A DNA stretch of 64,000 nucleotides, from contig NW_027361724.1 of NCBI RefSeq assembly GCF_039654945.1, positions 13,454,001-13,518,000 of the forward strand, read 5' to 3'. The DNA comes from Dendrobates tinctorius (taxonomy: Eukaryota). The notes under the pieces were generated by a model. It searched no databases and had not been told where the DNA came from. It saw only the letters and a list, made by a program, of their open reading frames with translations. A program made the translations under genes and the position numbers. Shown piece after piece: positions 1-64,000 of this stretch (positions are counted from its first letter, which is position 1; each line of letters begins with the position of its first letter).

Positions 1-189
1 ATCTTCTTCAGTAGGTGCTGTAAGGATGCAGCGGTGCACAGGATTTCTACATTGCACAAATCAAATCATAGAATCTATAAAAAAAAAAAAAAAAATATCT
101 AAGAAAATAAGTAACGATCATATAGTTTTCAGGCTAATGAGATTTGTGGTTGTAGCCATATAGAAATTCTGCGCACCGCAGCATCCTTA

Positions 190-547
190 GGCTGATTTTA
201 CGCTTACCGTATTTTTGCGGGCCGATTTTGCGGCCCCAATAGATTTCTATGTGGCTGCAAAATCGGCCAGCAAAAGTTACAAGGTGCGCCGTGTGCCGTA
301 CGGCCGTTTTCGCGGCCGTGATAAAAGATCGAGGTTGCTCGATCTTTTATACGGCGTAAGGACATGCCCCCCATTGTGAATCAATGGGGCTGCAAAAATA
401 AATGGAAGTTTATTTTTGCGGAAGCGCTGTCACTTCCGGTTTTCGGAACGCCAAAGCACGGCGATTCGCAAACTTGTTGCGGTACACCACAAAAAATGCG
501 GCATGCAAAAACAGGCCGGGAAAATTGCGGTAAGTGTAAAACCAGCC
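190..547. mobile_element. Harbinger/Tourist-type MITE
   Basis: TIRs GGCTGATTTTACGCTTACCG / CGGTAAGTGTAAAACCAGCC flanked by TTA on both sides; no coding capacity. Confidence 0.75.
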
Positions 548-810
548 TTACAGCGCCTCCTGAAGATTCAGGATACCATATTGTGGTGCACATCATCCAT
601 AGGCCACAATGTAATACAAACCTTATACTGCATGGCATATATTGTATTTTGTGCAGTATGGTGATGTAGAAGGAAAATAAGAAGTATACAAATGTAGATA
701 TGGGCAGCCGATGTCTCAGGACCATGCATTTAGCATCCACGGGGTCTAACGGGCCTAATAAGGTGGACATGGGGATCATTTGGAAATCAATCTAAACAGG
801 ATAACATTAA

Positions 811-1528
811 AAGGGAACCTGTCACATCCTGAAATGTTATTTACCTTCAGACATAGGTGTAATCTGCAGGAAAATGATGGTTAAATCCTGTGCAGAAGGT
901 ACGCCGACTTGATCTTTTACCATTTCTGGACAGCTTATCAAAAAATGACAGTAAATATTTTTTACAGACACATTGTACAACCATGGTAAATCACTGTTAT
1001 ACATGATGTATGTCTACAATTTAGATTTAAAACACATTACATTCACCGGGAAATGTAGAATAATGATAATTACATTACAGCCACAAAAACCTGTAGATGT
1101 TACTCAAACTTCAAAAATAAATAAATCGCAGAAGTATCAAATTATTTTTTTTACGGACAGATGAAAAAAATGCCTTATTTTTATGGAATGTCAAGGAATT
1201 CCGGTTGGAAACCCTTCTATGTATACAGCTTACTGGAGCAGCAGCTTAAGGGAGAAAATTATGTTTTATTCTACCTGCAGCCACTCCCATACACACACTG
1301 AATAGCAATCAATGTGCCGGGGAGTGATTACAGCTCGCTCACTGTATAGCGAGGGGTGATGGTAAACGCTCCTACGACTGGACGAGAGCGCACAGGGAGT
1401 ATAACACTTAATTTTCTCCCTGTAGCCGCAACTCCAATATGCCAGCTACACAGCATCTAAATGCCTTTTACCTGCAGATTACTCCTATATCTCAGGTAGA
1501 TAGCATTTCAGGAAGTGACAGGTTCCAT
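811..1528. mobile_element. Kolobok/T2-type MITE
   Basis: TTAA-AAGGGAACCTGTCA ... TGACAGGTTCCAT-TTAA termini. Confidence 0.65.
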
Positions 1529-2974
1529 TTAAGCTGTAGATCTGCATATAACAGCAACAATTTTCATGGCTGGACAGCCTTATAATACCAAATAAAAAAA
1601 ACAAACATTGACCAATAATGACAAAAATAACACCTCCAAAAGAAATTGGAAGTATAGATTATTACAGTCGGGCCCTTCTACGATCACCATAGCTGTAAAC
1701 ACATGACAGTTTGGATTGTAAACTCTTATGGACAGGAATCTTTTTGTTGGTTCCATACATTATTATAAAGTAGAATATAAACTAGAGAACATTGGGGTAA
1801 AAAAAAAAAAAAAAACTAATGAAGCAGCACAGGTAAACAATATGGCATTTTACCTCAGCATGGCCTACATTTACATACAGCTCTGAGCAATACAGTCCAG
1901 CTACTGAGCAAAATTTTTTAAAAAATGGGCATGTACGGGGTGTTATTGTGACGACTCCACTCCCACAGTAATCATGCATAATGGTCTCCCCCTTCTGCTT
2001 ACACGTATCTGCAATTGGTGCCCCATTCTCTTCATGTCTAAAATGGCCGCTGTGCAAAGTCTGACCCAGGCCCCAATGTGGACACAGCATTATTGTCATA
2101 GCCATTGGTCCGACTGAGGCGACGTTCAGACTTTCCACGCCTCTGCAGCAGCCATTTAGGACATGAAGAGAATTACTATGAGGGATGAGTGGTCCATTAA
2201 TTTGGTGCCATTATGACAGAAAACAACCTGGCTGATGACCTCCTTGCTGACTACCTGGTTCTCTGCATTTGTCTAGGCCTCGTTACCGCAGCAACACAGC
2301 AGAGCATGGCTTTCCGTTACTAATCTTTACTAGTAAGAGACAACTAGCTTTCCACTGGTTGCCAGGGACAAAACGGCCCCATAAGTCAAGCTCTGGCAAC
2401 GCACGTGGGCAGCCATGATGTGCACCAAGAAAGACCGGCATCAGCAAAGATGAGGTGATTGCATCATGGCCGCACTGGTTTCTTTGTGAAGGTTTCCTTG
2501 GAGCCTCGGTTCTGGAAGCCATTCATTCTCCTTTTGGGTTACAGATGAGATATGTCATGGAACAGAACAATTTAGTCTCTCCTATCCGGCAAGAATCCCA
2601 CATAAAATCCTCATACAGAGTGACAAAACAGAAAAGAAACTAATATGGCTGCCATACAATAGCTCCGCACGCCTTGGAGCATGACAAATGGTAAAATCAC
2701 CTGTGCAGAAGCCTGTAGGCTCCATTCACACCTATATCACTGGTTCAAGTTTTACAAGAACCATGACAGAGGCAATTTGGCTTCCATTAAGTCCATTTTT
2801 TTCCATTTTTAAATAGAACCTGTCATCACGATTTAACCTGTTAAAGTAAAGGTATGGCCATAATGGCCCTGCTATACTGATTTAATCGATAGCTGTAGTG
2901 AAAATATCCATAGCCTGGCTCTTGTTTAATTCAACTTTGCACACACTGCAGCAGGGATTTTGGCCCACTCCTCT

Positions 2975-5415
2975 ATACAGATCTTCTCCAGATTTTTCAG
3001 GTTTTGGGGCTGTCACTGGGCAACATTGAGTTACAACTCCTCCAAAGATTTTCTATTGGGTTCAGGTCTGGAGTCTGGCAAGGCCACCCAAGGACCTTGA
3101 AATGCTTTTTATGGAGCCACTCCTTAGTCACCCTGGCTGTGTGCTTCAGTTCATTATCACGCTGGAAGTGAGGTTTTCCCCACCATGCTTCACGGTTGGG
3201 ATGGTGTTCTTGGGGTTGTACTCATCTTTCTTCTGCCTCAAAACACGGCGAGTGGAGTTGATAATCAAAAAGTTCTATTTTGGTATCATCTGACCACATA
3301 ACCTTCTCCCATGCCTCCTCTGATCATCCAGATAGTCATTGGTGAATTTCAAATGGGCATGGACATGTGCTGGCATGTAAAGGAGAACCTTGTCTGCCCT
3401 GCAGGATATTAATCCATGACAACGTGGTGTGTTACTAACAGTAATGTTTGAGACTGTGGCACCAGCTCTCTTCAGGTCATCGACTGTGTCCTCCCATGTA
3501 GTTTTGGGCCGATTCCTGACCTTTCTCAGATTTATCCTTATCTCACGATACGAGATCTTGTATGGAGCCTCATAGAATCATAGAATCGTAGAGTTGGAAG
3601 GGACCTCCTGGGCCATCTGGTCCAACCCCCTGCTCAAAGCAGGATTCGCTAAATCATCCCAGTCAGATGTCTGTCCAGCCTCTGTTTGAAGACTTCCATT
3701 GAAGGAGAACTCACCACTTCTCGTGGCAGCCTGTTCCACTCATTAATCACTCTAACTGTCAAAAAGTTTTTTCTAATATCTAATCTGTGTCTCCTCCCAT
3801 TCAGTTTCATCCCATTGCTTCTAGTCTTTCCATGTGCAAATGAGAATAAAGTTGATCCTTCTACAATGTGACAGCCCTTTAGATATTTGTAGACAGCTAT
3901 TAAGTCTCCTCTCAGTCTTCTCTTTTGCAAACTAAACATTCCCAAATCCTGCAACCTTTCCTCATAAGACAGGGTTTGCAGACCGGTTACCATTCTGGTC
4001 GCTCTTTTCTGAACTTGCTCCAGTTTGTTGATGTCTTTTTTAAAATGTGGTGCCCAAAACTGGACACAATATTCCAGATGAGGTCTGACCAAAGAGGAGT
4101 AGAGGGAAATAATGACTTCACGTGATCTAGACTGTATGCTTCTGTTAATACATCCTAGAATTGCATTTGCCTTTTTTGCTGCTGCATCACACTGTTGACT
4201 CATATTCAGTCTGTGATCTATTAGTATACCCAAGTCTTTTTCACATGTGCTGTCACTTAGCCTTATTCCTCCCATTCTATATATGCTTTTTTCATTTTTA
4301 TTGCCCAGATGTAGTACTTTGCATTTCTCCCTGTTAGAAACCATTCTGTTAGTTGCTGCCCACTTCTCCAGTTTATTTAAATCTTTTTGAATCCTCTCGC
4401 TCTCTTCTCTAGTATTAGCTATCCCTCCTAGCTTTGTATCTTCAGCAAATTTAATCAGTTTACCCGCAATTCCTTCATCTAAATCGTTGATAAAGATGTT
4501 GAACAATACAGGGCCCAGGACAGAGCCCTGTGGTACCCCACTTGAGACATTCTTCCAACTGGATGTGCAGCCATTTACGACCACTCTTTGGGTCCGATCA
4601 CTAAGCCAGTTATGAATCCACCTAACAGTTGCCTTGTCCATTCCATACTTAGTCATTTTTTCAATAAGGATTGTATGAGAGACTTTGTCAAATGCTTTGC
4701 TGAAGTCAAGATATACTATATCTACAGCATTTCCTTGATCCACCCAATCAGTGATACCGTCATAGAAGGAAATTAAGTTAGTCAGACATGACTTATTAGT
4801 TAGAAACCCATGCTGACTCTGTTTAATCACTTCATTCTTATCCAGGTATTGACATACATGTTGTTTAATAATTTGTTCAAAGACTGAGGAAGATTGACAG
4901 TCATCTTGCGTTTCTAACATTTTCTACTAATTGTCCCAAAACTTATTGCCTTCTCGCCAAGCTGCTTGCCTATTGTCCTGTAGCCCATCTCAGCATGTGC
5001 AGGTCTAGAATTTTGTCCCTGGTGTCCTTATATCTCTTTGGTCTTAGCCATGGTGGAGAGGTTGGTGTGTGATTGAGTGTGTGGACAGGTGTATTTTATA
5101 CAGGTAATGAGTTCAAACAGGTGCAATTAATACAGGTAACGAGTGCAGAGTAGTAGATGGGCTTCTTAAAGAAAAACACGTCTGTGAGAGCCAGAATTCT
5201 TGCTGGTTGGTAGGTGATCAAATACTTATTTTGCGCAATAAAATGACATTTAAATTATTTAAAAATTATACAATGTGATTTTCTAGTTTTTATTGTTAGA
5301 TTCTGTCTCTCACTGTTGAAGTGTACCTATGATAAAAATTACAGACCTCTCCATTCTTTGTAGGTGGGAAAACTTGCAAAATCAGCAGTGTATCCAATAC
5401 TTATTTTCCCCACTG
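2975..5415 (-). mobile_element. Degenerate Tc1/mariner DNA transposon, split by a CR1 insertion
   Basis: Right end ...AATACTTATTTTCCCCACTG followed by TA is a Tc1-type TIR. Decayed transposase-like sequence lies on both sides of the CR1. The left boundary is approximate and truncated. Confidence 0.7.
3571..4883 (-). mobile_element. 5'-truncated CR1 LINE (RT and C-terminal part of ORF2)
   Basis: ORF 3649-4920 has [42 protein letters not shown] and RRLRGDLI motifs. An (ATTCTATG)n CR1 tail is at 3571-3590. Confidence 0.95.
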
Positions 5416-5446
5416 TATGTCCCTCATTCATAAGTGATTCCTTTAA

Positions 5447-5726
5447 GGCTATGTGCACATGTATACAGAAAATTTCTGCATAAAAACCGGACTCCTTCCC
5501 AGAAACCGCGCATTTTTTTCCGCGCAGCCCCAGACACACAAAAATAACCAGAAATGCGGAAAAATCCGCGAACTTAATGAGCATTCTGCGTTTTTTTTAC
5601 CGCGAAGCGTTTTTTTCTCGGAAATAAACGCATCAATATGCACAAAAAGTGCAAAATGCATTAAAATGAATGGGAAGCTTCTTTTAAGCAAATCCGTGAA
5701 AAAAACGCTGTGTGTGAACACAACCT
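5447..5726. mobile_element. Harbinger-type MITE
   Basis: GGCTATGTGCACA ... TGTGAACACAACC termini with TAA flanks; a similar element lies at 61556-62510. Confidence 0.65.
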
Positions 5727-6534
5727 AAGGTGAAATTAAATCAAAATAATAGACGATGAAGAAAGGGGACGTTACCACACTGAGATTTCTGCTACTAAAC
5801 CTTAAAGAACATTCCCAGCGCGCGTCCATTCAAATCAATACAGGCTGCTGAGACGGTGCTGGATTTACCATAACAGAAATCTCCGAGAAGTGCCAAAAGG
5901 GTCCGAGCCCACTACAGAGGCCTTTTATCCTAGAAACCTGAGGTGCTCCAAAAAGACAGAAACCAGGCATGTATAAATGACATTTTGACTGGATGTCCAC
6001 CCCTTTAAGACAAAAAGACACTATAAAGAAGTTTACAGAGCAAAAAAATAAAGCTGCACACAGGCAGCAATACAAGTAAAATAAGTTATTAATATATACT
6101 CACCCGATCCCCAAGTCGTCCCCTGACATCATATGTCGGGGTCGTCAGAAGCACCCCCACCCCATACACAGTAGATAGATACCAATACCGACACACTCAG
6201 AAGGATCGGACGACTTCAATGTGTACAGGGGCCTTAAATCGGAGCTGTCATAGTGTGATATAAACAATAAGACATCCCTGTTCAGGTCACTTTTTTTGTC
6301 CCCAATTACAGTATACACCAGGCAAAAGTAATGTAAACGATAAAGGCCGAACTAACGGGGGACGCCGCCAGCCCACAGAATAATAAATGACAAATCACGT
6401 GTTTCAGTAAAAGATTATTAGTCAGGATGCCACAGGATGGCCGCGTACTACACCCTCGGTTCTGAGCTACACTGCTGTATACTATACCCGCCATGTAGGC
6501 ACATCTCTGGCCTCCTATCACTCATAATACACAT

Positions 6535-8200
6535 CGCCAGCGATCGCCGCATAGATCGCACCCCAGCAGCAGCGATCGCCGCATAGATCGCACACCAGCA
6601 GCAGCGATCGCCCTATAGATCGCACACCAGCAGCAGCGATCGCCCTATAGATCGCACACCAGCAGCAGCGATCGCCCTATAGATCGCACACCAGCAGCAG
6701 CGATCGCCCTATAGATCGCACACCAGCAGCAGCGATCGCCCTATAGATCGCACACCAGCAGCAGCGATCGCCCTATAGATCGCACACCAGCAGCAGCGAT
6801 CGCCCTATAGATCGCACACCAGCAGCAGCGATCGCCCTATAGATCGCACACCAGCAGCAGCGATCGCCCTATAGATCGCACACCAGCAGCAGCGATCGCC
6901 CTATAGATCGCACACCAGCAGCAGCGATCGCCCTATAGATCGCACACCAGCAGCAGCGATCGCCCTATAGATCGCACACCAGCAGCAGCGATCGCCCTAT
7001 AGATCGCACACAGCAGCAGCGATCGCCCTATAGATCGCACACAGCAGCAGCGATCGCCCTATAGATCGCACACAGCAGCAGTGATCGCCCTATAGATCGC
7101 ACACAGCAGCAGTGATCGCCCTATAGATCGCACACAGCAGCAGTGATCGCCCTATAGATCGCACACAGCAGCAGTGATCGCCCTATAGATCGCACACAGC
7201 AGCAGCGATCGCCCTATAGATCGCACACCAGCAGCAGCGATCGCCCTATAGATCGCACACCAGCAGCAGCGATCGCCCTATAGATCGCACACCAGCAGCA
7301 GCGATCGCCCTATAGATCGCACACCAGCAGCAGCGATCGCCCTATAGATCGCACACCAGCAGCAGCGATCGCCCTATAGATCGCACACCAGCAGCAGCGA
7401 TCGCCCTATAGATCGCACACCAGCAGCAGCGATCGCCCTATAGATCGCACACCAGCAGCAGCGATCGCCCTATAGATCGCACACCAGCAGCAGCGATCGC
7501 CCTATAGATCGCACACCAGCAGCAGCGATCGCCCTATAGATCGCACACCAGCAGCAGCGATCGCCCTATAGATCGCACACCAGCAGCAGCGATCGCCCTA
7601 TAGATCGCACACAGCAGCAGCGATCGCCCTATAGATCGCACACAGCAGCAGTGATCGCCCTATAGATCGCACACAGCAGCAGTGATCGCCCTATAGATCG
7701 CACACAGCAGCAGTGATCGCCCTATAGATCGCACACAGCAGCAGTGATCGCCCTATAGATCGCACACAGCAGCAGTGATCGCCCTATAGATCGCACACAG
7801 CAGCAGTGATCGCCCTATAGATCGCACACAGCAGCAGTGATCGCCCTATAGATCGCACACAGCAGCAGTGATCGCCCTATAGATCGCACACAGCAGCAGT
7901 GATCGCCGTATAAGATGGCACACAACAGTGATCGCCGTATAGATCGCACACCAGCAGCAGCGATCGCCGTATAGATCGCACACAGCAGCAGCGATCGCCG
8001 TATAGATCGCACACAGCAGCAGCGATCGCCGTATAGATCGCACACAGCAGCAGCGATCGCCGTATAAGATGGCACACAACAGTGATCGCCGTATAGATCG
8101 CACACAGCAGCAGCGATCGCCGTATAGATCGCACACAACAGTGATCGCCCTATAGATCGCACACAGCAGCAGTGATCGCCGTACAGATCGCACACAGCAG
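6535..8200. repeat. 31/32-bp CpG-rich minisatellite in NCKAP1 intron 1
   Basis: Unit ATAGATCGCACA(C)CAGCAGCAG(C/T)GATCGCCCT, about 50 copies. Confidence 0.97.
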
Positions 8201-8535
8201 TGATCTCTGTGGATCACACACGGATGCTGAGCCTGCTCTCCGGTGACACAGGAGTGTGATCACACATTACATGGGAATGTCCGCACAGATTTCTTCCTGC
8301 AATCATGGAGGATTTCCTCCTCCTCCTCCCTACAGCTGGGATCCCTCATCCTGCACCGCCCTGTCCTCCTCATCACCCCCCATACCTCAGTACAGGGCTC
8401 CTCACCCCCATCCTCCTCGCACCGGCCATCGCCCCCGGCTCTGTGTCCGGACCCCGGTCTCCGGCCCTGGCACAGCCCGGTGTGTGTGGAGCCGCAGGCC
8501 GCACGTACCGCCCGCACTCCGCCTCCTCCCTTTAC

Positions 8536-8643
8536 CTTCTTGATGTTGTAGAGCCGGGTGAGCATGCCGATGCCCCGGTCATTGAGGATGGTCAGCTTCT
8601 CGGCCAGCTTCTGCTGACTGGGCTGCAGCACGGAGCGCGACAT
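8536..8643 (-). CDS. NCKAP1: Nck-associated protein 1, coding exon 1 (gene continues left of the window)
   Basis: [36 protein letters not shown] matches the NCKAP1 N-terminus. A phase-0 donor AAG|GTAAAG follows at 8535. Synteny with DUSP19 and NUP35 agrees. Confidence 0.97.
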
Positions 8644-8990
8644 GCTGCCTCTGTCCTCCTAGCACCGGAGCTGTCCCAGGCCTCGCACGGAGGGAGAAGC
8701 GGCGTTGTCGTTCTTCAGGGCCGGTAGGCGGGGGGCTGTTGTTATGGAGGGGGGACCCTCATACACATCCCATGCCCCGCAGGTTAACGCGATGACACGC
8801 CTGCCTGGCAGCCGCCGTCCAGCACCACCCTTCCTGCCGAATGTGGGCGGCGCCATCCAGAGCCACGCCCCTGTTCCAATCGCCCATGGAGAAGGAATCG
8901 GGATCCCGCGCATGCGCGTCTCTGCGACCGAGTCTGCGGCTGTGGAGTAGTCACAGTGCCCGCGGATGGCGGTGGGGACTGTGCGTACTG
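8644..8990 (-). promoter_or_regulatory. NCKAP1 5' UTR / CpG-island promoter
   Basis: GC/CpG-rich; NRF1 palindrome GCGCATGCGC at 8908-8917; CCAAT at 8876-8880. Confidence 0.65.
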
Positions 8991-11900
8991 TGCTGCCGAG
9001 ACACAGAGCGCTGCCGAGATATATAGTGCTGCCGAGGTATATAGTGCTGCCGAGATACATAGCGCTGCCGAGGTATATAGTGTTGCCGAGATACATAGAG
9101 TGCTGCCGAGATACATAGAGTGCTGCCGAGATATATAGTGCTGCCGAGATACATAGAAAGTGCTCAGAGATACATAAATAGTGCTGCCGAGATACATAGA
9201 GTGCTGCCGAGATACATAGAGTGCTGCCGAGATACATAGAGTGCTGCCGAGATATAGAGTGCTGCCGAGATACATAGAGTGCTGCCGAGATACATAGAGT
9301 GCTGCCGAGATATATAGTGCTGCCGAGATACATAGAAAGTGCGCAGAGATACATAAATAGTGCTGCCGAAATACATAGTGCTGCCGAGATACATAGAGTG
9401 CTGCCGAGATATATGGTGCTGCCGAGATATATAGTGCTGCCGAGATACATAGTGCTGCCGAGATATAGAGTGCTGCCGAGATATAAAGTGCTGCCGAGAT
9501 ATATAGTGCTGCCGAGATACATAGAAAGTGCTCAGAGATACATAAATAGTGCTGCCGAAATACATAGAGTGCTGCCGAGATATATAGTGCTGCCGAGATA
9601 CATAGAAAGTGCGCAGAGATACATAAATAGTGCTGCCGAAATACATAGTGCTGCCGAGATACATAGAGTGCTGCCGAGATATATAGTGCTGCCGAGATAT
9701 ATAGTGCTGCCGAGATACATAGTGCTGCCGAGATATAAAGTGCTGCCGAGATATATAGTGCTGCCGAGATACATAGAAAGTGCGCAGAGATACATAAATA
9801 GTGCTGCCGAAATACATAGTGCTGCCGAGATACATAGAGTGCTGCCGAGATATATAGTGCTGCCGAGATATATAGTGCTGCCGAGATACATAGTGCTGCC
9901 GAGATATAGAGTGCTGCCGAGATATAAAGTGCTGCCGAGATATATAGTGCTGCCGAGATATATAGAAAGTGCTCAGAGATACATAAATAGTGCTGCCGAG
10001 ATACATAGAGTGCTGCCGAGATACATAGAGTGCTGCCGAGATATATAGTGCTGCCGAGATACATAGAAAGTGCGCAGAGATACATAAATAGTGCTGCCGA
10101 AATACATAGAGTGCTGCCGAGATATATAGAGTGCTGCCGAGATACATAGAGTGCTGCCGAGATATATAGTGCTGCCGAGATACATAGAAAGTGCGCAGAG
10201 ATATATAAATAGTGCTGCCGAAATACATAGAGTGCTGCCGAGATATAGAGTGCTGCCGAGATATAGAGTGCTGCCGAGATATATAGTGCTGCCAAGATAC
10301 ATAGAGTGCTGCCGAGATACATAGAGTGCTGCCGAGATATATAGTGCTGCCGAGATACATAGAGTGCTGCCGAGATATATAGTGCTGCCGAGATACATAG
10401 AGTGCTGCCGAGATATAGAGTGCTGCCGAGATATAGAGTGCTGCCGAGATACATAGAGTGCTGCCGAGATATATAGTGCTGCCGAGATATAGAGTGCTGC
10501 CGTGATACATAGAGAGTGCCGCGGAGATACATAAATAGTGCTGCCAAAATAGAGCATGCTGCCGAAATACATAGTGCTGCCGAGATACATAGAGTGCTGC
10601 CGAGATACATAGAGTGCTGCCGAGATATATAGTGCTGCCGAGATACATAGAGTGCTGCCGGGATACATAAAGTGCTGCCGAGATACATAGAGTGCTGCCG
10701 AGATATATAGTGCTGCCGTGATACATAGAGAGTGCCGCGGAGATACATAAATAGTGCTGCCAAAATAGAGCATGCTGCCGAAATACATACAGTGCTGCCG
10801 AGATACATAGAGTGCTGCCGAGATATATAGTGCTGCCGAGATACATAGAGTGCTGCTGAGATATATAGTGCTGCCGAGATACATAGAGTGCTGCCGAGAT
10901 ACATAGAGTGGTGCCGAGATAGAGTGCTGCCGAGATATATAGTGCTGCCGTGATACATAGAGAGTGCCGCGGAGATACATAAATAGTGCTGCCAAAATAG
11001 AGCATGCTTCCGAAATACATAGTGCTGCCGAGATATATAGTGCTGCCGAGATACATAGAGTGCTGCTGAGATATATAGTGCTGCCGAGATACATAGAGTG
11101 CTGCTGAGATATATAGTGCTGCCGAGATACATAGAGTGCTGCCGAGATACATAGAGTGCTGCCGAGATATATAGTGCTGCCGTGATACATAGAGAGTGCC
11201 GCGGAGATACATAAATAGTGCTGCCAAAATAGAGCATGCTGCCGAGATACATAGAGTGCTGCCGAGATATATAGTGCTGCCGAGATACATAGAGTGCTGC
11301 TGAGATATATAGTGCTGCCGAGATACATAGAGTGCTGCTGAGATATATAGTGCTGCCGAGATACATAGAGTGCTGCCGAGATACATAGAGTGCTGCCGAG
11401 ATATATAGTGCTGCTGAGATATATAGTGCTGCCGAGATACATAGAGTGCTGCTGAGATATATAGTGCTGCCGAGATACATAGAGTGCTGCCGAGATACAT
11501 AGAGTGCTGCCGAGATATATAGTGCTGCCGTGATACATAGAGAGTGCCGCGGAGATACATAAATAGTGCTGCCAAAATAGAGCATGCTGCCGAGATACAT
11601 AGAGTGCTGCCGAGATATGTAGTGCTGCCGAGATACATAGAGTGCTGCTGAGATATATAGTGCTGCCGAGATACATAGAGTGCTGCTGAGATATATAGTG
11701 CTGCCGAGATACATAGAGTGCTGCCGAGATACATAGAGTGCTGCCGAGATTTATAGTGCTGCCGAGATAGAGTGCTGCTGAGATATATAGTGCTGCCGAG
11801 ATACATAGAGTGCTGCTGAGATATATAGTGCTGCCGAGATACATAGAGTGCTGCCGAGATACATAGAGTGCTGCCGAGATATATAGTGCTGCCGTGATAC

Positions 11901-13450
11901 ATAGAGAGTGCCGCGGAGATACATAAATAGTGCTGCCAAAATAGAGCATGCTGCCGAAATACATAGTGCTGTCGAGATATATAGATAGTGCTGCCAAAAT
12001 ACATAGATAGTGCTGCCGAGATACATAGATAGTGGTGCTGAAATACATAGAGTGCTACCAAGATATACAGTGCTGCCGAGATACATAGAGAGTGCCGCGG
12101 AGATACATAAATAGTGCTGCCAAAATACAGAGATAGTGCTGCCGAGATATATAAATAGTGCTGCCAAAATACATAGAGTGCTGCCAAGATACATAAATAG
12201 TGCTGCCGAAATAGAGCATGCTGCCGAAATACATAGTGCTGTCGAGATATATAGATAGTGCTCCCGAAATACATAGATAGTGCTGCCAAGATATAGAGTG
12301 CTGCCAAGATACATAGATAGTGGTGCTGAAATACATAGTGCTGCCGAAATACATAGAGAGTGCTGCCGAGATACATAGTGCTGCCGAGATATATAGAGTG
12401 CTGCCAAGATATATAGTGCTGCCGAGATACATAGAGAGTGCCGCGGGGATACATAAATAGTGCTGCCAAAATACAGAGATAGTGCTGCCGAGATATATAA
12501 ATAGTGCTGCCGAGATACATAGATAGTGCTGCCGAAATACATAGAGAGTGCTGCCAAGATACATAAATAGTGCTGCCAAAATAGAGCATGCTGCCGAAAT
12601 ACATAGTGCTGTCGAGATATATAGATAGTACTCCCGAAATACATAGATAGTGCTGCCGAGATATAGAGTGCTGCCAAGATACATAGATAGTGGTGCTGAA
12701 ATACATAGTGCTGCCAAAATACATAGTGCTGCCGAGATACATAGTGCTGCCGAGATACATAGAGTGCTGCCAAGATATATAGTGCTGCCGAGATATATAG
12801 AGAGTGCCGCGGAGATACATAAATAGTGCTGCCAAAATACAGAGATAGTGCTGCCGAGATATATAAATAGTGCTGCCGAGATACATAGATAGTGCTGCCG
12901 AAATACATAGAGTGCTGCCAAGATACATAAATAGTGCTGCCGAAATAGAGCATGCTGCCGAAATACATAGTGCTGTCGAGATATATAGATAGTGCTCCCG
13001 AAATACATAGATAGTGCTGCCGAGATATAGAGTGCTGCCAAGATGCATAGATAGTGCTGCTGAAATACATAGATAGTGCTGCCGAAATACATAGATAGTG
13101 CTGCTGAGATACATAGATCGTGCTGCCGAAATAGAGTGCTACCGAAATACATAGTGCTGCCAAAATAGAGAGTGCTACTGAGATACATAGAGACTGCTGC
13201 CGAGATACATAGAGAGTGCTGCCGAAATACATAGATAGTGCTGCCAAAATAGATGAATAGTGTTGCCGAGATACATGGATAGTGCTGCCGAGATACATAG
13301 TGCTGCCGAAATACATACATAGTGCTGCCGAAATACAAAGATAGTCCTGCCGAGTTACATAGATAGTGCTGCCGACGTACATAGTGCTGCCACGATATAT
13401 AGATATTATTGTGGAGATTGCCGATGCTGCCGAAATAGATAGTGCTCCTG
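8990..13450. repeat. 18/20-bp minisatellite, about 4.4 kb, with higher-order variants
   Basis: Core GTGCTGCCGAGATA(C/T)ATA(GA) repeated more than 200 times, diverging toward 13450. Confidence 0.97.
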
Positions 13451-14138
13451 AGATCTCCTTGGGGTGCGATGGCCACAATTGTACTTATCAGTCCAGAGAA
13501 CTAAAGCGGAGCCGAGCTCCTGAAATGCTTTTTCCGACAGATTTCTTCAAATCTGTGGCAGATTGGATTTTAGTATTCTCCAGACTGCAAAGCATAATTA
13601 GAGGGCTGGGAAGGGGTTAAATATAAAATGGATGCACCTGGCCTATACCTGACCCTCCCCTGTCCTAGCTCCTTCCCAATCTGTCCTAGACCCACGCCTC
13701 GCCTGCCCTAAATCTGCCCCATATCTGTCCTAGACCCACCACTCACCTGTCCTAGATCCCCCCTTTGTCTGTCCTAGACCCACTGCTCATCTGTCCTAGA
13801 CCCGCGCCTTACCTGCCCTAAAACTTCCTATTATCGGTCCTAGACCCTCCGCACATATGTCCAAGATCCCCCAACTTACCTGTCCTAGACCCGCTGCTCG
13901 CCTGTCCTAGGAGGGCCCCTCACCTGTCCTAGACACCCCCCTTCTGTTATTTGTACCGCCTCTCACCTGTCCTAGACCCGCTACTCACCAGTACTAGGCC
14001 CACCCCTCACCATTCCTAGACCTACCTCTCACCTGTCCTAGACCTGTCATTCACCTTTCCTAGACCCGTCACTCACTTTTCCTAGACCCGCCGCTCACGT
14101 GTCCTAGGCTCGCCCCCCCCACCTATCCTAGGCCTGCC

Positions 14139-14829
14139 TGTCTTAGGTTTACCAAGACAGAGAGGAGCCAGAAGACCGCAGCATCTGATTCCTCCCACTC
14201 CTGCACTGTTTAGAAGCACTTCACCTTCATATTAAATGGTGTAAGTTTCTTTTAGTACTACAGAGGTTAATTGGCTCAGTTGAGAGCTCCTGGGAAGCTC
14301 TCCTGCATTAAGGCTCTCGTCTGTGCACTGTTAGCCACTCCTATCTCCTGTATAATCTGGACCCTGGCTAGCACTCATTGTCAGAGAAGCTTTTGCTGCA
14401 TAGCTGCAGGTTGTTGTTGGTTATTATAGGAGAAGGCATTTGGTGGATTTATCTGTGACTGTTGCTAGGTTTTGAGTGTGTGATAATTCCCTTTCTTTTC
14501 CTACTTTGGCTTAACCCCATCCTCCACTCCCTGGTGCATCCCTCTGTTATCTGTGTGGGTTTATTTGTATGTTTGGTATTTTTCGTTATCTCTGTTTGTA
14601 TTACCTTGTTAGTCTGTTTGTTGTATTACGATACACTACGACTCCCCTCTTCCTTGGGTGGGGGAAGGGTACATACTGAGGGCGGATTCAGAGCTAAGGC
14701 AAAGTTCGTGGCCCCGGCATCTTCACCATCAGAAGTAATCCGGGGAACAGGGCGAGCTTCGGTGCCCCTAGCATTAGGGACAGGGAAGGAGCACCTGGTC
14801 CCGGTACACTCAACAACAGAGTCGTGACA
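14139..14829 (+). mobile_element. Solo LTR, 691 bp
   Basis: TGTC...TGACA termini; 5-bp TSD CTGCC/CTACC with one mismatch; the satellite resumes after it. Strand is inferred from base composition. Confidence 0.75.
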
Positions 14830-15381
14830 CTACCCGTCACCTGTCCTAGAGCTGCCGACCACCTGTCCTAGACCCGCTCCTTCTGTTATGTACCACCTCT
14901 AACCTGTCGTAGACCTACCACACACCTGTCCTAGACCCATTGCTCATCTGTCCTAGATCTGCCGCTCATCTGTCCTAGGCTCGCCCATCATCTGTCCTAG
15001 GCTCGCCCCTAATCTGTTCTAGAGATGCCCTCACCAGACCTAGACCTGTCCCTTCTGTTATTTGCCCTTCTCTCACCTGTTCTACCTCCGCACCTCACCT
15101 GTTCTAGACCTGCCCCTCACCTGTCCTACACCCGTTTCTCACCTGTCCTACAACGGTCGCTCACCTATCCTAGACCTGCCCCTCACCTGTCCTACACCCG
15201 TTTCTCACCTGTCCTACAACGGTCGCTCACCTATCCTAGACCTGCCCCTCACCTGTCCTTGACTCACCCCTCACTTGTCCTAGATTCACCACTCAGTTGT
15301 TTTGCAGTGCCAAATCACACAATATGGAAGATCTATTTATATAACCTCTGTCTCTAACTTTGTCTACAAGATAGTATTTGT

Positions 15382-15736
15382 ACAATCATGTAGAAAAATA
15401 ATTTACACAAGAACAAAGGAAAATATACTAAATACAACACTTAAATATATATAACTAGAAAAACACACAAAACAACAGAAAAAAACACAGAACCTAATAG
15501 GCTAGCAATGCATGCTGAATAAATTGAAAGTGGGGTGTAAATTGAGACTAGAAAGATAAATGAAACCAGAAAGGCCAAATACCTAAGACATAGTAATTTC
15601 ACAGAAAGAAACCCTATAGATTATATTCGGAAAGCTCTAAGAATAAAGTAAATAAAGTATCGCTGAAGCATAACCTGAGATTGGGACTTGTCACACACCA
15701 AACAGCCTGACGCACGTTTTGGCGGTTAGCCTTCTT
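15382..15736 (-). mobile_element. Penelope-like pLTR fragment ending in a truncated hammerhead motif
   Basis: Minus strand 15736-15706 reads AAGAA-GGC-TAACC-GCC-AAAAC-GTGC-GTC-AGG, the 3' part of a minimal type I hammerhead, followed by a T-rich tail. Confidence 0.5.
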
Positions 15737-16421
15737 TTGCTCACCTGTTCTAGACCTGCCACTTCTGTTATTTGCCTTCCTCTCACCTGTCCTTGACCCG
15801 CTCCTCACCTGTAGTTGACCTGCCCCTGACCTGTCCTTGACCCGCTCCTCACCTGTAGTTGACCTGCCCCTCACCTGTCTTTCACCCACCCCTTACCTGT
15901 AGTTGACCTGCCCCTCATCTGTCCTTGACCCGCCTCTCACCTGTCCTAGACCCCCCACGTCTGTTATTTGCCTTCCTCTCACCTGTCCTTGACCTGCCCC
16001 TCACCTGTCCTAGACCCGCCACGTCTGTTATTTGCCTTCCTCTCACCTGTCCTTGACCCGCCTCTCACCTGTCCTTGACCCGCCCCTCACCTGTCCTTGA
16101 CCTGCCCCTTACCTGTCCTAGACCCGCAACGTGTTATTTGCCTTCCTCTCACCTGTCCTTGATCCGCCCCTCACCTGTCCTTGACCCGCCCCTCACCTGT
16201 CCTAGACCCGCCACGTCTGTTATTTGCCTTCCTCTCACCTGTCCTTGACCCGCCTCTCTCCTGTCCTTGACCCACCCCTCACCTGTTCTTGACCTGCCCC
16301 TCACCTGTCCTAGACCTGCCACGTCTTTTATTTGTCTTCCTTCTCACCTGTCCTTGACCCGCCCCTCACCTGTAGTTGACCTGCCCCTCACCTGTCCTAG
16401 ACCTGCCACGTCTGTTATTTG

Positions 16422-17590
16422 TGTCATGATCCAGCGTGGATCTGACAGATTAAATGGATAAGTGAATTTTTTTTTCCTTTGGCTAGGTGCCAAAGTGGGT
16501 TGATTGCCCCCGGTGGCCATTAGAATTATTTCACGTGGTGTCGTTCATTCTAAGTTGCCCCGGTGGTGGCGAGCGGTAGTGCACATTAGTTTCTTTGGTT
16601 TAATGTGCACTTAATTACAAATCAGGTGTTAGGCTCTATAAAAGGGAGCCAGGTGGGTTCAATCACTGTTGGTGATATTGATTGTGTGTTAGTCATTCAC
16701 GAGCAAGCCTGGGTGAATGAAGGAGCTGAACATGAGTCCTGCGCAGCCCAGCCAGAGGGGACGAGTGGCAGCTAGGTGGTCTGCAAGAAGGGCTGGCATG
16801 GCGTGGTGGAGTCACAGTTTATGGTGTCGGCAGGAGGTGTTTGCATGGCTTGGTGGAGTGGCGACGTTGGTGAGAGTTGCACTCACCATGCTGGACCTGG
16901 TTGCTGAGAGCTGGACTCAAGCATGCTTGACTTTTTGGGCAGAAGCTGAACTCATCATTGGGACTCTGTTACTGGACAGCTGTAACTGGTGGTGGACTCT
17001 GTTCCAAGGCTGCACTATGGTGAAGGATCCAGTTATGGTGATGGATCCGGGTGGAGGAGAAGATGCACACAGGTGGTGGGCTCTGTTGCTAGGAGCGTAC
17101 GCAACAGAGCAAAGCTAAGTGGTGTTTCCCCTGTATTGTCATCTTTCCTCATGTGTGTTTTAGTGCAGTGGTGGGATTAGTTTCCGCACCGACCAATTCC
17201 CTAGTGAGGGTTTAGGTCAGGACGCGCTAGGGTTTTTTAGGTTCCTGTTGCGCGCCCGGTGCGGAACCGGCATAGGGAACGTTAGGAGTGCAGGGACACT
17301 GGCTCAGGGGAGCTCAGGAGGTCTCCACTTCCCTATTCCCTATCGCAGGGCTCACCATTGTTATTGTTACCCAGGTTTCCCTTCTTGTTTAAATTCGCCT
17401 TACTGGAGGCGGGGTTTCCAGACTTGTATATACGTGTAATGTCTAAATTTGCCAGTTGGAGGCGGCGTATCCAGCTGCACGTGTTTATAATTTAAATTCG
17501 CCCCACTGGAGGCGGTGTATCCAGGGTCACGTGCGTCACATGGGTTCGCCTTGCGGTACTCGCTGCGTCCTGACACACGTGACCGTGACA
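16422..17590 (+). mobile_element. Solo LTR, 1169 bp
   Basis: TGTCA...TGACA termini; perfect 5-bp TSD ATTTG at 16417-16421 and 17591-17595; TATAAAA at about 16637. Confidence 0.85.
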
Positions 17591-20151
17591 ATTTGCCTTC
17601 CTCTCATCTGTCCTTGACCCACCCTAAATTCGTCGCTCAGTTGCTTTGGAGCGAAAATCACAAAATCTGGAAGATCTCTTTTTTTTAACCTCTATCTCTA
17701 ACTTTATCTACAAGATAGTATTTGTGTGGGGCACAGAGGTTTATTCTATGTGTGGGATCACCTGCTGTAAAATGACAGTGATTTACTGTACATCCACCCT
17801 CCAGCACTAATAGCTGGGATCAAAGTAAATCGTAAGCCTGGCCATTAAAAGGGATGTGTCACTACTTTTACACTTTATGACCTATCCCTAGGAAAGGTCA
17901 TCATCAATACCGGCACCCCCACCAATCAGCTGTTCTTGTGGCGGTGGCAGCCTTATGTTAGCAGTACAGTACAGCTGTCACTGTGTAGTGACTGCTGCAG
18001 CATACTGCAGATCTGCCCCAACTTGATTGGTGAGATAGAGACTTAAATGATTTGTCCTCTACTCAGACAACCCCCCCCCCCCCATCTGAATCCCTGTTTT
18101 CCCCAGTAAAATAACACTTATACTCAACTCCGATGCCGGCGCAGTTCTAGCGGTGTCGGCACTCGCTTTCCTGGGACTCACAACAATGTCACTTGATCCC
18201 TGTGGCTCCTCAGCCCTGGCTTCACTCTCCTGTCCTTCAGACAAATCAAGACATCCAGAGAAAGCTCTCATTCCCTCTGATGTCATTACTGTTAAGGAAT
18301 ACCTGTGTGGACGTAATCGTCCTCCTCCAGTTTCCAGACTTTACCGTTGATTGGTTCGCACTGGGGGGTCCATACTTGGGTGGTAGGCGATCACCAATTG
18401 CTAGGCAATGCAGGTCAATGCCGTGCCTGGTGTTACCCTATGGTGAGAATGTGGGCACCTTGCTGTACAGGTGAGCAGGGAGTGGCTATAAGGACATGAC
18501 CGGGAACAATGCCTCACCTTATTGTTACCCTTGGATTTGGGCTGGCTTTATAAGGCCTGCTTCCAATCCAGCTTGTGCTGTTTATTCAGTTCCCTTGTGT
18601 AGTGGTATGGTGAGTGCTTCCCGGTTGGGTTTTGGTTGCTTCTCAGTAGCTGCTAATGGTCGTTACTGGTTCTTCTTTATTAGCTATTGTCTCGGGGTTT
18701 CCCTATGAGTTTTATACAGCTTTGGATTTACTCTTGTACCTTGCAGTAGTTAGAAGGCAGGCAAAGGGAGGGAGCCCCCTCTGCACTCCGATCGGTGCCC
18801 CCCGCGACATCATCGCAGGGGCCCGATCGTTGCCACAGTGACTCGATGTCGTCATAACAACAATACGGGTCACCAGTCTCTAGCTGGTTACTTAGATCAT
18901 ACGCAGTGCATGATCAAACTAACTTCTCTTAGTGCAGCACTGACAGTTATAAAGCAAGGCAATGCTCCAGCCTTGCTCTGCTTTATAACTGCGATCAGAG
19001 TGCTGAAAGTGAAAGTCCCATAGTGGGACCAGGTAAAAATAAAAGGGGGAAAAAAGTACAAATATTAATATTAAAAAAAATAATAAAAAAATTAAAATAT
19101 ATTGTACCAATAAATTTGTATTTTTATGTTAAAAAAAAAGTTCACATTTGGTATCGCCGCATCCAGGACGAAAGAAATATCAGGCTAGGACCCACATTTG
19201 TCTCCTCCTCCTCGGATCCACAATCACAGGGTATGGATGCCCAAAGTGGCGCGACAAAAGCAAGTTGAAGAGAACCTGCTCAGTAGGGTTGAATCTAAGT
19301 GTGTCTGTCATGTTGGCCACACAACCACAACACACCAAGACAAGACAAGGTCAAAAATGGCCGTATTGGAGGCAGGCACCTGTTACTGAGCCAATAAATA
19401 GGGTGTAGGCTGATGATTTAAATAATTTGCAGGCCTTAAATGTCCATTTTGCAAGGTGCAGAGAAATTCTCGCCATACAGATTACATACGGATGCTTACA
19501 TGCACAAAATACACGACCACACCTTGATTACGGATGACATACGGAGCACTGTTTAGGGGACGTTTCTCCGTATTACGCATGTAAAATATGGACCGTATTT
19601 ATCGTCGGTTAGTGTGACCCCGGCCAAAGAGAAAAGTCTGCATCTTTCAAGAAAACCATGGTTTTTATGTAGAACAATGCTCTATCGTAGACTGCTTGGC
19701 TGCCAGTAAATGCCTTAACCCCTTCATGACCTTTAACTTATATTTACGTCAAAGATAGTGTCTCTGCCTTGGATGTGGCTCGCACACCAAGCCCACATCT
19801 TTCCCCGCACCTGATGGTGAAGTACTGCTATGTATAGCACAGGTGATCAGACGATCATAGCTTTAAGCCTCTTCAGGGGGCTATTCAAGTCAGTAAAAAG
19901 TGAGAGAGATTTTAAAAATATGAAAAAAATTCTAATTCAAACCACACCCCTTTTGCCCCATTAAAACTAATACAATAAAAAAATAAATACACATATTTGG
20001 TATCGCTGCATTCAGAAACGTCCAATCAAAATATAAAATAAATTAATCCTAAAAGCCAGAGATTCCGCCACAACATTGGAATAAAATACAATAAGAGGCG
20101 ATTAAAATATCTTATCTAGCCCAAAATGGTATTGATAAAAATGTCAGCTAA

Positions 20152-20649
20152 GGCCGGTTTCACATTAGCGCATTTTCAGCGCGCGCACGGCCGGGGGTAG
20201 CTCCGCCCCCGAGCCGGCTCTCTGCCCGGCGTGCCCGCCCCTTGCTTGTAGCGCCGCCTACTAGCGGACAGCGGCGCCTGCGATCGGCGCACCCTATCTT
20301 TAGCATAGGGTGCGCAGATCGTGCGCAGGCCGTGCGCTAGTTGCGCTTTGACCTGTGCTGCGCACTTTTGACGGTGCGCCGTGCGCGCCAAAATCCAAAA
20401 AGTTTGATTTTGGCGCGCACGGCGCACCGTCAAAAGTGCGCAGCACAGGTCAAAGCGCAACTAGCGCACGGCCTGCGCACGATCTGCGCACCCTATGCTA
20501 AAGATAGGGTGCGCCGATCGCAGGCGCCGCTGTGCGCTAGGAGGCGGCGCTACAAGGAAGGGGCGGGCACGCCGGGCAGAGAGCCGGATCGGGGGCGGAG
20601 CTACCCCCGGCCGTGCGCGCGCTGAAAATGCGCTAATGTGAAACCGGCC
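20152..20649. mobile_element. Fold-back (palindromic) Harbinger-type MITE
   Basis: 498-bp near-perfect inverted repeat, GGCCGGTTTCACATTAGCG ... CGCTAATGTGAAACCGGCC, with TAA TSD. Confidence 0.9.
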
Positions 20650-20702
20650 TAAAGGAGCAAAAAATAAGGGGACACAGCTAGCAGGTGGGCACACCAAAAT
20701 TA

Positions 20703-21236
20703 GGCCGGTTTCACAGTCAGTGGCTCCGGTACGTGTAGTGACAGTTTCCTCACGTACCAGAGACACTGACACACGTAGACCCATTCAAATGAATGGGTTT
20801 ATGCACATGTGAGCGTGTTTTCACGGACCGTGTGTAAAACACAGAGTCATGTCAGTGTTTGTGGGAGCGCACGGTTCACAAAACGTGCTGAACACGAGCA
20901 CACGGAGAACAGTTCACAGTGTCCTCCGTGTTCACAGAGTTTTGCCGGGTTGGTTCACAAACAGAGGGGGACCCCACGTCGGGTTTTCATTCATTCATTC
21001 TCTCCTGCTCGCTGTGGCCGGCAGAGCAGGAGAGAAGAATGACAGCCGCGTTCAGCACCAGCCGCCGGGGAACAGCGGCTTACAGTAGCGCTTCTTCCTC
21101 GGCGGCCGTCTGTGTGGTCCTGATGCGGCACACGGTTGCCACACGTGTGCCACACGGATGTACCACGTATCCACACGGACAGCTCCGGTACCGTTTTTTC
21201 CGGTACAGGAATTATCTGGAAGTGTGAGACTGCCCT
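20703..21236. mobile_element. Harbinger-type MITE
   Basis: GGCCGGTTTCACA ... TGTGAGACTGCCC degenerate TIRs. Confidence 0.6.
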
Positions 21237-21603
21237 TCGACTTTTGTACACTAACTACTTAACATTGTATCAAAGAGTCCCATGTTAAGATATAATTAAA
21301 TATTTACAAAAATGTGAGGGTGTACTCACTTTTGTAAGATACTGTATATACACAGCCAATAACGATGTCCAATTTAATTTTCAAAAAAAACAATTTGACA
21401 TTGCATTTATTTGCTTATTTCTTATTTTTTTTGTTTAGTGTGGGGGTGAGGGGGGTAAAAGGCCAATTCAGGGTCCTGCTTCAGGCAGGAAGAAAGTTAC
21501 GTTGCTCCTCGGGAAAATGTACCTTATATGTTTGTGTGATTCACTTATTTTGGGTAAAGAAAAACCATGATCTTGGGTTTTCCAAAAAACCTGTAGAGCA
21601 CAC

Positions 21604-21609
21604 TTTATT
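21604..21609 (-). terminator. Candidate DUSP19 polyadenylation signal
   Basis: AATAAA on the minus strand about 70 nt after the stop codon. Confidence 0.45.
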
Positions 21610-21679
21610 AAAAAAAAAAAAAAAAGAAACAACACAACAATTAAGACACAAACACAAAGAGGAAGTTAATTATAGTCAG

Positions 21680-21904
21680 TCAATCTGTTTTTTCATGGAT
21701 AGTATCTGTTTGTTTTTTTCTGTGGTCTTGATACTTATGGAGCTGTTCCATAAATCCGGGATTTGGACACACCACTGATCTTGCATTTTTCACAACTGAA
21801 AAGGCTCTGGCAAAATTAAGTTTCTCCGTGTACATCAAATAACCAATGACTATTGCTGGTGCGCGAGACACTCCCGCATTACAGTGTACTAGCACCACTC
21901 CATT
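21680..21904 (-). CDS. DUSP19: Dual specificity phosphatase 19, exon 4 (catalytic motif and stop)
   Basis: [24 protein letters not shown]...[10 protein letters not shown]; acceptor TTTTTACAG ends at 21905; TGA at 21682-21680. Confidence 0.96.
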
Positions 21905-22258
21905 CTGTAAAAAAAACAAACAAAATGTTGCATGTAAAGAATACATGGTACACGTATGTCCACATCTACGCGTACAAGGAGCCTGTCTCACAAAATGAAT
22001 ATTGCCTACAGGTCGATCATGTTACAGACATATTGGCGCTCTGTGTGCCTCCATGAAGCAAGTCCTTTAGAGCAAGTCAATATGGTCACTCAGATAAAAA
22101 TATATATGTTTTTAGGGAACTGTGACTTTTTATAAATTCTCAGACTGTTCTATGTACACACTCACCCCATGATCTTGATGCAAACATTCACAGATGACCC
22201 ATATCGTTCACCTTTAAAGTGGTTCAGTCGTGCCCTCTCCTCCGATGTATGGGTTTTA

Positions 22259-22554
22259 GGGTATGTGCACACTTTGCGGTTTCTGCTGCGTTGTACAGTA
22301 CCTTTATTTCCTATGGAAATAAAAAAAAGCTGTGCACATGCTGCGTTTTTTTCCGTGCGGTTTTGCTGCGGTTTTCAAAACGCAGCATGTCAATTGTTTG
22401 GTGCAGAAACGCTGCAGTTTTACACCTCATCCATTATGAGGTGTAAAACCGCAGGGAAAAACCTCAGATAAACCGCAGGTCTTTGTCCTGCGGATTTACC
22501 TGCGGTTTTCTCTACAAAATCCGCAGAGACAAAAAAACTATGTGTGCACATACC
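22259..22554. mobile_element. Harbinger-type MITE
   Basis: GGGTATGTGCACAC ... GTGTGCACATACCC TIRs. Confidence 0.75.
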
Positions 22555-22564
22555 CGTATTGTAC

Positions 22565-23989
22565 TTATTAATAATAATAATCTTTATTGATATAGTGCCG
22601 ACATATTCCGCAGCGCTTTACAGTTTAACAGTTTCAAAACACAAGTCATAAGTAACAACATTAACAATACAATAATTAAAGCAAAATAAGACGACCGTGC
22701 TCGTGAGAGCTTACAATCTACAATGAGGTGGGGGAGATACAAAGTACAGGTGTCTATTTCCAATGGTGCATTTACAATGAAGGTCCAGCCATCTTGAGGG
22801 AGTGAAGGATGGATGGAGATAGTGAATGGGCTACACGCACACTTACACAGAGAATGACTTTGATTAGTGAACGTGATAGGCCGCTCTGAACAAGTGTGTT
22901 TTGAGGGAGCGCCTAAAACTATGCAAATTGTGGTTAGTCCTAATTTATTGGGATAGAGCATTCCAGAGGATAGAAACAGCACGGGAGAAGTCTTGGAGTC
23001 GGGAGTGGGCGGTACGGATTAGTGCAAAGGTTAGTCGAAAGTCGTTTGCAGAGCCCAACGATCGGCTAAGCCGATAGACAGAAATGAGGGAGGAGATATA
23101 GGGGGGTGCTGCACTGTGGAGAGCTTTGTGGGTGAGAAGAAGTACTTTGAATTGGGTCCTATAATGAATGGGCAGCCAGTGTAATGACTGACGAAGAGCG
23201 GACACGTCCGAGTACTGATTAGCCAGATGGACGACCCTGGCTGCTGCATTAAGTATGGACTGGAGAGGGGATAGTCGAGTGACGGGGAGGCCAATTAATA
23301 GTGCGTTGCAGTAATCCAGGCGGGAGTGGATCAATGCTACAGTGAGGGTTTTTATTGTTTCCATGGTGAGAAAAGGGCGGATTCTAGAGATGTTCTTTAG
23401 GTGTAAGCGGCAAGAGCGGGCAAGAGATTGTATATGGGATGTGAAAGAGAGATTGGTGTCAAACATAACACCCAGACAGTGTGCCTGCTGCCGGGGTGTT
23501 ATTGTGGTGCCACCCATGGAGAGGGAAATGTCAGATTTAGGGAGGTTAGTAGACGGCGGGAGCAGAAGAAGTTCAGTTTCGGAGAGGTTGAGATTCAAAT
23601 AGAGAGTGGACATGATATTGGAGACTGCAGACAGACAGTCACTGGCGTTCTGTAGTACAGCAGGGATAAGGTTGGGGGAAGACGTATATAGTTGTGTGTC
23701 ATCAGCATAAAGATGGTACCAAAAGCCAAATCTGCTGATGGTCTATCCAATTGGGGCTGTGTAGAGAGAGAAGAGAAGGGGGCCAAGGACTGAGCCCTGA
23801 GGTACCCCGACAGCAAGAGGAAGAAGAGATGAAATGGAGCCAGAGAACAAAACACTGAAGGAGCGGTCAGAGAGATAGGAAGAGAACCAGGAGAGAGCAG
23901 TGTCCTTAATGCCTAGTGACTGGAGCCTAGAGAGTAGGAGATGGTGGTCAACAGTATCGAAAGCTGCAGATAGGTCAAGAAGAATGAGT
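22565..23989 (-). mobile_element. 5'-truncated L2 LINE in DUSP19 intron 3
   Basis: Frameshifted RT and C-terminal motifs ([25 protein letters not shown] region, HSRLDYCN, LHWLP); AATAAAGA(TTA)n 3' tail. Confidence 0.9.
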
Positions 23990-26915
23990 TGGACCTCTGC
24001 ATTATTCGGGTGGAATTGAATTCCACTCTAATTTTTTGCAATTCACTCCATGCAAATTCAATAAAATAGTAGGCAGCAAAAGATTAAAAAACAAAACAAA
24101 AAAAAAAAAGTGTATTACTTACCTCAACACTCTTTATGGTTGTAATAACTAGCAGCACACATTGAAAGTCTAGGCATCTTCATGCTGGACTAGGACTTCC
24201 CCTCGCTGGGAGTCGTGGCCAAAAGTCTCGGCATAGTGTGAAGATGCCCGGAATTTCAGGGTGCACTGGCGATAAGAAAAGGCGGACAGAATTGAACAGG
24301 GGACAGTTAGCATTAGTTCTTCTTTTTTTTTTCTACACCTTACATTTAATTTTGTTCTGGAGTCTCGTCAGGCCCTTCACCCCATCGTGCACCCGCGTAT
24401 GTATGGAGTGGGCTCAGGTGCTGTGTGCCCTTTCCATACTTGGCAGAGGCTGGCTGTAATACATAGCTGGCATCTGCATGGAACAGAAGTGATCTGCGCT
24501 AGCCGCCATCACTGTTTAACCCTGTAAATGACGCTGTCAATCTCTGACAGCACCATTTAAATAGCGCAAATCAGTGGTGTCCCCCACCTCCCCCTTCAAT
24601 GCCATCAGTTTGGTACTTTGATCTGTATACAGACCATGAAACACAGCGATTTGAACCTGGCCTATACATGCCTAGGCCCCGTATGTTAACCGCGCAAAAA
24701 ATGATTGAAAGATGGTTGGACCACAGTCCGTTTATTACTCAGGGATTAGAAGCAGTCTCAGCAGTTGGACGCCCGCCGATAACACATTTAATGCAAATTC
24801 TTTTGGAATTTGAACATAAGTCACTTAGTTATTAAAGTCATGTTTGCGGGGATCTTAAGGCAATAGTTACTCATGCATTATGTAATGAATTTATGAGTTA
24901 ATTGGATAATAGCTGATTAAATATTCACGCTTTCTACACTTCACAAAATTGTATAATGGCTTTTGTCATTGGAAAGTTCCCCTTCACACCGTATTGAGTG
25001 ATAGAATCACTGAATGCTTTTCGCTGTGTGTCCACACATGTATACAAAACGGAAAACTTCTGCATGTCAGCGGTGGTAGGTAACCCGAGTGAGGCCATTA
25101 TGCAAAGTGGGATTCAGATGTCCTGTAAAGTATTCTTCACAGGGGAAGAGAACACCACACATAACAAAGAGCAGTGCAATCTAATCGGCCAAGATGGTAA
25201 TCTATGATAAATAATCCACATTAGATCTGATGAGAAGTTAATCCAATGAAAAGCCGGGAAGCCATCATGTTTGGTAATGAATACCTGGAATTACTCAGAG
25301 GTCTTTGGAGGGCTAGAAGCTGAGAAGAAAGAATACACAAGTGTCAGCCATACTCCCAACCTCTAGTCCCTCGAGGATCGTAACAGTCAAATAATGCATT
25401 AATATCCCACTCATTATATGGCACCAACATACGCCACATGATTGTAGTCACTCACATCTGTACCTGTGCACAGTGGGACTGGTTTTTGATAAAATATACA
25501 TGGTGGGGACAAAAGGCTAGAGGGGCAGAGAGCTATGGGGGTCCAGTCACATGTCACCATGTCAGATGATCCATGCTGCCCATACCACGGGCAGCATTAG
25601 TCGCAGGCAGCCTGGCTGCATGACTGCAGAAAAGTATATTTTTCTATAAAGCGCTCCAGCATTTCTGAGAAATTATAGTTAGAAGATATGGGGACTATAG
25701 CCGGTGACGAGCCTAGTCTAGTGCCGCCCCCAGCTGGCTCTTCTGAGAGCCACTCCAGATGATTGACAGGTCTCTCCCTCACGTGTACAGAGGAATAAAT
25801 TTGCCAATCACCTGCTGCAGCGCTGGGAGGAGCCGGCCAGAGCAGAGCCGGATTATTCTACTCTGCGCCTATAGTCTCCTGCTGGATCCTCAATGATGTG
25901 TTGTTGGGCTGAAAAAAGGTTGGGTTCAGCTAGGTGAAGAGCCGCAGATTCGATCAGCCTAGAGAATCGGGAAGATTATGTACGGTAAATTACACTCTAA
26001 TCAGAATGTGATCACAGTGTGATCCGATGTTCTTGAATGAGAGAATTGGAGCACACCGTAGAGAAGATGTGTTAGGCTGCAGAAATCACACTGCACTCAG
26101 ATGTCATCCGAGTACAGTCCTGCAGTCTGACTTGCATGGCCCAGTGAAATCCAAATATCGGAACAACTTGGACGAGCTGTGATTTTGTCCTCGGGCTGAC
26201 TCTGTCCATGGAAAAAAAAAAAAAAAAAAAAAATAAGAACAGACGTGCACGGCTCTGCATAATAAACTAGGGACGAGTGCTTTCTATCAAAATAACAAGA
26301 GCACTCATCCGATTATTACGGCATCTGAACGAGCCTTTCCTGCATTTTGTCAATTAAAGAAATGCATTTTCTGATGCCAGCTCAACTCAACAATAACACC
26401 CAGGATCACTGACGGAAGAGTTGGGGCACTTCCATACATATGAGATGGTTGGCGTAGTTTATGAAGTAATCAGGTTCAGCCGACATTCATCTAATGACTA
26501 TTGCTGGCTTTAGGTCATCGATGAAATTATTCTAAGCCCTAGGGCATACATGTAGCAGGTACATAGATCTCAGTTGCATCCAGGCCGTGATGCCCAAAGA
26601 AGACCAAAGGAAATTTAGGACACCATTATTATAAACTGCATATGCGAGATTGAGGAGACCGGTTACAGACCTAGAAGTTCCAAGTTGCGTCTCTGTCTTC
26701 ACCCAGTGAATGGATCAAACACTTGGACGCACTGTATAGAAAACCGCATCGCTCACAGCCGATTTGCAGACTTGCTCTACGATCCGTTTTTGAAGAAAAG
26801 CAGAGTGGAGGTAGCCCGATGTTAAACAGTTTTCCATGCAAGGTGCATTTACTTATATCCCCTGAGTCATTCTGGGGGTGCTATGGAGCCCAAATGTTTA
26901 CAATGCTGTCCTAAG

Positions 26916-27234
26916 TAGTGATGAGCGAACGTGCTGGGATAAGGTGTTACCTGAACATGCTCGGATGCTAACAGAGTGTCTTCTGCGTACTTGAATAATA
27001 TGTTTGAGTCCCCGCGGCTCCATGTCTTGCTGCTGTTCGACCGCCACAACATATGCAGGGATCGCCTAACAAACAGGTAATCCCTGCAAGTTTTATGGCT
27101 GACAAACTGTCAAACAGCCAAGAGATATGCAGCCGCGGGGACGCGAACATATTATTCGAGTATGCCCAAGACACTCGGTTAGCACCTGAGCATGCTCAGA
27201 TGACACTTTATCCCAGCACGATCGCTCATCACTA
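26916..27234. mobile_element. hAT-type MITE
   Basis: TAGTGATGAGCGA ... TCGCTCATCACTA TIRs; 8-bp TSD GTCCTAAG/GTCCTAAT. Confidence 0.85.
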
Positions 27235-27486
27235 GTCCTAATAAAAAGGGATATGACTTATTCTGAGTTCACATTTATACAATGATCTTCGTCAAGCGCT
27301 TCACGTCCAAAACCCTGGTGTGGTGCCCCACTGAGAGCACTGTATAACTGTGAACCCATCCTAAGTAACAAATTCTCTTTCCATCAGAGCAGTCTTGTGT
27401 GTGATCGTGCTTTCCTACCTGTGATGGAAAAAATAGACATCATGTTAAAAAGTGCTAGGATATGGAATGTAATGAAATTAAATTAC

Positions 27487-27639
27487 CTGCAGCCTTGCCT
27501 CCTCTATGAAATCAAAGCATTCCGGGAAATGTGACGATAGGTCAGTCTCTGGCAGATCAAGGATGGAAAGCTTCTTATAGGTGAATTCATCTGGAAAAAC
27601 ATTTTCGACACCATATGCAACATTCAAGATATGTGTGAC
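27487..27639 (-). CDS. DUSP19: Dual specificity phosphatase 19, exon 3
   Basis: 153 nt, [51 protein letters not shown]; canonical TAG| and |GTAATT splice sites. Confidence 0.96.
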
Positions 27640-28762
27640 CTAGACAGAAAAGACCACACGTAACTAATCTCCGAAATCAGAGGATAAAGTTGAGCAAAAA
27701 GATTCATAGGACTCTTGTCGAGCCGCCATGTTGATACCACCGGACCAGAGCCTTGCAAACCTCCCCTACCTTTCAGCATCTCCGGCACTTCTTCCGATAA
27801 GTAAGCTGGCCATAAAGTCAATGATGACAGCCCACTGACCGGGGTCCTGCAAACCTTTTTGATGAACTCTAGATATATGGACAACTTTTTTTTTATATTA
27901 GCCATTGAAATCCATTAAAAATGTTCCACTGTTTGGCTTTATTCTGATGGGACAGTTATTACTTTTACCTATCTTTTTCTTAGCACCTTGAATCTAATTT
28001 AGGAGAACATCAAAGTTTAACTCAACTTTGATGTGGTCTTGGTCATAAATCATCTCAAAGAAGCTCAGAAAAACTCAGATAAAAGTATTACCAATTCTCT
28101 GTTAGAACTGCCCGACATCTGTGGGATCAGACCAGAAGACTAGTCTTCGTTTCCAACATCAATCAGATTTGGGGGCCTGGGACCATGATGACGGTTCACA
28201 GTTGTCCTTTCTTGGACCACTTCTGGAATGTACTAACCGCTGGATACTGGTAACGTTCTACAAGACCTGCTGTTTTGGAGATGCTCTTACCCAGTTATCC
28301 AGCCATCGCAATTTAGCCCTTCTCAGATTCATGCTTCCTCATTTTTCCTTCTTATGACACATCGATGACAACATCTGTGTATGTGTTTATCTCTACATGG
28401 AGAATCGGTTCCCACGGGTGCTGCAGGCTACATTTAGGACAGAACATTGGTATCTGATATCAGACTTTAACCTTGCCAGTTCCTTATAATAATAAGCCGC
28501 CATTTCTATGATTGGGATAATTTTTACTAAAGCCAGAAAAACTTTGCTGCAAGGATGAAACATGATGGTCTGGCTGAAATAAAATTATGTAAGGTATCCT
28601 TCACCATTTAAAAAGTGCAGATTCTCTATCTACAGGATATGCTAAATAATGAATGAGAGCACCAAACGTGTAGAGAGATGGAAGGTTTTAGATGAAGTTT
28701 CATTCCTCGTGCCCATTACTTTTCTTCACCATTCACTTTGCTATCGGAGACATTTGTTTTAC

Positions 28763-28809
28763 CTGGTACTTTTTCAGTGTATCACGGTCCTGGGCAACAT
28801 CTTGTGATC
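28763..28809 (-). CDS. DUSP19: Dual specificity phosphatase 19, exon 2
   Basis: 47 nt, (G)SQDVAQDRDTLKKYQ; CAG| and |GTAAAA sites; phases join exons 1 and 3 in frame. Confidence 0.94.
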
Positions 28810-28889
28810 CTGGTAAAATAAGAGTAAAACATCAATACACCGGACAGAATAGAATATTTTACTACATAATGAGTTACAAACACCCAACT

Positions 28890-29810
28890 ACAGTCGAGGC
28901 CAAAATTTGGGTTTTCACTAAGTTTGCTGCTTTCTTCCTTTTTTTAGTGCAACTTTTCAATAACTCTAAATTGTTTTGAAAGTGATCAAATGAATCTTTG
29001 CTTAACTAATCAATCACAAGAAAACAAATTTCCAATTAATTTCAGCCATGCTGTGAAGAAGATTTCACGGCGTCCAAGAATGTCCAGAGGGGGCCATGAC
29101 CACCTCCTAACGAGGATTCAGCTATGGGATGAACAGGTTTAGGGCATCTGCACGCACAGTGAGACGAAGGCTTTTGGACGTGGCCTAGTGTCAAGATGGG
29201 CAACAAAATTCTCTCCACAAGAACAATATCAATGACAGACTGACATTCTGCAGAAAGTGCAGAGATTGGGCTGCAGAGGACAGGGGGAAAGCTACTTTCT
29301 TCGATGAAGCCCAGACTGTTTTGGGACATCTGGAAGACTGAATGTCCAGAGAAGAAAAGGTGATGCTGCCATGAGTCCTCCTGTCATGCCAACAGTAGAG
29401 CATCCGGAGACAATTCATGGGTGGCCTTGCTTTTCATCCATGGAGGGGTCTCACTCATGGTTTTGCCATGACTAAAGAATGGTATCTATCTAAACATCCT
29501 CCAAAAGCAACTTCTCCCAACCATCCAAGAGCAATTTGGTGATGAACAAAGCATGATGGAGATCATGTCACAAGGTAAAAGTGACAACTGAGGGGTTCGG
29601 TGAAGAAAGCTTTGAAATTCATGGACAGGAAACTTCCCAGATCTCAGTCCCATTGAGAACCAGTGGTAAATCCTCAAAAAGCAGGTGGACAAAAAAAAAA
29701 AACTATGAAAACACAGACATTGTGATAAACTCCAAGCACAGATTAGACACCAATGTATTCTCATCAGTCAGGATTTGGTCCAGAAGTTGCTATCCAATAG
29801 ATCAGGGTGA
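28890..29810 (+). mobile_element. Highly decayed Tc1-like transposon relic
   Basis: Starts near TACAGT; remnants of FSDE, WPGNSPDL-PIEN-W-ILK transposase motifs with frameshifts. Boundaries are approximate. Confidence 0.55.
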
Positions 29811-30750
29811 AGGGAAGAAGTCCTGTGCCGTCCTTTTCATACCCATAGTACTCGAGTGTACGAAGTCTTGTAGGATGCTCACATCTAGCTCAGTATTGAG
29901 TCCACCATTGATCCTGGTCAAGTATCCAACGCCTTTGGCTGTGAAATATCCCCATATCATCAGGCGTCCTTATTGCTTGCGGTACTGACGAAATGTCGAC
30001 AGCACTACAAACAATAACGGAGCTCAGCGGCTCTGACATCAAGAGCAGCTCATCTCACTAAACGGCGGTGGTGCTGTCAGTGTGACATCAGCGCTGGGGA
30101 CAGTAACAGGCAGCAGGGAACTGAAACAAATTGCAGCGAGAGAACAATTTTCCAAAACTAGAAAGCCCTTTTAAAAAAAGATGCTCTTCAGTAGCAGCGT
30201 ATATCGGTCCGAGTGCAATCTGACAAAACATCAGGTGGCACTCGGACCAATGTTATTCTATGGGGCCGTGCACACAGCCGATTTCTTTTCCTCAGACTGA
30301 GCCAGTCCGCAAGGAAAAAAAAATACAAAACCAAAAAAACCCGACATGTCCAAGTTTGATCTGATGTTCACACTCGACCCTGAAAGTCAATGAGTTTGTG
30401 GAAAACATCAGACTGCACTTGGGATGACATCTGAGTGCAGTCTGATTTCCGCGCACTGACACAATGGAGAATATGGATATATTTTTTTTTCCATCTTCTC
30501 CTCATCTGAAAAAATTGGATCAAACTATGTTCAGTGTCATTAGCATCATCAACCCAATTCTCTAAGATGAGAGAATTTATGGTCGTGTTACCCCGACCTT
30601 ATACTGCACTTTATCTTATTGTGCCACCTCCATTATTTAGAATACTGTCAGTCAGTTAGAAGTTCTGTGCCCTGTATAACACACAGTAAGGAGAACATAT
30701 TACAATATACAGTCACAGGGACATATTAGAAGTGCGGTGTAGCCACTCAC

Positions 30751-30976
30751 CCAGTAAAAGCCATGGCTTGATGAGCCCAATCTGCAGGTCCAGGCTGAGG
30801 TCCTGCACGTATCCGCAGGCCGGTCCATCCTGCTGATCCGGATCATCCACCACTTGTACCAGAGAACCTTTCCAAGTCTCTATAATTCTCTTCCCGGATA
30901 GGGTGGTCACTCTCGTACACTGCTTCTTGAGTCTGTTTTTGGAGAAACCTTTGATTTCATCTCCAAGTGAGTGCAT
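30751..30976 (-). CDS. DUSP19: Dual specificity phosphatase 19, exon 1
   Basis: [36 protein letters not shown]...[22 protein letters not shown](G); phase-1 donor G|GTGAGT. The four exons total 651 nt = 216 aa plus stop. Confidence 0.96.
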
Positions 30977-31069
30977 CACATGGGTGTTCAGGAGCAGCAG
31001 AGGATCAGAGGGTAGCACAGCCGCCCAGTATCCCTGCAGTGTCAGCTTCTGTCTGTGTGCACATTGCTG

Positions 31070-31122
31070 TTATATATTCTACACTGCCTGCCATTGGGTC
31101 TTCTGTCACTGAGTCCCATTGG
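31070..31122 (-). promoter_or_regulatory. Candidate DUSP19 core promoter (TATA plus two CCAAT boxes)
   Basis: Minus strand: CCAAT at 31122-31118 and 31097-31093, then TATATAA at 31076-31070, about 95 nt upstream of the ATG. Confidence 0.55.
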
Positions 31123-31201
31123 TTGCTCTGTACAACCCTCAATCCAGAAAAGTGAAACCTGCAGCAAAAAAAGGAACATTCCTGGTCAGACACAATCCAG
31201 G

Positions 31202-31218
31202 AGCGCCCCCTGCTGGCA
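31202..31218 (-). promoter_or_regulatory. CTCF-binding motif between the DUSP19 and NUP35 promoters
   Basis: Minus strand TGCCAGCAGGGGGCGCT matches the CTCF core consensus. Confidence 0.65.
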
Positions 31219-32233
31219 GCTCTGGCGCCACACAGTTTTGTGCTGCAGACAGCACTTTGGACCAGCTCACACTTAGCAGCTTTGTTGCAGCTTTTCTGAC
31301 ACGGTCATTCTCACATGGATGAATAGTTACAAAGCCGCTGGCTGATTATTTTCCCTTCTATTGAGTAATTGTCAAGAGATATTCACCATCACCTTTTAGT
31401 CGCCGAGTAGCTCATGCTTCTTTTTTTTTTTCATTTTCAATATTTTAAAGAGTAACCGCCCTTTTATTTTCTATTTTATAAATCAATAGTACATAAGAAA
31501 AAGCAACATTGTAATAGACCTTATCAGAGAAATCTGCTTCTTTCTCCTCCTGGACTGAACTTTCACTCTCAATTTAAGGGTAACGTCTGTAAAATCTGCA
31601 TTTAACGTCTGCCCATTACTGATAGGAGATGGCAGCCGGCGCTCACAGAACTCTATGGAGGGAGGAAGAGCTAGAGGCAGAGACATTCCACTGCAAGTTC
31701 CATAGAAGCTTATGAGCACCAACTGTCATTATCTAGCGGGAGAGTCTTTAGTCACTAAATTCTGCATTGTTGTTTCTGGTGTCTCTCATCTTCCTCTTGA
31801 CAATAACACAAAGATTCTCCATATGTGATTACTACAGATCATAAACATCCAAGTCCTGATGTTCCTGGAAGGAAAAACACAAGAAGGGGAGCAGCTGGGT
31901 CCCTAATGCCTGAGGACCCGCACAGGCCTGCAGTGCATCTGTCTGCAGACCATAAAAAGGTACCCAGTGCTAAGCAGTGTGAACAGAACAGATTAAAAAA
32001 AATGTGCAAGGAACCTACAGAACTGTATTCATATCGCCTGACGCCTGGACCCAGTCTACAACAACATGGCCGCACAGAACACACGGCTGCACACATCAGG
32101 TCTCCATAGTAACCGAGATGTGAGGGGGGGTGGAACGCAGTCCGACAGCGCAGGCGCAGTGTCTCCATACCGCCTACCGTACTACCATCGCTCACGGCCA
32201 GGTGGGGCTCCAGCCCACGCAGACAAAAAAAGG

Positions 32234-32300
32234 ACTTCCGGGGGAAGTGACGCACGTCAGGACTTCCCGGCGCTCAGCAGTGCTGTTATTTGAATCGCGC
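32234..32300 (+). promoter_or_regulatory. NUP35 promoter motifs (ETS, ETS-CRE composite, CHR-like)
   Basis: ACTTCCGG at 32234-32241, GGAAGTGACG at 32243-32252 and TTTGAA at 32289-32294, in a CpG-rich stretch upstream of the ATG. Confidence 0.55.
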
Positions 32301-32314
32301 TCTGGGAGGCAGTC

Positions 32315-32342
32315 ATGTCCTCCTTGTCTCTGGACTCGCTGG
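32315..32342 (+). CDS. NUP35: Nucleoporin 35 (Nup53), exon 1
   Basis: GTCATG start, MSSLSLDSL(G), donor G|GTGAGT; phase 1 fits exon 2; lies in the CpG-rich promoter. Confidence 0.8.
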
Positions 32343-32511
32343 GTGAGTAGGACCCGGCGGCATTATAGCTGTCGGCTACGGAAGCTGTGAGGGGCAGACT
32401 TTACAGGAAGTCATTGCTGCAGTATGTAGTAGACGCGTCAGCGGAGCAGGTCCTGTGTGCAGCTGCGGGTTATGGCAGCCGGCACTCGGCGTCCTAGTAT
32501 CAGTCTGCTCC

Positions 32512-33284
32512 GCTGACGGGCCTGCTCCGTCCGCCCACAGGGTACGGGCTGCCACGCACCCTGCTGACGGGCCTGCTCCGTCCGCTCACAGGGTACGGGC
32601 TGCCACGCACCCTGCTGACGGGCCTGCTCCGTCCGCTCACAGGGTACGGGCTGCCACGCACCCTGCTGACGGGCCTGCTCCGTCCGCTCACAGGGTACGG
32701 GCTGCCACGCACCCTGCTGACGGGCCTGCTCCGTCCGCTCACAGGGTACGGGCTGCCACGCACCCTGCTGACGGGCATGCTCCGTCCGCTCACAGGGTAC
32801 GGGCTGCCACGCACCCTGCTGACGGGCCTGCTCCGTCCGCTCACAGGGTACGGGCTGCCACGCACCCTGCTGACGGGCCTGCTCCGTCCGCTCACAGGGT
32901 ACGGGCTGCCACGCACCCTGCTGACGGGCCTGCTCCGTCCGCTCACAGGGTACGGGCTGCCACGCACCCTGCTGACGGGCCTGCTCCGTCCGCTCACAGG
33001 GTACGGGCTGCCACGCACCCTGCTGACGGGCCTGCTCCGTCCGCTCACAGGGTACGGGCTGCCACGCACCCTGCTGACGGGCCTGCTCCGTCCGCTCACA
33101 GGGTACGGGCTGCCACGCACCCTGCTGACGGGCCTGCTCCGTCCGCTCACAGGGTACGGGCTGCCACGCACCCTGCTGACGGGCCTGCTCCGTCCGCTCA
33201 CAGGGTACGGGCTGCCACGCACCCTGCTGACGGGCCTGCTCCGTCCGCTCACAGGGTACGGGCTGCCACGCACCCTGCTGACGG
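32512..33284. repeat. 51-bp GC-rich minisatellite in NUP35 intron 1
   Basis: Unit GCTGACGGGCCTGCTCCGTCCGCTCACAGGGTACGGGCTGCCACGCACCCT, about 15 almost identical copies. Confidence 0.97.
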
Positions 33285-35020
33285 ATTTCAGGGTTAAATT
33301 CCCGGCTGACTTCCTTTCTCCGGGCATGCGCACTGTAAAATGCGGATTCTACAGCAAAAAAAAAACGTTGCATTGTCCGTCCAGGCATGCCAGCGGACGC
33401 AAACTTTTTGGCGGATCTGCAAAAAAAACGGATCCAACGGATGGCCATCCGTCAAGATCCGCCGGTAATGCAACTCAATGGGGGGAAAGAATGCATCCGC
33501 CAAAAAAAAAAAAGGCAGATCCGTTTTTTTCAAAAACTGGCGGATTTTGACTGATGGTCATAAACGGAAGTGTGAAAGAGGCCTTACTCCACAGAAACCA
33601 TACGTGATTGGTCCGTTCTGCCCTAATTGTACAAGCCAGGAGCGGATTCAGAAGAAATATGAAAAGTAAGAGTAGATGCAGAATTCCCATATATTATCTG
33701 CTTGGGGCTTTAATGGTGCATTTCACCCCATGCATTGCAAACCGTTAAAGGGATTGTCCAGCCTTGGGCTACAAGTCTGCAGTCACTGTATATGTGAATC
33801 CTAACATTGAGTGCGGTCAGGATTCTCTGGCGATCATGTGACTACAAGTATAATATGCATGCTCCGGCCACAGTCAGACTAGACTGTCTGGCTTTGCTTA
33901 ATACACTTGTACTGAGCGAGCCTGCACCCACCTAGGTGGCACGTGACCGCATGTATGCAAATCTCCTACTTGCGGTTACATGATCACAGCAGTGAATCCT
34001 GACGGAACATGTGTTGTGATTCACCGCTCTGCCACCACTCTGAGGCCAGACAGCCCCTTCTCAATCAGCAGACTTGCCCTGTGTTAAATAACACTTAGGC
34101 TATACGCACACATTAGGTATTTGGGGCAGGCGTTTGTATCTCTTGGCAGGAAACGTGTGTTCTTTGCTGCAGGTTTTTTTCCCCAATCATTAGTATGTGT
34201 GACGTCTGCAGCAGACACTAAAAGAATTGAGGTTCTGCAATGGTAAATCCCCCACCAAATGTGCATCGTGAGCTTCACCCCCTAAAGGCAAGACTAAGGC
34301 TAGATGCGCACTTCTGTGTGCTGTTTTTTCTTCCTTTTTCTTCCCCCTCATACAGCAGCTGGGCCATAGATTTTAATTTCCAGTTTTATAAATGGATCTG
34401 CCTCTGATTCTTGTCTTGAATCAGATTGGACTCATTAGTCTGGTAAACACGGCTGAAATACATTGCCGCACAAAGTCTGATCTCCGCATCAGTGTTTCAT
34501 CCATATGTGTTTGTTTGTTTTTTTTTGGTTGTGTTACCTGTTTCATCAAGTCAGTGGACAAATAAAAATGGAGTTTATGTTCAGTTTTTAAAGATCAGCA
34601 CAGATGTGTGAATTTCGTCTTGCACGTCTCCTTCCTGCTGGATCTACTTCTAGCATTTGTTCAGATAACGACGCCTCAAATTTTTTTTTTTTTTTGTGTA
34701 GGTCACTTTTAATATAGAAAATCCTGACATCTTGCAGTTTTCAGTCTGGTTATCCAACTTCATAATAGACTGATAATCCCTATTCTGCACAAATCGTTTC
34801 TCAGCAGTCTCATCACAGACAGGATTACAATGAAAGGTGACACTTTATATAAATGACCCAGGATTCAACATTCACAATAGGTGATGGTCACATCTCACCT
34901 GCTCTCCCTTTCTGCACATAGTGCACCTTGAAAACTCTCCCAATAGAAGTCAATGAACCTCTCCAGTCTTTCGTGTCGTTTGGTTCATGCAACGTCTCTA
35001 AATCTTTCAATTAAGGTTAA

Positions 35021-35724
35021 GGGGTGGTCCGGTCTAGACCAGCGGTATTGTGTTAAGGTACTGTCACACTAAGCGATATCGCTAGAACTTGTGACGTTAT
35101 AGCGATATTGCTGTGTCTGATACTTGCCTCCAACCCGCTCCCCCGTTGCTTATCGCTGATCGCGCAAGAACTGTTTCTCGTCGTCGGCTTCCTGTGGAGA
35201 GACGGGCGGGAGGACGCAGGATTGCCTAGTGTGACAGGTAAGTAGCGACCCCTGTCCCCAGCGATGTCGCTTGTGAGATCTGCCTGTGTGGCAGCTCACT
35301 AGCGACCACATAGCGATGTGCCAGCGATCCTGACCGCGTCATATCTTTGGTCGGGATCGCTGGTGCATCGCTAAGTGTGACAGTACCTTACTACATACTC
35401 CTGGGCAGAACCCATCTACTGGGCGCGGCCTCATTCCATACACTTGTATGGAGCGAGGCTGTGCCTGCTGGATGGCTGCGTCACTAGACGAGTGTATGGA
35501 GCGAGGCTGTGCCTGCTGGATGGCTGCGTCACTAGATGAGTGTATGGAGCGAGGCTGCACCCGGTAGACTAGGGGTCTGGCCTGGAATATGTATAACGCA
35601 TATGTACCTGCTGGTCCTGGCTCAAAAGCTGTCTAATCCTTGCGCACAGTGTCTGCATTGGGGGTTTCATAAGTCTACAGTCACAGTGACTGCACACTAA
35701 TTGATTTAGACCGAACAACCCCTT
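35021..35724. mobile_element. T2/Kolobok-type MITE with a nested Harbinger-type MITE (about 35057-35387)
   Basis: Outer AGGGGTGGTCCGGTCTA ... TAGACCGAACAACCCCT; inner GGTACTGTCACACTAAGCGAT ... ATCGCTAAGTGTGACAGTACC. Confidence 0.65.
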
Positions 35725-35978
35725 TGAGGAAAAGCTGCGGTATTACTGCCACTCGCACACAAGTCTGAGTTCTGACACGTTCTAGACACTTGTCTCAAGA
35801 TAGTGATGGCGATTATACCACTGCTGAGACCACCACGATGTGGAAACGGCGTCTACCACCACACGGCACCATTTTCTGTAGCTTTCTCACCCTTGGTTGT
35901 GGCACTCTGGTGATTATGGCATGGTAGATATAATGGAAAGATACATCTCATTAATACTATTTCTCTCTTTAGGCACAG

Positions 35979-36137
35979 GTGGCGAACCGATGACACTGGG
36001 GTCACCAACCTCTCCGAAGCCTGGTGGCGGTGCCCAGTTCCTGCCTGGTTTCCTCATGGGTGATATCCCAACTCCTGTAACGCCACAGCTGCGTTCATCA
36101 CTGGGCATTATGGAGCTGCGATCCCCGTTGATCGGAG
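35979..36137 (+). CDS. NUP35: Nucleoporin 35, exon 2 (alternative in-frame start at 35973)
   Basis: [36 protein letters not shown]...ELRSPLIG; donor G|GTATTG. Confidence 0.93.
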
Positions 36138-36729
36138 GTATTGGAGAAGGAAGCTGCTATTGTACTCGTGTCACTTGTATGGGAGCCTTAGACTATGATA
36201 TTACTGGGTATTTGGGGAGTTTTTGATGTTGCAGTGATTCTTTGCTTGTTAGCTAAATTAGGTTACAATAATAATAATTAATTTTTTTTCCAATGGAGTC
36301 TGACAGTGCAGTTTTTGTCTTTTTGTTTTCAATACAGCTTTTTTTATTTTTTATTTTATGCTTCCTGTTTGGCTTTGACAAATCTCTATCTTTTTTTTTT
36401 TTTTGGGGGGGGGGGCTATAAAATGCACCTATATTTTAGAGGACGAAAATAGAAAAAAATTGAAGCAAAAAATGTGTTAATGACACTTGTTATGGGGATG
36501 GTCTGCCGCTAACACTGCTATAGGGGTAATATCTGCCATCTTGGCATATATGGCCGCTGCCATCCCCATCCTTGCGTACATGGCCACCCCCACACTGCAC
36601 ACAAAATAGTTTTTTTTTTTTTTTTTTTTTTTTGATCTGCTCCTGGTTTTTAATAACTAGAATGACTCCCGATACACTTTTTATATGAACATCCAGCAGT
36701 ATTGTCACTTTCATAACTTTGTTTATTAG

Positions 36730-36857
36730 GGACTTCTCCCCCTCAGCCTATGCTTCCAGCTCATAAGGATAAGAGTGGCGCACCCCCGGTTGCAAGCATT
36801 TATGATGATCTAATAAGCCCAGGTCTTGGATCTACACCTTTAAGTTCAAGAAAACTG
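36730..36857 (+). CDS. NUP35: Nucleoporin 35, exon 3
   Basis: [42 protein letters not shown]; TAG| and |GTAAAT sites. Confidence 0.95.
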
Positions 36858-37463
36858 GTAAATTATATTTTTTTCAATTATTTAAAAACTAACCTCCTTA
36901 AACTTTGTATGCTTTGGTTGCTGTCAGGTTTTTATCTTTATGGAGCCCTGGCTTGGCGTACATTCACATGACCACTGCAGCCAGTCACTGGCCGCAGTGG
37001 TGATAGAATGAATCTGCCACTCATCTGCTGAGAATGATTGGCTGCACTGGTCCCTTCATCAAAGACTGGCATAGACCACCGAAGCATCGATACTGAAGTG
37101 TATGGTGGTTTTAATTATTAAATGTTTGTTTTACTACAGAAAACTTCCTTGGCTCATGTTCTCACTCGGCCTCAGTACTGTTTTGTGTGGGTATTTATTT
37201 ATTTTTTTTCATATGGGAACTTGGCATTTAAGCCTCAGTATGAACTCCAATTTAAATTGAATAAAGAAATGTCCCACTGGACAAAAAGAACCTAGATAAC
37301 ATCTGAAGATGCCAGTGGATCCAATGGCAAAATATATGATGTCTGAACACAAAATAAAATACAAAAAACATAATGACAAGACGTAAAACCATGGACGGAC
37401 ACAGCACATATAATATAGAAAATAAATAGGGGCCATAGAGGAGGGTAATATTGAGTAATTTAA

Positions 37464-37784
37464 GGCTATGTGCACATGCAGCGGATTCTTCTGTGGATCC
37501 ACAGCATATTTGGCCCTGCTAATCAGTAGCAGATCCACAGACATTGTTCAATACAATGTTAGCCAATGGGATTTCAAATCCGCAGTGCACATGCTGTGGA
37601 TTTTTCCACGTGGATTTGCTGCCGTTTTAAATCCGCAGCATGTCAATTCTTCAGATTCCACAGCGGTTTGACACCTGTTCCATTGTCAATCCACAGGGGA
37701 AAACCGCTGACAAATCCGCAGGTCACTTTACCTGCCGTTTTACCTGCAAATACGCAGGTGAATCCGCAATTTGTGCACTCGCCC
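37464..37784. mobile_element. Harbinger-type MITE
   Basis: GGCTATGTGCACA ... TGTGCACTCGCCC with TAA flanks. Confidence 0.65.
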
Positions 37785-37968
37785 TAAAGCTCCCTGAAAA
37801 AGTGTAAATTAGCATTGGAGGTGAGGTAGAGACCACAATGCACGGGTTGTGTTTTTTTTTTTTTTTTTTTCTTCTTTTTGGTCTGCTCCTCGTTATGTAT
37901 TGCATCCTAAGTGGTGGGATTTGCTGGTTTTGCCTTTTTTAAATTGCACATTTTTGCACACCAGTATT

Positions 37969-38573
37969 AGGACCCCGTCACACATAGCGACTCGCCAGCG
38001 ATCCCGACAACGATATCACCTTGTCAGGATCGCTGGGAGTCGCTATGTGATCGCAGGTGAGCTGTCAAACATGCAGCTTCACCAGCGATCAGCACCAGCG
38101 ACATGCGGGTAACAAGCGACGCACATCGCTTAGTTACCCGTAGTGTATTTTAGTTACCAGCGTGCTGATGCAGGGAGCTGGTAACCAAGGTACACCAGGT
38201 TTCTAAGGGGCGTGCAGCACTTAGAAACCTGATGTGTACATTGGTTACCAGCTCCCTGCATCAGTGCTCTGGTAACTAAGGTACATATTGGGTTTCTAGG
38301 CACAGCACGCCCCTTTAGAAACCTGATGTGTACCTTAGTTACCAGCTCCTGGTCACTGGTCTCCTGCCTGTCACACGCAGCGATGCGTGCTGACCAGCGG
38401 GAGACCAGTGACCCCAAAAATGTCCAGACATTTCAACAGCGATACCCGGCAGGGGGGGCGGTCGCTGATAGCTGTCACACACAGCGATCTCGCTGGGGAG
38501 ATCGCTGTTGCGTCACAAAACTTGTGACTCAGCAGCGATCTCGCTAGCGAGATCGCTGTGTGTGATGGGGGCT
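37969..38573. mobile_element. Harbinger-type MITE with internal inverted repeats
   Basis: CCCCGTCACACA ... TGTGTGATGGGG TIRs with TTA flanks; GGTAAC/GTTACC internal motifs. Confidence 0.65.
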
Positions 38574-39249
38574 TTAGCACTTTACGTGTGCTGCTAACTT
38601 TGTTACTGGATTGGTCTATTTGTTATGTTCTCTTATGGTTTAATCTTGCTTAAAATGATTTATTACTCTATGTCCAGTATCTGTTTATTTTCTATATTAC
38701 ATATGCTGTCTGTCCGTCTCCTATAAACGCAAGGAGCAGCGCGAGTGTTTCTGCATCCTGGTACGGTCTGACTGAGTTTCTGAGACCAAACATTAGTCTT
38801 GTGTCTTCCTAAGAGATATTCGGGAGATCCGCAGCCCCTCCGTACTCAGATCATTGTGAAACGTGGATGTGTGACACCAGCTGTTTTTCGCAAGACTTGT
38901 GTTATTTCCTTCTTTTTTTTTTTTTTTTCAATGAAGCAACATTAAATGATTCAGAGAAATACACATTGTTAATGTGGTAAATGTTTATTTTAGCTGCAAA
39001 CATCTGGTTTGTAATGCAATATAGGTGTATAGAGGCCCATTTCCAACAACCATCACTCCAGTGTTCTTATGGTACTTTGTGTTTGCTAACTCTGTAAGAA
39101 GGCTAATGGATTGTTAGAATACCCTTGTGCAAGTATGTTAGCACAGCTGAGAACAGTTTGGCTGACTAGAGAAGCTATAAACCTGACTGTCCTTTGAGCT
39201 AGTTGAGAATCTGGAGCATTAAATTTGTTGGTTCCATTAAACTCTCAAA

Positions 39250-40284
39250 ATGTCCAGGAAAAAAAAGAACTTTCATGTGAAACTCGACAGTCTATTCTTG
39301 TTCTTAGAAATGAAGGCAAATCCATGCGAGAAATTGCCAAGAAATTGAAGATTTCCTACAACGGTGTGTACTACTCCCTTCAGAGGAGAGCACAAACAGG
39401 CTCTAACCAGAGTAGAAAGAGAAGTGGGAGGCCCCGCTGCACAACTGAGCAAAAAGACAAGTACATTAGTCTAGTTTGAGAAGTCAACGCCTCACAGGTC
39501 CTAAACTGGCAGCTTCATTAAATAGTACATGCAAAACGTTAGTGTCAACATCTACAGTGAAGAGACGACTCCAAGATGCTGGCCTTCAGGGCAGAGTGGC
39601 AAAGAAAAAGCCATATCTGAGACTGGCTAATAAAAGGAAAAGATTAATATGGGCAAAAGAACACAGACATTGGACAGAGGAAGGTTGGTAAAGTGTTATG
39701 GACAGACGAATCCAAGCTTGAGGTGTTTGGATCACACAGAAGAACATTTGTGAGGCGCAGAACAACTGAAAAGATGCTGGAAGAGTGCCTGACACCATCT
39801 GTCAAGCATTGTGGAGGTAATGTGATGGTCTGGGGTTGCTTTGGTGCTGGTAAAGTGGGAGATTTGTACAAGGTAAAAGGGATTTTGAATAAGTAAGGCT
39901 ACCGCTCCATTTTGCAACACCATGCCATACCCTGTGGACAGCACTTGACTGGAGCCAATTTCATCCTAAACCAGGACAATGACCCAAAGCACACCTCCAA
40001 GTTATGCAAGAACTATTTAGTATACCAGCTGCCTGCTTCTTCCCTATCTGTAATGGAGTGGCCTGCGCAGTCACCAGATCTCAACCCCTTTGAGCTGTTG
40101 TGGGAGCACCTTGATCGTATGGTACGCAAAAAGAGCCCATCAAACCAACTTGTGGGAGGGGCTTCTGGAAGCATGGGGTGAAATTTCTCCAGATTACCTC
40201 AGCAAATTAACTGCTAGAATGCCAAAGGTCTGCAATGCTGTAATTGCTGCAAAGGGAGCATTCTTTGACGAAAGCAAAGTTTGA
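39250..40284 (+). pseudogene. Tc1-family transposase pseudogene (element about 38930-40300)
   Basis: Frameshifted segments with RSGRPR, LWTDESK, VKHCGGNVMVWGCF, QDNDPKH and WPAQSPDLNPFE (DD34E-type) motifs; followed by (TA)n. Confidence 0.92.
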
Positions 40285-40301
40285 AGGAGAAAATTATATA
40301 A

Positions 40302-40307
<6 letters not shown>

Positions 40308-40354
<47 letters not shown>
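40308..40354. repeat. (TA)n microsatellite
   Basis: Directly visible. Confidence 0.95.
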
Positions 40355-40357
<3 letters not shown>

Positions 40358-40829
40358 ATCATTATATAGCCACATTCATTATAATATCCCACATCATCCC
40401 ATCAGAGCCACTGGACTACTAATATCCCACATCATCCTGTCAGAACCACAGAGCTGAGTGGAACGGTCCTAACATCCATACCAGGGATCCCTTTAACCCC
40501 TTCACGACCCATGACGCCTACGTAGGCGTCATGAAAAGTCGTGCCCAAACGACCTATGACGCCTACGTAGGCGTCATGCTATAAATAGCCCCCCTGCGGG
40601 TCGGGTGACCGGGGTCACTGAAAGGTCACCCGACCCGCACACAAAGGACTCTACAGTTAATCCCTGGGGGCGTGGCTTAGCCCCCACGTGCCTACGATCG
40701 CTCTGATTGGCTGTTAAAAGTGAAACAGCCAATCAGAGCGATTTGTAATATTTCACCAATGAAATTTGGTGAAATATTACAATCCAGCCATGGCCGATGC
40801 TGCAATAGCATCGGACATGGCTGGACACC

Positions 40830-40869
<40 letters not shown>

Positions 40870-41234
40870 CACACACGATCGGCCCCCCGCCACCGATGGA
40901 CGGCGGCGATCGTTCGCCGCCGTCATCATCTGCTCCCCCTCCCCTGTCTATCGCTCCCTCCCACCTTCCGATCCCCCCAGGACCTCCGATCGTGCTCCCG
41001 GTGTCCCGCAGTGGCTCCCGGCGTCCGGATCATGGGCGCCGCCATCTTGCAAAATGGTGGGCGCAGTGCGCCTGCCATTGTCCAAGATGGCGGCGCCCAT
41101 GAATTTGCCGGTTGCCCGTTCATTTTTCATTTTGATCACTGTGATCAAAATGAAAAAAAAAAAGTAAATATACCCCCCTTTTATCACCCCCATAGCCAGG
41201 CGCAAATAATAAAATAAAAAAAATATTTTTTCCA

Positions 41235-41630
41235 GTTAGGGTTGGAATAAGGGTTAGGGTTGGAATAAGGGTTAGGGTTGGAATAAGGGTTAGGGTTGGA
41301 ATAAGGGTTAGGGTTGGAATAAGGGTTAGGGTTGGAATAAGGGTTAGGGTTGGAATAAGGGTTAGGGTTGGAATAAGGGTTAGGGTTGGAATAAGGGTTA
41401 GGGTTGGAATAAGGGTTAGGGTTGGAATAAGGGTTAGGGTTGGAATAAGGGTTAAAATTAGGGTTGGAATTGGGGTTAAAATTAGGGTTAGGGCTGGAAT
41501 TGGGGTTAGGGCTGGGTTGGGATTAGGGTTAGGCTTGTAGTTAGGGTTAGAGTTGGGATTAGGGTTAGGGGTGTGTTGGCGTTAGGGCTGTGGTTAGGGT
41601 TATTATTAGGGTGGGGTTAGGGTTGGAGTT
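41235..41630 (+). repeat. Telomere-like repeat array inside the piggyBac-like element
   Basis: About 12 copies of TTAGGG-TTGGAA-TAAGGG, then degenerate TTAGGG variants. Confidence 0.92.
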
Positions 41631-41639
41631 AGAATTGAG

Positions 41640-43600
41640 GGGTTTCCACTGTTTAGGCACATCACGGGGTCTCCGAGCGCGACATGGCGCCACGATTTAT
41701 TCCAGCCAATTTTGCGTTCAAAATGTCAAACAGCGCACTCTCCAATCCGAGCCCCGACGTGTGCCCAAACAGTGGTTTACCCCCACATATGGGGTATCAG
41801 CGTACTCAGGAAAAATTGCACAACAACTTTGGGGGTCTAATTTCTCCTGTTACCCTTGGGAAAATAAAAAATTGGGGGCTAAAAAAATGATTTTTGTGGA
41901 AAAAAAAGTTTTTTTGTTTTCACGGCTCTGAGTTATAAACTTCGGTGAAGCACTTGGGGGTTCAAAGTGCTCATCAAACATCTAGATAAGTTCCTTGGGG
42001 GGTCTAGTTTCCAAAATGGGGTCACTTGTGGGGGGTTTCCACTGTTTAGGCACATCAGGGGCTCTGCAAACGTAACATGACGCCCGCAGACCATTCCATC
42101 AAGTCGGTATTTCAAAACGTCACTACTTCCCTTCCGAGCCCCGATGTGTGCCCAAACAGTGGTCCCCCCCCCCCCCACATATGGGGTACCAGCGTACTCA
42201 GGACAAACTGGACAACAACTTTTGGGGTCCAATTTCTCCTGTTACTATTGTGAAAATAAAAAATAGCGGGCTAAAAAATCATTTTTGAGGAAAAAAAATG
42301 ATTTTTTATTTTCATGGCTCTGCATTTATAAACTTCTGTGAAGCACTTGGGGGTTCAAAGTGCTCACTACACATCTAGATAAGCTCCTTGGGGGGTCTAG
42401 TTTCCAAAATGGGGTCACTTGTGGGGGGTTTCTACTGTTTAGGCACATCAGGGGCTCTGCAAACGCAACATGATGCCCGCAGAACATCCCATCAGTCTGC
42501 ATTCCAAAATTGCGCTCCTTCCCTTCTGAGCTCTCCCATGCGCCCAAACAGTGGTTTCCCCTGACACATGGGGTATCGGTGTACTCAGGACAAATTACAC
42601 AACTTTTGTGGTCCAATTTCTCCTGTTAGCCTTGTGAAAATAAAAAATAGCGGGCTAAAATCATTTTTGAGGAAAAAAAAATATTTTTTTTATTTTCACT
42701 TTTCTGCATCATAAACTTCTGTGAAGCACTTGTGGGTTCAAAGTCCTCACCACACATCTAGAAAAGTTCCTTGGGTGGTCTAGTTTCCAAAATGGGGTCA
42801 CTTGTGGGGGAGCTCTAATGTTTAGGCACACAGGGGCTCTCCAAACACGACATGGTGTCCACTAACGATTGGAGCTAATTTTCCATTCAAAAAGTCAAAT
42901 GGTGCTCCTTCCCTTCGGGACCCTGCCGTGTGCCCAAACAGTGGTTTATGAGCACATATGAGGTATCTGTGCACTCAGGAGAAATTGCCCAACAAATTTT
43001 AGGATCCATTTTATCCCATTGCCCATGTGAAAATGAAAAAACTGAGGCTAAAAGAATTTTTGTGAAAGTGTTTTTTTTTTTTTTTTTTTTTTTGATCAAT
43101 TTGTGAAGCACCTGGCGGTTCAAAGTGCTCACTATGCATCTAAATAAGTTCCTTGGAGAGTCTAGTTTCCAAAATGGGGTCACTTGTGGGGTAGCTCCAA
43201 TGTTTAGGCGCACAGGGACTCTCCAAACGCGACATGGCAACCGCTAAATATTCCAGCATATTTTCCATTCAAAGTGTCAAATGGCGTTCCTTCCCTTCTG
43301 AGCCCTGCCGTGCGCCCAAACAGTGGTTTATGACCACATATGAGGTATCTGTGTACTCAGGAGAAATTGCCCAACAAATTTTAGGATCCATTTTATCCTG
43401 TTGCCCATGTGAAAATGAAAAAATTGATGCTAAAAAAATTTTTTTATTGGAAAAATTAAAATGTTCATTTTTTTTCCTTCCACATTGCTTTAGTTGCTGT
43501 GAAGCACCTGAAGGGTTAATAATCTTCTTGAATATAGTTTTGAGTAGCTTGAGGGGTGCAGTTTTTAGAATGGTGTCACTTTGGGGTATTTTCTGCCATA
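41640..43600. repeat. ~390-bp tandem repeat, about 5 copies, inside the piggyBac-like element
   Basis: Anchor TCTAGTTTCCAAAATGGGGTCACTTGTGGGG recurs near 42003, 42396, 42779 and 43161, with a diverged copy near 43560. Confidence 0.88.
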
Positions 43601-44985
43601 TAGACCCCTCAAAGTGACTTCAAATGTGAGGTGGTCCCTAAAAAAAAAATGGTGTTGTAAAAATGAGAAATCGCTGGTCAACCTTTAACCCTTATAACTT
43701 CCCAACAAAAAAAAACTTTGTTTCCAAAATTGTGCTGATGTAAAGTAGACATGTGGGAAATGTTATTTATTAACTATTTTGTGTCGCATAACTCTCTGGT
43801 TTAACAGAATAAAAATTAAAAATGTGAAAATTGCAAAATTTTCAAAATTTTCGCCAAATTTCCATTTTTTTCACAAATAAATGAAAACATTATTGACCTA
43901 AGTTTACCACTAACATGAAGCCAAATATGTCACGAAAAAACAATCTCAGAATCGCTAGGATCCGTTGAAGCGTTCCTGAGTTATTACCTCATAAAGGGAC
44001 ACTGGTCAATATTGCCAAAAATGGCCAGGTCATTAAGGTCAAAATAGGCTGGGTCATGAAGGCGTTAAGAGAGGCCGGGTGTCAGAACCAAAGCGCTGGA
44101 TTGATTTGCCCTGACTTCCATACCGGAGATCCCTTTTAAGAGGGAAGATGTGTGATGGGTATATGGGCACGGGAGGGGGTGATTCATTTGTCATGTGCTC
44201 TCTGCTTCTTTCTGGGGGGCAGACAATGCCTGGGAGCAGACAATGCCTGGGAGCTTATGTTCCCATGGATGCTAGATTTCTCCCACCCGGTCCACTGTCT
44301 TGAGGTGTTGTGGAGTGGGAAAACTGTTGCTCATAGCAACCAATCACAGCTCCGCTTCTTTTAAACACTGTCTGCTTAGTGATTGGGTGTGTGTATATAT
44401 TTTATATATAATTTTTATTTTTTTGCTATGAACCTGTTCTACGCCCGGGTGCCGAGTATTTTTATTGGTATATGGGCTCCTGTCCTAGTATGCATTTTAC
44501 CCCTGATCCCTATCCTGATATGCATGGTCCCCCTGACACCTATTAAACTGCACACACAAAAAAAAATTATACTCACCTTTCTTCCCTGTGTCCAGCGCTG
44601 TCCCGTTCTGCCGATGGCCGGGGGGGAGGAGTCTGGCGCCGGAGTACGCGCATGCCCATACCGTGCTGCCCGGCACCACATTGCTGAAGATACACTGCAA
44701 AATGTCTTCAGTAAAATGGCGCCGTATAGCGCTATGCGCAATTCCCACGCGCATTCCGGCCCCTGTCTGTGGCTGAAGAGAAGCGCAGCGGCAACGCTCC
44801 TACCGGAGTCAGGTAAGTATGGCGACGAAGAAAGCGGTATGCAGTGTGTACGCGTACCGCCATCTCCGGCGCCATACACACTCCTCTTACCACTGGATGC
44901 CTCATTCTGCCTGGAGCAGAATGGTAGTGTAGCTAGAAGAATTTATTTAATTATTCCCCTTTTCTTCTTTCTCTCCCTTGTACAG

Positions 44986-45046
44986 ACAAACCTTTCTACA
45001 ATGCAGACGTCTCGCACAGGGATAAACCCGTCCACCCCATGTGCAC
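44986..45046 (+). CDS. NUP35: Nucleoporin 35, exon 4
   Basis: 61 nt, TNLSTMQTSRTGINPSTPCA; strong polypyrimidine tract with CAG| acceptor and |GTAAGT donor; phases link exons 3 and 5. Confidence 0.88.
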
Positions 45047-45087
45047 GTAAGTTAGTGGAGCGCGGTTCCACCAAAGCCAATCCTTGT

Positions 45088-45351
45088 TTATATCTTATTT
45101 TTACTCGCTTATACAGCACCATTAATTCCCCAGCGTTTTACAGACATTATCATCACTGTCCACATTAGGGCTCACAAATTCCACATCAGTATGTCTTTGG
45201 AATGTGGGAGGAAACCGGGAAACCCATGCAAACACAGGGAGAACATACAAACTCCTGGCAGATGTCCTTGGGGGGGGGGGGGGGGGGAAATCGAACCCAG
45301 GACCCAAAAGCTTCAAAGCAACAGTGCTAACAACCGAGCCACCATGTTGCC
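45088..45351 (-). mobile_element. tRNA-derived V-SINE with L2-like tail
   Basis: A box TGGCTCGGTTG, B box GGTTCGATT, V-domain GGAGTTTGTATGTTCTCCCTGTGTTTGCATGGGTTTCC, and a TGTAAAACGCTG...GGTGCTGTATAAG tail. Confidence 0.85.
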
Positions 45352-46917
45352 AAAGTCTGTGTATTTAAATGGCTAAATTCCCATCCTGTACATGCGGTGG
45401 AGAACGGTGACTCTATTCACGTCTTGCATGTGGCCACCAGGTGTCCTTCTTGTAATGTGAGGAATATCTCTTTATTTATTAGTCTTGTCTGATAGTGACT
45501 GCAAGCTTAGGTCCTAAAGAAATGTGGCCATTTCCTCACAGCGGCACATGCTGGATGGAAAGTTTTCAGCAGATTACTTCATGTATTTTGTGCTAACATT
45601 TCAATGTTGCACTTTAAACCACGCCATCTCCCATGTAAAGCCCTCCCTTAAGCAAAGCAAAAATGTGATGCACTGTATGTACGACCTCTTATGATGTGGC
45701 ACTTGGTACAACTTACACTTGCTCTGTAAATCTTTTTCTTAGGTAAACAGACTAAGGCTGTGTGCACACGCTGTGGATTTTGCTGCGGTTCCGCAGCGGT
45801 TTTGGCCACTGCGGACCCGCAGCAGTTTCTGCTGCGGTGTACAGTACAATGATTCCCTATGGGAATCAAAAACCGCAGTGCAGACGGTGCGGAATTTTCC
45901 GCGCGGATTATCTGCGGTTTTCAATCCGCAGAAAGAATTGACATGTCAATTCTTTCTGCGGATTCTCCTGCGGTTTGCCATCTCCTCCATTGAGGAGATG
46001 AAAAACCGCAGGGCAAAACCGCAGAGCAATCCGCAGGTAAAACCGCAGGTCTTTTGACCTGAGAAAACAGAAAGCAAAAAACACAAATATCCTGAACTAA
46101 AAGTAAAAAATATACTGCAAATAATGCATAAAGGTAATAATAAGGGTATTTAGTAAACATAATTTTGATCAAAATAATGTACAAGCCATCCCGCCACGGC
46201 AACCCTTGTGGGACAGTCCCTACTCTAGTATTTAAAACCTTATCACTTGCCAAGTGGCGTGAATGTGAATAAGGGTCGAGCGGCTGAACCACTTGTAACA
46301 GCTTAGGCCAGACTGGATGGCTTTCCCAGCTCAGAAAAAGGGTGGTCACACCCCTATATGCACTGAATGCACAATGAAATGAATAAAAAACAAATCTGAA
46401 CTGAGACAAGTAAGTTAATGTGTATGCACAATGTAAGTGCATTTTAACACATGACCATTAACCAGAGAAAACAGAAAGCAAAAAGATGGATTTTTGGTTC
46501 TTACCATAAAATCTCTTTCTTGGAGCCTTCATTGGGGGACAGAGATTACCATGGGTGTATGCTGCTGCTGCTAGGAGGCTGACACTATGCAAAAAACAAG
46601 AAAATTGACTCCTCCCCGGCAGTATACACCCACCGACAGATACCAAGTACCTCAGTTGGTGAGAAAGCAGTAGGAGAAGCAACGGAACTATAACATATGT
46701 ACCAACCCAACAAGGGACTCAAGGACCCAACACGGTACAACTTAAACAGGGAGGGTGCTGTGTCCCCCAATGAAGGCTCCAAGAAAGAGATTTTACGGTA
46801 AGAACCAAAAATCCATCTTTCTTTATCGCCTTATTGGGGGACACAGATTACCATGGGACGTTCCAAAGCAGTCCCAAGGGCGGGAACAGCAATAAGGAAC
46901 GAAAGAACAGGAAGGGC

Positions 46918-47940
46918 TTAGGTCGGCCAATGCGCCACCGCCGCCTGCAGGACCTTCCTACCACCGACTGCATCAGACGAAGCCTGGGTATGAACCCTGT
47001 AGAACTTCGCGAACGTATGCAAGAACGACCAGGTCGCGGCCCTGCAAATTTGCAGATCCGAAGCCTGGTGTCGAACGACCCACGAAGCTGCCACCGCCCG
47101 GGTGGAGTGAGTTCTCACTCCCGGAGGCGGCCGTTTTTCCTGAAGACGGTATGCTTCCAGAATAGTAGAACGAATCCAGCGAGCGATCGTGGATTTGGAT
47201 GCCGGAAGCCCTTTCCGGTGACCAGAGATGACCAGCAATGAATCGGATTGACGAAGTGAAGCAGTCCTAGCGAGATAAACACGCAAGGCTCTAACAACGT
47301 CCAGTTTGAGGAGTGACTTCTCAAGAGGGTGAGAAGGAACAGGACAAAATGATGGAAGAACGATATCCTCGTTGATGTGGAAGGAGGATACCACCTTTGG
47401 GAGAAAAGAAGGAACGGGCCTGAGGACGACTTTATCCTGATGGAGTACCAGCTAAGGAGAACGACATGACAGGGCCGCTAATTCAGAAACTCTTCTGATG
47501 GATGTTATGGCAATCAGAAAGGTTACCTTCCATGAAAGAAAAGACAAAGGGATGTCCTGGATGGGCTCAAACGGCGCTTTTTTGGAGAGCGCTAAGAACG
47601 AGATTGAGATCCCACGGTTCTATCGGTGAATGATGAGGAGGGGCCACATGAGCGACTCCTTGGAGAAATGTCTTAACCTGCGGTAAAGAAGCGATCTTCC
47701 TTTGAAAAAGGATAAACAAAGCGGAAACCTGGCCCTTGAGGGTACTGAGAGACAGACTCGAATCTAAGCTAGGCTGGAGAAACCCAGAATGGACGGAATG
47801 GAAAAGGACATTGGAAAGACTCTTTTATCGTCGCACCAACGGAAAAAGGCCTTCCAATGCCTATGGTAGATGCGGGAAGAGGCTGGTTTCCTGGCTTTGA
47901 CCATCGTCTGAATCATCTGGTTGGAAAAAACCTGATTCTC
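46918..47940 (-). pseudogene. DIRS tyrosine recombinase (interrupted)
   Basis: LDVVRAL, IARWIR and HSTRAVAASW...TFAKFYR catalytic motifs in ORF 46918-47394; the upstream part has an in-frame stop and frameshifts. Confidence 0.88.
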
Positions 47941-49830
47941 TTAAGGTTGCGGCCTCAACGGCCATGCCGTTAAATTCAGAGACCGAGAAGTCTCGTGGTA
48001 AAGGGGGCCTTGTGAGAAAAGATCCGGACGGTCTGGAAGCCTCCAGGGGACGTCCGCGAGCATGTTCACCAGTTCCGCATACCAAGGCCTTCTTGGCCAG
48101 TCTGGAGCCACAAGAAACACTGGCACGCCTTCCGATTTTATCTTCTTGACCACTCTTGGGATCAAGGCAAGAGGTGGAAACAGATAAGGGAGTTGGAACT
48201 GGGACCACGGAATTACTAGGGCGTCGCAAGCGACGGTTAGAGGGTCCCTGGACCTGGCTACGAAACGCGGAACCTTGTGGCTCATCCGAGATGCCATGAG
48301 GTCGACATCCGGATAACCCCAGCACTGGCATATCTGATAGAAGACTGTGGAATGGAGAGACCATTCGCCTGGCGCTAGGCTTTGGCGACTCAGAAAGTCG
48401 GCTGCCCAGTTTTCCACCCCTGGAATGTGAACAGCGGAGATTGCTGGAACATACTGTTCTGCCCAGCGCAGTATCTTGGCCACTTCTGACATCACTTGGT
48501 TGCTGCGCGTGCCGCCATGATGGTTTATGTACTCCACAGCCATGGCGTTGTCCGACTGAATGCGAACCGGCTTGCTGACGAGAAGAGGTTGCCAGCAAAG
48601 AAGGGCCAGGAAGATTGTTCTGATTTCGAGAAGATTGATAGGGAGCAGAGCTTCCTGTGGATTCCAGCGTCCTTGGGCCGTTCTCTGATGGAAAACCGCT
48701 CCCCAACCTACCTAGGCTGGCATCGGTGGTAATGCCTTGCCACTGGAGCGGGAGGAAGGACCTCCCCTGGAGGACTGACGTAGGCATTGCCCACCAAGTC
48801 AGGGAATGCCTCACTCTGAGAGGGAGGAAAATGGGGCGGTCTAAAGACAACGTCGTCTTGTCCCAAGCTGAGAGGAGGGACAGCTGAAGGGGGCGAAGAT
48901 GAAACTGTGCAAAAGGCACTGCCTCCATGGAAGCCACCATCTTCCCCAGAACTTTCATGCAGAGCCGAAGGGGAATGGGCTTCGGCCGTTTGAGAGCTCG
49001 AATTTCTTTGGACAGAGACGCAAATTTTTCCCCTCGGAAGAAACACCCGGGCCAGATTCGTGTCGAATTCCATGCCTAGGAAGGTCAGACGCTGAGTGGG
49101 TCTGAGAATGGACTTTTCTTTGTTGACTAACCATCCGAGACGGCCGAGGGTATCCAGGGTTATGTGAAGACTCAGGAGACAGTCTTGACGGGACGAGCCT
49201 TTGAACAAGAGATCGTCCAGATAAGGGATGATGAGAATCCCCCTGGATCGAAGGATGGCCATGACCGTCACCATCACCTTCGTGAAAACACGGGGAGCAG
49301 AGGCTAGGCCGTGAATTGATAGTGATTTCCCTGAATCGCAAACCGAAGATATTTCTGATGTTGCAAACAAACAGGGATGTGAAGTTAAGCATCCCGTATG
49401 TTCACAGAGCAGAGGAATTCTCCGGGTTCCATTGAGGCTATCACTGATCGAAGAGACTCCATTTTGAAGTGGAGAATCTTCACATGGCGATTGAGCAACT
49501 TGAGGACCAGGATTGGTCGAAGGGTCCCGTCTTCTTTCAGGACTACAAAAAAATTTGAGTAGAACCCTGAAAACCGTTCGTCTGAGGGAACGGGGACAAT
49601 CACACCGGCGGAAAGAAGGGAGGAGACGGCTTGAAAGAAACCTGGAACGTGGGACCGCTGTCTTGGGGGTCGAGACAGGAAAAAACGTCTGTTTGGCTGG
49701 GAAGCAAATTCGATCTTGTATCCGTATGCGATGATTTCCCTGACCCAAGCATCGTCGACAACAGACAGCCAAGCGTCCGCAAAAAAGGAAAGTCTGCCTC
49801 CCACCCTGGAAAAACTTCCAGGTGGGGGTG
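47941..49830 (-). pseudogene. DIRS reverse transcriptase / RNase H / methyltransferase-like ORF (frameshifted)
   Basis: VGGRL, FYSNFFVV, HFKMESL, SAPRVFTK, PYLDDLL, TTDAS, HIPGVENWAADFLSR, DLMAS and YLFPP motifs are spread over several frames. Confidence 0.9.
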
Positions 49831-49849
49831 ACCCGTCACTTGGAGGAGA

Positions 49850-51234
49850 ACCTTGCTGGGTAGATTTTTCTGTGGACGAGAAGGCAGGAAAGGGCCTAAA
49901 CTGCCGGAAACCCTTTCTGTTAAAAAAGCGTTTTGGCCGAGACTGAGGGAGAGAAGTGCTCTTACCACCAGTGGCATCCAAAATTATTTGATCTAGCTTG
50001 GCTCCAAAGAGCCGAGAACCAAGGAAAGGCAGATTGGTAAGCGACTTTTTAGAGGTGGTATCTGCATTCCATGACCTTAGCCAAAGGACTCGGCGTATGG
50101 CTATTATGTTGCTGTTAGCCCTTGCTACGCACCCAGCCGCATCCAAAGAGGCGGCTAAGAGGTATTTACCCGCATGATTAATTTGAACCGCTAGATCTGC
50201 CAGCTCGTCCTGGAGAGCTGCCGCTAAGATGCCTCTGCGAAGAGTTTTTGCCCAAGCTGAAATGACTTTTGCCACCCAGGAGGAAGCGAAAATAGGACAG
50301 AGAGAGGCACCGGATGCCTCAAAAATGGACTTAGCCAGAGATTCTATCTGCCTGCCTGTTGGATCCTTAAGCGATGCCCTGTCCGGAAGGGATAGAACCG
50401 TCTTAGAGGCTATACGAGAGACGGGAGGATCCACCTCGGGGGCTTTGGTCCATTTTGTGAGCAGATCTACATCAAAGGGATACAGAACATCTAAGTACCT
50501 GCGGCCTGAAAAGCGTTGATCAGGGTGCTCCCAATGTTTGGTTAGAGTAGTATCGAACTCCTTGTGGTTTGAAAGGGTTCGGGATGGAGGCCTCGCTCGT
50601 TTAAATGGAACAGAACATTCCTGAGGAGGAGGTTCGTCCTGCTTAATTTCCAAGGTTTGGAAGATGGCAGAAAGAAGACTATCGACCATATTCCGCGTTT
50701 TAGATATATTATCTGCTTCTGAACTAGATCCCGATTGGGGATCGTCGTCAGAACTAGGGTCGTCCTCTGAAGACGGAGAAGGACACCTGGGAAAAGCCGA
50801 CGGGCCTAGCGAACTGGAAGACGAGCCAGACAGAACATGCTTCCTAGAAATCCTACTCGGCTTGTCCCTCTGAAGGTCGCGGTCAGGTGCGGATGACTCA
50901 CCCTGAGAGGCGGTCGGTGCACAGGTGGCTGTAGATAACTGAGGGGGTCGTCCTCCTAACGTTCTAGGACCTGGACCAGGGACTGAGAGACTTTAGTCAG
51001 ATCGAAGACCGACTGGGACATTGCAACGGCCCACTATGGGAGAGGGGAAGTGCCCTCATCCCGGGAATCGGTGTGCTCCTGAGAGGCCGACATAGCTGAA
51101 GGGCTGCAGGACAGGCAGAGGGGAGACGACTGACCTGACGCCCACTTCCTTTTACAGCGTGCACAAGCGTAGTGGATAACGGTGGGCTTGAAAGATAGCG
51201 CCGTTGAAGGGTTAAACATAGGTATGTTGAGCAC
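49850..51234 (-). pseudogene. DIRS gag-like ORF1 (frameshifted)
   Basis: N-terminal CxxC...CxxC segment (51034-51234), then PEVDPPVSRI, RRVLWLRSW, LPFLGSRLFG motifs typical of vertebrate DIRS ORF1. Confidence 0.8.
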
Positions 51235-52511
51235 TATGGCTGCACTAAAGGCTGCACTAAATAGTAGGGCTGCAGAGGAGAGACAATTTTTCCATTAAGC
51301 GCCGAGCCTACCGAAGTTCTGACGAGCTGGACCCTGACGTGTCCCCCAAGCAGCGCAGGAAGCCAGTGAAATTGCAGAAGGAAGCTGGCTGTGATCTCAG
51401 TGGGCGGTACGTGGCGTCGTGGCGACTAGGCAATGGCAGAGGAGGGGCGCGGTAAAAATGGAGATTGACATCCTTAAAAAGAAAGTAGCGCTGTGATTGG
51501 TGTGAAATGGGCGTGAGAAAAAAGCGCGCACAGAGTGGAAATTCACACCCAGAGAAAAGGGAGCGCGCTCAGAACAGGGAGGAGGGAGCGTGCTGAAAGT
51601 GAAACCGTGTCTCCCTCCCCGCCGAGCTCTTATACTGATGCCCGCGGCGCCGATAATAAAAGGTGAGCCTGCGTTGAACCACTGCTTACAAGGACCGTCC
51701 TAGTAGACCTTGTGTGCCTCTTTCCCTGATCCTAGTATAACCAGAGCGCGGCTGCGATGTGAGGCGCGCGGCTGCAGTGGGGGAGTAGAGGTGGGAAATT
51801 CAAAGTTTGAAACCACTGCTTGTGAAAACATACGGGGCTAAAGGGAACGTTCGGATCTTACCTGACGTCCCTGAAGAGGATGACCGCAGGGGCATGTATA
51901 GCAGACAGGCCGCTGGGAGAGGTCCTCTTACCCGTGTCACGTAGAAGACGGCGTCCTTTTGTTGGGAGCGATGGCGACTACCGTCTTCCTCTCAGCCCTG
52001 TCCTGGGATAGGGATGAGGAGTTGTTTTGCCAAGGACCGGCCACCTGTCGTCCGCCCATAGCACCGAATGGTGATATGGAAAAAGTCCTGCCTGCGGTAC
52101 TGAGAGTTGCGATGTGGGCGACACCACACTGCTCGCTCAGCCGCATGATATGGGAAAGCAGGGTGAACATTTACCCCCTGTTTCCCGATGTAGAATCTGG
52201 AAAATAAATGGGAAAAGATTAATACACACACAAAACCTAAAAGAAAATGGTTAGATGCGGATCTGGGGAGATCCCGGTCCGCCTCCTACAGACACTAAGC
52301 ACAAACTGAGGTACTTGGTATCTGTCGGTGGGTGTATACTGCCGGGGAGGAGTCAATTTTCTTGTTTTTTGCATAGTGTCAGCCTCCTAGCAGCAGCAGC
52401 ATACACCCATGGTAATCTGTGTCCCCAATAAGGCGATAAAGAAAACACAAATATCCTGAACTAAAAGTAAAAAATATACTGCAAATAATGCATAAAGGTA
52501 ATAATAATAAT

Positions 52512-52589
52512 AAGGGTATTTAGTAAACATAATTTTGATCAAAATAATGTACAAGCCATCCCGCCACGTCACGGCAACCCTTGTGGGAC
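52512..52589 (-). ncRNA. Candidate HDV-like self-cleaving ribozyme (variant fold)
   Basis: Manual fold: P1 GUCCC/GGGAU, P2 AAGGGU/ACCCUU, P3 GCC/GGC with a 7-nt loop GUGACGU, J1/4 GG, AU-rich P4 hairpin, J4/2 CUAA. P1 is short and L3 is non-canonical; untested. Confidence 0.45.
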
Positions 52590-53062
52590 TTTTGACCTGC
52601 GGATTGTACAAAATCCGTGCGGATGAATCCGCACCTAATCCACAGCGTGTGCACACAGCCTAACGGATCATTCAATTGTATAAATTCTGAGCTCTAGAAA
52701 CATAAGGAAAAATAGACACTCTTTGCATGGACTGACTTTCCATCACTACGATGGACCCATTTAACAACTTTGTGCAGCCAGCCAGGGTGTGGGCTTAGGA
52801 GCGGGGCGCTTTGCATCCATTGCAGTTGCTGGCTGTGGAATACAGCTGACCTTTCCTCCAACAGCAGTGACCGGATCTAGCTCTGATTGCTTAACCATTT
52901 AGAAGCCATGCCTATTGTCCTTTCATCTTGTGACATGATCACAAGGTGCCATTACAGATTCGATATCAAATTTTAAATCCCAATCTCTACGAATATAAAA
53001 TGCTATAGTGAAGAAAACAAATTAATGTACTGATATTTTTTTTTCTATCTTTACATGCACAG

Positions 53063-53204
53063 CTGCAAGAGTTTTTAGCCCAGCAACCATTATGCAAACC
53101 AGGAAAGGAGTGCTGTCTCCTGCCCAAGTGGATCCATTTTACACACAAGGCGACGCTTTGACATCTGACGACCTTCTAGACGACTCTTGGATTACAGTAT
53201 TCGG
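53063..53204 (+). CDS. NUP35: Nucleoporin 35, exon 5
   Basis: [46 protein letters not shown](G); CAG| and |GTAAGA sites. Confidence 0.96.
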
Positions 53205-55688
53205 GTAAGAAATATGTTTCTAAAATATGTTAACATGCAACTGTGTCACTAGCTGATAAAGGGATGTTGTCAAGTCCCAAAATACAATTATTCATGGAAA
53301 TCGCATGCAGTCCTTACGGTTCTTGCACATGATGCCCTTAAGATGTCGGCGGAGCCTCCAAGGTTTTCATAGGTGAGGCTGCTTCAGTAAAAAGCCTGCC
53401 ATCTCTTTCCTAAAGTGGTTTTGTCCGTTATTTTTGTAGAGGCTCCAGACATCGTTTTCTTTTCCTTTTAAGGTGTAAAGAGCAGGCAGCTTCCAAACAG
53501 CTGCCTGTAGAATGCACATGCTGCTATTTTCTGCCACTTCATGCTTTCTAAACTCTTAAAAGTACCAAAAGACTGACCATATGCACAGCATATACAGCTG
53601 TGCGTTATGTTCTTGTTTTGCGGTGCTTTTTCAGGCCATTTCTAACTGAAACTGCCTGAAATGAAGTGTGCACGTAATCCTGACATCTGCCATGCAAGTC
53701 GCAAACGGGTGCGTGGAGCAGGGTCACAGGATGAGCTTGCCCCATGCTTGGCAGGTATTGGCTGTGTTACAGCCAGGACCTACCTCCAACAATCACGGGT
53801 GGCTATTGTTAGTCTGTTAAATACTGCTGTAAAACACTGACAGCGGCATTAACAGCTTGCTGGCATGGGAGCACGTCATTCTAGGCGACCATTGGCACTC
53901 CCGTGATGTGATCGCTGGGCGATGATGGGTTACCATGACAGCCAAGGGTCTGCTGAACATCCCCTGTGCCTGTCCTTACACTGCTTCTATTGAAAACCAG
54001 CATATGGCTGGTGTTCATAGGAGACTGACTTTTACTACATGCAGCAATACTGTGATACTTCTGTACATGGCAGAAATGATCAGACGATCGCAGCTTCAAG
54101 TTCCTTAAGGGGACTAACAAGTACAGTGAAATAAAAAGTTCAAATCGTGCCCCTTTTCCCCAAAACACGTTCTTGCATGTTTCGAAAAAGTCTGATCTAT
54201 CAAAATATAAAAATTTAACTTTATTGTAAATTTTTTTTTTTTTTTTTTTTCATTCATTGTTTACCATGCAAGAATGGCAAAATTACATTTGTTTTTTATA
54301 TTTTTGAGGTATTTTAGCGACCAAACAAAATGCTGTAATAAGTGATAAAAACAACATATTTGTCCAAAAATGGTACCACTAAAAACATTCTCACACGGCT
54401 CCATTGACTGAATTGTAATGTTACAGGTCTCAGAAAATGGCGACACAACGCTACAATCTTTTTTTCTTTTAAACTTTTTTTTTTTTTTTTTCTCAACTAA
54501 AATAAAAAAAAATTCGACCTGTTCAGTGTCACCGTTACTGGTCCTAGTGTAAGGTTATCTTTACCACACAACGTACACTGTAAAAACAATTCCCAAGGTA
54601 CAGTGTCAGAAGAAATTGAGTCTTTTCACAAATTCTCCCCACTTGAATTTTTTTTTTTTTTTTTTTTTTTCCTCCCACGCTAACACTTGTGTGTTTGGTC
54701 TTTTTGATTACTTTCTGCAGTCCTCCCTGGTCACAGCAGTGATGCCAAGGCCAATAAAGGGTTTCTGTGGTCATGTGAGAATTTGTGGCTTCTTATTACT
54801 CAGATATTAGCCGCACAACAGCGAGGACGGCTGGAGCAGCAGCACGGAATAAGGTGGTTGTGGCTAGGTTGCCATTCTACGCTCATCCTTGCTGACCAAG
54901 CCGTGGTCTGCATGTATCAGTCTGTCTGTGCTATCACAGCCATGAATGTTTCTCTCTGGAACATGGTGGTGTCACAGAGAAAAACATGCTTGTACTAGTT
55001 GCCGGGGACTTATGACTAGTCGTACAGATGGAGTCCTGTCCGCTGACGGACTGGCAAGCCTCACCCTGTGAGCGCATATAGGCAGTCTTGCCAGTCACTG
55101 ACGGTGGGCAAGGAGAAGCCGCCAGAGACCCACCTTTACAACTAGTCAGTAATGCGGCTCTGTCCCCAGCGGCTAATAAGTGTTTTTCTCTGAAATGCCG
55201 CAGTGGTTTAAAGACTCGTATGTGGCTGTGATTGTAGAGACAGTGGCTGATGCAGGCTCCCCACGGTTTGAGCAACATGGATCAGCTGATGACATGTTCC
55301 CTTTAAACTTTTCTCCTTGATAGTGGTTTTCTTACATTACTGACAAACCCCTTGAAGTGGATCAGTCACCAGATTTCATATTGATCATGTATGCAGCTAG
55401 CAAATAGAAATGTGACCTGATGAGGCTGATGTACATACTTTGACAATCCCTAAAGTTTTTTTTTTTTTTTTTATATATAGCTTTACTCCCCCTTTTTTTT
55501 TTTTTTTTTTTTTTTTTTCATGGCAAAGCATTTAGATGTTCTGTGGAAATATCTAAATAGTTTTTCTGCTGATGGGAGTTGATATCCATGGAAAATATGT
55601 ATGTTATGCAGCCTCGTTGTCACACTGTTGGTCAAAATAATACTTTACACTTACTATTGAAGCTGATGCATTTACCATCTGTTTTTAG

Positions 55689-55758
55689 GTTTCCTCAAGC
55701 CTCCGCCTCGTACATTTTATTGCAGTTTGCCCAGTACGGGAATATAGTAAAGCACGTG
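55689..55758 (+). CDS. NUP35: Nucleoporin 35, exon 6 (RRM)
   Basis: [23 protein letters not shown]; TAG| and |GTAAGG sites. Confidence 0.97.
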
Positions 55759-55988
55759 GTAAGGAGCGTTTCTTATAAGAACAAACCTTGGCATTTGCTT
55801 GGTATGTCGGTAAGATTTCCAGAAGTAAAGCCATATACGCTGGTGCACGTAAGGTCAGGCCGGCAACGCTAGGTAGACCATAATCCTATAAACATATAGC
55901 GATGACCTTGGCACTGACAGGAGACGGATTTGCCACATGTGACTTTTTTTTTTTCTTTTCTTTTTTTTTTTTTTTTTTTCCCGACACC

Positions 55989-56024
<36 letters not shown>

Positions 56025-56519
56025 TATTGCCCAAAGTTTCAACCAGTTTGAGGCCTTTATCGGGGACATCTGTGTGGGTAGTGGCCAGGTAAGTGTATAT
56101 AGAGCCCAATATGTCCCCCCCCCCCCCCCCCCCCATTTCTGCCAGATCAAAACTAAACAGATCTGTAGAAAAAGAACATGGACCGCACCTCCCAAAATCA
56201 CATTTTCAGCAAATTCTCCTTGGCCCTTCTCAGTGCTGAGTTTCTCTATGTACATATACTATGGTATACATCATCCATCGGCTCCATTTCCCCATTTATT
56301 CTGTGCCTTGGAATATAATTTTTGGACCCTCATTTTGATTACCATTAGGGAAGTTTTTCACCATAATAGCGGTTACAGGAGGCTAGTCATTGCCATATTG
56401 TGGCCATGTCTTGTGTATTCATTACCATCTTTTGGGTTAAGTTTTTACGTGCTTTCTTTGTTGCATATCTCAATCAAATTTATTTTTAAACATTGTTCAA
56501 ACTTTTATTTCCTTAACAG

Positions 56520-56648
56520 ATGTCAAATGCTGGGAATTGGATGCACATTCAGTACCAGTCCAAGCTGCAGGCAAGGAAAGCATTAAGTAAAGATGGAAAG
56601 ATATTTGGAGATTGCATCATGATCGGTGTGAAACCTTGTATTGATAAG
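56520..56648 (+). CDS. NUP35: Nucleoporin 35, exon 7 (RRM)
   Basis: [43 protein letters not shown]; CAG| and |GTAAGA sites. Confidence 0.97.
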
Positions 56649-57046
56649 GTAAGAAAGTAATGTCACACCCTCATCATTGGTTATAACAGTGGGGGGCATT
56701 TCACAACTTGCCATTTTCCTATTTATATACAAATGGCCTCTTCATAAGAGAACAGAGCCTTGAGTGCCACCTATTAAGACATAGCAGTCAGATAAGTCAA
56801 AATCGCCATTTTGCAGATTTTTTTTTTTTTGAGGCTTTTTTTATTTCCCAAGGAGCGTTGCATAGCCTATAAATCTCCCACTGCCTTCCCCATAGACTCC
56901 TTCCCCATAGACTCGTATTTTTGTGGGAGACCTGACTTTGAACAGACTAGGGGTGTTCTCAGTAGCATATTTACACAGGAATTGTATAGAATAATTGACA
57001 AGTATTTCACTCAATTTAATCTTTTTTTTTTTTTTTTTTTTTATAG

Positions 57047-57199
57047 CGTGTACTGGATAGTGGTGAGAAGACATCTGTATCTTCGGTCTGCACACCACCA
57101 TTAACAGGTTTTGGTACTCCTACTCAGCAAAATGGTACTCCAAGATCAGGAATGAGACCTCTTGCGGCAGTGTACAGAGTTTCAACTAGTGATTACCAG
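57047..57199 (+). CDS. NUP35: Nucleoporin 35, exon 8
   Basis: RVLDSGEK...TPPLTGFGTPTQQNGTPRSGMRPLAAVYRVSTSDYQ; TAG| and |GTATTT sites. Confidence 0.95.
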
Positions 57200-58111
57200 G
57201 TATTTTCTGTTTGATGTAATCTCAACTATAAGGCCCTTCAATGGGAGCTTGGTAGGTGTCCCCCATGCCCTCCAACCCACCATTATTAGGCTACTTGTTG
57301 CTGAAGACTCCACCTAACCAGCTGGTGTTCAACACCCCCCCCCCCCCCCCCCCCCCCCCACAAAAAAAGCAAAAAACTTTCATATTCTACTTAGGCTTAT
57401 GACTAGTCGATGGGGCATTGTTTTCCCAGATTGGTTGGGCACCTTCCTCGCATGTGATCATACCCCCCCTGTATGCGTGATAACATGATTTGGAAGAGCT
57501 GGTGTCATTGCCGCTCACTGCAAAACTTTTTTTTTTTTTTTTAAACTCACATGATTGCTTTTCTGAAGCTGGGTGTACTCTTCTGGACATTCTGAGTGCG
57601 CCCATGAATCTGATAAGTGAAACGGACCCTCTTCTGGACATATGCAGTGCGCCTCTGATGCTGGGAAGCGTACACCTGAGTTCAGAGGAACAATGTGGGT
57701 GAAGAACTGCAGACTGCTGAACTGTGACCATATGTTAGTCAGTGTTCCTATTCCCCATGTGGGCAGTCACTTAACCACTTGTATGTATAATTTACATACT
57801 TGTAGTCACATACTGATTAACCTCATCCGGCTGCTCTCAATTTTCTTCTATTGAGAGAAGCCAGATAGCATCGATGAGCATACAGGGGAATCGTGACAGT
57901 GTGTGCATTGCACTCCTCTGATGATTTGGTATTCACATTGTGAATGCAGACTCTTATTTATGGACAGGAAAACCACTTTTAATTCTTAAATGATACATCT
58001 TTTTGCCAAAATTAAGGCAAAAGACTTCTATGTACCAATAAAATGGTATGTACCTAGCCTATAAATGCCCCACAATGGGGGGCTAACACTCGGGTAAATG
58101 ATAGTTTTGCA

Positions 58112-58522
58112 CAGGACTGTGGAGTCAGTAAGGCAAACCTCCGACTCCTCAATTTCCCTGGCTACGACTCCACAGCATCGGTCACTACTGAGCATGTACA
58201 TAAAGTGCAGCAGATTCATCTCATCCACGACCCCACAGCACTGGTCATAACAGCATGTATATAAAGTGCAGCACAGATTCATCTCATCTATGACTCCACA
58301 GCACTGGTCACTACTGAGCATGTACATAAAGTGCAGCACAGATTCATCTCCGCTAAAAGCTGAGATCCTTAGATCAGGGGCAGTACAGACACTTGTAGGA
58401 CTTTTCATAACTTTCCCTAATTATTATGAAAACATTTACAGCACATCCTGCATTGTGCTACTGTACCCAATTTATTATATATTTTAGGAGTCAGTCCATC
58501 TTATTCCAACTCCACAGCCCTG
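58112..58522. mobile_element. hAT-type MITE with ~62-bp internal repeats
   Basis: CAGGACTGTGGAGT ... ACTCCACAGCCCTG TIRs; perfect 8-bp TSD GTTTTGCA. Confidence 0.88.
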
Positions 58523-58854
58523 GTTTTGCAGCTTTATTAGCTGGAAAGATATATGAACCAAACAATAACTTGATGATGAATGAATATCCACTTAGAAGGA
58601 AAATTCTTGCAAGAACATTTTAATGGCGGTTATCTCATTAAGGTGACTTTCCCCATTCCCTATTGGCCGCTGCAGAGAAAATGCCTGTGCTGGCAGTTGG
58701 ATGCAGGGTAACCAGGCCTTCATGGTGGTCACAATTTGAAAGGGGTATTGTGTTGTGAAAACCTTGGATGGGGTTGCCTTGGAGTATAGTGTGGTCTATT
58801 ACAAAAGTTTCATGAACTTTATTTTATTTACTGTCTAAATATTTTATTTTAAAG

Positions 58855-58932
58855 GTTTTGTCAGATAAGCAAACTCCTAAAAAGGATGAAAGCCTTGTTT
58901 CTAAAGCCATGGAATTTGTGTTCGGATGGTAA
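58855..58932 (+). CDS. NUP35: Nucleoporin 35, exon 9 (C-terminal helix and stop)
   Basis: [25 protein letters not shown]. The nine exons total 948 nt = 315 aa plus stop. Confidence 0.97.
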
Positions 58933-59364
58933 TTTGGAGCCAGGAAACTGAGACTTTTGGCTTCTTCCTCGCTGCCACATTTTTTTGGGTTAGTTCTATA
59001 ACCGCTCTTGGCAGATCAGCGCTGACAACAAGACACCGGACTTACCATTTATGTAATGTGCGGACATTTCACTTGTGGTTTTACCGGAGTTATCTGCTGT
59101 ATATGACTGTCTTTTTATGTTGCTGCTTGGACTTTGAACTAGTTATTGAATGTAATATCTTCTGTCCACGGAAACATCACAACCATCGGAAACCTCAACC
59201 GCTGCTGTGTACCAGAGTTCTCTTCTCACCACCAGTAATGCACTACTCCTGTCCTCCAAGCTTTGTCTATATTATTATTTTATGTCGTAATTGTAAATGT
59301 CATAAACTTCCCCCAAAAACGTGAGTCTCGCGCATGAACACATTATCGTTTTTTATTCTTTTCT

Positions 59365-59417
59365 AATAAATGTACAAAATGTATTTTAACTGCTTTTATA
59401 AACTGAATTGCAATAAA
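59365..59417 (+). terminator. Candidate NUP35 polyadenylation signals
   Basis: AATAAA at 59365-59370 and 59412-59417. Confidence 0.6.
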
Positions 59418-59586
59418 TGTAGGTTCTCTAAGCGTTCTATTGAAACTCGCCAGAGATTGATGTTGCACAGGTCCCCTGAAGTAGCATTGCGATAAAACCT
59501 GATCGGTCAATGTTCAGTAAAATAGTGGGTGTAGCTTTTGCTCTTGTATCACACTGCATGAGTCCAGCCTTTCTCGTAATTCATGT

Positions 59587-59619
<33 letters not shown>

Positions 59620-59691
59620 CTGTGCATTCTTTTATGTATTTGAACCAGGAATCTCTCTTCCCATTTTAATGTAGTTGAAAATTTCTGTTGC

Positions 59692-59726
<35 letters not shown>

Positions 59727-59787
59727 CATAAGTCAGAGCTGCAGATCCTGTAGTTGCAAATTTATATAATTCATTGGCTCTTTTTAA

Positions 59788-60915
59788 CCCCTTCCCAACA
59801 TGGCCAGTCTTAGCTTTTTTTTTTTTTTTTTTTTTTTTCTGCCCCTCTTTTATATTTAATCTCCCTTGGAGGGGGGAGGGAGACCTTTTAGTTCATAGAT
59901 GTATGAGGGCTTGTCTCTTGTGGGTCAAGTTGCAATTTTTAAATGAGACTACTCATACTGGAGCACAGGAAAGAAATTCCAAGTGTCAAATTGCAAACAA
60001 AGAAAACTCAATTCTGACTTCTCGGTGAATCTTTCTTTTACAGTGTACACTGTGTGGTACAAGTGACCTGGCAGTATGATTGTCCAAGTCACTGACTGTG
60101 GATGCCAAACTAGTTTTATTTTGGTGGTGAATAATGATTTAGAAATGTTATTAAAAAAATAGCCATTTTTCAAGAGAACGTTGCAATTTTTTTTTTTAGT
60201 CGGAGGTATGAGAGGGCTTGTTGTGTTTGGGTGATTGTAACCATTATGGGTTAGCTATAAAGCTTTGATCACAACTAGTGGTGAGCGAGTATTCTCATGC
60301 TCGGGTGACCTCCGAGTATTTTGGCGTGCTCGGAGACTTAGTTTGTCGCCGTAGCTGCATGATTTGCGGCTGCTAGCCAGCCTGAATACATGTGGGAATT
60401 CCCTAACAAACAGGCATTCCTCACATGTACTCAGGCTGTCTAGCAGCCACAAAGCATGTAGCTGCCTCGACAAACTAAATCTCCGAGCACGCCAAAATAC
60501 TCGGTCACCCGAGCATGCTCGGAAAAACCTGAGAAACGAGTATACTCGCTCATCACTAATTCACCACCTCATACAGCAATACTGAAAAATTGCAGTAAAT
60601 AGTATAAAAAAAAAAATCGCACTAATCTGAAGCCTGACCACAGGCTGGGTTTCAAAAGGGCTTCATGATGGCAGGCATGGAAGTCGTCTTCAGACCCTCC
60701 CTGGCTGCCATAGCAGCCTATTGATGCCCTGAAATTGCCTCACGGGGGCGCCGATGTGACCTCATGCCGGTGTGCTGTGAATCCTGCAGTCAGACATTGC
60801 ATGCCATTTACCACATTAATGTGGCTGTTTGTCAGAGGCGGATGCTGGGTGTGTGGTGGCCTGTGAGCCCTCTCCCACCTTGCACCATACATGTACAGTG
60901 AATGTCATTAAGGGG
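59788..60915. mobile_element. Decayed non-autonomous piggyBac-like element with a nested hAT-type MITE (60276-60558)
   Basis: TTAA|CCCCTT ... AAGGGG|TTAA; inner TAGTGGTGAGCGAGTAT ... ATACTCGCTCATCACTA. Confidence 0.65.
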
Positions 60916-61555
60916 TTAAACTGTGTGAACAGATTATTTCTTTCCATAAACGTTGCCTTAAAGAAGATGGCATCTAAAAAGAGGCCGTGTGCATACCCCC
61001 AACTCTTGGTCACCATCAGCTGTGCTTAGTGTCTGGCTAGTGTTAGACTTTTTGGTTGCAGGAGATTCACATGCCCATCGCATGTGTCCTTGACGATCTG
61101 TGATGCCACATTTTAGTGTTCATATTTCATGAACCGTTCCTAAACCAGTTGCAATCGACCTGAATCAGACTTAGGCTGGCTGCAGCCGAGTGTCTTCAAA
61201 ATAACCTGTTTCTCTATCGTTTCGTTGGGTTGGGGCACAGGAAGCAATGGGTGTGCGCTGCTAGGGCGAGGCTGATGCTTGGCAAAAAAAAGTGTGCTCC
61301 TCATCAGGGTACACCCACATACTACAGCCAAGCTTAGTGTTAGCAGGAGGCAGACATGTTAAACTGCATACTTTTTCAATAGTCGTATTGTTTTTTTTGT
61401 GGGGTTTTAATTCGTAAGTTTGAGAAACAGCGGCTGGAGCCTGAGTGCACAGTGGTGAAAATGTCACACAATCCTTTCTGGCCTATGTGACAGAACTCTA
61501 ATCCAATAAAGAGTGCTTGGGTGGTCAGACAGTACTGTCTTTGCCTTCATCTTCA

Positions 61556-62510
61556 GGCTATGTGCCATTGTATGCAGAAAACTTCTGCTTCAAAACTGAA
61601 CTCCTTCCCAGAAAACACGTGTTTTATTTCTGTGTCTTTGTGCGATTTTCGTGTGTTTGGTGGCGAAACCACGAGTTTTTGATGGGTTGTTTTTTTCCGT
61701 GCGTCTTCTGACTCATAGAAAATAGCTAAAAACATGGACTTTCCTGCAAAATTAAAGGGGGTTGTCCAGGCTTTTCACATAATCTCAGTGCGTATCTGGG
61801 CTGCAGAATGTTGACAATAAGTAATTTTACCTTCTGTGGCCAGCTTGCAGGGTTTCCAAGATATCATCTCTTGCTTGTAAGAAAAACGTCCGGGGGGGGG
61901 GGTGTTCTGGCATTGAAATGAGAACTGGTCATTTCCTCCTACTCTGCTAAAAAAAAACATGCCCTCTATAGCAACAACCCCACCCTCCATAGCAACAGGC
62001 CCTCCCTGACCACATGAACAAGCCTATCCCTCCTCACACAGTAACAAATCCTCCCCCTCTAGCAGCCTCAGTGCAGAGAGCAGACCACCCAGCTGCTTCT
62101 CCCCCAGACACACGCTGAACAGTGATCTATGGAAAGTGAAACCAGTGAGGAAAGACCAGTTCTCATTTCAATGCCAGAACAACCCCCCCCCCCCCCCCCC
62201 CCCCCGGGAGTTTTTATTACAAGCAAGAGCTGATACCTAGCAAACGCTGCAAACTGGCCACAGAAGGTAAGTTACTTATCGTCAGCATTCTGCAGCCCAG
62301 ATATGCACTGAGATTATGTGAAAAGCCCGGACAACCGCTTTAATGAGCATGCTGTGGTTTTTAATGCTAAGCGGTTTTTGCGTGGAAAAAAAACGCATCA
62401 ATGTGCACAAAGTGCGGAATTCATTTAAAATGAATGGGATGCTTCTGCTATGGGTTTTTGAAGCCTTTTGACCCGGACAAACGCTTCAAAATGTTTACAT
62501 GGACACAGCC
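61556..62510. mobile_element. Harbinger-type MITE with a nested long-TIR T2/Kolobok MITE (about 61756-62339)
   Basis: The outer element resembles 5447-5726. The inner element has about 190-bp inverted arms and TTAA flanks. Confidence 0.75.
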
Positions 62511-62868
62511 CTATAGTGGAGTGTGTGCATGGAGAGGAGAGAGATCATAATTACACTGATTTCCCTCTGTCCCTCCTGATGGTCTCCTAAATCTGCAAAG
62601 ATGTCAGGAGTTTAATCTTCAGGACTCTGGTACTCTTGACTCTTTTTCTAGGCTGTGGGGTCTCTTATGCTGTCACAAAGATTTCTGGCCTTACTGGTTG
62701 ATTCATTTCAAAATTTAGGTGCCAGTCTCCCCTTTGACCTGGTCGGCCGATCCAACCATGCCCCCTCCTATCTCTTCTATTCAGAAAAGTATGGGTCTTT
62801 CTTGCATGCTTAGCCTGAAAGTAGGAGAGGCAATCAGTGGGTTCCTTTCCATGGCAATGTCATCAGGC

Positions 62869-62960
62869 CTGATGAAGAGACCTGAGTAGTCTCGAAAGCC
62901 TACAATTTGTTACCATCTTTTTAGTTGGCTATTAAAAGGTACCAACCACTGAGGGGACTC
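62869..62960 (+). mobile_element. Penelope-type fragment with a hammerhead ribozyme core
   Basis: CTGATGA-A-GAGAC-ctgagta-GTCTC-GAAA; stem I is not recoverable. Confidence 0.65.
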
Positions 62961-62989
62961 ATCTCATTTTAGAAAAGGAAGCTTAAGCC

Positions 62990-64000
62990 AATTAAAATAA
63001 ATTATATTTTATTGAATTAAAAAACAAACATAAAATCAATAAGTCAAAGGGAAATACAAATGCAGAATATGCTGTCTGCACAAGAAAATATACCAAAGCC
63101 TAAAAAGGATATGTCATAAAGGCAAAATTTCAGGTCCTACTTGATTGCATAAATTAATCCAGATTCAGTTACTCAATAGAATTGTATCAAACAATAGCCA
63201 TTTGTTTAAGGCAGAAAAATACATACAAAACCAGTGTGAAAGGTGGTATATACAAAAGAAAAAAAAATTTCCTTTCTTACAAAGCCCGAAGGATCATATG
63301 TACTGCACTCACATGAAAACGTTCATATACTGAAGCTGGCAGTATGAAAACACAAGGGACACTCTAGCAGCAAAAAATACAAAGGTCTGATGTCCAAGCC
63401 CAATTAACAAGTGTATTTGCATAGGAGCTGCTCATAGTGATCGCATACTGTATAAATAAATGTAAAAAGAAGAAAGGGACTACATTGATATCCACAAAAT
63501 TGTTTACAGTTTATATGAAATGCGTATTAGCTAGGGCTAGTGCATAATAAGAGACCAAGTGGTCAAATTCACTAAGTGGTCAGGGAAACCATGACGACGC
63601 CTATACAAAGCAGTACATTAAACAGATACATATGTGCAAAATGCAAGGGGTAAAGTGTCTCGAGTGCAGTTGGCAGAATGATGTATATTACCGTGCAGCG
63701 CAGAACCCCTGACGTGCGTTTCGCGTCATGCTTCTTCCTGGGGGGGGGGGGTGGTAGCTGTGGGGATAGGTGGACATGTGGTAGCTTTTAATAATTAAGT
63801 TGTTATTCAATGATGGCAGCGTTTTGTTTTGGCACTCACGCTGACGGACCGAGTGTGATGTCACGAGCCGCTAGTCCACACCCCTGTCTGATGCGTGAAG
63901 ACGGGGGGGCGGAGCCAGTCGCAACACAGACGTGGCAACCCACAGCCGGAAGTCAGAGGGAGCGCTCACCGCAGGAGAAGGATTCAGCCATTATGACACA
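62990..64000 (-). mobile_element. Probable Penelope-like pLTR with a degenerate minimal hammerhead (63706-63745)
   Basis: Minus strand CCCC-AGGAAGA-A-GC-ATGAC-GC-GAAAC-GCAC-GTC-AGGGG, then a GTAAT donor-like site, a T-rich tract and AATAAA. Boundaries are approximate. Confidence 0.5.

What the first reader, a model, noticed from the sequence alone, without database searches (positions are those of the whole stretch)
46061..52589. Candidate new retrozyme-like mobile RNA: 1.38 tandem copies of a 404-nt non-coding unit with a 9-11 bp TSD
Seen: an A-B-A insert (period 404 nt, A about 154 nt) with no credible ORF, TIRs, matched TG..CA ends, poly(A) tail or Pol III boxes, flanked by duplicated (C)TTTTGACCT(G). 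Established: partial-tandem inserts of 170-400 nt units are typical of animal non-LTR retrozymes, which make circular RNAs using type I hammerheads, and of Penelope pLTRs. Here no CTGANGA...GAAA core is visible on either strand; instead the unit holds an HDV-like fold whose first base is the insert's 5' end. Inference: a non-autonomous element copied from a multimeric or circular RNA by a borrowed reverse transcriptase. I know of no description of such a family in frogs but cannot search.
Basis: partly seen in the sequence, partly recalled or inferred. Interest (0 to 1): 0.88.

Follow-up and report, generated by a model that had tools for sequence, protein, structure and literature searches.

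The report
Tandem-unit frog retroelement, ribozyme unproven
A 568-base non-coding insert made of 1.4 head-to-tail copies of a very abundant 404-base repeat, later split by a second jumping element, is a genuine reverse-transcribed insertion of the Penelope/retrozyme type, but the hepatitis-delta-like self-cutting RNA proposed at its end is a weak, untested drawing.

Summary
The A-B-A insert is real. A1 is 46062-46214, B is 46215-46465, and A2 is 46466-46484 plus 52445-52589. It sits between 10-11 bp target duplications. Uninterrupted copies of the host repeat confirm the empty site.

The unit has no credible ORF, tRNA-like head, LTR hallmarks or hammerhead, and no Rfam ribozyme match on either strand. 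The family is very abundant in DNA contigs of the source species and is present in a second species.

Best reading: a non-autonomous tandem-unit retroelement, copied by target-primed reverse transcription from a linear multimeric transcript, most likely by a Penelope-like enzyme.

The HDV-like fold can be drawn only in the outer copy, which carries a 5-nt CACGT insert. It has a 5-bp P1 and no P1.1. It fits only a relaxed descriptor that 0.1-0.5% of window positions also fit.

Penelope-type initiation at a fixed internal site on the opposite strand would put an insert end at the same nucleotide, so end position cannot prove cleavage.

The scan has already noted similar tandem repeats with HDV-like folds elsewhere in this genome. 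I could not check whether they are related. Cleavage and circular RNA remain untested.

The parts
46051..46061 (.). Left target-site duplication, (C)TTTTGACCTG
   Evidence: It is identical to 52590-52599. Host-repeat copies at 22.3 kb and 37.6 kb carry one copy of the motif. Loose ends at 46061 in other contigs continue as the right flank does.
46062..46214 (.). A1, first copy of the 153-nt repeated segment (short variant, without CACGT)
46215..46465 (.). B, the 251-nt unique segment. A1 plus B make the 404-nt unit.
   Evidence: It carries most of the family's variable positions (table 3).
46466..46484 (.). A2, first 19 nt, before the DIRS-like interruption
   Evidence: It is 100% identical to 46062-46080.
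46485..52444 (-). Later insertion: a 5,960-bp DIRS-like retrotransposon, not part of the unit
   Evidence: Inverted terminal repeats lie at 46535-46661 and 52300-52426 (98%). An internal complementary region at 46758-46857 matches both ends. Minus-strand ORFs hit LAP2alpha (gag-like), RVT_1 and, weakly, Phage_integrase.
52445..52589 (.). A2, remaining 145 nt (long variant, with +TAATAA and +CACGT)
52590..52599 (.). Right target-site duplication, TTTTGACCTG
52512..52589 (-). HDV-like drawing in the long variant. P1 is GTCCC/GGGAT (5 bp, G1.U). P2 is AAGGGT/ACCCTT. P3 is GCC/GGC with a 7-nt L3. P4 is a 24-nt palindrome. J4/2 contains CUAA.
   Evidence: It fits only the relaxed descriptor.
46137..46214 (-). 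The same segment in the short variant. P3/L3 cannot form and no HDV-like solution exists.
   Evidence: The MFE is a nested three-way junction.
46054..46061 (.). Flank octamer TTGACCTG, similar to the unit's TTAACCAG (46458-46465), which precedes A2. This is junction microhomology.
   Evidence: family D5. Identity is 6 of 8, or 7 of 8 pairs if read as a DNA primer on minus-sense RNA.
45756..46050 (.). Host element, left part: a Harbinger-like MITE with TAA duplication (45753-45755 and 52661-52663) and roughly 27-bp terminal inverted repeats
52600..52660 (.). Host MITE, right part

Best explanation
This is one insertion of a very abundant, non-coding, tandem-unit retroelement with a 404-nt unit.

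A multimeric linear transcript, read from a genomic tandem array of the family, was copied into a nicked target inside a MITE hairpin by target-primed reverse transcription. The reverse transcriptase was borrowed, most likely from a Penelope-like element. Synthesis covered about 1.4 units, giving A-B-A, and staggered nicks gave the 10-11 bp duplication. Later a DIRS-like retrotransposon integrated into the second A.

Shown: the insertion itself, the TSD, the partial tandem, the lack of coding capacity and hammerhead, the high copy number, and the pre-existing variants.

Inferred: the enzyme, the multimeric template, and the sense strand. The sense strand is unresolved.
- If plus is sense, the GGGAC end is a fixed internal RT start in an AC-rich hairpin, and the other end was joined by 8-nt microhomology.
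- If minus is sense, the primer annealed to that microhomology, and GTCCCAC is the RNA 5' end.

No ribozyme is needed for either version.
For: - A-B-A with period 404 and near-identical A copies.
- TSD and empty site verified from other host-repeat copies.
- No ORF, tRNA, hammerhead or Rfam match.
- 6,370 contig pieces of one DNA run lie on the 651-nt stretch. Summed depth over the unit equals that of the flanking MITE. The family is also present in a second species.
- Contigs of other copies also bridge B into A (table 5c).
- Both the +CACGT and the short form, and TAATAA length variants, exist in the family in both species (table 4). The two A copies therefore probably come from two different units of one transcript.
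- There is 6/8 microhomology at one junction; chance is roughly 0.5% per junction by my own binomial estimate.
- Literature: Penelope-like elements and their non-autonomous derivatives give partial tandems, variable TSDs and multimeric templates with a fixed internal RT start (PMC8557442, PMC11167929).
Against: - No autonomous partner sharing sequence with the unit was found; only this window could be searched.
- The hammerhead typical of vertebrate Penelope pLTRs is absent.
- No 30-40 bp 'tail' was recognised.
- The distribution of family ends could not be measured, because other copies could not be fetched.
- The coincidence of the insert end with a relaxed HDV-like fold, and the low variation of that segment, are not used by this explanation.
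Confidence: 0.6

Rival explanations
1. HDV-type retrozyme. The minus strand is the sense strand. Each competent unit carries an HDV-like ribozyme that cuts just 5' of GTCCCAC. The template RNA had its 5' end made by that cut. Monomers may be circularised by a host ligase, as in hammerhead retrozymes.
For: - The HDV helix order can be drawn starting at the first base (within 1 nt) of the insert. Only 0.09-0.55% of window positions fit the same relaxed descriptor.
- The cut (outer) copy carries the long L3 variant that allows P3. The uncut inner junction carries the short variant that cannot form P3.
- No common variant is listed between 46134 and 46226, which covers the drawn fold, while B has about 25 (table 3).
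- The minus-strand unit folds better than shuffles: z is -3.7 against -2.0 for the plus strand.
- 7 of 8 primer-template pairs form at the 3' junction in this orientation (my own pairing count on the octamers, D5).
- Earlier notes of this scan report the same pattern at other loci. I did not check them.
Against: - P1 has only 5 contiguous pairs, there is no P1.1, and the candidate catalytic C lies 6 nt from P2. Descriptors asking for P1 of 6 bp or more, or for P1.1, fail.
- No Rfam HDV-like model scores even at E=10 on 171-451 nt slices.
- The short, incompetent form dominates by depth in the largest DNA run (table 4).
- A diverged subfamily seems to break the first P3 pair (table 7, a low-agreement consensus).
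- The MFE prefers a nested three-way junction that uses P1's 3' strand.
- The descriptor was tuned after seeing the fold.
- No RNA run holds the element on record.
Confidence: 0.2
2. A LINE-mobilised, SINE-like element, or another non-Penelope TPRT passenger, whose partial tandem arose from read-through of a tandem source.
For: The TSD length and the junction microhomology are also typical of LINE-type TPRT.
Against: There is no A-rich or microsatellite 3' tail at either end, and no Pol III head. Tandem or partial-tandem inserts are the hallmark of Penelope-type elements (PMC8557442).
Confidence: 0.12
3. A miniature LTR element (TRIM-like), with A as the LTR and B as the internal region.
For: The A-B-A layout has nearly identical A copies.
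Against: - The TSD is 10-11 bp, not 4-6 bp.
- The ends are AG..AC, or GT..CT on the other strand, not TG..CA.
- No tRNA-complementary primer site or polypurine tract lies next to the repeats.
- Contigs of other copies join B to A again, as in longer arrays (table 5c).
Confidence: 0.03

Closest known systems
Animal non-LTR retrozymes (Cervera and de la Pena 2020, PMC7229834; Xenopus families in bioRxiv 10.64898/2026.07.22.740005)
   Same: Non-coding 170-400-nt units in head-to-tail copies, low GC (about 38% here), TSDs longer than 4 bp, no LTR/PBS/PPT, very high copy number in amphibians, and a presumed Penelope-like helper.
   Different: No type I hammerhead on either strand, which is the defining feature. 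Circular or monomeric RNA has not been shown.
Non-autonomous Penelope-like derivatives forming pseudo-LTRs (for example MRC1/Chlamys and the hammerhead-less Naiads, PMC8557442)
   Same: Partial-tandem insertion (a truncated copy plus a full copy), variable TSD, no ORF, and the hammerhead can be absent.
   Different: Those are from algae and invertebrates. Here, no sequence link to an autonomous element could be tested and no 'tail' was seen.
HDV-like ribozymes at the 5' ends of R2, RTE, L1Tc/NARTc and other non-LTR retrotransposons (PMC3774820, PMC3383444)
   Same: A double-pseudoknot helix order that starts at the first nucleotide of the inserted copy, with a G1.U first pair.
   Different: P1 is 5 bp rather than 6-7. 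There is no P1.1 and the spacing of the J4/2 cytosine is unusual. The fold is absent from the short variant, gives no covariance-model hit, and sits in a tandem-unit non-coding element rather than at the head of a LINE.
Penelope-like element PAc of Anolis: internal initiation of reverse transcription (PMC11167929)
   Same: A multimeric RNA template. [quoted passage not shown] Read on the plus strand, the GGGAC end here lies in such a hairpin and shows no homology to the target.
   Different: That is an autonomous element with a hammerhead and an AT-rich cleavage motif. Correspondence here is by analogy only.

Membership tests
Animal non-LTR retrozyme | Head-to-tail non-coding units of about 170-400 nt with low GC | tested here: met
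   404-nt unit, 1.4 copies, GC about 38%. Other copies also join B to A.
Animal non-LTR retrozyme | Type I hammerhead ribozyme in each unit | tested here: not met
   No CTGANGA core on either strand. No hammerhead model hit at E up to 10.
Animal non-LTR retrozyme | Abundant monomeric linear and circular RNA | not testable with these tools
   No listed holder is on record as RNA. All runs are kept as contigs, which cannot show ends or strand.
Penelope-type (non-autonomous) insertion | Partial tandem forming a pseudo-LTR, 5' truncation, variable TSD of about 10 bp or more | tested here: met
   A-B-A with a 10-11 bp TSD verified against empty sites.
Penelope-type (non-autonomous) insertion | Sequence shared with the pLTR or 3' end of an autonomous RT/GIY-YIG element | not testable with these tools
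   No other copy or partner lies in the 64-kb window. The genome itself cannot be searched. Earlier scan notes report many Penelope-like elements in this genome; I did not check them.
Penelope-type (non-autonomous) insertion | Hammerhead in the pLTR (canonical clades only) | tested here: not met
   This feature is not universal, since Naiad and Chlamys lack it (PMC8557442).
HDV-like ribozyme | Nested double-pseudoknot helix order P1-P2-P3-P3'-P1'-P4-P2' from nucleotide +1 | tested here: inconclusive
   Met by the long variant at 52589 downward. Not met by the short variant at 46214 downward.
HDV-like ribozyme | P1 of 6-7 bp opening with G1.U | tested here: not met
   G1.U is present, but there are only 5 contiguous pairs. 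Extending to 7 needs an A.C mismatch and steals P3.
HDV-like ribozyme | Two-pair P1.1 between L3 and J1/4 | tested here: not met
   The descriptor with P1.1 fails.
HDV-like ribozyme | Catalytic C in J4/2 just before the P2 3' strand | tested here: inconclusive
   A CUAA is present, but the C lies 6 nt from P2 and 4 nt from P4 (read from the sequence).
HDV-like ribozyme | Match to curated HDV-like covariance models | tested here: not met
   No such hit at E up to 10 in narrow scans of both copies.
HDV-like ribozyme | Self-cleavage, and covariation across copies | not testable with these tools
   Other copies could not be retrieved. Only a variant table from contigs is available.
LTR retrotransposon / TRIM | 4-6 bp TSD, TG..CA repeat ends, PBS and PPT | tested here: not met
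   The TSD is 10-11 bp. The ends are AG..AC. There is no tRNA-complementary site and no purine tract at the junctions.
SINE | Pol III head (tRNA, 7SL or 5S) and a LINE-like 3' tail | tested here: not met
   ARAGORN finds nothing, there is no Rfam hit, and neither end has a tail repeat.

The most novel reading that the evidence does not exclude
The family is a retrozyme that uses an HDV-like ribozyme instead of a hammerhead. Minus-strand multimers would be cut 5' of GTCCCAC by units carrying the long L3 variant and not by short-variant units. This locus would then record one such molecule: cut at its long-variant unit and uncut at its short-variant unit. Monomers may circularise.
Probability: 0.2. 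Interest if true: 0.8.

Novelty: new member of a known kind. Interest (0 to 1): 0.42.

Why it matters
As it stands, this is one more copy of an abundant amphibian-type tandem retroelement, nested in a MITE and hit by a DIRS element. That is ordinary genome archaeology.

It matters for two reasons.
- The family shows that hammerhead-less, Penelope-style tandem passengers can reach very high copy number in a vertebrate. Hammerhead-based searches for 'retrozymes' would miss them.
- If the delta-type fold cuts, animal retrozymes would not be tied to one ribozyme class. This locus offers a natural matched pair, the long and short L3 variants, for a simple cleavage test.

The analysis also gives a caution for the scan's sister findings. 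An insert end that coincides with a predicted cleavage site is equally predicted by Penelope-type fixed internal initiation on the other strand.

Tried and rejected
- Rfam, at gathering threshold on the whole window and at E up to 10 on three slices. It gave no ribozyme, only hairpin-like microRNA noise in the host MITE.
- Hammerhead core regex on both strands: nothing.
- tRNA scan: nothing.
- Other copies in the window: none.
- Fetching other copies from outside the window. A 20-mer scan of metagenome contigs gave two loci (L001, L002) that share only the 20-28-nt word and are chance hits. Scans of genome contigs and viral contigs gave nothing.
- Looking for predicted 'proteins' from other copies with the unit's 127-codon open frame: nothing.
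- The 173-aa ORF crossing B, A1 and the flank: rejected as junk.
- A TATA-like TTTTAAATA lies 15-23 nt upstream of the inner GTCCCAC. That is too close for a standard TATA-to-start distance, so a transcription start at that base is only a weak alternative.
- The bacterial promoter/terminator scan is irrelevant here.
- The 382-nt tandem array at 41.6-43.5 kb was checked as a possible relative. It is unrelated and has no ribozyme hit.
- Circular folding of the unit gives a moderately structured RNA (61% paired, z -2.9 on the minus strand), not a viroid-like rod.
- I did not verify the organism.


Full report
**Anatomy**

Reading 45800-52900 and the repeat finder give a clear layout.
- The sequence (C)TTTTGACCTG occurs at 46051/2-46061 and again at 52590-52599.
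- Between the two lie A1 (46062-46214, 153 nt), B (46215-46465, 251 nt) and a second A.
- The second A starts at 46466 and breaks off after 19 nt at 46484. It resumes at 52445 and ends at 52589.
- A1 and the rejoined A2 differ only by a TAATAA and a CACGT insertion in A2, with no substitutions.
- The period is 404 nt and the insert is 568 nt, or 1.4 units.

That stretch is a DIRS-like retrotransposon on the minus strand.
- It has 127-nt inverted terminal repeats (46535-46661 and 52300-52426, 98% identical).
- An internal region at 46758-46857 is complementary to both termini.
- Its minus-strand ORFs hit LAP2alpha (gag-like), RVT_1 and, weakly, a tyrosine recombinase.
- It has no TSD, as expected for this class.
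- It arrived after the A-B-A insert and is not part of it.

**Is it a true insertion?**

Yes.
- The flanks belong to a roughly 367-bp Harbinger-like MITE (45756-52660 without its passengers). It has a TAA duplication and about 27-bp terminal inverted repeats.
- Two other copies in the window, at 22276-22513 and 37461-37747, run uninterrupted through one copy of the duplicated motif.
- In public contigs, other host-repeat copies continue past 46061 with CGGATTT, as in the right flank after its TSD (52600 onward) (table 7).
- The empty site is a hairpin, CCGCAGGTC-TTTT-GACCTGCGG.

**What the unit lacks**

- There is no tRNA-like gene.
- There is no hammerhead core on either strand.
- No Rfam family matches, at gathering thresholds on the whole window or at E up to 10 on narrow slices of both copies.
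- There are no TG..CA ends, no PBS or PPT, and no terminal A-rich or microsatellite tail.
- The one long ORF (173 aa, minus strand) runs from B through A1 into the MITE and is low-complexity.

**Family size**

The unit is held by 20 runs from 7 studies, in two species labels.
- In one DNA run, 6,370 contig pieces lay on the stretch.
- Summed word depth over the unit was as high as over the MITE and the DIRS terminus.
- Other contigs also join the end of B to the start of A (table 5c), so head-to-tail units are a family trait.
- This copy differs from the majority letter at about six positions of B (table 3).
- Both the +CACGT form and the short form, and several TAATAA lengths, are present in the family in both species (table 4).

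All runs are kept as contigs and none is on record as RNA, so expression, strand and RNA ends cannot be judged.

**Mechanism**

A 10-11 bp TSD, a non-coding partial tandem and very high copy number point to target-primed reverse transcription by a borrowed enzyme. The literature supports a Penelope-like helper.
- Penelope-like elements and their non-autonomous derivatives typically insert as a truncated copy followed by a full copy (a pseudo-LTR), with variable TSDs. Some clades lack hammerheads (PMC8557442).
- The Anolis element PAc uses multimeric RNA and starts reverse transcription at a fixed internal AC-rich stem-loop without homology to the target. This fixes one end of genomic copies (PMC11167929).
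- Hammerhead retrozymes of Xenopus have been shown to be derivatives of Penelope pLTRs (bioRxiv 10.64898/2026.07.22.740005).

The two A copies here carry different, pre-existing family variants. The template was therefore more likely a linear read-through transcript of a heterogeneous array than a monomer circle copied by rolling-circle synthesis.

**Which strand is sense?**

This is unresolved. The octamer before A1 in the flank (TTGACCTG) resembles the octamer before A2 in the unit (TTAACCAG) at 6 of 8 positions (D5). By my own binomial estimate, chance is about 0.5% per junction.

If minus is sense:
- This is primer-template annealing (7 of 8 pairs counting G.U) at the start of reverse transcription.
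- GTCCCAC is then the RNA 5' end.

If plus is sense:
- The GGGAC end lies in the loop of a small hairpin after an AC-rich run and shows no homology to the target, as for PAc.
- The microhomology then served to join the 5' end.

Other evidence points both ways.
- The minus-strand unit folds somewhat better than shuffles: z is -3.7 against -2.0 when linear, and -2.9 against -2.3 when circular.
- The plus strand is A-rich, as retroelement sense strands often are.

Both models predict insert ends piling up at the same nucleotide.

**The HDV-like fold**

From the outer end (52589 downward, minus strand) one can draw these helices:
- P1: GTCCC/GGGAT, with a G1.U pair.
- P2: AAGGGT/ACCCTT.
- P3: GCC/GGC, with a 7-nt L3.
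- P4: a 24-nt palindrome.
- J4/2: contains CUAA.

They fall in the HDV order. Points in favour:
- A relaxed descriptor built on this drawing is met by 0.55% of all window positions. With G at +1 and a 6-bp P2, the figure is 0.09-0.16%.
- No common variant is listed between 46134 and 46226, the segment that holds the fold (table 3). Some rows of that table were not shown.
- The outer, 'cut' copy has the long L3, while the inner, uncut junction has the short form that cannot make P3.

Points against:
- P1 has only five contiguous pairs.
- There is no P1.1.
- The cytosine is oddly spaced.
- Descriptors requiring P1 of 6 bp or more, or P1.1, fail.
- The short form yields no solution at all, and it dominates by depth in the largest DNA run (table 4).
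- A diverged subfamily appears to lose a P3 pair (table 7, low agreement).
- The thermodynamic optimum for the first 80 nt is a plain three-way junction that uses P1's 3' strand.
- No Rfam HDV-like model responds.
- The descriptor was fitted after the fact.

I put the chance of a working ribozyme at about 0.2. The conserved, helix-rich block could equally be the RT recognition and initiation module.

**Attempts to get other copies**

All failed.
- A 20-mer scan of metagenome contigs gave two chance hits.
- Scans of prokaryote genomes and viral contigs gave nothing.
- A protein-word search with the unit's open frame gave nothing.
- Covariation and end statistics therefore remain to be done on the assembly itself.

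**Earlier notes of this scan**

Earlier notes describe tandem-unit repeats of 396, 418 and 540 bp elsewhere in the same genome. Follow-ups range from 'ribozyme does not hold up, ordinary Penelope-type insertion' to 'HDV-like fold, cutting untested'. They also report many Penelope-like elements. I could not compare sequences, so I treat these as leads only. They agree with the class assignment and slightly raise the prior for a delta-type fold.

**Verdict**

- The mobile, partial-tandem, borrowed-RT interpretation is supported.
- Membership of the retrozymes fails on the defining hammerhead.
- Membership of the HDV-like ribozymes fails on P1 length and P1.1.
- A circular template is disfavoured.

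It is best filed as a new member of the known kind of non-autonomous Penelope-type tandem retroelements, with a modest chance of being a ribozyme-swapped retrozyme.

Noticed in passing
window 46485-52444 (minus strand): A 5,960-bp DIRS-like retrotransposon with 127-nt inverted terminal repeats and an internal complementary region. It has gag-like (LAP2alpha), RT and weak tyrosine-recombinase hits. The RT-to-recombinase part is split over several frames, so the element is probably decayed. Contigs show that its terminus differs from the family majority at several positions.
   Followed up: partly
window 45756-46050 and 52600-52660; other copies at 22276-22513 and 37461-37747: The host is a roughly 367-bp Harbinger-like MITE with a TAA duplication, about 27-bp terminal inverted repeats and several CCGCAG-type hairpins. 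It is very abundant in the contigs. Its hairpins give sub-threshold microRNA-model hits (mir-4484, E 0.0005, far below gathering).
   Followed up: partly
window 41235-43510: Degenerate TTAGGG-like repeats (41235-41570) are directly followed by about 4.6-5 units of a 382-nt satellite that are 70-85% alike. It looks like an interstitial or subtelomeric-type array. It is unrelated to the 404-nt unit and has no Rfam ribozyme hit.
   Followed up: partly
window 6538-8200, 8990-13403, 32512-33284: Large minisatellites: 32 nt x 53 copies (97% matches), an 18/38-nt array of 4.4 kb, and 51 nt x 15 copies (99% matches). The 4.4-kb array produces spurious ORFs of up to 1,316 codons.
   Followed up: no
window 46229-46237 (minus strand, 15-23 nt upstream of the inner GTCCCAC): A TATA-like TTTTAAATA with no common variants listed. 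It is too close for a standard TATA-to-start spacing, but it could belong to an internal promoter of the unit.
   Followed up: no
window 46134 and 52499-52513: A (TAA)n run inside segment A is length-polymorphic across the family, with +6, +9 and +12 nt forms in different runs.
   Followed up: no

What the first reader, a model, noticed from the sequence alone, without database searches (positions are those of the whole stretch)
52512..52589. HDV-like double-pseudoknot fold starting exactly at the 5' end of the tandem insert
Seen on the minus strand, in HDV order: P1 GUCCC (52589-85), AC, P2 AAGGGU (52582-77), U, P3 GCC, 7-nt L3 GUGACGU, P3' GGC, P1' GGGAU (G1-U wobble), GG, an AU-rich P4 hairpin (ACAUUAUUUUG-AU-CAAAAUUAUGU), J4/2 CUAA (candidate catalytic C at 52523), AU, P2' ACCCUU; 78 nt in total. 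Established: HDV-like ribozymes cut 5' of a G1-U pair, use a C(G/U)AA strand, and process the 5' ends of R2, RTE and L1Tc retrotransposons. Deviations: P1 is 5 bp rather than about 7, and L3 begins GUG rather than UCC, so P1.1 and the U-G reverse wobble are non-canonical. It may be a variant, a decayed copy or a coincidence.
Basis: partly seen in the sequence, partly recalled or inferred. Interest (0 to 1): 0.9.

Follow-up and report, generated by a model that had tools for sequence, protein, structure and literature searches.

The report
Truncated HDV-like ribozyme in frog retroelement
The flagged 78 bases are a worn, two-base-short copy of a hepatitis-delta-type RNA fold, probably self-cutting, that heads each ~415-base unit of an abundant non-coding jumping repeat of poison-frog-like genomes; related frogs keep the fold by matching base changes, but cutting itself is untested.

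Summary
The stretch begins at the first base of a TSD-flanked insert (46061-52589, minus strand) holding 1.38 copies of a ~415-nt non-coding unit, later split by a DIRS-like retrotransposon.

The register needs correcting. In the internal unit junction and in relatives, P1 starts 2 nt upstream and has 7 bp (C1-G36). L3 G22 pairs with C37, a P1.1 pair of swapped orientation. J4/2 reads C69-UAA. L1Tc ribozymes of trypanosomes also cut 5' of a C1.

Neither window copy is intact. The flagged copy lacks nt 1-2 of P1, and the internal copy lacks 5 nt of L3.

I fetched eight distinct copies: this window, Dendrobates tinctorius and Ranitomeya imitator. P1, P2, P3, P1.1 and P4 are kept through changes on both sides (75.9% of cells paired against 37-50% with slid partners). 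A structural descriptor gave 0 hits in 10 Mb of random sequence.

No Rfam HDV model matches, position 20 of L3 is G rather than U here, and cleavage is untested.

Verdict: a relic of a probably genuine, L1Tc-like HDV-type ribozyme in a retrozyme-like frog element. The scan has noted this motif before on other DNA of this genome.

The parts
52512..52589 (-). Flagged copy: nt 3-80 of the HDV-like fold (C1 numbering). P1 5' strand 52589-52585, P2 52582-52577 with 52517-52512, P3 52575-52573 with 52565-52563, L3 52572-52566. P1' is 52562-52556. G22 (52570) pairs with C37 (52555). P4 is 52553-52524. The candidate catalytic C69 is at 52523, in CUAAAU. Nt 1-2 of P1 are missing; the flank gives AA.
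46142..46216 (-). Internal copy of the same fold at the unit junction. It has the full 7-bp P1 (C1 at 46216), but 5 nt of L3 are deleted (GCC-GU-GGC), so P3/L3 cannot form.
   Evidence: Contigs of four public runs carry the full L3 (CACGT put in after 46194)
46061..52589 (-). TSD-flanked insert of 1.38 units of a ~415-nt non-coding repeat: A1 52589-52442, B 46481-46215, A2 46214-46078, b 46077-46061. A DIRS-like element interrupts it.
52590..52599 (-). Upstream copy of the target-site duplication CAGGTCAAAA.
46052..46061 (-). Downstream copy of the target-site duplication. The first C is ambiguous: it could be the element's last base.
46482..52441 (-). DIRS1-like tyrosine-recombinase retrotransposon inserted later into the unit. 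It has gag/LAP2alpha, RT and a weak integrase match. Inverted terminal repeats lie at 52444-52300 and 46661-46482, and an internal complementary region at 46857-46758. It is not part of the ribozyme.

Best explanation
The stretch is a 5'-truncated relic of an HDV-like self-cleaving ribozyme of the L1Tc-like sort: a C1-G closing pair in P1 and a short P1.1 of swapped orientation. This fold begins each ~415-nt unit of an abundant, non-coding, tandem-unit retroelement of dendrobatid-like frogs.

Inferred mechanism:
- Multimeric transcripts fold into P1-P2-P3-P1.1-P4.
- C69 in J4/2 acts as the general acid and the RNA is cut 5' of C1, giving a 5'-OH end.
- A borrowed reverse transcriptase (Penelope-like or LINE) copies such RNA from a fixed 3' site into a nicked target, making TSD-flanked partial tandems.

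In this insert the cDNA ended 2 nt short of the cut. The upstream copy therefore has a 5-bp P1. The internal copy later lost 5 nt of L3. Neither copy is likely to cut now.

Shown: the fold, its covariation, the insert anatomy and the high copy number. Inferred: cleavage, the cut site and the mobilising enzyme.
For: - Architecture: the family-type sequence (junction CU plus the flagged copy) meets a full descriptor. This asks for a 7-bp P1, P1.1, a 3-bp P3, L3 ..CG., P2 of 5 bp or more, CNAA and P4.
- Independent copies: fetched from D. tinctorius (L001, L004) and R. imitator (L007, L008, L010 x3) by CM and by descriptor.
- Covariation over 8 distinct sequences: P1 is 92.9% paired, with changes on both sides in 5 of 7 pairs. 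Examples are CUGUCCC/GGGAUGG, CCUGGCA/UGCCGGG, CUGCUCU/AGAGCAG and CCCAUCA/UGAUGGG. The outer P3 pair is AU in 4 and GC in 4. P1.1 is GC in 4 and AU in 2.
- Whole structure: 75.9% of cells paired against 37-50% with slid partners; covariation score 0.429 against 0.176 or less.
- P2: it was not in the CM, yet takes three forms, AAGGGU/ACCCUU, GAGAAU/AUUCUC and GAGAC/GUCUC. Matching each 5' strand to its own 3' strand beats all but 24 of 5040 permutations.
- J4/2 keeps C-N-A-A (CUAA, CGAA, CCAA, CAAA).
- Core conservation: against D. tinctorius L001 the core is 30/34 identical and the rest of the unit 151/241, Fisher p 0.0017.
- Insert 5' end: within 2 nt of the predicted cut, about 0.012 by chance.
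- Precedent: L1TcRz cuts 5' of C1 and has a single-pair P1.1 (PMC3185411). Trypanosomatid HDV-like ribozymes differ from HDV and R2 in the orientation of the P1 GC pairs and in P1.1 (PMC4035085).
- Abundance: 4515 contigs of one DNA run fit the unit, and a second species also holds it.
Against: - No Rfam HDV-type model matches the window copies or the relatives, even at E up to 10.
- The canonical G1.U37 wobble is absent in the favoured register.
- L3 position 20 is G here, A in L001, and U only in some copies. Canonical HDV ribozymes need U20 for the U20.G25 reverse wobble.
- One abundant contig of the second species has an A.G mismatch in P3.
- P2 is only 3-4 bp in both D. tinctorius copies.
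- The R. imitator partial tandem (L010 36741-35937) does not start at the ribozyme. The 5'-end coincidence therefore rests on this one insert.
- There are few sequences, they are related, and the alignment was fitted to P1/P3/P4.
- No RNA-end data: only contigs could be laid.
- No cleavage assay exists.
Confidence: 0.68

Rival explanations
1. A conserved structured RNA or DNA element of the repeat that does not cleave. It could be a recognition or priming structure for the mobilising reverse transcriptase, or part of an internal promoter. Its helices would merely share the HDV topology.
For: P1, P3 and P4 covary, which shows structure but not catalysis. L3 position 20 is not the canonical U in this subfamily. 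No Rfam HDV match. Conservation also extends about 28 nt upstream of the predicted cut.
Against: A non-catalytic role does not explain an invariant C-N-A-A strand placed between P4 and P2'. Nor does it explain the covarying single P1.1 pair (GC/AU) or the pseudoknotted P2. It also does not explain an insert end within 2 nt of the predicted cut. The same layout is a proven ribozyme in L1Tc.
Confidence: 0.17
2. One reading: the ribozyme has a 5-bp P1 with a G1.U wobble and cuts directly 5' of G52589, so the insert starts exactly at the cut.
For: The insert does begin at that G. G.U at the cut site is the canonical HDV feature, and GG follows P1' as in HDV.
Against: L3 offers no CC to pair with that GG. 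In 6 of 8 copies the two bases upstream pair with it, C-G and U.G/C-G/U-A, and they covary. With the 7-bp P1, G22-C37 (or A22-U37) becomes P1.1. A 5-bp P1 was not found in the sources read here.
Confidence: 0.08
3. Chance resemblance: an AT-rich hairpin plus a few short complementary runs in the end of a repeat.
For: The MFE is not better than shuffles (z 0.18). Both window copies fail the full descriptor as they stand. The first-stage reader has proposed HDV folds elsewhere that did not hold (note s1-366799).
Against: Null rate is 0 in 10 Mb for the full descriptor. Copies with quite different helix sequences in two other frog genera keep every helix.
Confidence: 0.05

Closest known systems
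L1TcRz / Pr77-type HDV-like ribozymes of trypanosomatid L1Tc, NARTc and SIDER elements
   Same: Both sit at the 5' end of retroelement RNA, non-autonomous elements included. The cut is 5' of a C1 that closes P1 with G. P1.1 is reduced to one pair, and an upstream base that extends P1 competes with it. J4/2 contains CUAA (GCTAAGCG in the published primers). Sources: PMC3185411 and PMC4035085.
   Different: The host is a vertebrate. The carrier is a ~415-nt non-coding unit found in partial tandems and arrays, with no known autonomous partner and no poly(A). Sequence homology to L1Tc was not tested, because I had no full L1Tc sequence from a tool. Activity is not shown here.
HDV / CPEB3 / R2 / RTE HDV-like ribozymes (canonical descriptor: G1.Y37, C-G P1.1, U20...C24 G25, CNRA)
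   Same: Same order and nesting of P1, P2, P3, P1.1 and P4. P3 has 3 bp, L3 has 7 nt with C24 G25, C-N-A-A follows P4, and the whole is about 80 nt (descriptor features from PMC6326823).
   Different: C1-G in place of G1.U. The P1.1 pair is G-C or A-U with the purine in L3. U20 is not conserved. No Rfam model recognises it.
Animal non-LTR retrozymes (tandem, non-coding, Penelope-derived units with type I hammerheads)
   Same: Non-coding units of a few hundred nt, one ribozyme per unit, found as monomers, dimers and arrays, abundant in amphibians (PMC7229834 and bioRxiv 10.64898/2026.07.22.740005). Partial tandems and fold-back arrangements also occur here.
   Different: No hammerhead was found by Rfam in the unit; an HDV-like fold stands in its place. 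CircRNA and a Penelope origin were not tested.

Membership tests
HDV-like self-cleaving ribozymes | Nested double pseudoknot with P1, P2, P3, P1.1 and P4 in the canonical order and with short junctions | tested here: met
   The family-type sequence and R. imitator L008 pass a structural descriptor; null 0 in 10 Mb. The flagged copy alone has only 5 of 7 P1 pairs, and the internal copy lacks L3.
HDV-like self-cleaving ribozymes | Helices supported by covariation | tested here: met
   8 distinct copies from 3 genomes. P1 has 5 of 7 pairs changed on both sides. P3 is AU4/GC4. P1.1 is GC4/AU2. P2 has three helix types. The sample is small and the sequences are related.
HDV-like self-cleaving ribozymes | Catalytic cytosine at the start of J4/2 (C75 equivalent) followed by N-A-A | tested here: met
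   CUAA here and in L001 and L007, CGAA in L008, CCAA and CAAA in L010. The decayed L004 has CUUA.
HDV-like self-cleaving ribozymes | G1.U37 wobble at the cleavage site | tested here: not met
   The first pair is C-G in 6 of 8 copies. The experimentally active L1TcRz also starts with C1, so this feature is not universal.
HDV-like self-cleaving ribozymes | L3 with U20.G25 reverse wobble and C24 | tested here: inconclusive
   G25 is present in all copies. C24 is present in most, but is A in L001 and L010a. Position 20 is G here, A in L001, and U in L004, L007, L008 and L010b.
HDV-like self-cleaving ribozymes | Match to a curated covariance model (Rfam HDV, CPEB3, drz families) | tested here: not met
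   No hit at gathering score or at E up to 10. These models do not encode the pseudoknots.
HDV-like self-cleaving ribozymes | Site-specific self-cleavage giving 5'-OH and 2',3'-cyclic phosphate | not testable with these tools
   Only assembled contigs of public runs could be laid, so no RNA ends are visible.
Retrozymes (ribozyme-bearing non-autonomous retroelements that make circRNA) | Non-coding unit with one self-cleaving ribozyme per unit, in tandem, TSD-flanked | tested here: met
   1.38 units with a 9-10-bp TSD here. 1.84 units of 437 nt in R. imitator L010. No Pfam domain in the unit's ORFs. That the ribozyme cleaves is inferred.
Retrozymes (ribozyme-bearing non-autonomous retroelements that make circRNA) | Hammerhead ribozyme | tested here: not met
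   No hammerhead in the unit at E up to 10.
Retrozymes (ribozyme-bearing non-autonomous retroelements that make circRNA) | Unit-length circular RNA in vivo | not testable with these tools
   No RNA reads available. Unit fold z is -2.2 linear and -1.8 circular, only mildly structured.

The most novel reading that the evidence does not exclude
Dendrobatid frogs carry a true 'HDV-type retrozyme'. Unit-length (~415-437 nt) RNAs would be released by an L1Tc-like HDV ribozyme, circularised by the host ligase, and copied by rolling reverse transcription into partial tandems. That would be a second, independent ribozyme solution to the retrozyme lifestyle, and it would be in vertebrates.
Probability: 0.3. 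Interest if true: 0.8.

Novelty: new variant of a known kind. Interest (0 to 1): 0.62.

Why it matters
HDV-like ribozymes are known at the 5' ends of R2, RTE and L1Tc-type LINEs. Tandem non-coding 'retrozymes' of animals are known only with hammerheads.

A covarying HDV-type fold heading a very abundant tandem non-coding retroelement in frogs would join the two themes. It would extend the little-noticed C1-G variant from trypanosomes to vertebrates. It would also show that standard descriptors and Rfam models miss a whole branch of this ribozyme class.

It gives a concrete set of natural sequences for cleavage assays and for circRNA searches. I found no paper describing it in the searchable library.

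The flagged copy itself is only a worn relic.

Tried and rejected
- Rfam at gathering score and at E up to 10, on both window copies and on two relatives: nothing of the HDV, hammerhead or other ribozyme type.
- Plain MFE of the 78 nt: not better than shuffles. This says little for a pseudoknot.
- Getting family copies through proteins: the translated unit ORF found no homologue, and exact look-ups of two unit ORFs found nothing.
- Exact-pattern scans for the family core in metagenome, viral and prokaryote genome collections: 0 hits each.
- Read laying gave only contigs, so no RNA starts or ends and no linked variants. It did show the high copy number, the full-length L3 as the usual form and a few variants.
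- A weak look-alike at window 25437 (minus strand) lacks P2 and CNAA, and was rejected.
- L007:24270 passes the descriptor only with a P1 mismatch and an AAA/UUU P3, and was rejected as chance.
- My automatic re-parse of P3 picked wrong registers. I replaced it with fixed segments.
- The 5'-end argument is weaker than it looked: the R. imitator partial tandem starts 189 nt upstream of its ribozyme.

Full report
**Observation.** The order is GUCCC, AC, AAGGGU, U, GCC, GUGACGU, GGC, GGGAU, GG, then an AU-rich hairpin, CUAA with its C at 52523, AU, and ACCCUU.

The listing omits CUUGU before the hairpin and UUA before CUAA. The hairpin has a U.U mismatch, and its real loop is GAUC. None of this changes the picture.

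**Context.**
- The 148 nt at 52589-52442 recur at 46214-46078 in the same orientation.
- Between them lies a DIRS1-like tyrosine-recombinase retrotransposon, about 46482-52441. It has gag/LAP2alpha, RT and a weak integrase match.
- It shows the classical DIRS layout. Inverted terminal repeats lie at 52444-52300 and 46661-46482. An internal complementary region at 46857-46758 is complementary to the start of the left repeat and the end of the right one.
- Removing it leaves A1-B-A2-b, which is 1.38 copies of a non-coding unit. With the full L3 and the longer TTA run the unit is 415 nt.
- The insert is bounded by a 9-10-bp duplication, CAGGTCAAAA.
- Contigs of public runs confirm two points. Uninterrupted units run from B straight into A, and the host repeat runs straight across the empty site.

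**Register.** Earlier notes of this scan pointed to a variant with a C1-G pair and a swapped P1.1. I tested this on the sequence.
- At the internal unit junction the fold is preceded by CU (...GGGA|CUGUCCC, C1 at 46216).
- With these two bases P1 has 7 bp: C-G, U.G, G.U, U-A, C-G, C-G, C-G.
The next base, C37, pairs with G22 of L3. P4 can start at U39-A68, directly before C69-UAA.
- The flagged copy has AA from the flank in place of CU, so it keeps 5 of 7 P1 pairs.
- The internal copy has the whole P1 but lacks 5 nt of L3 (GCC-GU-GGC).
- In four public runs, contigs covering this spot carry those 5 nt, either as an insertion or as a clipped end reading ...TCACGGCAACCC. The deletion therefore looks local to this copy.

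**Is it more than chance?** I wrote a structural descriptor and ran it on 10 Mb of first-order Markov sequence with the window's composition.
- The descriptor asks for a 7-bp P1, a 3-bp Watson-Crick P3 and a 7-8-nt L3 ending CG-N. L3 position 3 must pair with the base after P1'. It also asks for P2 of 5 bp or more, C-N-A-A 0-2 nt before P2', and a P4 stem.
- The core matched 27 times and the full fold 0 times.
- The family-type sequence passes. The window as it stands gives no hit on either strand.
- Energetically, P1+P3+P4 (-11.8 kcal/mol) plus the P2 duplex (-6.7) is comparable with the best unknotted fold (-15.0).

**Relatives.**
- Homologues of the DIRS gag showed that the genome is close to poison frogs: Dendrobates tinctorius at 76-82% identity, then Ranitomeya and Anomaloglossus.
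- I used those proteins only as handles to fetch about 260 kb of D. tinctorius, R. imitator and A. baeobatrachus DNA.
- BLAST, a covariance model holding only P1, P3 and P4, and the descriptor found further copies. These are D. tinctorius L001:2528-2617 and L004:16056-15968, and R. imitator L008:8748-8828, L007:5186-5106, L010:36552-36461, L010:36115-36024 and L010:14238-14147.
- L001 is homologous over the whole unit. The ribozyme core is 30/34 identical, against 151/241 for the rest (Fisher p 0.0017). Two of the four core changes turn the P3 pair G-C into A-U.
- The Ranitomeya copies have quite different helices. P1 is CCUGGCA/UGCCGGG, CUGCUCU/AGAGCAG or CCCAUCA/UGAUGGG. P2 is AGAGU/AUUCU, GAGAAU/AUUCUC, GGGUAU/AUACCC or GAGAC/GUCUC. 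P1.1 is A22-U37 plus U21-A38 in L007 and L008. J4/2 is CGAA, CUAA, CCAA or CAAA.

**Pair counts over 8 distinct sequences.**

| Measure | Observed | Control |
|---|---|---|
| Cells paired, whole structure | 75.9% | 37-50% with slid partners |
| Covariation score | 0.429 | 0.176 or less with slid partners |
| Shuffles reaching the observed score | 0 of 500 | - |
| P1 cells paired | 92.9% | - |
| P1 pairs changed on both sides | 5 of 7 | - |

P2 and P1.1 were not in the model, so the fitting does not favour them. Matching each P2 5' strand to its own 3' strand beats all but 24 of 5040 permutations.

Caveats: the sequences are few and related, and the D. tinctorius copies have a weak P2.

**Comparison with the literature.**
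- The canonical descriptor fixes G1.Y37, C-G pairs in P1.1, U20, C24, G25 and a CRRA J4/2 (PMC6326823). This family breaks the first two, and in part the third.
- L1TcRz of Trypanosoma cruzi cuts 5' of C1 and has a single-pair P1.1 that a G at -1 can disrupt by extending P1. It is active in vitro (PMC3185411). Its published primers show GCUAAG in J4/2.
- Its authors later stated that trypanosomatid ribozymes differ from HDV and R2 in the orientation of the P1 GC pairs and in P1.1. They judged the standard descriptor too restrictive (PMC4035085).
- So the frog fold is best filed as an L1Tc-like variant of the HDV-like class.
- No Rfam model sees it.
- Animal non-LTR retrozymes are tandem, non-coding, Penelope-derived and carry hammerheads. 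I found no report of an HDV-type counterpart or of such ribozymes in dendrobatids.

**Mechanism and its weak points.**
- The insert here begins 2 nt inside the predicted product. That is about a 1% coincidence for a 415-nt unit.
- The R. imitator partial tandem (1.84 units of 437 nt, L010 36741-35937) begins 189 nt upstream of its ribozyme. Ribozyme-defined 5' ends are therefore not the rule in my small sample.
- Both inserts do end at the homologous 3' position (...UUUUCUC| here, ...GUGUCUUC| there). This fits reverse transcription primed at a fixed site on a multimeric or circular template.
- Whether the template is a partly processed multimer or a circle cannot be told from DNA.
- In the abundant subfamily of this genome L3 starts with G, not U. 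One common contig of the second species has an A.G mismatch in P3. Many copies may therefore be catalytically poor.

**Verdict.**
- The two copies in this window are relics. One lacks the first two P1 bases, the other lacks 5 nt of L3.
- The underlying family motif is, with about two-thirds confidence, a genuine HDV-like ribozyme of the C1-G type in a retrozyme-like frog element.
- The scan had already noted this motif on other pieces of this genome. Here I re-derived the evidence independently from public frog assemblies.

Noticed in passing
window 46482-52441 (minus strand): A DIRS1-like tyrosine-recombinase retrotransposon with the textbook layout. The left ITR is 52444-52300 and the right ITR 46661-46482. 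The internal complementary region at 46857-46758 is made of the complements of the left ITR start and the right ITR end. ORFs are frameshifted: gag/LAP2alpha 50689-49385, RT 49772-48708, and a weak integrase match at 47394-46918. The closest gag is from Dendrobates tinctorius (76-82%).
   Followed up: partly
window 45900-46060 and 52590-52700: The host of the insert is itself a repeat full of CCGCAGG/CCTGCGG motifs, with a perfect 42-bp palindrome at 45923-45964. It is very high copy in the public runs and looks MITE-like.
   Followed up: no
L010:35937-36741 (R. imitator): A partial tandem of 1.84 units of 437 nt, with the two copies 100% identical. Each full unit carries the HDV-like fold. 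Its 3' end lies at the position homologous to this window's insert 3' end, but its 5' end is not at the ribozyme.
   Followed up: partly
L008:8524-8912 (R. imitator) and L001:2286-2386 (D. tinctorius): The ribozyme-bearing copies sit in fold-back arrangements. L008 has 118-nt inverted arms at 8524-8641 and 8795-8912. L001 has an inverted, decayed partial copy about 150 nt upstream of the direct copy. This resembles Penelope-type inserts that carry an inverted 5' piece.
   Followed up: no
window 46320-46340 versus 46183-46190, and the unit fold: B contains AGCCAUCC, a perfect complement of the P1' strand GGAUGGCU. In the MFE of the whole unit the ribozyme 5' half pairs with the unit's 3' end. 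This could hold the ribozyme inactive in a rod-like RNA, but the complement is not kept in D. tinctorius L001.
   Followed up: partly
window 58162-58350: Three copies of a 63-bp tandem repeat (85% matches).
   Followed up: no
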